Shown piece after piece: positions 1 through 64,000 of a stretch of 64,000 bases of DNA. The stretch is from Macrostomum hystrix (Eukaryota > Animalia > Platyhelminthes), in NCBI GenBank assembly GCA_950097015.1, contig CATNEN010000032.1:434001-498000 (forward strand), written 5' to 3'. The notes beneath the pieces are model-generated. The model did not search any database. It saw only the letters and a list, made by a program, of their open reading frames with translations, and was not told the DNA's origin. Each line of letters begins with the position of its first letter. Position 1 is the stretch's first letter. Made by a program: the position numbers and the translations under genes.

Positions 1-82
1 GATTTCAAGAGTGGGACTAAGGGATTTCAAGAGTGGGACTAAGGGATTTCAAGAGTGGACTAAGGGATTTCAAGAGTGGGAC
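1..82. repeat. 22-bp tandem repeat (GATTTCAAGAGTGGGACTAAGG), about 4 copies, runs off the window start
   Basis: Unit read directly four times at the window start. Confidence 0.85.
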
Positions 83-1159
83 TTAATATCTCGAAATTTC
101 TTTCACGGAGCTCGACAGTCGGACTGAGGGTTTTAAGAATGAAACTTTAGGGGGTGTTTAATGGGTTTTGGAATAAAAAGTGGATATTTAGTGCTTTGTA
201 TCTCAAATTATCTGGAATATATAGAATTAATAGAATAGAATCTATTAAAGGGACTCGGTGTCTAAAAAACGTTACTAAGGAATCTCTAGGGCCAAAATCA
301 AGACCGAACCTGCTGTAAATTTCCTATAGTTTCCCAGTGTCGAGTTTTCCAAGAAACGGGTCCTCCGTCTCCACGCGTGGGAGCCGTTTCCATCTGCTGA
401 CTGCTCTATTTTTAAAGTGCCGCCGAATTATTCGTAAATTCGGCACTGGCCCGTAAAAAAACAATTTGGAATTCTACGCAAAGAAGCTGGCCTGCTCCCT
501 AGGGCAGGCGAGAATTCCCAAATGATTGGCCTCTCGAAAAGAAGAAAAAATGGGAAACGATTCAATGAAAGCCTCTGGCGCACTTTCTAACATGCAGATT
601 CCCTCAGAAAGAAAACTAATAATTGGGATAATTAAATACTATGCGTGGGGAGTTTTCCCTATTCGAGAATTGCACTTCATTCTCGGGCGACCGAATGCAG
701 GCAACAAAAATAGATTGAAACTGCAGTTTTTTACTAACAATTTGCTCAAAAGATAGAGCTCGACTGAGAAGTGAGATAATTTTTGCGCTCTCTTTTAGGG
801 GAAAATTTTTTTCACTTTCCAAGCCTTTGTGTTTCTGAACGTGAGTTTGTTTCTGTCGAAAGTATTGGATGAAAGATTTGTTATGCAAGTAATATTATAT
901 ATACTGGCAACTCACCTCAGTCGCTACACCCCCCCAATTCCTAAATGATTCTGTTCTCTCTGAGCTTGTGTGCGTGTTGAAAACTGAGAGCTGGGCTGCT
1001 GCATCACCAGAGGCCTCCCTAAAATAATATGACCCTTCTCATACAACCCCACTCCCTTCTGCTTCAATCCAACATTTCCCCTGCTATTCTCTCCACTTTC
1101 TTCCCGTTTTGCGTTAGAATTTCTCGTTTCTATTTCTCATTTCCATTTATATGACTCTC

Positions 1160-1755
1160 CATCACACCCTCTCCTCTCCTCTCCTCTCTTCTTCTCTCTT
1201 ATCCTCTCCTCACCACTCCTCTCCTCTCCTCTCCTTTCCTCTCCTCGCCTCTCTTCTCCTCTCCTCTCCTCTCCTCTCTTCTCCTCTCCTCTCCTCTCCT
1301 CTCCTCTCCTCTCCTCTCCTCTCCTCTCTTCTCTCCTCACCTCTCCTCTCCTCTCCTGTCCTCTCTTCTTCTCTCCTATCCTCTCCTCACCACTCCTCTC
1401 CTCTCTTCTCCTCTCCTCTCCTCTCCTCTCTTCTCTTCTCGTCTTCTCCACTCTTCTCTTTTCCTCTCTCCTCTCCTCTCCTCTCCTCTCGTCTCTTCTC
1501 TTCTCGTCTTCTCCACTCTTCTCTTTTCCTCTCTCCTCTCCTCTTCTCTCCTCTCCTCTCCTCTCCTCTCCTCTCCTCTCCTCTCCTCTCCTCTCCTCAC
1601 CTCACCTCTCCTCTCCTCTCCTCTCCTCACCTCTCCTCTCTTCTCGTCTTCTCCACTCTTCTCTTTTCATCTCTCCTCTCCTCTCCTCTCCTCTCCTCTC
1701 CTCTCCACTCCACTTCTCTCCTCTCCTCTTCTCTCCTCTCCTCTTCTCTTCTCTA
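1160..1755. repeat. (CTCCT)n polypyrimidine microsatellite
   Basis: Degenerate pentamer array; it explains the SSPLL/ERRGE ORFs. Confidence 0.95.
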
Positions 1756-2232
1756 CTTTACTTTCTAAACAACAAGTAATCTTGCTTTATTAATTTTCCA
1801 ATTTTTCTCAAACAGCATTGTCCCTAAAAAAACTTTCATTTCTCCAATGGGATCTTGACACGGGCTGCTAAGTATTTATTCAGACTTGACGCGTGTCTCA
1901 AGTACTCAATAATCGGCTCAGATACGAAAGCTTGTGTTGACGTTTCGAGTTTTTATGCTCATAAGGCCACAAAAACGATAGCTGAGGAGCTCTTGTCGCA
2001 GCATTAGAGGAAGCTGCAATTTGACATTTCTGATCCATAAACCAGCTGTCACTCAACACATGCCGGGGATATCTGGGAATAAGTCTATCTGGGAATATTC
2101 TCTCGAATGCTTATTCGATAGAATCCCTATAAATTCATAAATAATTGATTCTGTCTTCCATTCGGAACAATAAAAGTTATTGTTTTTGACATTCAAATTA
2201 GATTTTTAAAGTGAACCATTTGTATCAGCAAA

Positions 2233-2776
2233 TTCTCCTCTCCTCTCCTCGCCTCTCTTCTCCTCTCCTCTCCTCTCCTCTCCTCTCCTCTCCTCTCCTC
2301 TCCTCTCTTCTCTCCTCACCTCTCCTCTCCTCTCCTGTCCTCTCTTCTTCTCTCCTGTCCTCTCTTCTTCTCTCCTATCCTCTCCTCACCACTCCTCTCC
2401 TCTCCTCTCCTCTCCTCGCCTCTCTTCTCCTCTCCTCTCCTCTCCTCACCTCTCCTCTCCTCTCCTCTCCTCTCCTCTCCTCTCCTCTCCTCTCCTCTCC
2501 TCTCCTCTCCTCTCCTCTCCTCTCCTCTCCTCGCCTCTCTTCTCCTCTCCTCTCCTCTCCTCACCTCTCCTCTCCTCTCCTCTCCTCTCCTCTCCTCTCC
2601 TCTCCTCTCCTCTCCTCTCTTCTCCTCTCCTCTCCTCTCCTCACCTCTCCTCTCCTCTCCTCTCCTCTCCTCTCCTCACCCTCATCCACTCCTCTCCTCT
2701 CCTCTCTTCTCTCCTCTCCTCTCCTCTCCTCTTCTCTCCTCTCTTCTCCTCTCCTCTTCTCTCCTCTCCTCTTCTG
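2233..2776. repeat. Second (CTCCT)n microsatellite
   Basis: Same pentamer; shares variant strings with the 1160-1755 array. Confidence 0.95.
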
Positions 2777-3000
2777 AGCTTGAGCTTTGGAGTGTCTCAA
2801 ATCGGAATCTGAGAAGAAGTCGGGTGGAGACAAAGGATATTTTTTGTCTTGATGAGACTTGGGGTCTTGATTAGGGAATCTCTGAGTGTTGTAATCATAT
2901 TGGAATCATATTTGGGATCTATTTAAGACGTGGAATATTTAGGATTCAGTTGAGACTTAAAATCATGATTGGGATCTAGCTAAGACTTGGGATCATATTT

Positions 3001-3300
3001 GGGATGATGATTAGGATGATGATTGGGATGATGATTGGGATGGTGATTGGGATGATGATTGGGATGATGATTGGGATGATGATTGGGATGATGATTGGGA
3101 TGATGATTGGGATGATGATTGGGATGATGATTGGGATGGTGATTGGGATGATGATTGGGATGATGATTGGGATGATGATTGGGATGGTGATTGGGATGAT
3201 GATTGGGATGGTGATTGGGATGATGATTGGGATGATGATTGGGATGATGATTGGGATGGTGATTGGGATGATGATTGGGATGATGATTGGGATGATGATT
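3001..3300. repeat. 12-bp tandem repeat (GGGATGATGATT)n
   Basis: About 25 units; source of the MMIG ORF. Confidence 0.95.
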
Positions 3301-5204
3301 GATATAGTCTATAGTTAACCTAAAATATATTTGGTACTTGCATGAAGAAGTTGTCCAGCAGCTCGGGTTCCGTACATCCTAGCGTGTGTACTCGGCCTCC
3401 GAAAGTAAAATTCAACATAGGAAACATTTTTCTTAAAAGAAAATGCAAGTCGAGTAAATCACAACTTATCCTGGATTTGGGAGGATCATAAAGCCGAAGG
3501 AAATGTGGATTTAGTCGGGAAACTGGGACATAAAATCAATTTCTGGGACTAGCGCCTCATCTCCCATCTCCCATCTCCCATCTCCCATCTCCCATCTGGT
3601 ACGGAGAGGAGGCAGCCAGAATAATGGGGGATAAACCATAGGATGCTTCATATTTGGCCCCGCCTCCCCAACTAGGAACAAAGAGGCGGTGTAGGGATAA
3701 ATCTCACTTGGATGCTCTTTATTATCTCTCGGCAATATTAGGGATGCGTGCTGTAAGAGGATAGATATAACCCGGGAATATATTGCACAGCGGCATGCCC
3801 ACAGCATCAATATCGCGATCCCTACAGGTTTTTTATATTCTTCCGACAAGTTGACTTCCTGCATGCAGCCAGTGCTTCTTGATCTTGACTGTGCTCTTAT
3901 CTCTGATGCCATATTGCGCAACACACAGGTCGAGAACTAATCTCGGACAATCTCGCTCGCACGCGGGACAGTTTTATGTCGCGACCTCGTTCAACGAATG
4001 CTGCGGCGACACAGGAAGAAATCTTTCAAAAAGATTCAAAGCCGTGAAATTCACTAAGGTCAAATAAATGAACAACCCATGCAGGCCCGGTTTGAAATTC
4101 TTGTTTCCCATGATTTTCTAGATTAAAATAAATCTACAAATTTAGCTTCCCGTAGGCCTTCCCGTAGGCTATAATCTCTATGGGGGTTATGAAAATTGTG
4201 TATTTTCGAGCTAGGATTAAGGAAAGTGTAAAGCTGTCAGTCAAAACTGCATGTATTTGCAATACAGTTTAAAATTATGATATTTTAACACCGGGCTGGT
4301 CAAAAGTCTGTGTACATCTGTTCAGTCCATGGACTTATAAGGCCGCCACACAAAATGAAACTTTCTATCACATCTCTCGATCGAAATTCGGATGCTCTAA
4401 CCACAGACAAGCAATTGACAAACAAACAATTGAACTCACCGAAAGTAGTTTGAATGTTCAACCTTTAGCTGTATGCATGATTTTTGTCAAGGCAAATGCC
4501 TCCTAATTTTTAGATTAGAGTCCTAGACCAACGGATTCTCGGAATTTGTGCCTTGTGGCAATTTCCTTCCAAGAAAAAAACTTTAAGCTTGGGGGCGAAG
4601 TTGGGAATCGAGGCCAGCCGACCAATCAGAATTCGCTTGGTCTCCCATTGGCTAGTTTGTTTTAGCACTCGAATACAGCAATGCCAGCAGTGACTCAGTA
4701 GGCGTTAATACTGAATGTCAGTATGAAGAATCTTTCAGTAATAACTGTTTTAATAGTGCTCTCGCAGAAACTCAAACATAAGAGATGCTTGACTGACTGT
4801 CTGCCTGTCTTCATTAAGTCGAGCGTGTGCTCTCAGTGAAGACAATAAAAATAACGGTCTATGACGGCCGCAATAAAAATAACTGTTGCACCGCAATATT
4901 TAATTTACGGCCGCTATCTTAATGCCTCCCTGCCTTGAGTCAGTGAGCCGCTTTTCTAGGGACCTGTCCATTTGGGGGAATTCGAATTCAGTTCGTGAAA
5001 AGTAATAAAACTTTTTGCTTCACACTTCCCTGCCATTATGATACCATATGCTGCAATAGAGAATTTTCTTCAAATGCAAAAATTCTTTACCACGACACTT
5101 TAGAGCTAGTTTCCCCTTGAATCCTTTCCTCACTTGTACTATCTAATATGCATTTCTCTGCCTTTCACTCTTCAAATATTTTCTTCTAGCACCCTCGTTT
5201 GCTC

Positions 5205-5710
5205 CCTCTTCCCTTCCTCTTCCCTTCCTCTTCCATTCCTCTTCCCCTCTTCTCCTCTTCTTCTTTCCTTTCTCTTCATCTTCACTTACAGCAATTTTAA
5301 TGCTCTTTTACGACTTTTGTAACTCTGCCCTTCCTCTTCGTTTTTTCTTTCCTTTCCCCCTTCCTCTTCCCTTCCTCTTCCCTTCCTCTTCCCTTCCTCT
5401 TACCTTCCTCTTCCATTCCTCTTCCCTTCCTCTTCCATTCCTCTTCCCTTCCTCTTACCTTCCTCTTCCATTCCTCTTCCCTTCCTTTGCCCTTCCTCTT
5501 CCCTACCTCTTCCCTTCCTCTTCCATTCCTCTTCCCTTCCTCTTCCATTCCTCTTCCCTTCCTCTTCCATTCCTCTTCCCTTCCTCTTCCCTTCCTCTTC
5601 CCTTCCTCTTCCATTCCTCTTCCCTTCCTCTTCCCTTCCTCTTCCCTTCCTCTTCCCTTCCTCTTCCCTTCCTCTTCCCTTCCTCTTCCATTCCTTTTCC
5701 CTTCCTCTAA
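5205..5710. repeat. 11-bp polypyrimidine repeat (TTCCTCTTCC[C/A])n
   Basis: Direct reading of the array. Confidence 0.9.
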
Positions 5711-5761
5711 CTGTTCCCTTTCTCCGCTTAATATCCTCTTCCTTATTTCCCTCCCAAAATC

Positions 5762-5802
5762 CATGGACGTCTCTAGTTAGAATCTAACTAGAGACGTCCA
5801 TG
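5762..5802. mobile_element. 41-bp TIR-only transposon remnant or excision footprint (P- or hAT-like, 8-bp TSD)
   Basis: CATGGACGTCTCTAGTTAGA + A + its exact reverse complement, flanked by CCAAAATC at 5754-5761 and 5803-5810. Confidence 0.75.
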
Positions 5803-6899
5803 CCAAAATCACACTCCCACTCACTCTCCACCATTCTCTAGCTCCGAAATTTTCTCAACCCGGTCTTTGTCTATTCCCAATCTTCTCAGTCGTTGCATTA
5901 CTGCTCAATCTAGCTAAGCCACAACTGTCACAACCTATAATTTACACACACATATAGCTATAGGATCAGCGCTTGAAGCCACATGAACCTCGCACAACAA
6001 TATAAGCCTGCTTCTTTTGTCACTTTTACTATTCTTGCATTTCGTGATCATTCCTTTCTCTCTTCGTTTTTTCCTTCGTAGTCAACACAATGACCCCACC
6101 CTTAAAGGTTACTAATGGCCCCTGCACCTACAATAATCCTGTCTTTTTTCTATTTCATTGTCATAAGCCTTTCTAAATTGAAAAAAAGGTTCTGTAAACC
6201 TGTAAGTCAGAATATAGCATTTTCTTTCTGTGACAGGAGTCGGGCGGGAAGTTGGTGCAGTAGTGAAAGCAGCAGACACCGAGGCGGCAGCGGATCATAC
6301 AGACTCCAGCTTGTGTGTCAGATCAAGCCTTGAAATCCAAATAGGAATAATTATTTTATTTTTCCATTTCTCGCAATAGAATGAATACAAAAGTTTTATA
6401 ATTACAAGCTGCAGATGAAACCAAGGCGCGATGAAACCAATTATTTTTTTTGTAAGAATGCTAACTGTTTCTAACGCAGAAGTGTATGTTGCTAACAAAT
6501 GAAATACAACAGTGTTTGTTGCTGTCTCGTTTACCAAACCTTTCCAAACCAGATACATTTTTATTGCTTCAAATCGACCAGTAATTGGTATCTTCCCAGG
6601 CGGCCCAGCAAAAGGATTGTGTTGAAATTGTCATTCATGGTTGCACAAACTTTGTTATGCAACAAGAAATATGGCTTAAGCGCTTGAAGCATGGGGTGTG
6701 ATGCTGGGTAGAAACAATAAACATAAGCGACGTAGATTTTCGAACATGAAATGAAACAAACAGTGAATAGGCAACTGGTTTCTGCTTCCCAAAATTTGAT
6801 CACAATTGAATGAGCTTTTAAAATGAGAAACGGCAAGCATTGAAGCAGTAGAAGGGGTTGCGAAGTAAAGAGTGGGCGAATCGGAGAATCGGAGAATCC

Positions 6900-7260
6900 G
6901 AGAAGGAGAAAATTGTAGGAGGGGAGTAGGGAAGAATAGGAGAAGGGGAGAAGGGAAGTAGTCAAGAACGGGAGGAGGGAAGAATGGGAGGAGGGAAGAA
7001 TGGAAGAAGGGGAGAAGGGAAGAAGGGGAGGAGGGGAGAAGGGGAGTAGTGAAGAACGGGAGGAGGGAAGAAGGGGAGTAGGGAAGAATGGGAGTAGGGA
7101 AGAATGGGAGTAGGGAAGAAGGGAAGAAGGGGAGAAGGGAAGAAGGGGAGGAGGGGAGAAGGGGAGTAGTGAAGAACGGGAGTAGTGAAGAACGGGAGGA
7201 TGAAAGAAGGGGAGGAAGGAAGATCGGGAGGAGGGGAGAAGAGGAGATAGGGAATAGGAA
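6900..7260. repeat. Purine-rich low-complexity tract (GGAGAAGGGG/GGGAAGAA units)
   Basis: Degenerate G/A repeats; source of a spurious 74-aa ORF. Confidence 0.8.
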
Positions 7261-9310
7261 AAAAAGAGGAGGGAAAAATAAAAATAATAAAACGGGAGAT
7301 GGGTTTGAATGATTGTATAAAGGGAAAGGATTATAAATACGAGCTAAGAGGTTGTTAGTGAATGAAAAGCAAAAGTTAAAATAATTTTACGTGTTGCTTT
7401 TGTGTTTTTTTCTTCAAGAAGAAACAATAAACCGCGGCTTCAAAGACAGAACCTGGCCGCCTTTTTTAACTTTTGAGTCAGATAATTTATTGCCTTGCTA
7501 AGCGACCAAAGCAAAGTCATAAATGACATCTGTGAGCATCTTCCTAGTGAAAGCCAACAATAAAAACTCTGGCAACTCTCGATTTCCCTTGCCCGTGGCG
7601 GCAGATGTCACGAAAGCGCCTAGCGAGTCGGTCAATGCGAGTTTCACAAGAAATCATTCTGAAGACTTCTGCGCTGCACTATAGTCACCTTCAAGGCGGC
7701 TCGATGTTAATACGCTGAGTAAACACATTGTGGCCACATCACTAATCTATGGCTTCTTGGTTATTGATTCAGTCTTTGACCTTTTTCTCTTTTTTTCATG
7801 AATGGCCTGAAATTGAAGCAACCAGGGTTCGTTCATTAGAACTTTTGGTACAAAACTGTTTTTCCTGTCATTCGAAACAATCTGTCACTTCATACTTTCC
7901 GACACTGCATACTTTCTGTCACTCGTTACTTTATACGTCGTATATCACTCTATACTTGGTGTCACTCTATACTTTCTCTGTCACTCTATACTTTCTGTCA
8001 CTCCATACTTTCTCTCATTTATCTGTCACTCTATGCTTTATGTCACTCAAAAATTTCTGCCAATTATATTTCTTGTCAGCCGATTGTGCCCCAAAGAGCA
8101 GCTCAATTTTCATTTATAAAATACGTCACAGCAAGCACAATGCAAAACTTGGCGCAAAACTTGAACGTTATATTTTTAAAAGGTTTCATTTCAGTACGAG
8201 CTAGCTAGCTAGCTAGTATATGTTGTATGCGAGTCATGGATATGTGCAGCCAGGTGCTTAATTGTATTATGTTTTCCTTACTTATCGTTGGAATAATTAA
8301 GCTCGTTGGAATTAAAAATGGCTTTTGATCGAGAGGAACCGTAATTTAAGACCGCCGGCTGGATATCGGCAAACAAATAATTTTCAGCCGGCTACCTAGC
8401 TGCTGTGCGAGACACGATTTCAAGCTTGTTCTGTGAATTAAAGAATTTTAAGGCGCTCAGAAATGAGTCTTTAATACGACAGGTAAGAAGCCTCGTATGG
8501 ACCATAAAAGCACGTGCATGCTCAAATTAGGATACCGACTGCGTATAACTAACAGTTGCGTAATAATACGGCGCCAAGAAAGTAGGCGGGTAAATATAAC
8601 ATAAAATGCCAATTCAAGTTGTCAGTTATCATTAGGGCTAGCATGAAGTAATGCCTGGAATTGCTCTCTTTTTACACTCGATAGCTGTAAACGGAACAGA
8701 GAAATGAGAAGCCATATGCGATACAAATAATCTGAATTTTAAGACAAATAGAAAAACAAAATTCGTAGCAATGAGAGCAGTGCAGACCAAATTTTTAGTT
8801 CGTGGAACCTAATCTAAATTCCAGAGAAATTTTGTAAAGAAAATGAAGTAGCATGGTATAAAGAGATAAAAGCGAGGGCTCCAACTTCGCATCTTCTTTT
8901 TCGAATTTCGCTTTCTGCAAGCTTTACGAAACTACTAATTTTGTTTGTGTTCTCGATCAAAATCCTGGCAGATTGCTAAATTTAATTAAATGAAAGAAAC
9001 ATGTAATTATGCATCTTTTGTTTATTGTTAGGTAGATCATTACCTAAATTAATCAGTTTAAACTTTCTTGGAATTAGTTTAAAATTTAAACAAGACATAA
9101 TTTTTTCATTGCAAAATATAGTTTGTTAGAATACATCAAAAGGAACGTACAGTTTTCGTGCGTTTGAATTCCAGGAACTACAAAACAAAAAATATATTGA
9201 ATTTTACTTCCTGACAAGGCTTCAAAGTACGTTGGGCTTTGCGATCAAACGAGGCTTTATGTCTAGTATCTTTTTTTGCTCTAACATATTTCAATACAGC
9301 AGCTTGTGTC

Positions 9311-11349
9311 ATGGCTCAGGCCCATATCTCTAAAAGCATGTCATACCAGCAACACCAATCAATGATATCATCAGCGCCGGGCTATGACCACAGGCAGCTA
9401 AGCTATCCTAATTCGATGGGAAGCTTTGGTGTCCCAGCTGGTTATCCAGGGCAAGCTGTGCCAATGCATGGATCACTTAATAAGTCCCCTAGTGGTCAGC
9501 TCATTCAACATAATACTATGGGTGGGCGTTCTAATTCACGAGGTAATCTAGCGCGTCAATCCAGAAGTCTTGGTGCATCTAAAGCATCCGTTGTTAGTGA
9601 GAGAGGTGGAAAAACCAATATTCGAAGAGAATATCAAGACAAGAAACTGCGCAGTAACCTGCAGTCGCCTGCTTATGGAAAGGGCCGCACTCCATTTTTT
9701 ATAGCTATTGGTCTCTTTGTTTTTGCTGGAGTTCTTGTACTATTAGGGATTGTTGTATTGCTTCTTCGCTTTCACAATAATATCATGCTTTCTGTTGACA
9801 AGGGTGAAATAGTAGGGCCTATTTTGGTTGCTCTTGGACTTTGTGCACTAGGTGGTGGAATCAAATTCTTGTATGATTCATATATCATAAGCAATAATGA
9901 GCGCAATAGAATTAAGGTGAGTTTTTTCTTTGTTTCATATTTTTTTATTGCTATGTTTTATGTTGTTCCTCTTTTTGTTCTATTTTGATTGATTTTTTCA
10001 CTTTTTTAAATTAGTTATATATATTATATAGTTTTTTAATTTAGAGCTTGACAATAAAAAAATCTATTTTATTTTTCAATATCTAACCAAAAATAATATA
10101 GGGCCTATGCATATTTGATACAAAAATATTTTTGGAGACATATTGTAGTCATTTTCGAAGAACAGTACTGCACGCATGCTAAAATTTCTATTTAAATTAA
10201 AAATTTTAATAGCTAGTGGCCTTTTTTGCTAAAAATTCAAAATAGAATATATATTTTTGTCATGCCCTAGTGTTGCACATGGGATTAAAAGGCCAATTAT
10301 TGCTATAGAATTCACTAGCACCTCTAGCCACAAAATTTGTATCACAAATATGATTCTACTCTTATATGCCAATATATATATCTGATTTTGTTATATGTAA
10401 TATTTGTATGCAAATAAGTAGGTTGTAGTCTTGTGGTTCGAGCATTGGACTAAAGACTGAAAAGTTAGAGGTTTGAATCTCTTTTGGAACAATTTTAGTC
10501 CTTTAGCAAGATATTTAACTTTGCATTACTTCAGTTGGTAAATAGGTACCAGCATTAGTACTAGCATCAATTATCTGGAGGTAATTGAGGGTTGGATATG
10601 GCATTTGCCTTCTAGTCTATGGGCTGAACAGCTATACACTGCTTTCAGATATGCCACACTAGCTGAGGCTATGCTGTCAGCTGCACATGTAGCCTGGTTG
10701 AGGCAGGTATATCAATTATTATTAATTATTATTAATTATTATAGTTGTAGACACATGTAAAGCATATTTTAAGTAGAGAAAAAAGTCTAGAGCTACATTT
10801 GCTAGGCTACTACAAGTAGTTGCTAATTTATATTTGTGCGCTTAAAATATTTTAAGTTCTTCTTTTTAACCCTAACTCAAAAGTATGCTCATAATCAAGC
10901 CTGTATCAGGCTCATGAATTGTTTGTATCTGCTCAATGTTTATTCATTCGCTTTCTAGCCTTGCAAAGTATTGAATTCACTTATTAAATTCCACATATCT
11001 ATATATTATTTGATTTTTAGTTTACCTCAGCCAGTGAGTCTCTGATCCGTGCCACAACTGACAAGCCAAGAACTGTTAAGGCAACCGGCGGGTGAGCTTA
11101 AATAATATTTTTTATGCTAGTTTGCTTGTTAATTTTTATTGTTAGCTACATGCTACTTGTAGTAGTAGCAGAGCAATGGGTACTCACTGATTTGATATTA
11201 GTACTATTAGAAATAATAGTAGTAATCAGATTTACAATTGTAAAATCCCATTTTTTATCCGCAGTGAGATCCTGATGAGTGGCACAGTCTCAGTGAATGC
11301 TGTTAGCCGCACTCCGCATGGCTCAATGGGTTCACTGAATAATGTGTGA
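9311..11349 (+). CDS. Orphan membrane protein, about 253 aa, two predicted TM helices with a low-complexity N-terminal tail
   Basis: join(9311..9916,11021..11091,11265..11349). GT-AG junctions with matching phases (0, 2). Hydrophobic segments FFIAIGLFVFAGVLVLLGIVVLLL and IVGPILVALGLCALGGGIKFL. Probable 5' UTR intron 8483-9299 (AG|GTAAG donor, CTAAC branch, TACAG acceptor). Confidence 0.75.
10425..10620 (+). mobile_element. Degenerate tRNA-derived SINE-like fragment
   Basis: tRNA-like head with a B-box-like GGTTTGAATC, then AAATAGGTACCAGCATTAG...GGTAATTGAGG. A similar block recurs at about 24590-24660. Resemblance to Nin/Meta-type SINE cores is from memory only. Confidence 0.35.
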
Positions 11350-11889
11350 ATCACATCCGATCAATAAGTTCATGGCGTTTAAAATGCAACGAATTTGTTT
11401 CTCCTTGCAAGTTGCATTATGATAGAAAGAACACGTCAGACTAAAACATGATGTATATTTATTACCGGCTAATTTATTAATGGACACAGCAATTCGTTTT
11501 TTTCATCTTTATAGTTCCTATGCAATTTCACATTCCAGTCAGTTTAGTCACTTTTTCAGCTGCAACCTGGAATACATTTTTAATATATGGCTGTTTGTTT
11601 ATTTACTTTTACACGAGTGTGTATTTTAGTGCTTTTTTATTGTTACCAGGCGTGTAAAGTGAGCATTGTGTTGTGCTGTCTGTTGTGCAACAAGCTTGAA
11701 GTTTTTATCTAAAGTTTGATGAGCGTTACAAATTATGCTTCTCTGCGAATTACGTTTTGTGTCTTTTGTTTTGTGACTTTTCATCTGAATCCATGCGAAT
11801 ATGATGAAACAATTGTTTAAAGCTTTTCTTAAGTTGTCCTTCTGTCACGAGTTTGTAAAAAAATTACCCATTCGATTCTAGGACATTTT

Positions 11890-12300
11890 CTTTCAATCCG
11901 ATTAGGTTCTGAGAATCCCAACTCAACTAGACCTAAAATCGGATATTTTAGGAAATACAGTCTTAATTCAACTAGAATCCAGAAAATAAATTTTAAATTC
12001 AAACATGTTCTAAGAAATAGAATCCCAATTTAACCAGATTCCAGGAAATATAATCTCAAATTAACCGGAAACCAGGAAATCAAGTCAAAATCATCAATAT
12101 TCCAGGAAATAGAATCTCGAATCAACCAGATTCCAGGAAATCAATACTAAATTAAACCACATTCCAGGAAATCAATACTAAATTAAACCAGACTCCAGGA
12201 AATCAATACTAAATTAAACCAGATTCCAGAAACTTGAATATACGTTCAGTATGATACTAGGAAATTGAATCTCAATTCAACCAGATTCCAGGAAATCGAG
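11890..12300. repeat. Degenerate ~31-bp minisatellite (AAATTAAACCAGATTCCAGGAAATCAATACT)
   Basis: The TTCCAGGAAA core recurs at about 12131, 12162, 12193 and 12224. Confidence 0.75.
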
Positions 12301-13079
12301 TCTCAAGTCTCCGTAATCTTCTGTAAATATATTTCTTATTCCAAACACCGAAATGTTCGAAATGTTTCTGGGAAAAAGATCAGTTTTTTTTGAAGAACAG
12401 TTTTTTAGTCCTTTTTATATTCACTGTTTAAAAGCACTAAATGTATATTTATGTTAAGTTTAGAAGTATAGCATATTCTAAACCACTCAGTTTCTTATTT
12501 TAAGCAACCCATTAGCTTTACTGTCATTTATTTTTCTGTTGTCATATGTGCTGTTTTGTGTGGAATTGATGTTTTATAAGATTTAGATCACACAATTAAC
12601 CTAGTGTGACACAATAGTTTAATTTGTGTATTAATCTATTTAGAATCCCAACTCAACTATTGTCTGCATATTTTTTACCTTCTTTTTAAACGTTATGTGC
12701 AATAACCTTTATCCCAATTTTCATCAGTGCAATATTACATTCCGAAAATAATGCTGCTAAAAATTGTTTTGTTTGAATGCAGACTTTTAGCTTTTTGTTT
12801 TCTAAACGCATTGGTTGATTTTTTGTTTTTATAAAACCATGATGAAAACATATTTATCGCGGGATACACAAATAGAAAATGTTGAAGTCTACATTACTTT
12901 TCGTTATACATTCATACTACTGAAAACACCTGGTTGAGCAGTCTGACTTGAGCATATCTGAGTTATTTAATTGTTCATAACGAACGCTTCATTTGCTTTT
13001 TGGTATCAATTAGCGTCATCAGCTGTCCTTTAATTAAAAATCATAGATTCGATCATTCAGTCCACTAATACACTGTTTG

Positions 13080-14642
13080 TCAATGCACCAGTTCATCAGT
13101 GCATCAGTCCATCAGTGCACCAGTTCATCAGTGCATCAGTCCATCAGTGCACCAGTCCATCAATGCATCAGTCCATCAATGCACCAGTCCATCAATGCAC
13201 CAGTCCATCAATGCACCAGTCCATCAGTGCATCAGTCCATCAATGCATCAGTCCATCAATGCACCAGTTCATCAATGCATCAGTCCATCAATGCATCAGT
13301 CCATCAATGCATCAGTCCATCAGTGCATGAGTCCATCAGTGCATCAGTCCATCAATGCACCAGTCCATCAATGCACCAGTCCATCAGTGCATCAGTCCAT
13401 CAGTGCACCAGTTCATCAGTGCATCAGTCCATCAGTGCATCAGTCCATCAATGCATCAGTCCATCAGTGCATCAGTCCATCAATGCACCAGTCCATCAAT
13501 GCACCAGTCCATCAGTGCATCAGTCCATCAGTGCATCAGTCCATCAATGCATCAGTCCATCAGTGCACCAGTCCATCAATGCACCAGTTCATCAGTGCAT
13601 CAGTCCATCAGTGCATCAGTCCATCAATGCACCAGTCCATCAGTGCATCAGTCCATCAATGCACCAGTCCATCAGTGCATCAGTCCATCAATGCACCAGT
13701 TCATCAGTGCATCAGTCCATCAGTGCACCAGTTCATCAGTGCATCAGTCCATCAGTGCACCAGTCCTTCAATGCACCAGTCCATCAATGCATCAGTCCAT
13801 CAATGCACCAGTCCATCAATGCATCAGTCCATCAATGCACCAGTTCATCAATGCATCAGTCCATCAATGCATCAGTCCATCAATGCATCAGTCCATCAGT
13901 CCATCAGTCCATCAGTGCATCAGTCCATCAATGCATCAGTCCATCAATGCACCAGTCCATCAATGCACCAGTCCATCAGTCCATCAATGCATCAGTCCAT
14001 CAATGCATCAGTCCATCAGTGCATCAGTCCATCAGTGCATCAGTCCATCAATGCATCAGTCCATCAATGCATCAGTCCATCAATGCACCAGTCCATCAAT
14101 GCACCAGTCCATCAGTCCATCAGTCCATCAGTGCATCAGTCCATCAATGCATCAGTCCATCAGTGCATCAGTCCATCAATGCACCAGTCCATCAATGCAC
14201 CAGTCCATCAGTGCATCAGTCCATCAGTGCATCAGTCCATCAATGCATCAGTCCATCAGTGCACCAGTCCATCAATGCACCAGTTCATCAGTGCATCAGT
14301 CCAACAGTGCATCAGTCCATCAATGCACCAGTCCATCAATGCACCAGTCCATCAGTCCATCAGTGCATCAGTCCATCAATGCACCAGTTTATCAGTGCAC
14401 CAGTCCATCAATGGACTAGTCCATCAATGCATCAGTCCATCAATGCACCAGTCCATCAATGCACCAGTCCATCAATGCACCAGTCCATCAGTCCATCAGT
14501 GCATCAGTCCATCAATGCACCAGTTTATCAGTGCATCAGTCCATCAATGCACCAGTTTATCAGTGCACCAGTCCATCAATGGACTAGTCCATCAATGCAT
14601 CAGTCCATCAATGCATCAGTCCATCAATGCACCAGTCCATCA
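13080..14642. repeat. 16-bp minisatellite (GCA[C/T]CAGTCCATCA[A/G]T)n, about 95-100 units
   Basis: Stop-free in the plus frames; explains the 529-aa and 567-aa SVHQ ORFs. Confidence 0.95.
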
Positions 14643-15364
14643 ATACATCAATCCTTTATTTCATAAGTTTCAAAATGTTCGCAGCAAACTGTTTATACCC
14701 CCATCTATAGAGATTTTGGTTTGGGTGACATTAGCCAATATAGACACCTGTTTGTTCTATTACTTGTTATGCAATCGCGTACTTTACACGTTCCTGCTAT
14801 AACAGGCAAAGCCTAAACGACAAATGGGCATCTGGCAAAGTGAATTCGGAAAGTGCAGTCATCTCTGCGTAACGCAGCTGCGATCTTAGAGAACAACTAT
14901 AGGCCCTATTAGTATTAATGATAATTTCATACATTTCCGGCTTACATGACGCAATCACATGAGCTACTCGCCAGGTGCACTATTGCATTAATCAGGAGCA
15001 AACGCACTGAGGTCTGGCTCATCAGCTTCTCATCATGAGCGATTCAAATCAGCCAGACATTCAGCTAGTCAGCTAGTCCCACTAGAGACAAATCCAGGGG
15101 TCTCTGGGGGGAGGGGAGCGGTCCTAGCTCCTCGATCCTGCCCGAAGGGCGCGGGGGCCACGAAGGGTGAGATAACAGGTGGTGCGAGAAGGGCATAAGT
15201 GGTAGATTGGCGGAGATGGATAGCACCTGATCCAAGGGGGCTCGCGGCCCGCCACCTGCTCAGCCGCAATGCTCATCACAAAATCCTCAATCGGGTTCCG
15301 ATTGCCGCTAAGCCATTTCTCCATTTTTTTCCTCCTCAATAGGGCAATTTAATTGGGCGTCGGC

Positions 15365-15559
15365 GGATTAGGAAAGAAAAAAATGTGTCCAGATCATGGT
15401 GCCGTTGCAATCGTTTCTGCCCTGCTACCCCTCTGTTATCTCATTCCCGTGGGATTTAGGCCAAATATTGGAATGAGATGAGGCGGCACAGAATTATGGG
15501 GGGGCTGGTTGAGTAACTGCGGATTAACACTCTAGCGGGTGCTGAGGGCGGGCTAATCC
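15365..15559. promoter_or_regulatory. Candidate Bsx upstream enhancer with three K50-homeodomain (TAATCC/GGATTA) sites
   Basis: GGATTA at 15365 and 15521, TAATCC at 15554, inside a TAAT-rich non-repetitive block about 4 kb upstream of Bsx. Confidence 0.35.
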
Positions 15560-15808
15560 TGCCTGACCCTTGCTGGTCTAGGTGACTGTCATCAAATTAT
15601 TGCCAACCTGCGGTAACAAATCTTATGCGTATGTGCGCCTGGAGATCGTGACCGACTGGCAGGCTGCCAAATCAGCCAATTTCACGGCGCTGCGAACCTC
15701 GCGCTTTCGTAGCGTAGCGGTGGGAGGAAAACTGACGGTCAACAAGAATATTGATAATTCTCAGTTTAATCAAATGCTAATTTTCTAAGAAGACTGCAGA
15801 TAGAGCAG

Positions 15809-15950
15809 GTGGAGAGGCAAATCTCCCAGATCCTCAGGTGGGAGAGTCGAATCTCCCAGATCCTCAGGTGGGAGTGGCGAATCTCCCAGATCCTCAGGTG
15901 GGAGAGTCGAATCTCCCAGATCCTCAGGTTAGGAGAGACAAATTTCCCAA
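15809..15950. repeat. 30-bp minisatellite (GTGGGAGAGTCGAATCTCCCAGATCCTCAG), 4-5 copies
   Basis: Direct reading; most units contain a GGGAG...CTCCC mini-stem. Confidence 0.9.
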
Positions 15951-17956
15951 ATCTTTAGTTAACCTGTTACCAGGCAAGCAGGAGCAGCAGCAGTTGCTAC
16001 TTCGGCCTCAGGTGGTGAATCTGAAACCGATTTTTCCTGATTTCTAGGCTGATGGACCAGCCGATGGGAGCAAAGAGCGGAAGCTGCTCTCCCCCGAACG
16101 AATGTGCTCTCGAAATCCCAGAAGGGAAATCACAGACGGGACAGCTCGCACGCATCATTTGGCATAATTGGGGAGGAGGTGGTTGGCGTGGGGGGGTTTC
16201 TGCCGAATGAAGGCTGGGAACGCTGCTACAGGTAGTTCTGCGGCGGTGGAAGCTCCCCCAGCTTAATAGGGAGCATGATGAGGCTGTTGGGCCAGTCGGT
16301 AATTGCCGCAGATCATGCCCTAGTTGCGGCCTTAATCTGTATTATTTCAACCTAATTACCCGGAGATTATGTCACAGAATGGGATCATTAGATTATCAGT
16401 GTGTGAGTGTGTGTGTAGGGCAGCGGATTCGCATGCAAGACACTTCAAGGATTTAGTCCCATCCTCCATCAGTTCTTATCTATTTTTTCTATAATCTTAT
16501 CCCGCAACGTAGAGAAGCCGCAGTGGTCGTGAGAATGAGTCCGATGGGAACTGCATCACTTCCCCTAATTAGGGCCAATTAAAGCCACCTGGCTGCACTC
16601 CTGGACCCGGCTGTGTTCATTGCCTGCTCGCGCCATTATCTGTCGCTATTCTGCAACTTGTTTAACTGTCTTTCGGACCTCCTGCACCACTGGCCTGTTT
16701 CTCAGCGGGGTGACATTTCTGTGTCCCGCTCTGTGACTAATGAATTTCAGTCATAATCATAAACTGTTTCTCATTTCTCAATCAGTAGTCAGAACGGCGA
16801 AACAGCGGGGACAGGAATTTCTCGGCAGCAGCAGCAGCGGCGGCGGCGGCGGCGGTGACAGCTTCGTCAGGCCGATCAATGAGCAGCTAATGATCAGTTT
16901 TCTTTGTGTTAATTAGATGAAGGCGGCCTCTGAGCCCGCTTGAGGCCGCATCGCGTGGTGGGCGGGAGTGAGACTGCCGCGCCTGCATTGCCTTCCCGTG
17001 TGCGGCCCAATTTAGGCGGGCCGAAATTCGATTAGCAAATTCATTGGCATATACTGAGAGTCTGGCAGCAGTCATCAGCCTGCTCACCCGCGCTGAGAAT
17101 AAACTCAACTCACAACCCGCCGGCTGCATTAGGAGAAAATGGAAATCACTTAAACAGCAGCAGAACCAAACTGTAGGCCCGGGCTAGAAAAACTGCCAAT
17201 TTCTCCCTCAGATTAATTGCTCCTAATTGGGACAAGCGGCTGCTACTAGCGAAGGGGATTTGGCGACTAAACAAATCCCGGATTTCTACTCTCTCTGATG
17301 TGTGTGTGTCGGATCCCCGCTGAGATTTGCCCGCCTCCATCCTTTGTAATTGACTCCATCCAATCCTATTAGCAGTCGTGATTGGCCACTACATTCGCAT
17401 TTCTTCCCACTGTTACCCCCTCCGATGCGCTGATTCCGTGATTTCTGTGTCAGCCGCGATCAACACGAATTCTGACTGGGGGAGAGTAAAAAAATCGAAT
17501 TTCAACAGTTTCTTAATGAAGCCAGCGGGGCTCCGGCGTGAGCGCAAAATCCCTTGTTAGCGATGGCATCTCAGCCTAGCCCCCGCGGCTAGCAAGATTG
17601 ATAATCAAGACAATCAATTAGTGGATAAAAAAGCAGCAGACAAATGTTGCTCAAACTTAGACTTAGAGAAGTTTTTGAAGCAAACAAATCTTTTTGTGAC
17701 ATCATCTGCGTAAAACAGTACCTGGTATTCTGGCAGTTAACACTTGTATTAACATTGAAATGCCTCAGATTTCAGCACTCCTGTTATCACCTAATCAAAT
17801 GTCACACAATCAAGGCCATGATTTCATTTTACATATTGTAATCACTATTAGCTGTACAATGTGATAATGTGGGGGCATGGTTAGACAAAGAATAATTTAT
17901 GACAATTAGCACTATAGTGAAAAGAACGACCATATCAAACTTAAAAATGATATACA

Positions 17957-18319
<363 letters not shown>

Positions 18320-19389
18320 CAGTAAGCATGAAAATCACTTTCCGCCCAAATTTCAATTCATTAGCAAAAGAGGGCATGAAACTGGCAATTCAACAGACGA
18401 TAGCAGCGGAGAAGCAGGTTTTGGTTCGGTTCTTAACTGCTCCAGTGGATCACGAAAGATCTTAATTTGCGCGCCGGGCCCTCTAAAGCAAGGGAAACTT
18501 ATCCCCTTTAACCGGCTCGATGGCGTGCCCGAGTCGGGAATTAACGGAGTGGGGAGCTAAGCAGCATTTGGCAGCCCTCTGATTTCGCGAGGAAGGAGGT
18601 GTCGGAATTTAAGGAAATTGGCGGCAGGGCTAAGTGGCCGCCTAACGAACTAAAAGGTTCCCTGGCTTCCAATTAACTTTCACTTTGGGATACCGTTACT
18701 AATGACTCGGCGGTTGGGCTAATCTAGATTATTTTTTATCAATTATTCCTCTCTTACCTGCATTCTTCATTTGATTCAATTTCTCCAACTTGTGTAAAGT
18801 AATAGGAATAAGAATCTGCGAATCCCAAAACGACGCCCTCGTGTCCCCTGACAAAATCCTTCTATTCCCAAACAGCATCCTCCTGTCCCCAGACAAAATC
18901 CTTCTATTCCCAAACAATATCCACCATTTTCCAGAAAAATCATTCCATTCTTAATTAGAATCCTTCATCTCTAAGTTTCACCGAATCGTGAAATCGGTTC
19001 CTTTAAAACTAGCTTTAGATATTAAAAGAAACTGAAGTTTTTAACGTAAAAAAGTGACCCACTTTTCGAGGTCACAGCTACGAGTAAGCAACAGTTCCAC
19101 GCTAGCTGACCAGTTGGTCGGGTTAGAGTTAGTTGGAGATGGATGAGCCTGTCTGTCGCTTGAACTCAAGCGCAGCCTCCTGAACCAATCAAGCCCCGGT
19201 CTCAATCGCTGATTGGTTGTTGGCTTCGGGCTCGGAGGAGGTAGGGCAGTTTTGAGTAGGAAAATTGAAGATCTCTTCTGAGCAGAAATATAGCAAATCT
19301 CGAGCCATAGAAACCTGCTCTTAACCGGAACAGAAGCAGCAACAGCTCAGAGAAAGTCGGTATCATTGAGCACAGGCAGCATTTGTGAC

Positions 19390-22300
19390 ATGGCCGCACC
19401 CAAACCGCAAAGCCTCGGCAGCGCATTCAAGATCGACAACCTGTTGAAGGAGACGAAGCCGCCGGCCAGTTCGACCTTCCAGCCGGCGACGTCGTCGCAG
19501 CTGATGTCCGCCGAGCTGCCGGCGCTGTTCGCCGCCGCGGGACTGCCGCATCCTCCGCCGCCGCCACCGCAGCTGGGGCACCAGCGCGGTCCCTTCGACT
19601 TTGGCGCTGGTTTTCCGTATCCGCCAATTCTGCCGCCGCTCAGCGCCGCCTACAAGTGCGACTCGGCCGCCTTCTTCCTGCCAGGCGGAGGTGAGTGCAC
19701 GGCACCTGCCGATTCTAGATTCAGAGATCCATTGTGCCAGCTTAACTGTAGTGCAGATAATTCATGTCTATGCTCAAAAGGAAGACACTATTTGACCTCA
19801 CCAAGGACTTCTAAATATGCAGAGCTCGTAGCCCAGCGGTTTAATTCTCCAGGGCTTCAGTTGGACTAGACATTTCTCAAGAAACCTAGGCCACTGGCTT
19901 GTCATTAGCTCGACGCCGCGAGAACGATCGTGATTTTTATTGATGCTATGTACAGAAGTCCTTGGTCTAGTCCATCATAGCATTAGTCAATATTTATAAT
20001 ATTGCAGGAATTCTGCCAAGTAAAACATCAAATAAAAGCGTCATGAATCTCTGCAGGACACATTTCCCAGATGTTCCGATTTTGTAAGAAATTTTGGAAG
20101 TTAATAAGAAGGATGAAATAATCAGTTTTTTTTCGGGAAAATCGCTCTACAGGACTTCTATTAATTTTCGTGGGCCCTTCCCGCTGTGAAAATTGTAACC
20201 TTAGCAATTGTGCATGCAGCAATAAATAACGGGGAGAGGCCACTCCCTGCAGATCCCACAGAATCCCTGCTCTCTCTCTCCGGAGAGCCCCGCACAATTG
20301 CCAGTTTCCTGTAACACAATTGCCGCCCGAATTCTTAGCCATCAACTTGTTATCGCTTTAGCCTGGGGGGGGAGGCGCCAGTTTCCAAGAAACATGATTT
20401 GTGTCAAATCAAGTTAACAGCCACTGACGCTTTATTCAATCAGAGTTCCGCTACTCGAAAATCGACACCCAAAAGCGCCGGGAAAACATCGAAAGAGCGC
20501 GACTTGACGAAATCCATTTGCTTGAAATTGAGTCACTCGTGGAGCAGTCGCTTAGGCTGTAGTCAAGCTAGACAAGAAATCCCACCATCTTAAGATTGCG
20601 AAACGAGAGTCCAAAGCCTGCCGCCCGCTTGGTGTCTAGATGAGGACTAAAGGGAGACAGGCTTGAGGGGGGTGGCATTTATCCCTGATTGAGGCTGGGA
20701 CAAATTTTATCCATATCCCATTCTGCTCCGCTTTTCCTTCTAACCCCCTCCCTGTTTCCTCACCATCTCCTCCTCTTTAGCCCTGCTAGGCGCTCCCCTT
20801 TTCGGCCGCCAGGAGACGGCAATGCGCAATTAGGCCAGAGGGATAATAATCCCTTCACCGCAGCGAGAAAAGATAATTGGCTGCCAATTTACTAGAACTG
20901 TTGCATCTCCTGGTTGCCGAAATTTGTGCCGTTTAGGGGGATTGGGAGCATAATCCCACCAGGTAGCTAATTCCCTTTTATTTCTCTAATCCCACCCTGA
21001 CAAACTCTCTTTCTCTCGGTTCGTTAACTTCTTTTGCGTCTGAAGGACAGAAAATTAAAAGAGAGGCAAAGAGTGGAAAACTTATAGATCGGAGAAATCA
21101 GGAGGGAGGTTTGATTTCTTTGTACAAGTAGTTTCGGATCAATCCTGTTTCAGGCAAGTGAAGATTTGCTGAGCTTTCGCGTAATAGCTCGTATATGTCA
21201 TTTAGAGAAATGGTTAATTGCTTGTACTCGCATATTAAAGTAATCTACGAATAATATGAGATTTAGTTAGCTAGATTGCTTAGTTAGCTAGCCAAGCAAT
21301 GTACATGTTTAACTTTTTATAAAGTGTACACGCTGTACACCGAACCCCCAAAACAGCACCCATCCCAATTCCCGCAGTGTGCAAACCAAATCAACCCTCC
21401 TGCACACCCACCTCAATTCCCGCAGTGTGCGAACCAAATCAACCCTCCTGCACACCCACCTCAATTCCCGCAGTGTGCGAACCAAATCAACCCTCCTGCA
21501 CACCCACCTCAATTCCCGCAATGTGCGAACCAAATCAACCCTCCTGCACACCCACCTCAATTCCCGCAGTGTGCGAACCAAATCAACCCTCCGACGCACC
21601 CGCCCCAATTCCCGCAGTGTGCCAACAAACCAGCCTACGACGCACCCACCCCAATTCCCGCAGTGTGCAAACAAATCAACCCTCCGACGCACCCACGCTA
21701 ATTCCCGCAGCGTGCAAACAAATCAACCCTCCTGCGCACCCACCTCAATTCCCGCAGTGTGCGAACAAATCAACCCTCCGACGCACCCACGCTAATTCCC
21801 GCAGCGTGCAAACAAATCAACCCTCTGACGCACCCACCCCAATTCCCGCAGTGTGCGAACAAATCAACCCTCCGACGCACCCACGCTAATTCCCGCAGCG
21901 TGCAAACAAATCAACCCTCTGACGCACCCACCCCAATTCCCGCAGTGTGCGAACAAATCAACCCTCCGACGCACCCACGCTAATTCCCGCAGCGTGCAAA
22001 CAAATCAACCCTCCTGCGCACCCACCTCAATTCCCGCAGTGTGCGAACCAAATCAACCCTCTGACGCACCCACCCCAATTCCCGCAGTGTGCAAACAAAT
22101 CAACCCTCCGACGCACCCACGCTAATTCCCGCAGCGTGCAAACAAATCAACCCTCCGACGCAACCACCCCAATTCCCGCAGCGTGCAAACAAATCAACCC
22201 TCCGACGCAACCACCCCAATTCCCGCAGCGTGCAAACAAATCAACCCTCCGACGCACCCACCCCAATTCCCGCAGTGTGCAAACAAATCAACCCTCCGAC

Positions 22301-22785
22301 GCACTCATCCCAATTCCCACAGTCTGCAAACCAATCAACCCTCCTGCGCACCCACCTCAATTCCCGCAGTGTACCCATCGATTTCTCTCTACGGCGGTGA
22401 CCAATCCGGAAAGGCCTGTCGCAGGCGCAAGGCTCGTACGGTGTTTAGCGACGCCCAATTGTCTGGTCTTGAGCAGCGCTTTGAAACTCAGCGCTACTTG
22501 AGTACACCGGAGCGGATCGAGCTGGCCAATCAGCTCAGCCTGACGGAGGTGCAGGTGAAAACCTGGTTCCAGAACAGGCGAATGAAGCACAAGAAGCTAG
22601 TGCGCAAGCAGACTGGTCAGCAGGGCGCCGGCGGAGTCCTAGGAGGCGGCGTCGGCGACATCCGAGACCACTGCAGCGGCGCTGACGACGGCCGCGCCTC
22701 ACTCAGCAGCTTTGTTGACGACGATGAAGTAGGCGACGCAGACAGGGATGACGACCTGAGTCCAGCCTCCATTGAAGAGCCATGA
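19390..22785 (+). CDS. bsx: Brain-specific homeobox (Bsx/Bsh) transcription factor, about 238 aa
   Basis: join(19390..19690,22370..22785), phase 1, GGAG|GTGAGT donor and TTCCCGCAG acceptor. N-terminal eh1 motif FKIDNLL. The homeodomain [59 protein letters not shown] matches the Bsx signature. Confidence 0.93.
20847..20996. promoter_or_regulatory. Candidate intronic enhancer with three TAATCC (Otx/K50-type) sites
   Basis: TAATCC at 20847, 20951 and 20987; the last two both read TAATCCCACC. Confidence 0.4.
21350..22372 (+). repeat. 47/48-bp minisatellite, about 22 units, each carrying a copy of the Bsx 3' splice site
   Basis: Unit CCTCAATTCCCGCAGTGTGCGAACCAAATCAACCCTCCTGCACACCCA. The CAG of the last unit (AG at 22368-22369) is the acceptor of exon 2. 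Confidence 0.92.
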
Positions 22786-23598
22786 ACGTTCTGATTGGAT
22801 GATTCACATATATAACAATTGCTTTTTCCGACAAATTCTCCTGCAAGCTTGTGTTTCATTTGTTCTCCAGTATTTCACATGTCCTTGATTATTTCAGCGT
22901 AAAAATTGCGAGTTAAAAAAATTGTTAATTTTGTCATGCAGATTAAGCTATAGGTCCATTAAGTTTTCAATTTATGCGAAATTCTACTTTCGTATTATTC
23001 AGTAATTTGCCGAATCCACGACTCCTCCCAGCTATAAAAATCCTAGGTGTACAAAAAATTCACGTGTTTTGTACATAGCAAAGGTTTTAGTTCAATATAC
23101 TCGTATTGAATTTTTTAACTTTCCATGGCGTAAAATCTAATATACTAAAAATGAAAATCTTGCTTGCTTGCTTGCTTTACTGACTAAAAATGACTCAAAT
23201 CGACCATCTAAGCGCGATCTCTAAAAGGTAGTTACGCAGAATATTTAAAGATTCAATAAAAAGAAATATATCTGACAAAATGCAAGTATTGATTGTTGCT
23301 CTTGATTTATAAAGAATATAAATGTATAATTTTCGCTGAACTCTTTTGTAAATATAAATTATTTAGGCGTGGATGAGACAATTATTACACGGGATACATG
23401 TATGATACCAGATGTACCGTCCAATATGATAAAATAAAATGTTTAGAGATATTAAACAGAAAACGACGCTGATGTTATGACGTGTCATGGAAACTGTCTT
23501 TATTCTTCCTGATCCAGTATATACGATGGCAAATCAGGATCTGCTGGAGGTCCGAGCTTACAACTCGAAACAACTTTAACATTAAGTAAATTCATTGC

Positions 23599-24559
23599 CA
23601 GTGTTGGGCATCGTTAACTTTTTATAACGGATTAAACATCGATCCGTTAAAGTTAAAATTACAAAAAAGTTAACGTTTTACAACATTAGCCGTTAATTTC
23701 AGAAAAAAGTTAACGTTTCAGCGTTAAAACGCGTTAATTTAAAAGCGTTAAAAAATAAAATTAGTAAAGGGCACGAGAAACCAACACGGCAACACATGAT
23801 TTCCAAAGTAATTTTCATGAGACACCATTTTCAAGTGGTGTTTCCAGAGTCAGCTGATGCATTAACAGTTTGACCACTAGTCACAATCACAACCGCACTA
23901 CCAGTCTACCACTATACTAAGGTATACACTGATAGAACGACTCTAATATTGTAGAGACTTTTAACCAGTCAGCAGATTCATTGGAGAACTCGAAACAAAT
24001 TCAGAGTATATTGCACACCTCATCTATCTCAACTTCTGTAACTTTATTCTTTCCGTAAGAGAAACCAACATCATGCGTAGCAGCGGTTTCTGTTTGAAAT
24101 TTTGATTAGCGCAATATGCGTTTAAAATGATTAACAGATTAACAAATAATGCATACTAAGCATTATTAATCAGTTAATATCAATACTATAGTCACAGCCA
24201 AACTGAAACTGTGCCAAACTATTAATCAATAATAATAATAACCAGTGGGCATTGGCACTATCCAACTCAGCGAAACCACGTGAATTGGTCACTTGGGCCA
24301 ACTTCGATCTAGACCGATTCTCTGAAATTGTTGCGAAAAAATGCTGAGTTTAAGTCTTTTCATTTGACGCGAATTTTGTGCAAAATTCGTAATTAACGGA
24401 AGTTAACTGCAGTTAAATCGTCAAAAAAGTAACGGAAATCAGGAATCCGTTAAAATAAAAAAAATTAACTGAGATCCGTTAAAGTAAAAAAAACGTTAGC
24501 GGACTTTAACGGACTTTAACGGTTAACGGACATTAACGACTTGTGCCCAACACTAGCTG
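23599..24559. mobile_element. Non-autonomous hAT-like DNA transposon (MITE), 961 bp
   Basis: Left end CAGTGTTGGGCA; right end TGCCCAACACT(AGCTG); 8-bp TSD TTCATTGC at 23591-23598 and 24560-24567; many subterminal CGTTAA/TTAACG motifs; no ORF. Confidence 0.8.
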
Positions 24560-25327
24560 TTCATTGCACACTAAACTCTGCATTGCTTAATTTCAGTCCA
24601 CCGTGCCGTTAAATGGGAAACTAGCATTAGCTTAGCTGGGGTAATTGAGGGGAGTGTGGTGTCCCTCCCAATACGTGGACTGTCGGCTGTATATTTTGCG
24701 GACCCAAATGGGGCAGGATTGAAATCAAGAATAGTCTTTTGCGTGTTTATTAATATTAGGTCATCGAACTAATAAGTCATTTCATAATTTCATAATTCAT
24801 AATTCACTCACTCATGACAAAAAGGGAAGATGAAGTTAATATGTTATATCAAATGGGTGATTTAAAAATGAATGGTAACATGAATTTTGAAAATATAATA
24901 TAAAAAGAGTTATATATGCAATGTGCAAGGGAAAAGTAATTTACGTTTTCATTCAAAAGCTAAAGACTGTGTAAATGAAGGCTGATTTGAAGGCTTTATA
25001 TAGTAAAATTAAATATACTGAGCAGATCAACAATAAACTATGCCATTTTGGTAAAAAATTAATAGACAGAGGGCCAACAAAATCAACAAAAAGCACATTT
25101 GTTTGTTACGCTTTTACAGCATTAGTGAGACACTAGTCTCTTTTTTATAAATAAAATTAGACGTGTTGTTTTTTGAAATATAAAAAATCGAAAGAGAAGG
25201 AATTTTCTATATTTTTGTTAAACTCTTGTAATAGCGTCCTTGGATTATTCATTTTTTTATTTACACGATTTTTACTGGAATTTACACGAATTGACGTATA
25301 ATTTTTTAACTTTAAAGAACAATACAA

Positions 25328-27890
25328 ATGGCCCAACCAACAGTTTTTGACCATCTTATTGCTTATCTTGAGCACCCATTCTTTCAAATCCCAGTGATTT
25401 CATTTTGTGAACAGAAATGCATCTGTAAGTTCACGGTGTTTTCTATAACTTTCTTTTTATCTTTATATATTTTTTCTAATAATGAGAAAGAAAGACAAAA
25501 ATATATCTAAGAATACATGTCATTGCCTATATATTTCACATTTTTATCAATTCCTAGAAACTTAAAGTTCTTTGAAATTTACAAGCAATATACAGAAAGA
25601 AAACCAGCTGAATATATATTTTATACCACTTCAAATTGCATATGTTCTTTTAATGCAGCTATCTTTATAGATAACTAATACATTATAACTAATAACTAAT
25701 AGATCCTAATCGATAACTTGTGTTGGATGGTTAAACACTATTGATAAAGAATAAATATTGATCATTGTGTATACAAAATTATGGGCATTAAAGTTTACAT
25801 CCGTCTGCAAAAGTCAATCTAAAAATAAATATTTTTCTTTATGATTTTAGGTTTCAACCCGGGAATGGACGATTGTGCAGAGTATAAAAAAATTCACAAA
25901 GAATACATTGAAGTGGTAGGTCGCAATACATTTTTTAAAATGGCAATTGTTGATGAGTTCATATTCATAATGTAAAATTACATCCTTTGCTTTGAACTAG
26001 CAGTGAAATATTTTCGTTCATCGATTTAAAACGAATAAACTAAGTATACGTATGCCACTATGGGATGTACAAAAAGCAGGCATATTTTGCACACAAATTA
26101 TTTTATGCGATCTACTTTTTTACTTGGCAATCACAATACAGCTCACAGCCATTCTGGACGCCTTTCGCGAGGACATGAAGCTGACACACGAGCAGGTGAT
26201 TAAAGCGGTGCAGGACATCGACAGCGTGCAGTCAGACTTGCGCGAATTCTTTCGCGGCATCGAGCAGGTGCTGGCTATGGAGAGCTACCCGCTGTTCGTG
26301 CGCATGATGCAGCGCAGCAATATTGAGCTGCAGGAGCAGGCTCTGCTGCTCATCCTGCAGCGACACGGCGGCGTTGGTGGCAGCAGCGTTGGTTCATCTG
26401 TCTCTGGTCAGAACGAGAGCGAAGATGAAATTCTGGCGCTGGTGCTGCGCCAATCCAAGCAGGAATTCGAGCGCGAGGAGGCGGCCAGACGGAGGCACGC
26501 GGCATCGGAGGAGGAATCGCTGATTAGTCGTCAGGAGGCCGAAGCCATCGGGGAGGCGCAGCGACGCGAGCGAGTCAGACTGGAGAAGGTGCGTGTCCGT
26601 GCTTGAGTACGTGCTCAAGGCTCAGCCGAGTCAAATGCCCTGAGCCCCAATCCGATCCTGCAAAATGGATAAGTCATTTTGGATAATAACTGCAATCTGA
26701 ATAAAAACAGCTTCTTCCACCCGGTCTCAATTTTAGGAAATCGAACGACTGGCCGTGTCTGATGACCCGCCGGCAGCGCGCTCCTCCTCCGATCGTCGGC
26801 AGCAACGCGGCGCCGGCGATTCTTCTGCGTCGTCGACGTTCTCGCGTCCGGACGACTTTGTCCTGCCACCGGGCGTCGGCGTGGCGGCTGCGGCGTCCGC
26901 CAGTGGCGGCTCGCGCGGTTCCCGCGGCGGCGGACGGGTGGCGGGCGTAGAAGATAAGCGGGGCAAGGTGGCCTCGGAAATGGCGGTGAGTTGCTGGGCT
27001 CTGTTTAGCCCTTTGATGACGCCGAAAAAACTTTTTTCTATGGTCTACTACTTCCATCGTCGCTTTGACAATGCTGGAAATATTTTTTTGTTGGTGTTGT
27101 CTCTTTGATGATGCCGACAATCAATTGGTATTTTCAGTTTGATGTTTAGTGGCGCCTCTTTGATGCCGACTGTCATAACTATCCTCTCATCATTTTGACA
27201 TTGAACCAAAATGGCAGGAATCGCTTAGCAGCTTATCCCACGAGGAGATCCTCAAGCGGCAGGAGTTCCTGCGCAGCCAGCGCGACAAGCTGGTGGCCAT
27301 GAAGCAGAAGGAGCGCGAAGCTCAGCTGGCCAGGCACGAGAGGTCGGCCGGCAGGGAGCGGCCTTCGAGCGCGAGGGCTGCCCGGTCGGCTATGTCTGGC
27401 AGGCCGGTAATTTAAAGAATAAATTATGCTAATCAGTTTACTTAGTTGTGGATATTTGCTGTCTATTATGTCTTTTAGCGAATGTTTGATTAGGCGACAG
27501 TTGTGACTTATTGCCCTGTTAGATTTTCTTCTGGGAGAACCACATTTCATACGAAAGTTTTCAGCTGTGGCTATTTTTAGAACAAACTTTCAAGGAACAC
27601 ACATTTGATCGATTATTAATTGGTGCTATTTTTAGATTTTTAGAGGGAACTGTCATTCAACGACCCAAAACTAGCTGATAAAATACAGCTAAGAACATAT
27701 GGAACACCAACACCCACCAAATCTAGTTGTACAGTGTCTTTTCCTGAGAATTTTAAAATAGCACTTGGATTTCAACTTCTCGTTCTAGGACTCCGGCGCG
27801 CCAAAACGCAGCGCTGATGATGAGCGGAAGCTGGCCATGCGGCGGGCCATTGCAGCCAAGCTCAAGGAGGAGGTAATCGACTTTAAATAG
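25328..27890 (+). CDS. CFAP36: Cilia- and flagella-associated protein 36 (CCDC104, BART domain), about 382 aa
   Basis: join(25328..25424,25851..25915,26142..26588,26737..26985,27218..27406,27789..27890), all phases consistent. Motifs IPVISFCEQKC, YKKIHKEY, FVRMMQRSNIELQEQAL, RQEFLRSQRDKLVAMK, AAKLKEEVI. Confidence 0.9.
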
Positions 27891-29624
27891 TGCCTCCGCC
27901 TGCTTCGCTTACCAGTTATCACAAAAGCAAATCTACTGTGTCATGTCTTGTGTACTCTAGGAAAACATAATTAGTAACAATAATGCAGTAAATTTATAAA
28001 AAATTGTGCTTACAAGCATCCAAATAAGTCTGCGCTGATTTATTTTCGATAAAAATACTAAAATACAGGAAAATAACTTCAATAACTTCATTTTAAGCCT
28101 TCTCGCCATATATCTGATTAAAATTTAAATTCGCGCTATATTTAAAGAAGTCACGAGATAATATATGTTCTACTTAAAAAAATTGAAATTGTGCATGAGA
28201 ATTATTTTGGCAATTCTGTTTATTCAGTACAGAACATTCCATATCTACAAATTTACTTTACCTGATCGAATTTTTCTGATTCCACTTAGCTTCAGCAATG
28301 AGGCAGGGAACATTTCCCAGGTTTTACCGTCCGCACGGGAGTGAATTGTGATGCCGGAACATTCGGCAACCATCATTTATCCCGTGTCTTTTTCGATGTT
28401 GTTGCTGCTTGTCAAGCTATATTAAAATTCTACTTGCTATTTGCACATTTGCCTGCTCTTAAGTTCGGTGCAGTGTGAATTTTATAACAATTTTAACATC
28501 ACTCGATCTATCATCGATATCAATCCTTTCATTCTACACTCGTAGTTTCTAAGTTTTCAGTTTTGTTCTAAAATAGCAGATTCTGTCCATTCATCAATCT
28601 CTTTTAGCTAGAACTAAACTAAATTTATTCTTTTGTTGCTGTTGGTTACGTGTACTTCGCTCATTATATTTTGCTACACTCAGCACTTCAGACACTGGTC
28701 GTATTCCTAGAATTGTTTTAATTACCATACTTTTTTTAATTTTCACTATTACGGTTCATTCCATTCTGTTTAGAATATTTGACGTAATTATGTGAAAATA
28801 ATCAACAGAAAATAATAGTTAGATTACATACCTTTCCTAATTATTCTCAAGAAATTAAACCTTAGATAAAAATAAAAATATGAACAGACCTTCATTATAA
28901 TATCTGACACAGGAAATACAAAAACTTTCGATTACTTTATATTGGCTTATTCCACCTCGTTTAATATACGTGCTATCTACTCCTAATCGCGCTGTTGTCT
29001 TGCAATGTTTAAATAATAAACGAATAAATCGAATAATACAAGATTGATGAATTATTAGTTAAGTCATTTTCACCCGCTTAGTCACTCACGATCCACCGCT
29101 TTGATCACCGAATGGCTTTCTTGGTCTTTGCGTCACTTTCAGCTCTTTGAGCTCGCTCTCTTGAAATGGCGGATTCAGGGATTTGGTCACCAATTTTACC
29201 AGGAAACTAGTTTAAAGTAAAACTAGTTTGTGGTGAAGTTAAAAATGTAAAACATTCGAAGCTATTGTGGGGGTTAGAATTGCTAGTCAATTATACTAAA
29301 ACTTCGTTGAGTTTGTTTACCTTCTTAAGACTGTTTGTAGTCTGGTATTTATTAGTTAAATCGATGGGCGATGGAAAACCTTTCTTTCGTGTAATTTTAG
29401 ACTCTTAAGTTAATAGGCCTCGTATGTTTAGACAATACAAATATTGAAATGGGCTTTCAAATAGTTTCAAGTAGTGCAGCGTGACTGGCTGACTTAACAG
29501 AACTGGATTCTGTTAAGAAGCATACTTCAATACTTCTAAGGGCCTATATTAAAATCATGTCATCATCATCTCGTCAATTTATTAGGTGAGAATCTGAATA
29601 ACCTTGTGCTGTCTATAGTCGGTC

Positions 29625-30455
29625 ATGCGTCTGCTTCCAGCAGCGAGCTGCCTCGTTTTATCCATTCTTGCAGTGAGTTGTGCTGAAACTAGCCAGCTAG
29701 ATTTCTCTAGAATCGAAGGCTCATTGTGCATTAGAAGTGAGTTTACGAAGACCATTGACCAGTCTGCGCCGAGCTCAGAGGTGTGGTGCGCCATGCAATA
29801 CGGCAGAGCTTCGGGTTGCCAGGCCTTCACAATCTCAACTGACGGTGCGTGCCAGCTGTTCATGTTTGACAGGTGCAGCAAAGGTGTGAGAGACTGCGGC
29901 TGCACAAGGAGGTGACAGGTGAGACAGATATATGGACCCGGTGTCTCTATATAGCCAGAATATATCTAGCCGTTCCTATGCTATGCTCAGGTGTTTGTAA
30001 AGCTTCATCCGGGTTTGCCTCATGGCTCATTGTGCCCAACCGGCTACGGAGACGACCTCTGCGAGGTGAAGTACAAGATGTACTCTGGCACTCCTACTTG
30101 GGGAGACGCCAAAGCCAAGTGCGAATCAGAGAGCTGCTTGTTGGTGATCATGGCCGACGTGACAGACGCCCAGGAGATGAGCCACATCGACGCCGTCTGC
30201 AACCGGTCGCGCGCCGGCGCCTTTCTGGATGGCCGCCAGGCGCCGGGAGGCGCTGAGCCAGCCGGTGGCTGGACCTGGAGGACCTGCGACATCGCCGTGA
30301 ATGCCGGCCTGTGGAACTTGCTTTCGCCAAACAATCAAGGAGGCAACCAGCAGGTGACAGCCCGAGGCAGCACCAATAGCGGCCTGAACGATTTGAATCA
30401 TGACAGTGATCTCATCTCAAAGGTCATCTGCGAGTGCCTGTCACCATTCGACTGA
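29625..30455 (+). pseudogene. Secreted PAN/Apple-like plus C-type lectin gene with an in-frame TGA
   Basis: join(29625..29918,29991..30455), phase 0, CAG|GTGAGA donor. Signal peptide, Cys-patterned PAN-like domain, and CTLD features (TWGDAKAKC, GWTW, LNDL..VICEC). TGA at 29913-29915 lies one codon before the donor. Confidence 0.65.
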
Positions 30456-30577
30456 GAAGATTGTGTACGCAATGGGCTCACACGCAGACAGACAGACAAT
30501 TAGATGTACATCAAACGAGTACTTAGATTAAAAGAAAAATAGATACTAACAAATACAATACATATCATACAAATACA

Positions 30578-30900
30578 TGACTCACCTTTCTGACTCACCT
30601 GTATACTTCCTTACTCACCTGTATACTTCCTGACTCACCTGTGTACTTCCTGACTCACCTGTATACTTCCTGACTCACCTGTATACTTCCTGACTCACCT
30701 GTATACTTCCTGACTCACCTGTATACTTCCTGACTCACCTGTATACTTCCTGACTCACCTGTATACTTCCTGACTCACCTGTATACTTCCTGACTCACCT
30801 GTGTACTTCCTGACTCACCTGTATACTTCCTGACTCACCTGTATACTTCCTGACTCACCTGTGTACTTCCTGACTCAACTGTATACTTCCTGACAAACCT
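30578..30900 (-). repeat. 20-bp minisatellite whose unit contains a consensus 5' splice site
   Basis: Plus-strand unit TGACTCACCTGTATACTTCC reads GGAAGTATACAG|GTGAGTCA on minus; 14 intact CAG|GTGAGT copies plus one AAG|GTGAGT. Confidence 0.92.
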
Positions 30901-31051
30901 GTGTTTAATTGATTAATACGAGCTAAATCAATGATTGACATTCAAATTAATTTTCTGAAAAGCTGTGTGATGATTTTAAATATCAACAGAAATTTTTCGA
31001 GCGATAATGAATAAATAAAATGTAAGGTGTGCGGATTTTGGATTTTGCGAT

Positions 31052-34040
31052 TTAGGAGATCCGGTAGGTGACTGGGCCCAGCTTCTCGAGCACGCGGTAC
31101 GGCCCCAACCACCGCCGGCGGAGCGCCTTGGACTGGCCCTTCTGCACCGCGTATGGCGACCGCTTGGGGTGGAATGGTGTCGTCCTGGTCTTGCGAATGT
31201 TGAGCAGCCGGCACAGCTCCTGGAAGACGTCGCTTTCGAACTGGCGACCTTGATCGGAGTGGATGACCTCGGGCGACCCGTGGCGGAGGACGACGCTGCG
31301 CAGCATGGCTTCAGCGACCATGCGAGTCTCGATGTTGGTCGCTGGGGCCGCTTCGACCCACTTGGAGAACACGTCGGTGAAGCAGATGATGTACTTCAGA
31401 CCGGCCTCTGTGGCCAGCAGCGGTCCTTTGATGTCCACCTGCACCATTTCCCAGGGAGCTGACGCACGGTGTTGTCCTGCAGCGGCGCCCTCTGGTGCTG
31501 GTGCGGTACCTTGCGACGCTGGCACACCACGCAGCTGCTCACCCAGTGCTGGACGTCGTCCTTCAGGCCGGGCCACCAGGCTCTGTTGACGACCCTCGCT
31601 AGCGCCCTGTCCAGTCCGAGGTGCCCGCTTGCCGGGTCGTCGTGCAGCTGCCTCAGAAGCTCCTGGCGAAGCTGCAGCGGAATGACGGGGAAGCCGCTTC
31701 TCCTGATGACGCCGTCCTCGCCAAGCTCCAGGTTCTCCGACCTCACCAGGCTCTCTGCGTCGTCTGCGGCCCTGCCTCGCCGGGGCCTCCGTCCGATGAG
31801 CACCTGGCGAGCCGCCGCCAGCACCAGGTCATCGGCCTGCGCCGCGCTGATTTCCTCGTCCGACCAGGCGGGTGTCAGCCGGGTCGCCGCCGCCCGGCTC
31901 AGCGCGTCCGCCACCACGTTCTCGCGACGAGGCCTGAAGAGCAGTTTGAAGTTGATCTCCTGCAGGAGCGTGATCCACGTGGCCAGGCGACCTTCGGGTT
32001 CCTTGGTGTTCAGCAGCCCTTGCAGCGGCTTGTGGTTGGAGAAGACGAGAATTTCGCCGGCGGACGCCAAGTAGTTCCGGAAGTGCTTCATGGCCCACAC
32101 GACCGCCAGAAGCTCCCTGTGGGTGGTCGAGTAATTGCGCTCTGCCTTGTTCAGGACTCTCGACGCGTAGGCAACCGGGTATTCGACGCCTTCGTGGAGC
32201 TGGCTGAGGACTCCGGCGATGGCCACGCCGCTGCTGTCGCAGCGCAGCCGGAATCCCTTGGAGAAATCCGGCAGCTTCAGCACTGGGGGTGCCGACAGCG
32301 CCGACTTCAGCTCGCGCAGGGCCGCCCCGCACTCCCCCGTCCACCGAAATTGCCGACCTTTCTGAGTCGCCTGGTGCAGCGGATTCGCAATGCTGGCGAA
32401 GTGCGGCACGAACCGCCGGTAGAAGCCCAGCATGCCGACGAGCCGGCGAACTTCCTCAGCGCACTCGTGCGTCGGGATGGACTGGATGGCGCTGACCTTG
32501 TCCTGGGTTGGCTGGATCCCATCGGCCGAAATCTTGTGCCCCAGGTACTCGACCTCCTGGAAGCAGAAGCAGCTCTTGCGCTTGTTCAGCTTGAGGCCCG
32601 CCGACTGCAGCCTTACCAGGACCTCCTTCAGCGTCTGCGCGTGCTGCTCGAACGTCGTGCTGAACAGGATCAGGTCGTCCATGTAGGTGAGCACCTCCGT
32701 CCAGTTCAGCCCCGCCATCGTCAAGTCCATCAGGCGCTGGAAGGTCGTCGGGGCGTTGCAGAGGCCGAAGCCGAGCTTCCTGTACTGCATCAGGCCTTGC
32801 GTGGTGTAGAAGGCGGTCTTCTCCCGGTCCTGCTCGCGCAGCTCGACCTGCTGGAACCCTTGGCGGAGATCGAGCGTGCTGAACCAGCTGCTGCCAGTGA
32901 GCGCGTCCAGAGCGACAGACAGCGGCGGCAGCGGGTAGGCGTCCTTCACGGTGCACGAGTTGAGGGCCCTCCAGTCGGTGCAGATGCGGATCTCGTTGTT
33001 TTTCTTGCGCACCACCAGCAGATTGCTCGCCCACGGACTGCATGACGGCTCGATGATCCCGTGACGCAGCATCTCGCTGATCTTGTCGTCCACCTGCTGT
33101 CTGAAGTTCAGTGGCACTGTCCGCTGCCTGTGCTTGATGGGGCGGCTGCCGGGCTCCAGGTTGATCTCGTGCTGCAGCAGGTGCGTGGTCCCCAGGTCGA
33201 ACTCGTGACTGGCGAATGCCAGCTCATGCTGGTTCAGCAGGGCTTCGATGACCTCGCGCTGCGACCGGCTCAGATCCGGGTTGATTTTGAAGCCTCCTCC
33301 GCAGCTTCGGGCCCGTGAGGCTCGGCAGCGTCGAAGTTTCCGATGGCCTGGTTCTGGTAGAGCACCACCGGGTCGGCGCTCAGGTTGCAGACTCCCACCG
33401 GCAGGTTGCCGTCCGCGCTGGAGACCACCAGAGCCCGGTTCGGCAGCAGGCCGGTCTTGTCGACGAAGTCGGAGCTGGGCTCGAACAGACCCTGCTCAAT
33501 GGACGACGCCACCTTGACCGGGATGATGATGCGGCTGCGGGCTGGGATGGACACGGTGCTGGCGACCACGGCGGTGGGCACCACCCGGCAGGCTGGCATG
33601 GAGTTCCTGTCCGGCAGGACTGGGATCCTGGTTGACCCCAGCAGGACAGAAGACGATATGAGATCCACGCTGAAGGTTGAGCACATCTTGCTGATGGCGT
33701 CCATGCCGAGCACGCATTCCGGCTGAATGTCGGCGACCACCGTCACCGGGTGCTCCATGGGCGGCAGTCCGCCCAGCTGAATGGCCAGCGTTGCGCATGC
33801 CGGAGACTCCAAGGGTCGACCATCGATCCCGACCGGAGTGCTGAGAGGCGGATGAAGCTGAGCTGCGACTCCCAGAGCTCGAAACTGGGCAGCTGATACG
33901 AGCGTCACCTGCGCGCCGGTGTCGAACAGCCACCTGCGTGGCCGGCCTGCGATGCTGCCGGGCAGGAAGAGCGAAGCGGTTTGGGCCTTTCTAGGCAGGG
34001 CTGGTGATGGCCCGGGGTCACCAGTCCTCAGAAGTTTCCC
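31052..34040 (-). pseudogene. pol: Disrupted pol of element A (protease, RT, RNase H, partial integrase)
   Basis: Protease LFDTGA, RT LDLRQGF and YMDDL, RH CDSS and SNHKPL (TDH motif altered), IN HHCC finger, VDIKGP, HSDQG and GPY motif. Frameshifts near 33300 and 31470; in-frame deletion near 31165. Confidence 0.9.
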
Positions 34041-34864
34041 GAAGCCGGGGTCGGGCAGACCTCGGCCTGGTGCCCTTTGCCTGAGCAGCGGCTGCACATG
34101 GGTTGCACGGCTGGCGCGGCCTGCCTGGGGCACTGGGCCGCGAAATGGCCGGGCTGAGCGCAGTTAAAGCATTTCCCGCGACCACTGCCTCTCCCCCGAG
34201 CTCCTCTTCCTCGCGCACCGCGCTGTCCGCGGCTGCTGATGGTGGCGACCGTCGCAGCCAGGTCCGCCAGCTGCTCCTGCATCTGCTCCAGCCGGTCCGC
34301 CACTTGGCTGCTCACCGATGTCACCGCGATGCTTGCAGAGGCGCCTCTGCCGCCGATGCTCTCAAGCGCCGTGGCGCGGTCCGCCAGCTGCTCCGGGCTG
34401 CTGCTGCTGCAGTCAGCGTCTTTCAGCAACGCTTCACGAATCTCTTTCGACAGCAGAGCCAGCAGTCGGTGTCGCACTTCGCAGTCTCTCACCGTCTGAT
34501 CGTGGTCAGGGCGTGCCTTCCGGTACAGGAGCTTGAGAGCGTGGCACAGCTCCCTCAGCAACTCTCCTTGGCGTCGCTTCCGGCTCTCGAACTCCGACAT
34601 GGCGCAGAACGAGTTCTCCTTGCCACGGTAGAACTTGACCAGCTCGTCCTTGATGGTCGCGAAGCTCTTCTTCTTCCCCTCCGGCAGGTCCCACACGAAG
34701 ACGAGCGCCTCGCCAGATAAGAGCCGCCGGATTTTCGATGCCATCTTTTTGTCGTCCCACTCGGAATCCGTGGCGAAGTCCTCAAACATTTGCAGCCACA
34801 TGTTGATGTCGGCATCGTCTGAGCCCGAAAACTTGGGTGGCAAAAGTGCATTGGCGTGCGCCAT
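34028..34864 (-). CDS. gag: Gag of element A with two CCHC zinc knuckles
   Basis: 278-aa ORF; PPKFSG at the N-terminus; CFNCAQPGHFAAQC and CSRCSGKGHQAEVC. Confidence 0.9.
   Translation of the reverse strand: MAHANALLPPKFSGSDDADINMWLQMFEDFATDSEWDDKKMASKIRRLLSGEALVFVWDLPEGKKKSFATIKDELVKFYRGKENSFCAMSEFESRKRRQGELLRELCHALKLLYRKARPDHDQTVRDCEVRHRLLALLSKEIREALLKDADCSSSSPEQLADRATALESIGGRGASASIAVTSVSSQVADRLEQMQEQLADLAATVATISSRGQRGARGRGARGRGSGRGKCFNCAQPGHFAAQCPRQAAPAVQPMCSRCSGKGHQAEVCPTPASGNF
34034..34040 (-). other. -1 ribosomal frameshift slippery site G GGA AAC (element A)
   Basis: Heptamer in the gag frame just before the gag stop; pol is open in the -1 frame; a CTGGTGA/TCACCAG stem starts 9 nt downstream. 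Confidence 0.8.
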
Positions 34865-34885
34865 GAGTGAGTGGGCCGACTTGAG

Positions 34886-34898
34886 ACCGCTGCCACCA
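34886..34898 (-). other. Primer-binding site, tRNA-Leu (element A)
   Basis: TGGTGGCAGCGGT lies 1 nt after the LTR-terminal CA and is complementary to the 3' end of metazoan tRNA-Leu (...ACCGCTGCCACCA). Confidence 0.85.
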
Positions 34899-34899
34899 A

Positions 34900-35076
34900 T
34901 GTAAACTAAGTCAGAAGGCGAGACTTGCTCGAGAACCGAGAAAACACGTGGTGACTAAAGCCTCGAGTGAGCGACTTTATATTTGGCGATGTACACCAGA
35001 GAGTGTACATCGCATTGCACAATTTACGAAGCTAACTTACGACGCGATGCGAGAATGAATCACCGCACACCTTACA
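34900..35076 (-). repeat. 5' LTR of element A (177 bp, TG...CA)
   Basis: TGTAAG...TTTACA termini, adjacent PBS, internal ATATAAAG TATA-like motif. Confidence 0.82.
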
Positions 35077-35452
35077 AAAATAAACTGAGTGTCCACTGAA
35101 CTGTTGGTGGACACTGAATTACGGATAAATATAAATTACGAGTATATTGCTCGACTCTGAATCCAAAATCAAGTCACTTTAGGACGCAACGTTTGACATC
35201 GATCGGAATGCTTATTAGCTCGGAAGCCGGAAGAAATCTTACTGTTTCCAACGTTATAATGTACTAAAAGCTTTCTAATGATACACATTTTTATCCTTTT
35301 GTTTTTTGCGAGTTCTTAATCGTTGATTTCTAATCCATAGACTAAAAGGTAATGGGTATTAATACAAGGAATACTAAGTATTAATTTAACGCTTCATCAA
35401 AGCTCAGAGTCCACTGATAGTTACGTAATAGCCAATAAATGGTTGACTCAAA

Positions 35453-37688
35453 ATGAGAATCTGTTTTAGCTGTCGCGAAATTATCGACGGAGGTTCGGTT
35501 GTGTCAGAAGGAAATTTCTACCACCCGGAGCACTTCTGCTGTCACCGATGTCGGCAGCCGCTAGGCGATGGCTTTCACATGTGAGAAAAATCAATCCAGG
35601 TCATTGAGAGGGAATCCCTAACAACTGAGATAACACCCCGACTGTGCTCACGCCTACTCAATCCCTTGCAGCTATAAGGTTTGGCGACTATGCAACAACT
35701 GCTTGCCCAGGCCGCAGTGCTGCTCAAACGACTGCCCGATGCAGGACAAGCACATTGGGCACAACACTGGAACATTCTACCGACTGCCGGTGCACGACAA
35801 GATTGAAGCGTTCCACAGCTCACACACCATCAGGTCAGTCTGGTCCATGGCTATTGGCGATAGCGAATAGACATTTGCGAATTGGCGTTGGTGCTGGGAC
35901 AGTTGGTGCTGGGACAGTGAGTGCTGGGACAGTGAGTGCTGGGACAGTTGGTGCTGGGACAGTTGGTGCTGGGACAGTTGGTGCTGGGACAGTTGGTGAT
36001 GGGACAGTTGGTGCTGGGACAGTGAGTGCTGGGACAGTGAGTGCTGGGACAGTTGGTGCTGGGACAGTTGGTGCTGGGACAGTGAGTGCTGGGACAGTGA
36101 GTGCTGGGACAGTGAGTGCTGGGAGAGTGAGTGCTGGGACAGTTGGTGCTGGGACAGTGAGTGCTGGGACAGTGAGTGCTGGGACAGTGAGTGCTGGGAC
36201 AGTTGGTGCTGGGACAGTGAGTGCTGGGACAGTTGGTGCTGGGACAGTTGGTGCTGGGACAGTTGGTGCTGGGACAGTGAGTGCTGGGAGAGTTGGTGCT
36301 GGGACAGTTGGTGCTGGGACAGTTGGTGCTGGGACAGTGAGTGCTGGGACAGTTGGTGCTGTGAGGCACATCAGGCACAACGATAGTAACCAAAGTCAAA
36401 GCCTTCCTCTCCCAGATGCAATGTCTGCGGTCGCGGTCTATTCTGCAGTGGGACTGGGCCTTCAGAGAGCCTTGCCTACCATCTGAATGAGGGCGCTGTG
36501 AACTGCACTCGCTGCTACTATCGTTTGAATCAGTTCGGTAGGTGGCAAAGGCTGCCTAAGAGGCGCAACAGGCTGCCAAGCTTCAGTCGCTACAAGCCGC
36601 CTCTGCCAGATGAACTGGTTAGACTAAGCCCCTTTGAGAAGCGACAGCAGCAGCAGATGATGAGCCAGCTGCAGTGGAGTCAGGCTTTGGCTAAGATAAA
36701 TATGCGGAACAAACAATTGTTTCTTAGCGTACCGCCGCTGCTGCCGAGTTTTCGGAATGCACAGAAGCTCGCAGATCTAAGATGTAGACGAGACAAAAAA
36801 TATTATAGTAATCATACCGCGACTGATCTCAACCTGGCGAAGTGGACGGTGCCGAAACGGAATTCGGCCTCACATTTCGAGGCCGAAACGAAAGATGTGA
36901 AACGAATAAATACAAAGCGTGCTGCCAGCAAAACGCCAGTAGAAAACACAAAAAAGCGTGCTTTAAGTAAAACGTCGGACAAAAGTACAAAAAAGCGTGC
37001 TTTAAGTAAAACGTCAGATAAAAGTACAAAAAAGCATGCTGCCAGCAAAACGTCAGATAAAAGTACGAAAAAGCGTGCTGCTAGTAAAAGTTCAGAGAAA
37101 AGTGCAAAAGCACCTGCTGCCGGTAAAGCGTCAGATAAAAGTACAAAAGCACCTGCTGCCGGTAAAGCGTCAGATAAAAGTACAAAAGCACCTGCTGCCG
37201 GTAAAGCGTCAGATAAAAGTGCAAAAGCACCTGCTGCCGGTAAAGCGTCAGAGAAAAGTGCAAAAGCACCTGCTGCCGGTAAAGCGTCAGATAAAAGTAC
37301 AAAAGCACCTGCTGCCGGTAAAGCGTCAGATAAAAGTACAAAAGCACCTGCTGCCGGTAAAGCGTCAGATAAAAGTGCAAAAGCACCTGCTGCCGGTAAA
37401 GCGTCAGATAAAAGTGCAAAAGCACCTGCTGCCGGTAAAGCGTCAGATAAAAGTGCAAAAGCACCTGCTGCCGGTAAAGCGTCAGATAAAAGTGCAAAAG
37501 CGCCTGCTGCCGGTAAAGCGTCAGATAAAAGTGCAAAAGCACCTGCTGCGGGTAAAGCGTCAGATAAAAGTTCAAAAGCACCTGCTGCCGGTAAAGCGTC
37601 AGATAAAAGTGCAAAAGCGCCTGCTGCCGGTAAAGCGTCAGATAAAAGTACGAAAACGCCTGCTGCCAGCGAAGCTTCCAAAAAATAA
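35453..37688 (+). CDS. Protein with two LIM domains and a long Lys/Ala/Ser-rich 13-aa repeat tail, about 520 aa as assembled
   Basis: join(35453..35580,35672..35833,36416..37688), phases 2 and 2. LIM1 CFSC-x16[10 protein letters not shown]...CNNC; divergent LIM2 CSNDC...HSSHTIRCNVC...CTRC; tail ([13 protein letters not shown])n. Confidence 0.82.
35888..36360. repeat. 15-bp minisatellite (GTGCTGGGACAGT[TG/GA])n in intron 2 of the LIM gene
   Basis: About 31 units lying between the donor at 35834 and the acceptor at 36415. Confidence 0.93.
36917..37680 (+). repeat. Coding 39-bp tandem repeat, about 19 units
   Basis: The period is a multiple of 3 and the frame is preserved; 5' units are diverged and central units are homogeneous. 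Confidence 0.9.
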
Positions 37689-38059
37689 AAAAGCCTGATG
37701 CCAGTAGAAAGCCACACAAGAACACCAATCAGCGTGCTGCCAGCAAAACGCCAGAAAGGAATGCCAAAAGTCGTGCTGCCAGTAAGACAGACGGCAAGTT
37801 ACAAGTTAGACATTTAGACAAAATTTGTGATGATGCGACATTCTTGACTAGGAAAACATTCAGTAAGGTAAATATCAATGCTAGCTTCTTATTTAGGCTT
37901 TTAAGTGCCATTTTTTGCTTTCATATCATTGTGATTGAATGCTCTGGACTCCATTACGAAGTAAATTTCAGTCTGAAATCCTCAGTATGAGGACTTCGAT
38001 TTAGAGTTATAAAGGTAGCGAGTTTTTCTTAAATTAATGCTGGACTAGTTAATAAATAG

Positions 38060-38125
38060 CCGGCGATTGGTTGATTTGGCGCAGTGTTGACGCGCCCGGG
38101 TTTCCACTGAGGGTCGCGGGTTCGA
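38060..38125 (+). other. tRNA-like or SINE-head fragment
   Basis: B-box-like GGTTCGAATC, but I could not pair the T-stem or acceptor stem. Confidence 0.25.
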
Positions 38126-38432
38126 ATCTTTCCGCCGTTTTTAAGTTGCAAAAAATCTGACATGGAAGTTCTGTTTAGGAACAACATTTTTTTATTTGAA
38201 AACAAACATGAAAATTCAGCGGCTATTCAATCCGTGTTTATTTATTAGTAGGAGACAAAAAGCAAAATTAGTTCATTTTAAGAAATCCAGGTTCGTACAA
38301 ACACATTGAAAATGATTTAAATCTACACCAAGTTCTTCGGGTTTCGGAACCACCACAAAGGGACTCAGGCCAAAAACTAATCACTCAATTATATATACGC
38401 TCGTAAAAGTTCAAGTCCCGCCTCATTGATGT

Positions 38433-39063
38433 TCAAATCGATAATTTTGCAGTCACGGCCGTCGGGGCGGCGGCTGCGGCACCTGCGGCGGACGGTGTCA
38501 CACCCCGCTGTATCTGGCTCTGCACTGACTGCACCACCTCCTCCATGTCCAGGAGGTGATCGCGAATCTTGTCCAGCTTGTCCATCCAGTCTAGGCTCTG
38601 CAGGTGCGGGTCATGCCGTTTCAGGCAGCGGGTGGCCACGTTGTCTATGGCCCGCAGGGTCATGCCGTAGGCTTCGCTGCGGTCTCGGATTCGCTGGATC
38701 ACGTAGGCCACCTGCTGCTCGTGCTGCTCTTGCGTGCCCTTCTGCTTCTCCGTGGCCTCGTGCAGGTCGGCCAGCTGCGAATTCTTCGACAGAACGTCGC
38801 GGGCGTGGTCGGCTTTGAGCCGGGACTCGCGGTCGCGAGTGTCCTGAATCTGCTCCTGCACAGAGGACATTTGCGAATACAGCCGGTTGAAGGTGTCCTC
38901 CAGGGTGTTGTAGCGCATCATCAGGCCGCCGATTGCGTTGTCGGACACCTAAGGGTGGATGCGACACGTTTCGTGTCATTTAAGCACGACACTTGATTCA
39001 GTTCACCTATCTGTGAAATGATTACCAGCATAGGCGGGCGGAAATTTGGCGCAGGATTGTATG

Positions 39064-39097
<34 letters not shown>

Positions 39098-39178
39098 TTA
39101 ACTAACTAACTAACTAATTAACTAATTAACTAACTAACTAACTACTAACTAACTAACTAACTAAATAAATAACTAGCC

Positions 39179-39245
<67 letters not shown>

Positions 39246-40037
39246 AAGCTAGCCTAATAGCAAAGTAACAAGCGAACTCACCTTTATGTAATCAGGCGGC
39301 AGGATGTCCACCACGCTCATCATGTAGGTCTCAAACTTCCGGTGCGCTTGTACTTTTGCGCTGAGCACAGCCTGCTTGCACCGCAGCAGGGCCAGATACG
39401 ACTGTAGGTCGTCCTCCTCGCGCTCCTTCAACGCCCGCAGCCGCGACTCGGTCTGGTAGCGCTGAATTGCCCGGCGCCGTTTGGCCTCGTTTTCCTGGAT
39501 GAATTTCTCGAACTTGCCCACTCGCTCCTTCATGGCCTGCTGCTTCTCGGCCAAAACGATCTATTAGTCCAATTTTAGCGGGTGGGTCGGTGTCACGTGA
39601 TCATGCGATGAGTCATGCGATCAACTACCTTTTTCTAGTTGTTATGAAATGCTCGCAGGTCAGCTATTAATCGCTACTGCCCCACCCAGTAGCCGGACTG
39701 ACCTTCTTGCTTTCGCAGTCGCGCATTCTGTCCTGGAACTCGCGCCTCATACTCAGCAGGTCGCCATCCACCCGGCTCAGCTCAGCCTCCTTCTTCAGTA
39801 CCAGCGTCTTCTGCAGCGTGTTGACTCCGGTGTCTAGCAGCCGGGCTCCGGTCTCGGTGACCACGGGCACCTCGCGCACCAGCTCCTCCTCTTCGGCCTG
39901 GTTGAGCTGGGTGACGAACACATTCTTGCGGTGGGGCCCCAGCTCCAGCCTGGCCGAGCCGGGGTCCGGCAGCTTCGCCTCCTCCGAGGAATCGTCTGCC
40001 GCAGTCGCCTGGATGATTGCGTTTTCTTCTTAATCAT
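38433..40037 (-). CDS. CCDC42/CFAP73-family (DUF4200) coiled-coil ciliary protein; 5' end uncertain
   Basis: Exons about 40028..39703, 39560..39282 and 38948..38433 with phase-0 GT-AG junctions. Motifs LVLKKEAE, FQDRM, KFEKFIQENEAKRRRA, RYNTL. Confidence 0.8.
39064..39244. repeat. (AACT)n microsatellite in intron 2 of the CCDC42-like gene
   Basis: Direct reading; same motif as 17957-18319 but on the opposite strand. Confidence 0.93.
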
Positions 40038-41686
40038 AACGGGTTCTGCTAGTCACAGTTTTTATAGTGAGAAAGGTTTATCAAAACTGTGAAGATTATA
40101 AAATAATTATTCCAGTGACGCCACAATAGAATCGAAAGCTAAGTGATGATTTTTTATCTAAATTTAATTTGTGAATTCCGTTCGATCGAAATTCCGATTA
40201 GTGTTATAATAAATGTGCGGATAAAGATAGCGAGATAGTGAGATTTAAGTGGTATATTTGAACAACATATGAAACCTGTGATGGTTAATCTAGTTTGGTT
40301 CAAGGAAATCTTTACATTTAAATTTCGACAACTTGAACTAATTTAAATTTCTAAATCGCTTTCAAGGCAAACTTTTTTTAACATCGAACATCATTTTCCG
40401 AAGACATGCCAAACCAATTAAAACTCTTGCATTATCACTATGACTGTGAAGAATACGCGCTTGAAAGAAATTATGTTTTGCAGTGAAAGGTCTCAAATGT
40501 CGTGAAAAATAAGGAGATGAGAAAGACATAAATGTTTTAATTATCATAACTCGAGCTTCTAAAATAAGAAAGCAGACTGAAATGGAAGAAAAAATAAGTT
40601 GTGATTGATTTCAAGCCAAAAAGATAACACAATAAAATATGTTAACTCGTTTGTCAGCTGACTGTATGTTTCAAACCACACTATAAAATTATTATGCAGA
40701 AGACAACCATAATTTATGGCCAATTCAACTTGAACCATTGCTAGTTTTCAACTGTTTTAATCTCGCATTAAGAAAATAAATTTATACTTTTTTATAAAGA
40801 CAACTCTTTCTTCTGGTCATAATTCTTCGCTATATCTAATCATAAAGTCTTCGACTAAAACTCACTGTCATCTTTTACATAAAAGAGACCATTGGCTCGC
40901 TATGAGATTACCAAAACAGAACTGCACGTCTGGAGTATCAGAAATCAGAAAAAATAAACAGGCATATAAAAATGGTAATGTATCCTATTAACTAAAACTA
41001 AGAATAGAGGCATAAATGGATGCATATATCGGTCATAAACAAAACATACTACTGTAAAAATTCGACACGATTAACTAATTAGTTCCGAATAGATAGTAAA
41101 TAAGATAGACATATAGATAGCATCTTAGACAGGGATCGATAAAATTTCTGTTTTAGTAACATGTGTCTATTTTTAAGCTAAAGGAATTATAAATCTGACG
41201 GCCGTCGACCATAAATACCGATATTCTAAAAATAATAGTGACTCGTGTATCTTAAAATTTCCTGTGAGTCGACAACAACCAATGAAATTTTGTTTTCAAA
41301 AGTAAGTTATCTTGTTATATTTATTTTATTGATAATCAATAAGCTGTCATTTAAGTTAATTTATTTTTAAATAATAATATACAAATAAAAATTGTTTTAA
41401 CACATCGCTCACTTTAACGATCAGTAAAGCGACAAGCACATTCGGTTTGTAGGACAGTTACTAACTATTGATTTCTCAACACTTGTAAAGAAATTATAAA
41501 TACATATATACCTTAACCTAATAGGCCCGTATTCTTGGCTAATTGTACCCGGCCCTATGTGTCTCTGTCTTTTTGTAGCATCATGAATCAGATCATTTGT
41601 ATGGTATTTTCCTGTCTAATATAATGTTGATTTCATCTATAATGTACCCCGGCCCATGTTTTAAAACGTATTTTAATTAATAATAC

Positions 41687-42424
41687 TGAGGCAGGCCCAA
41701 ATTTATCGTATATTGCTAACTTGAATTACCGCCAAATGTTTTCCTCGATCTTTTTGTCTTTGTTTTACTATGCTTTGTCATCCACCTCAATTCTTAGTAT
41801 AAATACAAGCGCATTTTAGCCCTCGAAAACTTAACCGGTGCCTCGCGCCCAGTTCTAAGCTGAATAAAGGAGAGTAAAGTTTCAAAGTGTTCAAAGAGTT
41901 CTTATTTAGAGAGAGGGAGGAAAAGCAGGTCCGTGTTCATACACAAGCCAGGAATATTCGAAGGAATAAAGAAGGAGATATTGATCAAAAGCAGAATAGT
42001 GTTAAAACTAAAGGAACAGAGGGTAAACTCCCAGATTGGTGACTGGCACTGTGTGCAAAGTTGGACAACTCCAGTCCATTGGAAGCCTTGAAGACTGGGA
42101 AACCAGAAAGCCAGATAATTGAGAGTAAGTAACGGGAGAAAGAAAGTGTCTTGCCGCTCGGACACTATCGAGAACGCTACCATATTGGGAAAAGAAAGCA
42201 GCCTATCTGGTTAAGCTTAAAGCAATATATGCATATGAATTAAAAGGAAATTTAATAGGTGAAATTGTAAGGACTGAGAAGGGTTGTAAAGAGAGCAAGT
42301 TTTAAATAATAATAAAGAAAAGAGAAGGGTCTATGACAACTTAGTGGCAGCTGTAAGATATTAGTAAGGAGCCCTACATCAATTTGGTGAAAGCAGTGGG
42401 AGTTAAGTAAGGAGCCCTACGACA
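41687..42424 (+). repeat. 5' LTR of element B
   Basis: TATAAATA at 41798-41805 and AATAAA at 41863-41868; matches 49760-50497. Confidence 0.95.
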
Positions 42425-42427
42425 ACT

Positions 42428-42446
42428 TGGTGGCAGCGGTGGGATT
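42428..42446 (+). other. Primer-binding site, tRNA-Leu (element B)
   Basis: TGGTGGCAGCGGTGGGATT is a 19-nt complement of the tRNA-Leu 3' end (...AATCCCACCGCTGCCACCA). Confidence 0.9.
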
Positions 42447-42492
42447 GGAATCCAGCTAAAGCACACAGTCAGTTTGAAAGTTAGATAAAGGT

Positions 42493-43392
42493 ATGGCCGC
42501 AGGAATTAATGATGCTATTGGCTTGTTAGCAGAAGAATTAAGAAATAGACTAGAATTAGGACCCATGAGACACGTAAAGATCCAAAAGTACACACCTAGC
42601 CAGGACATCAGAATTTGGCTCAAAGCATTTGATCAGAGATGCGACAATGAAGGATTAGAACAGGATGAACATAGGAAGAATGAGCTGTTAGCTAATCTAG
42701 ACCTCGCGACCGCATTTGCAGCCGTTCAGCGGTTGAATCTGCCAGAAGACTTAACGTATGAGGAGTTGAAGGAAAGACTTGTAGAAAGGTTTGGAAGACT
42801 AGGAAGCTCAGCCGAGTTTAGGGAGGAATTTAGAGGTAGAATGCAAGGGAGGAATGAGCCCGTTGACTCATTCGCAGATGCCTTGATTGAGTTGTCCGCG
42901 CAAGCATTCCCCAATATGAATGCAGAACAAAGGGAGGAGGAAGTAGTAGAGCAGTTCATTAAAGGAGCGAGAATCCCTTCCGACACTAGGGAAAAGTTAA
43001 TATTTGCACAGCCAGCCAGCCTGCAAGAGGCTAGAAGGATGTTGAGACGCATCGAAGCAGCGTGGCATATGTCACACAAGAGTGGAGTTCGAGTTGTTAA
43101 AGACGAGCAATTCGACGAGGATCGGAATAAGAAGATGGAGGAGACCATCGAGAGGCAGAAGTATGAAATCAATAAGCAGAAGAAGCTGATTGAAGACCTG
43201 ATTCAGGAAAGAAGGAAGGCTGAATGCCAGAGAGTAACACCTCAGCCGCTCATGCAGCCGAAGACGTACCTGAAGCCGCAGCAACAGTCGAGGCCTCCGC
43301 CGACATGTTTTAACTGTAACAAAGTTGGGCATATTGCCAAGTACTGCAAGAGCTCACAGCAGCAGCAGCAGTACCGATATCAGGGAAACTGA
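42493..43392 (+). CDS. gag: Gag of element B (one CCHC knuckle)
   Basis: 299-aa ORF; retrotransposon gag helices; CFNCNKVGHIAKYC. Confidence 0.92.
   Translation: MAAGINDAIGLLAEELRNRLELGPMRHVKIQKYTPSQDIRIWLKAFDQRCDNEGLEQDEHRKNELLANLDLATAFAAVQRLNLPEDLTYEELKERLVERFGRLGSSAEFREEFRGRMQGRNEPVDSFADALIELSAQAFPNMNAEQREEEVVEQFIKGARIPSDTREKLIFAQPASLQEARRMLRRIEAAWHMSHKSGVRVVKDEQFDEDRNKKMEETIERQKYEINKQKKLIEDLIQERRKAECQRVTPQPLMQPKTYLKPQQQSRPPPTCFNCNKVGHIAKYCKSSQQQQQYRYQGN
43383..43389 (+). other. -1 frameshift slippery site G GGA AAC (element B)
   Basis: Immediately precedes the gag TGA; the -1 frame is open from 43383 into the 1551-aa pol ORF. Confidence 0.85.
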
Positions 43393-46300
43393 ATATCGAG
43401 GGACGAGAGTCGAGGCCGCGCCCCTCTAGTAAACCCCGATTCGAATCGCAGGCCTCTAAGAATCGGCGATACCCAGCCCAGTCGTCGAGATTGTGTAATG
43501 CACAGAAGCAGCCGAAGTATCGAGTATCAGCACCATTTGCGTCAGCACCATTTGCGTCAGCACCATCTGCGTCAGCACCCATTGCGTTAGCACCATCTGC
43601 GTCAGCACCCATTGCGTCAGCACCATCTGCGTCAGCACCCATTGCGTCAGCACCATCTGCGTCAGCACCCATTGCGTTAGCCCCAGCGGCATCTGTGTCA
43701 GCAACCATTGCGTCAGCCCCCTGCATGTCAACCCTGGAGGAACCAGCTTCCGAAGTATCAGCACCGAGATCAGCCGCCGCAACATCTGGAAAATACTCAA
43801 GGACACGTGAGAACAAACGCAAAGTATTTGTTTCTAATTCTAAACTAGAACTTATTAAACCTGAAGGATTTGAAGCTGTAATTGTAGGAAAATTTAAGAA
43901 TCAGGAAATTAATTTTATCCTAGACACAGGGGCTAGGAACAGCTTTTTGAGCAAATCTATTTGGTCAAAATTACTTAAGCCAGAACAGATAAGAAGTACA
44001 GACAAGCGAGTCTCTACTTTCGACGGAACCAGAGTACAATTGGAAGGCGAGAGTTGTATTCCAGTTAGATTCGGAGACATTCAGATAGAAATAGAATTCC
44101 TTTTGTGTGGACATGAGAGCGACAATATCTTAGGAATGGAATTTTTCCTAGGACATTGTGATAGCATTCATCTTGCTAAAGGCATGTTGATTCTAAATGA
44201 AGGAGCAAGCATTCCTATGCAGTTCACTCATCTACCTGTAAAAGTATGCAGAGTGTATACTCAGGAGAAAGTAGTGATTCCTGCAAATAGTGCGTTGAGA
44301 ATCCCAGTGAGATTGGCGAGAGATGCCGAGTGCAATTTTGGAACACCTATGACAGTGAGTATGATTGGCGAAGGCGTAAAAGCCAAAGAATTGACAGTCG
44401 AGATGGCTCCCACTCTAGTCACAATGCGAGAAGGTTCCGCCATTGTGGAGATTGTGAATAACAATTCAGTTGAGGTGAAGCTGTCGAAGTCAACATTGGT
44501 AGGCCTAGCCAAACCAGTGAAGGCAAGTGAGTTGAAATATTTCGAAGCCGAAAAAGAAGTAGTCAGTCAACCTACCGGACGAGTCAATCAGACACAGACT
44601 GTGGAAGATGCGTGGATCCATGAGGTCAAGATTGGTCAAGATCTTACCGATGATCAAAGGAAGTCAGTGATTGAATTGATGAAAGAGCATCGTGAAGCTT
44701 TTTCACAGAATGAGTTGGATATGGGTTTAACCCATCTGATCACACATGAGATCTCACTGAAGGATGAGACTCCCGTGAGGATCCCAACTAGGAGAATACC
44801 ACCCCATCTCCAAAAGCAAGTCGACACACAGTTGGATGACATGTTGGCTAAAAATTTAATCAGGCCCAGTTATTCAACTTATTCTACTCCATTAGTCATT
44901 GTGCCGAAAAAGGACGGATCCATACGGATTGTGAGCGATTTTAGAGTGTTAAACTCGAAGGTGAACTATGTTCCGTATCCGCTTCCTAACATTCATCAGA
45001 CTTTCACCTATTTATCTGGTAGTCAGTACTTTAGTAGTCTCGATTTGAATTCTGGTTATTGGCAGGTGCCGATAAAGGAAGAACACAAGTTCATGACCGC
45101 CTTCTCTACTTTAACCCGAGGCCAGTTTGAGTATGAGGTTATGGCGCAAGGTTTGTCCAATGCCCCAGGAACCTTCCAGAGGCTCATGAATCTTGTACTT
45201 TTAGGGATTCAACATCAATTTGCTATGTCGTATATAGACGATATAGTTACTTATTCGAAGAACTTTAATGACCACCTTTCCCATCTAAAGGAAGTGTTCA
45301 AGAGATTAATAATCGCAGGATTGAAGCTAAGGCCAAAGAAATGTAACCTTTTTCATAGAGAGTTAAAGTACTTAGGACATGTGATCAGTACAGAAGGTAT
45401 CCGTACGGATGAGACGAAGATTGAAGCTATTAAGACCTGGCCGAAGCCAAAAGATGTGAAGGAGCTACGCAGTTTCCTTGGCCTATGTAATTACTATAGC
45501 CGCTTCATTAAAAATTATGCAGAAGCTGCCCATCCCCTTTTCCAGCTAACAAGGAAAGGAATTAAGAACTTTCAAGAGAGATGGAGCAAAGAGCATGACG
45601 AAGCGTTTGAGTCGCTAAAGAACCGGATGATGTCCACTGAAGTCTTAGCGTATCCCGAATTTGTGGATGACGAGAAGGTGAAGATGGTATTGGATACCGA
45701 TGCAAGTGATAGCCGTATTGGCGCTGTACTTAGCCAGATCCAATCAGATGGCATAGAGAGACCTATAGCTTATTTCAGCCGAGCTATGAAAGAGTCGGAA
45801 AAACGCTACCCTATCACTAGAAAAGAACTCTTAGCCCTAGTGGATGCCATGAGGCATTTCCGTTTCTACCTGTTAGGCAAGAAGTTTTTGGCAAGAACGG
45901 ATCATAAGGCGATAATTTGGCTGTTAAGGCAAACAGAAGCTCAAGGAATTCTTGGTCGGTGGGTTGAGCGCCTAAACGAATTCTTGTTCGATATAGAACA
46001 TAGAAGCGGTGCAAAGAACCAGAACGCTGACAGTCTGTCAAGAAGACCAGCTGATGTCCCTGAAGCAGAGCAAGTTGTTGAGCCGATAGTGCAAAGCTGC
46101 AGTGTAATGGAAGAGTCAGAACAGGAAGTCAAGGCTAATGATAGCTTATATAGCTTGACACAGCCCCAGACTGCCCTAAGTGAAGGAGAGAAAAAGACGT
46201 TAGATCCCAATAGCAGGATCCAGTCTACTATCTCAGGACAAGGAGAGGTGAGAATTCCCAGTGAACTTGAACATGACTCCAGCATTCCGCTTCCGAGTCC

Positions 46301-48146
46301 AGTTCCTGAAGAATTTAATCCTATTGAGAGTGAGGATATGCTGCAAGCAACAAGTAGCAAGTGCGAGAAGTTATTGACCGATTTCTTACCCAGCCCATTG
46401 AAACGAGAGCAAATTATTGCGTCACAAAGAGATGACCCAGTAATTAAAGTGCTAATTGAATGGAAGAAATCAGGAGAGAACAATCCCCAGTTACCTGAAA
46501 TTGTCAGCCCAGAATTGAAGAAGATGAGGAAATTCTTTGAGGATATGAAGGTAGAGAATGAGATGCTAATCATTAGCGAAGATGACAGTTGGAAAGTTGT
46601 ACTGCCCCAGTCCTTGGATAAGCTAGTTCTCAGCGATCTGCATGATAGCCCACTAGCAGGACATTTGGGACGCGATAAAACAATTCAACGTGTCAGGCAG
46701 AGATTTTGGAGACCAGGATTGGTCAAAGCAGTGGAAGCTCATATCGCAGAGTGTATTCCGTGCCTGGAAAGCAAGAGAGGAAACCCGATTCAGGCGCCAG
46801 TGCAATCGTTCCCTATTAGTGAACCTTTCCATCGCCTGCATGTCGATTTTATAGGACCACTATCCAAAGAGAGCAAAAGAGGGCACAAGTATGTCCTAAC
46901 TATTGTGGATAGCACCACTCGATATCCGTTTGCATTCCCAACTAGAAATCAAAAGTCAGATACTGTGATCAAAATCTTACAGGAAAGAATCTTCGCAGAG
47001 TATGGGCAATGTCAGTGGTTACACACAGACAATGGCAAGGCATTCGCTAGCAAGCAGTTCAAAGCTTTTTGCGAAATGTATAACGTGAAGCATACGTTTA
47101 CAACACCCTACCATGCCCAAAGCAATGGATTGGTGGAGAGATTTAACAAGCAAATTAAATCAATAGTAACCTGTCTCATTGAGAAAGATCACAGTGATTG
47201 GGACCTTATGATCCCAGCTGCATTAGTTGCTGTCCGCACTAGTGTGAACAAAACCACAGGCTTTACTCCCCACTACCTGTTATTTGGACGGGAAGCAGTA
47301 TTGCCTATGGACAGTCAAATCAGCCAACCAAAGTCATTCGCCAGTTATCCATCTTACGTGACAGAACATGCCGAACGATTGAAGATTGCGAGAGACATTG
47401 TCAGAAGAAAGATGGAGAAGGTTGTCAGTAACAGACAAGAGTCTGCGAAAAACAGCAAATTGCCTAAGACAGTCCCAGTTGGAAGTCTTGTGTTGATTAA
47501 TAATCCACAGTTGGACAGCGAGGAGTCGCACAAATTTCATAGGAAAAAGAGATCAGCCTTCAGAGTAATAGAGCAAATATCAGAGGTAGTATTTCGAGTG
47601 CAAAAAGAGGAGCAAGGACAGTTAGTAGGCAATATCATGATTGTCCATAGAGACAACATAACTATTGTGCCTAATTCAACCCAAGAGGAATTAATTAGGG
47701 GAAGCCAGGCCGCACCAGAGAAGAAAGCTAAGAAGACAGAGGTCAAAGTTAGGGGAAGCCAGCCGAAGGAGAAGGGAAGAGTTGTTCTAACAGAGGAAGA
47801 TGAATCCGAAGAGGAAGAAGACAGATTAGAATGGCAATGTCATTTTAGAGAAAACCCAAGTGAAATTAATGGAGAAGATTTGGAACTAGGAGCTGAGATA
47901 GAAGTGGAGGATGAATCACACACCGAGCCTGAGGCTACGAGCAGTGAAGAGGAGAGCGAAAGCGAAGGGACAGCTGAGGGTCTGGCGACAGCCACCTCAG
48001 AAGGAGGCATGTACATTGCACAGAATGAAGAAAGGGAAGGAGGGACAAGCCGTCCGCGCAGACAAATCAGACCCCCCGCGAGGTTTGAAGGCTATTTGCA
48101 GAGGCTTGCCACCGTGTTCAGTATAATAGGGAATTTACAGATCTAG
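43383..48146 (+). CDS. pol: Pol polyprotein of element B (PR-RT-RH-IN), uninterrupted
   Basis: ILDTGA, LDLNSGYWQV, YIDDI, LDTDAS, TDHKA, H-x6-H...CIPC, VDFIGP, HTDNG, NGLVERFN; acidic C-terminal tail ending RPRRQIRPPARFEGY. Confidence 0.96.
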   Translation, partial: GKLNIEGRESRPRPSSKPRFESQASKNRRYPAQSSRLCNAQKQPKYRVSAPFASAPFASAPSASAPIALAPSASAPIASAPSASAPIASAPSASAPIALAPAASVSATIASAPCMSTLEEPASEVSAPRSAAATSGKYSRTRENKRKVFVSNSKLELIKPEGFEAVIVGKFKNQEINFILDTGARNSFLSKSIWSKLLKPEQIRSTDKRVSTFDGTRVQLEGESCIPVRFGDIQIEIEFLLCGHESDNILGMEFFLGHCDSIHLAKGMLILNEGASIPMQFTHLPVKVCRVYTQEKVVIPANSALRIPVRLARDAECNFGTPMTVSMIGEGVKAKELTVEMAPTLVTMREGSAIVEIVNNNSVEVKLSKSTLVGLAKPVKASELKYFEAEKEVVSQPTGRVNQTQTVEDAWIHEVKIGQDLTDDQRKSVIELMKEHREAFSQNELDMGLTHLITHEISLKDETPVRIPTRRIPPHLQKQVDTQLDDMLAKNLIRPSYSTYSTPLVIVPKKDGSIRIVSDFRVLNSKVNYVPYPLPNIHQTFTYLSGSQYFSSLDLNSGYWQVPIKEEHKFMTAFSTLTRGQFEYEVMAQGLSNAPGTFQRLMNLVLLGIQHQFAMSYIDDIVTYSKNFNDHLSHLKEVFKRLIIAGLKLRPKKCNLFHRELKYLGHVISTEGIRTDETKIEAIKTWPKPKDVKELRSFLGLCNYYSRFIKNYAEAAHPLFQLTRKGIKNFQERWSKEHDEAFESLKNRMMSTEVLAYPEFVDDEKVKMVLDTDASDSRIGAVLSQIQSDGIERPIAYFSRAMKESEKRYPITRKELLALVDAMRHFRFYLLGKKFLARTDHKAIIWLLRQTEAQGILGRWVERLNEFLFDIEHRSGAKNQNADSLSRRPADVPEAEQVVEPIVQSCSVMEESEQEVKANDSLYSLTQPQTALSEGEKKTLDPNSRIQSTISGQGEVRIPSELEHDSSIPLPSPVPEEFNPIESEDMLQATSSKCEKLLTDFLPSPLKREQIIASQRDDPVIKVLIEWKKSGENNPQLPEIVSPELKKMRKFFEDMKVENEMLIISEDDSWKVVLPQSLDKLVLSDLHDSPLAGHLGRDKTIQRVRQRFWRPGLVKAVEAHIAECIPCLESKRGNPIQAPVQSFPISEPFHRLHVDFIGPLSKESKRGHKYVLTIVDSTTRYPFAFPTRNQKSDTVIKILQERIFAEYGQCQWLHTDNGKAFASKQFKAFCEMYNVKHTFTTPYHAQSNGLVERFNKQIKSIVTCLIEKDHSDWDLMIPAALVAVRTSVNKTTGFTPHYLLFGREAVLPMDSQISQPKSFASYPSYVTEHAERLKIARDIVRRKMEKVVSNRQESAKNSKLPKTVPVGSLVLINNPQLDSEESHKFHRKKRSAFRVIEQISEVVFRVQKEEQGQLVGNIMIVHRDNITIVPNSTQEELIRGSQAAPEKKAKKTEVKVRGSQPKEKGRVVLTEEDESEEEEDRLEWQCHFRENPSEINGEDLELGAEIEVEDESHTEPEATSSEEESESEGTAEGLATATSEGGMYIAQNEEREGGTSRPRRQIRPPARFEGYLQRLATVFSIIGNLQI

Positions 48147-48149
48147 GCA

Positions 48150-48350
48150 GAGATTGGGGTGACGCAATAGTAACACAAGGAAACCACGTGCAAGGGATAG
48201 AAAGGGAGTAGGGGTTAGCCACTTCCAGTCAATTAGGTAGGGGTTAATTGAAATCAAGTAGGGAACCAATAGGATTAGAAATAAGCCAGTATAGCCCAAT
48301 GAAATCTGAGACACAATGAAGAGTGTCAGTTTCGCGCCTATATAAACCAG
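48150..48350 (+). promoter_or_regulatory. Putative internal Pol II promoter for ORF3
   Basis: TGACGCAA near 48161, CACGTG near 48185, CCAAT at 48266 and 48296, TATATAAA at 48339-48346 (about 64 nt before the ATG at 48410). Confidence 0.55.
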
Positions 48351-48409
48351 AGCCCTGGGAACACAAAACAAACATAAGCAGAGAGAAGAAGTCATACTGA
48401 CAAAGAAGA

Positions 48410-49582
48410 ATGGAGCAAGATCAAGAAGCCATAAGCGCAAGCGAATTTGAGAAGTTGCTAGAAGCAGTTACAGTGGATTTCTCGGATAATGAGAACATTG
48501 AGCCAGACAGAGTAGAGCAAGAGAACGGAGCCGGAAATGGCGAAGACGATATCATCCAAGCAATAATTGACGAACCAGAAGGACTCGAGGCGCCACTACG
48601 GCAAAGAACGCAGCCATCCATGGTCGGTCAACAACCGAGAGTGAACACCCAAAAGCGAGCCGCCACCACTATGCAAGATGAGACCGCGAACAAGAAGAGA
48701 TTGCCGAGCTCTAGGCTACCGGTGTACCTCGACGCCACCACGCGGTTGAATCTGCTCCAGCAGCAGTCGATAGCACCGGTGGCAGCAATGGAAGCTGTTC
48801 AAGCTAAGCCATCTGAAGCCGCCAGGGTCACCAAGGCAATTGAAGCTCCAAGCCAGGAACCAGGTCGGCGTGCTGCCGGACGACGATGGATAGCGCCGAA
48901 GCCGAGCCCTCAACCACGGCCACCGCCTAAGGGACGGCATATAGCGCCAAAGGCTATCAAGGTACCGATCCAGTATCAGTACCGGACGGATTTTCAGCAA
49001 CAGCCGCAGTCATCGCAGCCACAGTCGTCGCAGCAGCAGCAGCCGCAGCCACAGCCACAGCCACCGCCACAGCCATCACGGAAGCAGCCCCAGCCGCAGC
49101 AATCGCAGCAGCCGCAGCCGCCGCAGCAGCAGCAGCCGTTGCAGCAAGAGCGGCAGTTCCAGCAGTCGCCTCAGCCGCAGCCGAACTCGGATACGGAAGA
49201 AGACATCGAAATGGAGCCTGCGGAGAGCCAAGAAGAATTCGCCCGAGCGATGGCTGAAATTCCGAAGGCCCAACATGAACACTACACGCGGCTAATTCGT
49301 CACATGAAAGGATATGTCCTGGACGCCGGGTTGTACAATAATGACCGGCGGTACCCACAGCGCGCCGCAATTTATTCTGCTATGCGGGTACTGTGCGACA
49401 AATTCGCCAGAGGATACTGCATTACCGCCTGGAAGAGGGCCGTGCATTATGCTAGGAGAGTAATCAACCGCAGCCCCTTACCGGTGAATCGCATCCCCCT
49501 CAACATTGAGTTGAGGTGGATGGCGAGCACAGTCGGTTGGCCCCGCAACGAAAGACTGCCTAACGAGTGCTATTTCTCTTAA
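48410..49582 (+). CDS. Element B ORF3, 390-aa accessory protein of unknown function (not env-like)
   Basis: ATG in an AGAATGG context; acidic N-terminus, basic patch NKKR, Gln/Pro tract, about 115-aa C-terminal domain of globular-like composition; no signal peptide or TM segment seen. Confidence 0.8.
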   Translation: MEQDQEAISASEFEKLLEAVTVDFSDNENIEPDRVEQENGAGNGEDDIIQAIIDEPEGLEAPLRQRTQPSMVGQQPRVNTQKRAATTMQDETANKKRLPSSRLPVYLDATTRLNLLQQQSIAPVAAMEAVQAKPSEAARVTKAIEAPSQEPGRRAAGRRWIAPKPSPQPRPPPKGRHIAPKAIKVPIQYQYRTDFQQQPQSSQPQSSQQQQPQPQPQPPPQPSRKQPQPQQSQQPQPPQQQQPLQQERQFQQSPQPQPNSDTEEDIEMEPAESQEEFARAMAEIPKAQHEHYTRLIRHMKGYVLDAGLYNNDRRYPQRAAIYSAMRVLCDKFARGYCITAWKRAVHYARRVINRSPLPVNRIPLNIELRWMASTVGWPRNERLPNECYFS

Positions 49583-49745
49583 AAGGACAATTTAACCGTT
49601 TTATTTTTGCTTTTTGTCACGCGTTGTGTGCCTGATATTTGTACTTTCTACTTTTTTAAATTTTGTCACGCGTTGTGTGCCTGATATTTGTACTTTCTAC
49701 TTTTTATAAATTTTGTCACGCGTTTTACTTATTCAAAAATTTATA

Positions 49746-49758
49746 TAGGGGAAGCCAG
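49746..49758 (+). other. Polypurine tract (PPT) of element B
   Basis: TAGGGGAAGCCAG lies 1 nt before the TG of the 3' LTR. Confidence 0.7.
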
Positions 49759-49759
49759 T

Positions 49760-50497
49760 TGAGGCAGGCCCAAATTTATCGTATATTGCTAACTTGAATT
49801 ACCGCCAAATGTTTTCCTCGATCTTTTTGTCTTTGTTTTACTATGCTTTGTCATCCACCTCAATTCTTAGTATAAATACAAGCGCATTTTAGCCCTCGAA
49901 AACTTAACCGGTGCCTCGCGCCCAGTTCTAAGCTGAATAAAGGAGAGTAAAGTTTCAAAGTGTTCAAAGAGTTCTTATTTAGAGAGAGGGAGGAAAAGCA
50001 GGTCCGTGTTCATACACAAGCCAGGAATATTCGAAGGAATAAAGAAGGAGATATTGATCAAAAGCAGAATAGTGTTAAAACTAAAGGAACAGAGGGTAAA
50101 CTCCCAGATTGGTGACTGGCACTGTGTGCAAAGTTGGACAACTCCAGTCCATTGGAAGCCTTGAAGACTGGGAAACCAGAAAGCCAGATAATTGAGAGTA
50201 AGTAACGGGAGAAAGAAAGTGTCTTGCCGCTCGGACACTATCGAGAACGCTACCATATTGGGAAAAGAAAGCAGCCTATCTGGTTAAGCTTAAAGCAATA
50301 TATGCATATGAATTAAAAGGAAATTTAATAGGTGAAATTGTAAGGACTGAGAAGGGTTGTAAAGAGAGCAAGTTTTAAATAATAATAAAGAAAAGAGAAG
50401 GGTCTATGACAACTTAGTGGCAGCTGTAAGATATTAGTAAGGAGCCCTACATCAATTTGGTGAAAGCAGTGGGAGTTAAGTAAGGAGCCCTACGACA
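49760..50497 (+). repeat. 3' LTR of element B
   Basis: Direct repeat of 41687-42424, followed by the TSD ATAC. Confidence 0.95.
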
Positions 50498-51867
50498 ATA
50501 CGTTCCTTTTAGCTAATATTAATATCTCGTCAACCTTTATTCTTATATTTCTTTTTTCGTGCTCAGAATTTTGAAGGAAAGTATTTAGAGAAAGAGAGAG
50601 ATCAAATGAATTTCCCCTTTATAGTTTGCTATTTTAATAGTTTTCTTTAAGTTGTTGAGCGGATCCTTTCCCCCCTGGATTTAGATTACTCTCAATGTAC
50701 TCTCTGTATGGACAGTTATCGTCCCCTCGGTGTTTCATATGAATCTGCAGTTTGGTATTAAGATGAATACTATAACTGACAGATCGCTTTATAATATTAG
50801 TAGCGACAGGACGGGCACTAAATTAGTTTTTGTGACAAATTGTCTCACAAATTATTGATAATATTATTAACTTTATGCTATGCTTCTTTCCCTTTATATA
50901 CGTATTTTAAATTTGTGCGAAATTATGTTTCTGTTTCTACAGAAGAAGTTTAGCTTCTACCCTTAATTTCTTAAGTTTTTAGATATTCGGCAAAAATTAA
51001 ATCGAATTCATTAGGAAAATGTTGTAGCTTGTTTACCTATCCTGCAGTGCCACGGCCATTGTTCGCTACTATTGTTAGCTGTTTTATTTAAGTCATATTC
51101 GGCATAGGTTCGCTTGGCCTCAATAGAATGTTTCGTCACAAATAGCCAACATTATGCTGGGATTACAAGTGGCCTTTCCGAGTAGTGCAGTTACATAAGC
51201 AAGAGATTTTTTATCATAGCGAGAATTTAGTAAAACAAATTTGGTGCGAATATAAAAAGATTTTTTACTACAATCACAAACACAATTTATATTGAGTGTG
51301 AACAAGTGTATACTTATACCTACATGTACATACGGAATGTTAAATTAATTCACTTGCGATAAGAAACATAATTGTTTGAAGTACCAAACAGATGATACAA
51401 GAGTAATGCATTTAATATATACTTGCAGTCATGAAAGCCTTATGTGCAAGGCTGCAATGTGCAAAACACTTGCGAATGACAGTAAAAATAGCATACCATT
51501 AAAAACATGTCATGTAATGTGAGAAATATCAAAGGGCTAGAAATAGAAATCTAGAAATCAGATTTGATTCTTTAATTAGATCCGCATTGTGTCAGCATTT
51601 TGCAGTATATTCGATGTTATTTCTGCAGATGATAAAAATTAATTTAATAGATTTGCAGTAGACTACGCGACTTAGTAGGCGTTTTTCGTAATTTTTTATT
51701 TTCAGATTTCAGACGACAAAGTGTTCCTTATTCTGATTAAATACAGTGACATACGGATTGTTGCATGACCTGCTGAATCAGCTCATCCGCCCATATTTTG
51801 TTCTCTGGTGTACACAGAAAAGTTTTTGCTAGCCATCAGTCAGCTGTGGCAATATCACAGGTTCAGT

Positions 51868-52519
51868 CTATTCCCTTTCGATGGCGGCCCCGCAAATGGT
51901 TAGCTGCTTGACCTCCTGCGCCTCCTGAACCAGGGCGCAGAAGCTGCAGAAGATCCAGCAGCAGGCGTCGCTAATCACAGAGCCGTCGATGCCCTGCGTG
52001 TGGCGAATTTTGCCGCGCAGGTAGGTGCCTACTAAACAAGGGAAAAAGATGCTGCACAGGCAGCATAGGCAACAGTTCTCGTTTACAGCCTCAGCATTCG
52101 TTCCCATCAAATAGAAGGGACAGAAGAAGGCCAATAGGCAGATTCCTGAAAATTGTGCGGTTTAAATTAGCGCCATTTTAGCCCATTGACAGATGAGCTT
52201 CTCATAAGCTCTTAATATTAAGGATGGACAGTAGAAAATCTACCTTTAACCCGAAAAAGGAAAAGTGGACCCATCATCCCTTCCTAATTAGGGAGAGTGG
52301 ACCCATCATGCCTTCTTAATTAGAGATAGTGGACCCATCATCCCTTCTTAATTAGAGATAGTGGACCCATCATCCCTTCTTAATTAGGTAGAGTGGACCC
52401 ACCATCCCTTCCTAATTAGGGAGAGTGAACTAATCTCCGTGCTTCAATCAAGCATAGCAAGGTGAGGGTGTCTCACCGCAGTCGTCGAAACAGCCAAAGA
52501 TGCTGTGCTGCCAATCCAT
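51868..52519 (-). CDS. PLAC8/cornifelin-family cysteine-rich protein, 106 aa
   Basis: complement(join(51868..52145,52477..52519)), phase 1. MDWQHSIFGCFDDCGICLLAFFCP...LRGKIRHTQGIDGSVISDACCWIFCSFCALVQEAQE is the PLAC8 pattern. Confidence 0.9.
52265..52428. repeat. 32-bp minisatellite, 5 copies, in the intron of the PLAC8-family gene
   Basis: Unit GTGGACCCATCATCCCTTCCTAATTAGGGAGA. Confidence 0.88.
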
Positions 52520-53164
52520 TTTTGATTTATTTTAGAATGCTGTGGAAGAGATCCGGTTATGTTTAGCTCATAGATCTTATAACTCAGTAAATATATGGCT
52601 ATACGAGTGGTATCTGTGGTTTTAGCTCTAGAAAGCGCGCACTTTTTAATTGAGCCTGCAGTTAATACCTTTAAGCTGCAGAAGTTTAAAGAAACAAAAG
52701 TTTAAGTTTTCTAAGATGTGTTTACGATTAACACGATTCCGCTTCTAAAAAGGAAGGCTTTGATGTAGAATAGTCGAGATAAGAGAGATAGGAGACAGAA
52801 ACGACGAAAATAAGTACACACAGGTACGCATCGTACAGATGCTCATACAGCTCGCTTTGATATTGATGTACATTTATTTCGAGTGCGACTGTGCGAAAAT
52901 GTAAAAAGGAAGACTGTTTCACAAATATTTCTAGACCATTCGCGTATGATGTTTACTCCTTAATTATGCCATTGTTAAGACGACGGGCCAATCAGCAACG
53001 GCAGTTAATATTAAACTTTCAAACAGGGGTGAGACTAAAAAATTTAAATACACTCGCTGAGATTTGTAAAAAATGAAGTGTCTGTGTTTGACCAACAACC
53101 GACTTAAAACTATAACTATCAAAGCCCAGGACTTTGAGCTTGGCATTTACAAACTAAGATAAAA

Positions 53165-56161
53165 ATGGAAGACGCAGAAATTGCTCCGGCATTGCTGAAA
53201 CAGAGAACATTTACGTCGATTGAAGACGCCTACGAAAGTGAGTGATCTACGAGAATAATCTAGAGTGATCTACGAGACTAATCTAGAGTGATCTACGAGA
53301 CTAATCTAGAGTGATCTACGAGACTAATCTAGAGTGATCTACGAGACTAATCTAGAGCGATCTACGAGACTAATCTAGAGCGATCTACGAGAATAATCTA
53401 GAGTGATCTACGAGACTAATCTAGAGCGATCTACGAGACTAATCTAGAGTGATCTAGGAGATTAATCTAGAGTGATCTACGAGACTAATCTAGAGTGATC
53501 TACGAGACTAATCTAGAGTGATCTACGAGACTAATCTAGAGTGATCTAGGAGATTAATCTAGAGTGATCTACGAGACTAATCTAGAGTGATCTACGAGAC
53601 TAATCTAGAGTGATCTACGAGACTAATCTAGAGTGATCTACCAGACTAATCTAGAGTGATCTACGAGACTAATCTAGAGTGATCAACGAGACTAATCTAG
53701 AGTGATCTACGAGACTAATCTAGAGTGATCTACGAGACTTTCAGGTGGATCCAGGAGACTAAAATCTGTCTATGAATGTCTAGAATTTCATTGAACCTAC
53801 AACCGCTTTTGAGTATTTTACGCATCAAATCAAACGAGTCAAAAGAAATAACGATTTCAAGTACTAATTACTCAGAGATACAGCAGCAGCAAGGCCAGAG
53901 TCTCCAGCAGGCCTACCTCCGCCACTGTGACAGGCTGAAGGCGGGTCTGTCCAGAGTGTGCCTGCTGCAGCTGGGTGACAGCCGAGTCCGGTTCTGCTTC
54001 TATTATCCGCAGGACAGGCAGGCGGCCGCTTTTCTCAAAGCGCTTCAGGTGAGACAGCTGCCGTGACACCTGCGTGTGATCTACCATTTATCTAACATCT
54101 ACCTACCATCTAACTACCATCTACCTACCATCTACCTACCATCTACCTACTATCTATTTACTATATATATACCATCTACCTGCCATCTATCGACCATCTA
54201 CCTACCATCTATCTATTTACTATCTAATTACCATATATCTACCATATATCTACCACCTATCGACCATATCTAATCTTCCATCTATCGACCATCTAATCTA
54301 CTATCTATCTACCATTTATCTATCATCAATCTACCATCTATCTACCATATATCTATCATTAATCTACCATCTATCTATCATATATCGACCATCTATCTAC
54401 CGTATATCTACCATCTATCTATCATCTATATACCATCTACTACAGTATTCCGGCTTTAAAATTCCAGTTAAACCGCAACCTGCTGGAGCTCAACCTCAAG
54501 GACAACGGCTTCGACTCCAAGGCAAAGCTGGCCCGTCTGGGCCGCCTGCTGGAGGACCACGGCTCCATCGCAAGTCTGGTGAGGCTTCTTCTGTCAGCTA
54601 AAAGTACAAAAACGGTCGGCAACTCACCCACCTCCTCCGCGCACCTCGCAGAATCTCAGCCGGAACCGTCTGGCTGGCGACGCCTTCGTTGCGCTGCACT
54701 CGGCGCTGAGCCTGCGGGGCGCCTCGCTAGTCAGCCTGAAACTCAGCCGCTGCGGCTTGACTGACAGCGAAGGAGCTCTTCTAGCCAGCTTTCTCACGGT
54801 ATGCTGGGACCAGACTAATTAAATTATTGAGCACAAAGCTGCTACTAGGGGTCAAGTGCTGGAGTTTAAGATTAATTTAATACTGAATTGTGAGTGGAAA
54901 TAGAATGGCAACAGAACTAGCTTGCGTAATGAAACAGAGATGCTTAAAAAACAATCAGTTTTATCTGGATCTGGGAGAATGGCAGAGCTTGAGGATCTGG
55001 GAGAATGGCAGAGCTTGAGGATCTGGGAGAATGGCAGAGCTGAGGATTTGGGAGAATGGCAGAGCTTGAGGATCTGGGAGAATGGCAGAGCTTGAGGATC
55101 TGGGAGAATGGCAGAGCTTGAGGATCTGGGAGAATGGCAGAGCTTGAGGATCTGGGAGAATGGCAGAGCTTGAGGATCTGGGAGAATGGCAGAGCTTGAG
55201 GATCTGGGAGAATGGCAGAGCTTGAGGATCTGGGAGAATGGCAGAGCTTGAGGATCTGGGAGAATGGCAGAGCTTGAGGATCTGGGAGAATGGCAGAGCT
55301 TGAGGATCTGGGAGAATGGCAGAGCTTGAGGATTTGGGAGAATGCCACGAAGAATGAGATTCTACGAGACCTGTTCCCCACCTGTTCTGTACCCAGTTCC
55401 TGTTCCCCATCTCGCAGACAGACAAACACCTGGAGCACCTGGACATCGGCGGTAACAGCCTCGGCCCGTTAACAGCCGCCGCCCTGGCCGCAGCCCTGAA
55501 GGTCAACGCCTACCTGATTGACCTGGACCTATCTTGGAATACTTTCAATAGCGTCTGCTTCGCCACCTTGGCCACTGGCTTAGCTGTGAGTAGCTTCTGT
55601 TGAGCGAGACTGCTCAATTCTAATTCCTGCTTTCACCAGCTCTGCATAGCCCCGACTGAATTGTCATCACGAAAGGCCAACTCCGAGCTGCGCCGCCTGA
55701 ACTGCAGCTGCAACGGCGCGGAAGACCGCGGACTGGCGGCCCTCCTGACCGCGGCAGCCGCCGAGACCAGCGGCCTGCGAGTGCTTGAGTTAGACAACTG
55801 CCGAGTCACTCACCTGAGCATGCCGGACCTGCTCAAGTTCATCGGAAGGCAGCCGCAGAGGCTGCACGCGATCAAGTTGAATAGGAATTTGTTTCGAGAG
55901 GCCGACCTGCTGCAGCTGCTGGCGGCGGCGGCCGCTGCTCAGCCCGAGTCGCAGCTAGCACTGCTGGAGATCAATGTGAGCTAGCACTTCGAAGGAAACT
56001 TTTATCCGGCTACTGGAATCACTCAAAATCGATTTTAAAACCCGCAGAATCTGCCTCGGAGCAAGGCCATCACAGAGGCCACCCCGACCGGACTGCGAGT
56101 CACCCTCCGGCTGGAGAAGGAGATCAAAGTGCGGATGGTCAACATGGACTCGCTGGTCTAG
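53165..56161 (+). CDS. Ribonuclease-inhibitor-like leucine-rich-repeat protein (LRRC74-like), about 361 aa, 7 exons
   Basis: join(53165..53237,53876..54048,54468..54578,54652..54798,55418..55585,55676..55975,56048..56161), all phases consistent. LRRs LLELNLKDNG, LVSLKLSRCG, LEHLDIGGNS, LIDLDLSWNT, LRVLELDNCR. Confidence 0.82.
53240..53737. repeat. 23-bp minisatellite (GAGTGATCTACGAGACTAATCTA)n filling intron 1 of the LRR gene
   Basis: About 21 units; the first overlaps the GTGAGT donor. Confidence 0.92.
54078..54440. repeat. Degenerate (ATCT/ATCTACC)n repeat in intron 2 of the LRR gene
   Basis: Direct reading. Confidence 0.8.
54966..55345. repeat. 26-bp minisatellite (GAGGATCTGGGAGAATGGCAGAGCTT)n in intron 4 of the LRR gene
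   Basis: About 14 units. Confidence 0.92.
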
Positions 56162-56237
56162 CCTTTAGGACGAAATGACTCTTGTTATTTACTGTTTAGT
56201 AGCTAGAGAGATAAAAATATTCTCTTCTTTGCGTGTT

Positions 56238-56818
56238 GGAGTGAGGAGGATGACGGAGTGAGGTGGGTGCTGGAGTGAGGTGGGTGCTGGAGTGAGGTGG
56301 GTGCTGGAGTGAGGTCGATGCTGCAGTGGGGTGATGCTGGAGTGTAGAGGATGCTGGATTGAGGTGGGTGCTGGAGTGAGGTGGGTGCTGGAGTGAGGTG
56401 GATGCTGCAGTGAGGTGATGCTGGAGTGAGGTGGATGCTGGAGTGAGGTGGGTGCTGGAGTGAAGTGGATGCTGCAGTGAGGTGATGCTGGAGTGAGGAG
56501 GATGCTGGAGTGAGGAGGATGCTGGAGTGAGGTGGATGCTGGAGTGAGGTGGGTGCTGGAGTGAAGTGGATGCTGCAGTGAGGTGATGCTGGAGTGAGGA
56601 GGATGCTGGAGTGAGGTGGATGCTGCAGTGAGGTGATGCTGGAGTGAGGAGGATGCTGGAGTGAGGAGGATGCTGGAGTGAGGTGGGTGCTGGAGTGAGG
56701 TGGATGCTGGAGTGAGGTGATGCTGGAGTGAGGTGGGTGCTGGAGTGAGGTGGGTGCTGGAGTGAGGTGGGTTCTGGAGTGAGGTGGATGCTGGAGTGAG
56801 GTGGATGCTGGAGTGAAG
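56238..56818. repeat. 15/17-bp minisatellite (GCTGGAGTGAGGTGGGT)n
   Basis: Direct reading, just 3' of the LRR gene stop codon. Confidence 0.9.
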
Positions 56819-57357
56819 CGGGTGTTGAAAAGAGATTGGAGTGAAGGCCAGAATTCATCTGCAGATTACATATTTTATCTTTCAAACCTAATTTTTCAAA
56901 TGTGAAATTATAAGTAAAAGTGATTCGAAATCGAGAATCCTATCTTTGGTTGGCCGAATTATGGAATTTAATCCCTTTATTATATGCGAGTACTTTTAAA
57001 TACTTTGCTACTGCATGGCTTAGATGAATGTACAATAGCAATCCATACGATATAGGTACAATATACAGCTAATATATATATAATATAAATTTTACAATAG
57101 AATGTAGAATTGCTAAGCTTATGAATAGTTTATGCGCAATAAATAAGTAGATAATAAAAGTACAGTACTTTCTTTTTTATACTTCTTTTGCTACTGTTAT
57201 TCTTGCCTTACTAAAGAAAGTTTGACAAAAAATGAAATTAAAATTAAAACTTTTATTTTGTAAATAAATTCGCCGGCGTCTTTTGATGCATAATCATTTA
57301 ACAAAACAGTGTACCTCAATATCTTAGAAAATAACACCTCTGAGTTGTTGATGACCT

Positions 57358-58290
57358 CGGTGGTAGATAATCTGGTAGAGTGGTAGATAATCTGGTAGGG
57401 TGGTAGATAATCTGGTAGGGTGGTAGATAATCTGGTAGGGTGGTAGATAATCTGGTAGGGTGGTAGATAATCTGGTAGGGTGGTAGATAATCTGGTAGGG
57501 TGGTAGATAATCTGGTAGGGTGGTAGATAATCTGGTAGGGTGGTAGATAATCTGGTAGGGTGGTAGATAATCTGGTAGGGTGGTAGATAATATTTTAGGG
57601 TGGTAGATAATCTGGTAGAGTGGTAGATAATCTGGTAGGGTGGTAGATAATCTGGTTGGGTGGTAGATAATCTGGTAGGGTGGTAGATAATATTTTAGGG
57701 TGGTAGATAATCTGCTAGGGTGGTAGATAATCTGGTAGGGTGGTAGATAATCTGGTAGGGTGGTAGATAATCTGGTAGGGTGGTAGATAATCTGGTTGGG
57801 TGGTAGATAATCTGGTAGGGTGGTAGATAATATTTTAGGGTGGTAGATAATCTGGTAGGGTGGTAGATAATCTGGTAGGGTGGAAGATAATCTGGTAGGG
57901 TGGTAGATAATCTGGTAGGGTGGTAGATAATCTGGTAGAGTGGTAGATAATCTGGTAGGGTGGTAGATAATATGGTTGGGTGGTTGATAATCTGGTAGGG
58001 TGGTAGATAATATGGTAGGGTGGTAGATAATCTGGTAGGGTGGTAGATGATTTGGTAGGGTGGTAGATAATTTTGTAGTTCGGTAGATAATCTGGTAGGG
58101 TGGTAGATAATCTGGTAGGGTGGTAGATAATCTGGTAGAGTGGTAGATGATTTGGTTGGGTGGTAGATAGTCTGGTTGGGTGGTAGATAGTCTGGTAGGG
58201 TGGTAGATAGTCTGGTAGGGTGGTAGATAATCTGGTAGAGTGGTAGATAATCTGGTAGAGTGGTAGATGATCTGGTAGGGTGGTAGATGA
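57358..58290. repeat. 20-bp minisatellite (GGGTGGTAGATAATCTGGTA)n, about 46 units
   Basis: Source of the TTLPDYLPPYQIIYHP ORFs. Confidence 0.95.
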
Positions 58291-59209
58291 CCTGTAGAAT
58301 CCTGTTTGCTGACGGGACCCTCATAAAATGAAATCATCAAGTAGTGAAAGGTCCAGTAACAATTTGTGATTATGTGTAACATTCTGGCAAAGGCAAGCTC
58401 TATTGTTGCCATGCATTTATGATCCGAAGAAAACAAACACCGAAACATAACAATTCAATGGTTGTAATGAGCGCAACAAATGGAATATGCATTAAGTATA
58501 AGCATTAATTAACTGTGCAGCAACACAAACATGAAAAGAGGTGCCGTAAAAAAGAGGCAGAGAAAAAGTGCAAAAGAAACGCGAGTTCAAAGCAGTCGCT
58601 TTTTTGCGAATGTAAAAAACAGGAACTATAGTTATCAGCTGATGAATGGCAAAATTCGATCTACTGAGTATGTAAATCTATATTTTTAGCACAGCCACTA
58701 GAATCTAAAGCATAAAAATAAAATCACTATAAAGTACACGTGAGCTATGGAACTGGCTAACACTTTATATGTATCGCATAGCATCACAGTTGAAAATAAG
58801 AAGAATAATAAGCAATACGGAACAACTTGTCAATTTCTATAAAGCTAATCATAATGAAAAGTAGTCATGTCTGCTTTTGCCTACTGACGAGTACTATAAT
58901 GACGATAGAAGTAACTGTATATAAAAACGAACTAGTAAAACATGGAACACGAGAAAACATTGAGCAGTCAAGTTTCTACACTGTGAAACAGAAGTTGAAC
59001 CGAAAACTCGCAGCGACAAAAAATAGGAATAAAGTAAATAATAACTTTCGCTTCGAATGAGAAACGCACAGTGAGTCCATTCCAAACCATAGCACTTGAT
59101 ACTCGAGAACTTTCGGAGACTCCTACTTTCAGTAGAGGCTCACGTAAATAAATTATCTGTGCATTATCGTTAAATTAAGCGATCAATTGTACAATTGTAC
59201 AACTACTTA

Positions 59210-62200
59210 TCAAGTTCTAAGCTGATAGTCGCCATTCTGAGTGATGTAGCGAACCCAGGGCAGAGCTTGATAGCCGCTCTTTTCGAATACCTTCAGGTAA
59301 CGCACCTGGAATGTTGTTGCCATGCGGCCCATTTCAGTATTCTCGACTCTGAACGGTCATTTCTGAAGGCATTAGACATGAGAACTGTCATTTCTGAAGG
59401 CATCAAACATGAGAACTGTCATTTCTGAAGGCATCAAACATGAGAACTGTCATTTCTGAAGGCATCAAACATGAGAACTGTCATTTCTGAAGGCATCAGA
59501 CATGAGAACTGTCATTTCTTATGGCATCAAACATGAGAACTGTCATTTCTGAAGGCATCAAACATGAGAACTGTCATTTCTGAAGGCATCAAACATGAGA
59601 ACTGTCATTTCTTATGGCATCAAACATGAGAACTGTCATTTCTGAAGGCATCAGACATGAGAACTGTCATTTCTGAAGGCATCAGACATGAGAACTGTCA
59701 TTTCTTATGGCATCAAACATGAGAACTGTCATTTCTGAAGGCATTAGACATGAGAACTGTCATTTCTGAAGGCATCAAACATGAGAACTGTCATTTCTGA
59801 AGGCATCAAACATGAGAACTGTCATTTCTGAAGGCATCAGACATGAGAACTGTCATTTCTGAAGGCATCAGACATGAGAACTGTCATTTCTTATGGCATC
59901 AAACATGAGAACTGTCATTTCTGAAGGCATTAGACATGAGAACTGTCATTTCTGAAGGCATCAAACATGAGAACTGTCATTTCTGAAGGCATCAGACATG
60001 AGAACTGTCATTTCTTATGGCATCAAACATGAGAACTGTCATTTCTGAAGGCATCAAACATGAGAACTGTCATTTCTGAAGGCATCAAACATGAGAACTG
60101 TCATTTCTGAAGGCATTAGACATGAGAACTGTCATTTCTGAAGGCATCAAACATGAGAACTGTCATTTCTGAAGGCATCAAACATGAGAACTGTCATTTC
60201 TGAAGGCATCAAACATGAGAACTGTCATTTCTGAAGGCATCAGACATGAGAACTGTCATTTCTGAAGGCATCAGACATGAGAACTGTCACTTCTTATGGC
60301 ATCAAACATGAGAACTGTCATTTCTGAAGGCATTAGACATGAGAACTGTCATTTCTGAAGGCATCAAACATGAGAACTGTCATTTCTGAAGGCATCAAAC
60401 ATGAGAACTGTCATTTCTGAAGGCATCAGACATGAGAACTGTCATTTCTGAAGGCATCAGACATGAGAACTGTCATTTCTGAAGGCATCAAACATGAGAA
60501 CTGTCATTTCTGAAGGCATCAAACATGAGAACTGTCATTTCTGAAGGCATCAAACATGAGAACTGTCATTTCTGAAGGCATCAGACATGAGAACTGTCAT
60601 TTCTTATGGCATCAAACATGAGAACTGTCATTTCTGAAGGCATCAAACATGAGAACTGTCATTTCTGAAGGCATCAAACATGAGAACTGTCATTTCTGAA
60701 GGCATCAGACATGAGAACTGTCATTTCTTATGGCATCAAACATGAGAACTGTCATTTCTGAAGGCATCAAACATGAGAACTGTCATTTCTGAAGGCATCA
60801 AACATGAGAACTGTCATTTCTGAAGGCATCAGACATGAGAACTGTCATTTCTTATGGCATCAAACATGAGAACTGTCATTTCTGAAGGCATCAAACATGA
60901 GAACTGTCATTTCTGAAGGCATCAAACATGAGAACTGTCATTTCTGAAGGCATCAAACATGAGAACTGTCATTTCTGAAGGCATCAGACATGAGAACTGT
61001 CATTTCTGAAGGCATCAGACATGAGAACTGTCATTTCTGAAGGCATCAAACATGAGAACTGTCATTTCTGAAGGCATTAGACATGAGAACTGTCATTTCT
61101 TATGGCATCAAACATGAGAACTGTCATTTCTGAAGGCATCAAACATGAGAACTGTCATTTCTGAAGGCATCAGACATGAGAACTGTCATTTCTTATGGCA
61201 TCAGACATGAGAACTGTCATTTCTGAAGGCATCAGACATGAGAACTGTCATTTCTTATGGCATCAAACATGAGAACTGTCATTTCTGAAGGCATCAAACA
61301 TGAGAACTGTCATTTCTGAAGGCATCAGACATGAGAACTGTCATTTCTGAAGGCATCAGACATGAGAACTGTCATTTCTTATGGCATCAAACATGAGAAC
61401 TGTCATTTCTGAAGGCATTAGACATGAGAACTGTCATTTCTGAAGGCATCAAACATGAGAACTGTCATTTCTGAAGGCATTAGACATGAGAACTGTCATT
61501 TCTGAAGGCATCAAACATGAGAACTGTCATTTCTGAAGGCATCAAACATGAGAACTGTCATTTCTGAAGGCATCAGACATGAGAACTGTCATTTCTTATG
61601 GCATCAAACATGAGAACTGTCATTTCTGAAGGCATCAAACATGAGAACTGTCATTTCTGAAGGCATCAAACATGAGAACTGTCATTTCTGAAGGCATCAA
61701 ACATGAGAACTGTCATTTCTGAAGGCATCAAACATGAGAACTGTCATTTCTGAAGGCATCAAACATGAGAACTGTCATTTCTGTCAGAACTGTCAGAACT
61801 CACCTGAATTCCGGACACCGTGAAGTAGGGAATCTCGAATTTCACCGAGATCGGCGGCCTGGCCTCCAGCTCGTCCGTCTGCACGCTGGGCAGGCTAAAG
61901 TGGGCCCGCATAATGTGCTCCTTGCCGCCTGAGAAGGACTTAATGCTCCACACCACCGAGTTGGTCTCCGGCTCGTATCTGCAGCTACCGGCTGTGGTCT
62001 GCGAACGGATTTAGAGTAAACTGTGGGATATTCCTGTCTGAATGGGATTGGGGGAGAATGAGATTGAGGGAGAATGGGATTGAGAGAGAATGGGATTGAG
62101 GAAGAATGAGATTGAGGGAGAATAGGATTGTGGGAGAATGGGATTGATGGAGAATGGGATTGAGGGAGAATGGGATTGTGGGAGAATGGGATTGTGGGAG

Positions 62201-62665
62201 AATGGGATTGAGGGAGAATGGGATTGAGGGAGAATGGGATTGTGGGAGAATGGGATTGTGGGAGAATGGGATTGAGGGAGAATGGGATTGAGGGAGAATG
62301 GGATTGAGGGAGAATGGGATTGAGGAAGAATGGGATTGTGGGAGAATGGGATTTAGGGAGAATGGGATTGAGGAAGAATCGGATTGAGGGAGAATGTGTT
62401 CTGGAGAAAGCTGGATTCTGGAATATTAATTGGCTGAGGAATGTTTTGATTGAGGTGTTTCTTAAAAAGGAGAAACTTTGACCCGTGTTGGCCAATCATA
62501 TTCGAAGGCATTGCCCACGGAGAAAATTTTCTTTAAGTGAACAATAAATAGTTAAAGCAAAATTGAAAGTTTTACCTTGAATTTAGGCGTATCAACATCC
62601 AGAGGCACCGGAATGACAATCTCCACATTGTTGGCCGTGCTGCGCTGCTTAAACTGGCTCTTTGC
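59210..62665 (-). CDS. AP1M1: AP-1 complex mu subunit, last three exons (gene continues beyond the window)
   Basis: Minus-strand exons 62665..62576 (AKSQFKQRSTANNVEIVIPVPLDVDTPKFK), 61998..61804 (...WSIKSFSGGKEHIMRAHF...KFEIPYFTVSGIQ) and 59305..59210 (VRYLKVFEKSGYQALPWVRYITQNGDYQLRT*); all phase 0. Confidence 0.95.
59355..61782. repeat. 31-bp satellite (ATGAGAACTGTCATTTCTGAAGGCATCAAAC)n, about 78 units, in the last AP1M intron
   Basis: Period 31; four recurring sequence variants. Confidence 0.96.
62040..62395. repeat. 16-bp minisatellite (GGGAGAATGGGATTG[A/T])n in an AP1M intron
   Basis: Direct reading. Confidence 0.9.
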
Positions 62666-62699
62666 CTGTCACACAAATTCATCAAGGCAATGCCGTTTT

Positions 62700-64000
62700 G
62701 GGCATTTTGGAGCCTGAGCAACCCAATCCTGAGTATATTGGAGCCTGAGCAACCCAATCCTGAGCATTTTGGAGCCTGAGCAACCCAATCCTGAGTATTT
62801 TGGAGCCTGAGCAACCCAATCCTGAGTATTTTGGAGCCTGAGCAACCCAATCCTGAGCATTTTGGAGCCTGAGCAACCCAATCCTGAGTATTTTGGAGCC
62901 TGAGCAACCCAATCCTGAGTATTTTGGAGCCTGAGCAACCCAATCCTGAGTATTTTGGAGCCTGAGCAACCCAATCCTGAGTATTTTGGAGCCTGAGCAA
63001 CCCAATCCTGAGTATTTTGGAGCCTGAGCAACCCAATCCTGAGTATTTTGGAGCCTGAGCAACCCAATCCTGAGTATTTTGGAGCCTGAGCAACCCAATC
63101 CTGAGTATTTTGGAGCCTGAGCAACCCAATCCTGAGTATTTTGGAGCCTGAGCAACCCAATCCTGAGTATTTTGGAGCCTGAGCAACCCAATCCTGAGTA
63201 TTTTGGAGCCTGAGCAACCCAATCCTGAGTATTTTGGAGCCTGAGCAACCCAATCCTGAGTATTTTGGAGCCTGAGCAACCCAATCCTGAGTATTTTGGA
63301 GCCTGAGCAACCCAATCCTGAGTATTTTGGAGCCTGAGCAACCCAATCCTGAGCATTTTGGAGCCTGAGCAACCCAATCCTGAGTATTTTGGAGCCTGAG
63401 CAACCCAATCCTGAGCATTTTGGAGCCTGAGCAACCCAATCCTGAGTATTTTGGAGCCTGAGCAACCCAATCCTGAGTATTTTGGAGCCTGAGCAACCCA
63501 ATCCTGAGTATTTTGGAGCCTGAGCAACCCAATCCTGAGTATTTTGGAGCCTGAGCAACCCAATCCTGAGTATTTTGGAGCCTGAGCAACCCAATCCTGA
63601 GTATTTTGGAGCCTGAGCAACCCAATCCTGAGTATTTTGGAGCCTGAGCAACCCAATCCTGAGTATTTTGGAGCCTGAGCAACCCAATCCTGAGTATTTT
63701 GGAGCCTGAGCAACCCAATCCTGAGTATTTTGGAGCCTGAGCAACCCAATCCTGAGTATTTTGGAGCCTGAGCAACCCAATCCTGAGTATTTTGGAGCCT
63801 GAGCAACCCAATCCTGAGTATTTTGGAGCCTGAGCAACCCAATCCTGAGTATTTTGGAGCCTGAGCAACCCAATCCTGAGTATTTTGGAGCCTGAGCAAC
63901 CCAATCCTGAGTATTTTGGAGCCTGAGCAACCCAATCCTGAGTATTTTGGAGCCTGAGCAACCCAATCCTGAGTATTTTGGAGCCTGAGCAACCCAATCC
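62700..64000. repeat. 31-bp satellite (TTTTGGAGCCTGAGCAACCCAATCCTGAGTA)n in an AP1M intron, runs off the window end
   Basis: About 42 near-identical units; explains the three 436-464-aa minus-strand ORFs. Confidence 0.96.

Follow-up and report, generated by a model that had tools for sequence, protein, structure and literature searches.

Structure of the locus

The window analysed here is a 64-kb stretch of Macrostomum hystrix DNA, and positions 31021-35076 on its minus strand hold a copy, 4056 bp long, of a Gypsy family whose full length is 4951 bp and whose LTRs measure 177 bp (Table 1). Identity to the family is 97% across 3.9 kb. The 177-bp 5' LTR, the PBS and gag are all present, as the original prediction had described; the PBS start is common to the nine full copies of the family, from which this copy diverges only near the PBS end. 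Pfam matches in four ORF pieces give the domain order protease, RT, RNase H and integrase on the minus strand, with gag upstream.

The far end is built differently from that of a full copy. Here pol stops 540 bp before the normal end, at family position 4411, and about 363 bp (pol 3' end, UTR and PPT) are absent together with the whole 3' LTR. Beyond the truncation lie 34 extra nt. The outermost 14 of these, TGTAAGGTGTGCGG, are an inverted copy of the LTR start that sits exactly at the boundary between element and host: the exact reverse complement stands at 35063-35076, with AAAA next to it, and the match to the LTR stops at 14 nt, position 15 already departing from it. The exact inverted LTR start and the AAAA on both sides, both claimed beforehand, can be read directly in the sequence, and the claimed absence of PPT and 3' LTR and the U3-type tip at each end are likewise supported. 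The filler had been put at about 20 nt; it is exactly 20 nt long, with the correction that family homology ends at 31055. The last codons of the pol remnant read ...GPYRVLEKLGPVTYRIS, and the first triplet of the filler on the minus strand supplies the stop codon.

Table 1. Parts of the M. hystrix copy and its flanks, with positions in the window.
Feature	Position	Strand	Basis or remark
Left target duplication, AAAA, 4 bp	31017-31020		Direct reading; family duplication length 4 bp in 9/9 full copies
Inverted U3 tip, 14 nt, exact copy of the LTR's first 14 nt; aberrant 3' terminus	31021-31034	+	Direct reading
11-mer in tip and filler	31034-31044	+	Exact reverse complement of host flank 35160-35170
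Filler, 20 nt	31035-31054		Family homology breaks at 31055
Integrase C-terminal patch (GPY/F, SH3-like), 96 nt, family positions 4316-4411	31055-31150	-	Partial Pfam Integrase_p58_C / SH3_Tf2-1 matches
17-nt patch, family positions 4077-4093	31151-31167	-	Lies between the private 222-bp and 141-bp deletions
pol remnants: protease, RT, RNase H, integrase zinc finger, part of integrase core	31168-34133	-	ORFs; Pfam gag-asp_proteas, RVT_1, RT_RNaseH, Integrase_H2C2, rve
gag ORF, 278 aa, CCHC zinc knuckle	34028-34864	-	Length equal to that in a full copy
Primer-binding site, begins TGG	34882-34899	-	Direct reading; directly after the LTR
Complete 5' LTR, 177 bp, TGTAA...TTACA	34900-35076	-	95-96% identical to other LTRs
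Right target duplication, AAAA	35077-35080		Direct reading
Host-flank 11-mer	35160-35170	+	Reverse complement lies in the filler at the opposite end

The family and the decay of the copy

Full copies of the family have the standard layout: the two LTRs, with TG...CA tips, are in direct orientation, a PBS follows the first and a PPT precedes the second. In a full copy, pol is a single ORF of 1250 aa. The nine full copies that were measured differ from each other by 0.04-1.0%, and each is flanked by a perfect 4-bp target duplication. Among the four deleted copies in which both outer flanks could be read, at least two have a perfect 4-bp duplication, and the remaining two deviate from it by a single base or position. 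The target sequences are varied and AT-rich. Deletion derivatives are frequent, among them one whose LTRs are identical; errors of copying during transposition or close to it are therefore common in this family. The family is otherwise young and ordinary, and the copy described here is an old, broken member of it. The surroundings of the copy are rich in satellites and transposons.

The copy is dead. It has accumulated 2.2% private substitutions, and its pol, which the original prediction had taken to be normal, contains two frameshifts (4 nt deleted near 33295 and 1 nt near 31465) and two private deletions, of 141 bp at 31168 and of 222 bp at 31151. Both private deletions lie at short direct repeats, and together they remove the catalytic glutamate of the integrase. 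The junction that this double deletion created at 31151-31167 has no second occurrence genome-wide. Three rearrangements cluster within the last 150 nt of the element.

Uniqueness of the aberrant junction

The left junction occurs nowhere else in the 220-Mb genome. Its recurrence at other loci had been proposed as a sign of mobility as a unit; since the junction is unique, the copy has never moved as one. Searches with patterns of 29 and 24 nt spanning tip and filler (3 mismatches allowed) and with the 14-mer plus any base other than T returned only the 31021 locus and two ordinary LTRs with point changes. The possibility that 31021-31058 is the start of a separate LTR family, named beforehand as what would speak against the prediction, was rejected, as no such family turned up in these genome-wide pattern searches. 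Because no other LTR family begins in this way and the junction is unique, the tip is unlikely to be the remnant of a different element.

A search for other inverted U3 fragments of at least 20 nt found none, all 39 matches to the first 20 bases of the LTR being ordinary LTRs or known fragments. A partial LTR match on C7 and an unpaired 5' LTR match on C1 proved unrelated, being two copies of one duplicated host segment that contains a truncated fragment. No paralogous empty site was found in the genome, and both flanks are unique.

Chance matches and the origin of the filler

An exact inverted match of 14 nt within 34 unmatched nt is expected by chance with a probability of about 1e-7. For the flanking repeat, the probability that two 4-mers drawn at random from the local sequence agree is 0.005-0.011. 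The target and both flanks are A-rich, and a chance match of AAAA is not negligible.

For the 20-nt filler, no element template was found: the best local alignment with the family does not exceed what shuffled sequences give, 0.51 of which reach its score. A placement by MAFFT at LTR positions ~100-120 gives 17/23 identities in A-rich sequence and was treated as chance. The 11-mer at 31034-31044 has a single match in the 64-kb window, which lies in the host flank on the opposite side of the element, 84 nt past its end (P ~0.002-0.02, post hoc). Part of the filler may therefore have been copied from host DNA beside the other end, and for this reason a purely reverse-transcriptional origin of the junction is in doubt.

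Proposed integration through two U3-type ends

Both termini are U3-type tips, PPT and 3' LTR are gone, the AAAA repeats have the length typical of the family, and the separate-LTR-family alternative has failed. Therefore, the most economical reading is a single integrase-made insertion of an ordinary Ty3/Gypsy retrotransposon through two U3-type ends, which we consider evenly poised between right and wrong. Of the earlier proposal of an aberrant reverse-transcription product integrated through two U3 ends, it is the two ends that stand, while the purely reverse-transcriptional origin is weakened by the host-like 11-mer in the filler. Most likely, the structure goes back to a single accident of integration through two "start" ends and does not represent a new kind of mobile element. 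We infer that the integrase made both joints; it would have attached two U3-type DNA tips at a single target site, thereby producing the usual 4-bp duplication. The first tip would be that of the normal 5' LTR, and the second would be the 14-nt inverted U3 tip, followed by the 20-nt filler and the truncated pol.

The second tip could have been supplied by two routes, to which we give roughly equal weight. In route (a), two cDNA molecules would each have contributed one U3 end to a single integrase complex, and error-prone end joining by the host would then have connected their loose distal ends, with loss of nearly all of one molecule. In route (b), the growing DNA strand would have made serial forward template jumps inside the particle, giving rise to the two direct-repeat deletions, and would then have jumped onto the 5' end of the plus-strand DNA, where run-off would leave an exact inverted tip. 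Since its insertion, the copy has decayed in its satellite-rich region and has transposed no further. Template switching is known to yield retroviral proviruses that keep the 5' LTR intact but carry a deletion on the 3' side, a few of them with inverted segments (PMC9278108). In the literature searched, nothing specific was found on in vivo U3/U3 integration or on inverted cDNA dimers.

Each route has its cost: in route (a) one molecule must lose almost 5 kb, and in route (b) the second strand must be completed in an awkward way. The host match of the 11-mer does not fit route (b) and is explained only loosely by route (a). The two-U3 reading as a whole has a single example.

Alternative explanations

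It is unlikely that two independent copies of the family met head-on and that a later deletion spared only the first 14 nt of one and took 540 bp from the end of the other, with the filler at the joint and a coincidental AAAA match, as in the null model of the original prediction. Nesting and deletion are common in a region as rich in satellites and transposons as this one, end joining typically leaves filler at deletion joints, the copy with its 2.2% private substitutions is old enough for later deletions, and the flanks on both sides are A-rich. Nonetheless, such a history requires the 4-mer coincidence estimated above and a deletion endpoint no more than 14 nt from an element tip, in a family with only ~27 loci in 220 Mb, none of whose pairs of LTR matches within ~5 kb is in opposite orientation. 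Quite unlikely, too, is a one-ended integration, in which the integrase joined only the normal U3 end and host end joining attached the broken far end of an incomplete cDNA, adding inverted patches from the U3 tip and the host flank. Vector proviruses of ASLV and HIV with one normal junction and one truncated end, which can be linked to host sequence or to extra viral DNA of either orientation, provide a precedent (PMC5041404), and the M. hystrix copy likewise has one normal junction, at the 5' LTR, and one truncated end with extra sequence. The 11-mer from the host flank, 84 nt off the target site, would fit local patch copying, and three rearrangements within the last 150 nt are also in line with this history. 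The host duplication at such ends, however, usually amounts to hundreds to thousands of bp, or is replaced by a deletion (PMC5041404), while the flanks here show exactly the normal 4-bp repeat of the family, although a host deletion or rearrangement at the site may also have occurred. In addition, there is no reason for a copied patch to begin exactly at the U3 tip and to abut the host, and no priming path could be drawn that gives AAAA directly followed by the tip.

We regard it as improbable that a normal two-LTR copy was inserted at AAAA and that a later break near its 3' end was repaired by template switching, keeping the terminal TGTAA and adding 9 nt from the opposite-strand 5' LTR. This would retain the target duplication without any unusual integration, TGTAA is common to the U5 and U3 tips and could serve as microhomology, and the patchwork of clustered deletions resembles serial template switching. 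On the other hand, the break would have to fall no more than 5 nt from the element end, the inverted template would lie 4 kb off, and nine templated bases followed by unrelated filler are an ad hoc requirement. An assembly artefact, either a mis-join or a consensus error at the left junction, is highly improbable. The locus does lie between satellite arrays on a small contig; yet the 220 Mb are assembled into just 42 contigs, the sequence on either side is unique rather than repetitive, and mis-assembly does not produce a clean, unique 34-nt junction with matching 4-bp flanks.

Several other origins were rejected. Since the U5 and U3 tips agree in TGTAA alone, a leftover of the U5 end of a 3' LTR does not account for the 14-mer. 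The junction of a two-LTR circle would be direct rather than inverted, and the junctions worked out on paper for autointegration products fail to give pol followed by an inverted U3 tip beside host DNA. A LINE-mediated retrocopy is ruled out by the complete U3 and the absence of poly(A).

Comparison with known systems

Judged by its sequence, the copy is by descent a damaged member of Ty3/Gypsy (Metaviridae-type, without env). It shares with this group the TGTAA...TTACA tips of the LTR, the PBS after the LTR, the CCHC knuckle of gag, a pol with protease, RT, RNase H and integrase (H2C2 finger, rve core and GPY/F-type C-terminal module) and the short target duplication of fixed length, here AAAA/AAAA. 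In contrast to the two LTRs and PPT of Ty3/Gypsy elements, it has a PBS but a single LTR and no PPT, and where a full element would finish in U5 it carries the inverted U3 tip of 14 nt.

Aberrant retroviral proviruses include forms with asymmetric LTRs and inversions (PMC9278108) and forms in which one end was inserted by the integrase and the other by host enzymes (PMC5041404). The M. hystrix copy resembles them in its truncated far end, joined to inverted element DNA and possibly to host-derived sequence, and in its deletions of the template-switch type at short repeats. In asymmetric-LTR proviruses, however, the deletions mostly end in U3 or R of the 3' LTR and the far end is kept, whereas here it is gone. 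Host-mediated insertions usually show an abnormal host duplication, in contrast to the normal 4 bp of this copy, whose extra DNA at the boundary is exactly the U3 tip.

Ginger1 elements have TIRs of 40-270 bp starting with TGTNR and use CCGG or CCGT targets (Bao, Kapitonov and Jurka 2010, PMC2836005). Inverted TGTNR termini, a 4-bp duplication and an internal Gypsy-type integrase with a GPY/F motif are common to Ginger1 and the M. hystrix copy. The Ginger-specific features considered (TIR length, target sequence, RT-free content and copy number) all failed to appear in it: its inverted tip, starting with TGTAA, measures 14 nt, and its target is AAAA, agreeing in the 4-bp length alone. Ginger1 is a cut-and-paste DNA transposon that encodes a transposase and no RT, gag or protease, whereas RT, RNase H, protease and gag are all present here; Ginger1 forms families of many elements, whereas the M. 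hystrix structure exists as one copy with a broken integrase gene. The "Ginger-like intermediate" is only an analogy, and the claim of a structural intermediate between LTR retrotransposons and TIR transposons, drawn from one dead copy, could not be upheld.

Implications

Taken alone, a single dead copy that shows no trace of having moved again supports plausibility only and not an evolutionary step. According to Bao et al. (2010, PMC2836005), a route from an LTR retrotransposon to a Ginger-type element would need a layout of this kind, for which they could propose only the chance nesting of two elements. It is conceivable, at slightly under an even chance, that a Gypsy integrase in a living animal inserted in a concerted manner DNA with two inverted U3 tips and so created in one step a TIR-bounded, TSD-flanked unit containing an integrase gene. 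If the integrase made both joints, the locus would be a natural in vivo record of a Gypsy integrase accepting two U3 tips with a normal duplication, and one accident, instead of two nested insertions, could then be enough to place inverted LTR tips on both sides of an integrase gene. This would bear on the possible descent of Ginger-type DNA transposons from Gypsy elements and on the frequency of aberrant integration products hidden in long-read assemblies.

Structure of the aberrant copy

The original prediction described a Gypsy element with one LTR, closed at its other end by an inverted LTR tip, and this structure is confirmed. By alignment, homology of this aberrant copy to the full copies of its family ends at window position 31055, which is position 4411 in the 4951-bp family sequence. 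The copy lacks the entire 3' LTR and, ahead of it, 363 bp comprising the final 82 codons of pol, the 3' UTR and the PPT. These are replaced by 34 nt, consisting of a filler and a 14-mer that exactly matches LTR bases 1-14, the U3 tip, in inverted orientation. The chance of such an exact inverted 14-nt match within 34 unmatched bases is approximately 1e-7. The normal U5 tip has no more than TGTAA in common with the 14-mer, which is therefore not a worn 3' LTR. AAAA abuts the aberrant copy on both outer sides.

Features of the aberrant copy and of the satellite arrays in the window
Feature	Window position	Strand	Basis
Gypsy-type LTR retrotransposon copy, 4056 bp	31021-35076	minus	read from sequence
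5' LTR, complete, 177 bp, tips TGTAA...TTACA	34900-35076	minus	read from sequence
PBS	immediately past 5' LTR	minus	read from sequence
gag ORF, 278 aa, CCHC knuckle	aberrant copy	minus	ORF scan and domain search
pol pieces: protease, RT, RNase H, integrase H2C2 finger, partial rve core, start of GPY/F-type C-terminal module	aberrant copy	minus	ORFs and domain search
Filler, 20 nt	31035-31054
14-mer	31021-31034
Satellite, 20-bp (~16 copies)	30586-30902
Satellite, 15/60-bp	35887-36361
Satellite, 39/78/117-bp array	36914-37755
Larger array, 8/16-bp period	~12.9-14.5 kb
Larger array, 31-bp period	~59.2-61.7 kb

Just upstream of the aberrant end, alignment to the full copies also revealed two deletions private to this copy, one of 141 bp and one of 222 bp, each at short direct repeats; they left patches of 17 and 96 nt and removed the catalytic glutamate of the integrase. 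The rest of the copy contains only indels of 1-9 nt, two of them frame-shifting. Judged from its sequence, the copy is old and dead, because it carries 2.2% private substitutions, compared to 0.02-0.7% in the other copies. Features similar to its RT piece come chiefly from arthropod and other eukaryotic elements, and its host is an animal. The copy sits in a unique island of about 1 kb amid satellite arrays.

Origin of the aberrant end

A single integrase-made insertion with two U3-type tips is the most economical reading of the locus, and to this extent the original interpretation is supported. The probability that two 4-mers from the local sequence agree is 0.005-0.011 (AAAA frequency 0.011-0.015), and the exact duplication of family length favors one staggered cut over any model of independent flanks, with a likelihood ratio of about 70-200. 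Fusion by deletion of two independent copies inserted head-on, the null model of the original prediction, requires precisely this 4-mer coincidence and in addition a deletion that ended 14 nt from a tip. If a normal copy had been repaired later, a break at most 5 nt from its end and a template 4 kb distant would have been needed. One-ended integration, with the far end joined by the host, is an established class, whose truncated ends bear host DNA or additional viral DNA, the latter in either orientation; however, the host duplication in this class is usually large, or is replaced by a deletion (PMC5041404), and the model does not predict that the extra DNA is an exact tip beside a 4-bp repeat. 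Mis-assembly is unlikely, as the junction is clean and unique and the flanks match.

An insertion with two U3-type tips could arise by two routes. Two cDNA molecules, each providing one U3 end, might enter one integrase complex, and their loose distal ends would then be joined by error-prone end joining of the host. During concerted integration in vitro, two separate donor ends are routinely used. Alternatively, the growing strand inside the particle might undergo serial forward jumps at short repeats, and a last jump to the 5' end of the plus-strand DNA, followed by run-off, would generate the exact inverted tip. In HIV proviruses, template-switch deletions with an intact 5' LTR and, occasionally, inversions are documented (PMC9278108).

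For the filler, no template was found within the element. Read as its reverse complement, the 11-mer at 31034-31044 exactly matches the host DNA at 35160-35170, 84 nt past the other end, and this is the sole 11-mer match in the whole window (P 0.002-0.02 by shuffles, post hoc). If this match is real, synthesis of the filler took place at the target, inside the nucleus, which favors the two-cDNA route or a host-repair model over jumps inside the particle.

Comparison with Ginger elements

Ginger1 is a cut-and-paste DNA transposon with many elements per genome and a transposase resembling Gypsy integrase; its TIRs of 40-270 bp start with TGTNR and are flanked by 4-bp CCGG/CCGT duplications (PMC2836005). 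What the aberrant copy shares with Ginger1 is limited to the TGTNR tips and a duplication of 4 bp; the length of its TIRs, the target sequence, the genes it contains and its copy number all differ. On these grounds, it is a damaged Gypsy element and neither a Ginger element nor a mobile intermediate.

Likewise, there is no evidence for the predicted mobility as a unit: the genome contains a single occurrence each of the junction, the tip-plus-filler and the double-deletion joint. No separate LTR family beginning with the tip-plus-filler exists in the genome; other 14-mer occurrences without the following T are only ordinary LTRs with a point change, and each of the 39 genome matches to the first 20 bases of the LTR belongs to an ordinary LTR or a known fragment. 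A paralogous empty site is absent from the same genome because both flanks are unique.

The aberrant copy is an aberrant retroelement integration product of a kind already known, while its form is new. It is unclear through which events an LTR element would become a DNA transposon; a pair of nested, oppositely oriented elements has been proposed (PMC2836005). At best, the locus shows that a single accident might leave an integrase gene between inverted LTR tips.

The family in the genome

Searching the window's own genome (220 Mb, 42 contigs) revealed about 27 loci of the family, including nine full copies of 4950-4952 bp, with one of 5484 bp. Eight of these are 0.04-0.44% apart and the ninth diverges by about 1%. 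LTR pairs show 0-2 mismatches in seven of the nine; for the other two the ungapped count fails due to an indel in one LTR each. Both ORFs, gag (278 aa) and pol (1250 aa), are uninterrupted in the one full copy scanned. All nine are flanked by perfect 4-bp target duplications of varied, AT-rich sequence.

Internally deleted copies are frequent, and among the four with both outer flanks read, the 4-bp duplication is perfect in two and deviates by one base or position in the other two. One deleted copy carries identical LTRs, which dates large deletions in the family to transposition or close to it. Joint microhomology ranges from 0 to 16 nt across the deleted copies, a pattern suggesting that template switching in reverse transcription often causes deletions. 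Loci L056 (C7:3436000-3441000), L055 and L053 hold very young copies with internal deletions, one of which combines identical LTRs with a 1.4-kb deletion and a 4-bp TSD.

Locus L052 (C2:7844500-7851500) is a tandem family array (LTR-internal-LTR-internal-LTR) in which both units have one 2.36-kb internal deletion in common (family positions 1730 to 4088, about 16 nt joint overlap). A truncated fragment, comprising the LTR start and the first gag bases to family position 249, lies at L050:6333-6444 and L057:8252-8500, in a stretch of host DNA present in duplicate, on contigs C7 and C1; identity between the flanks is 96%, and a further internal deletion affects one of the two copies.
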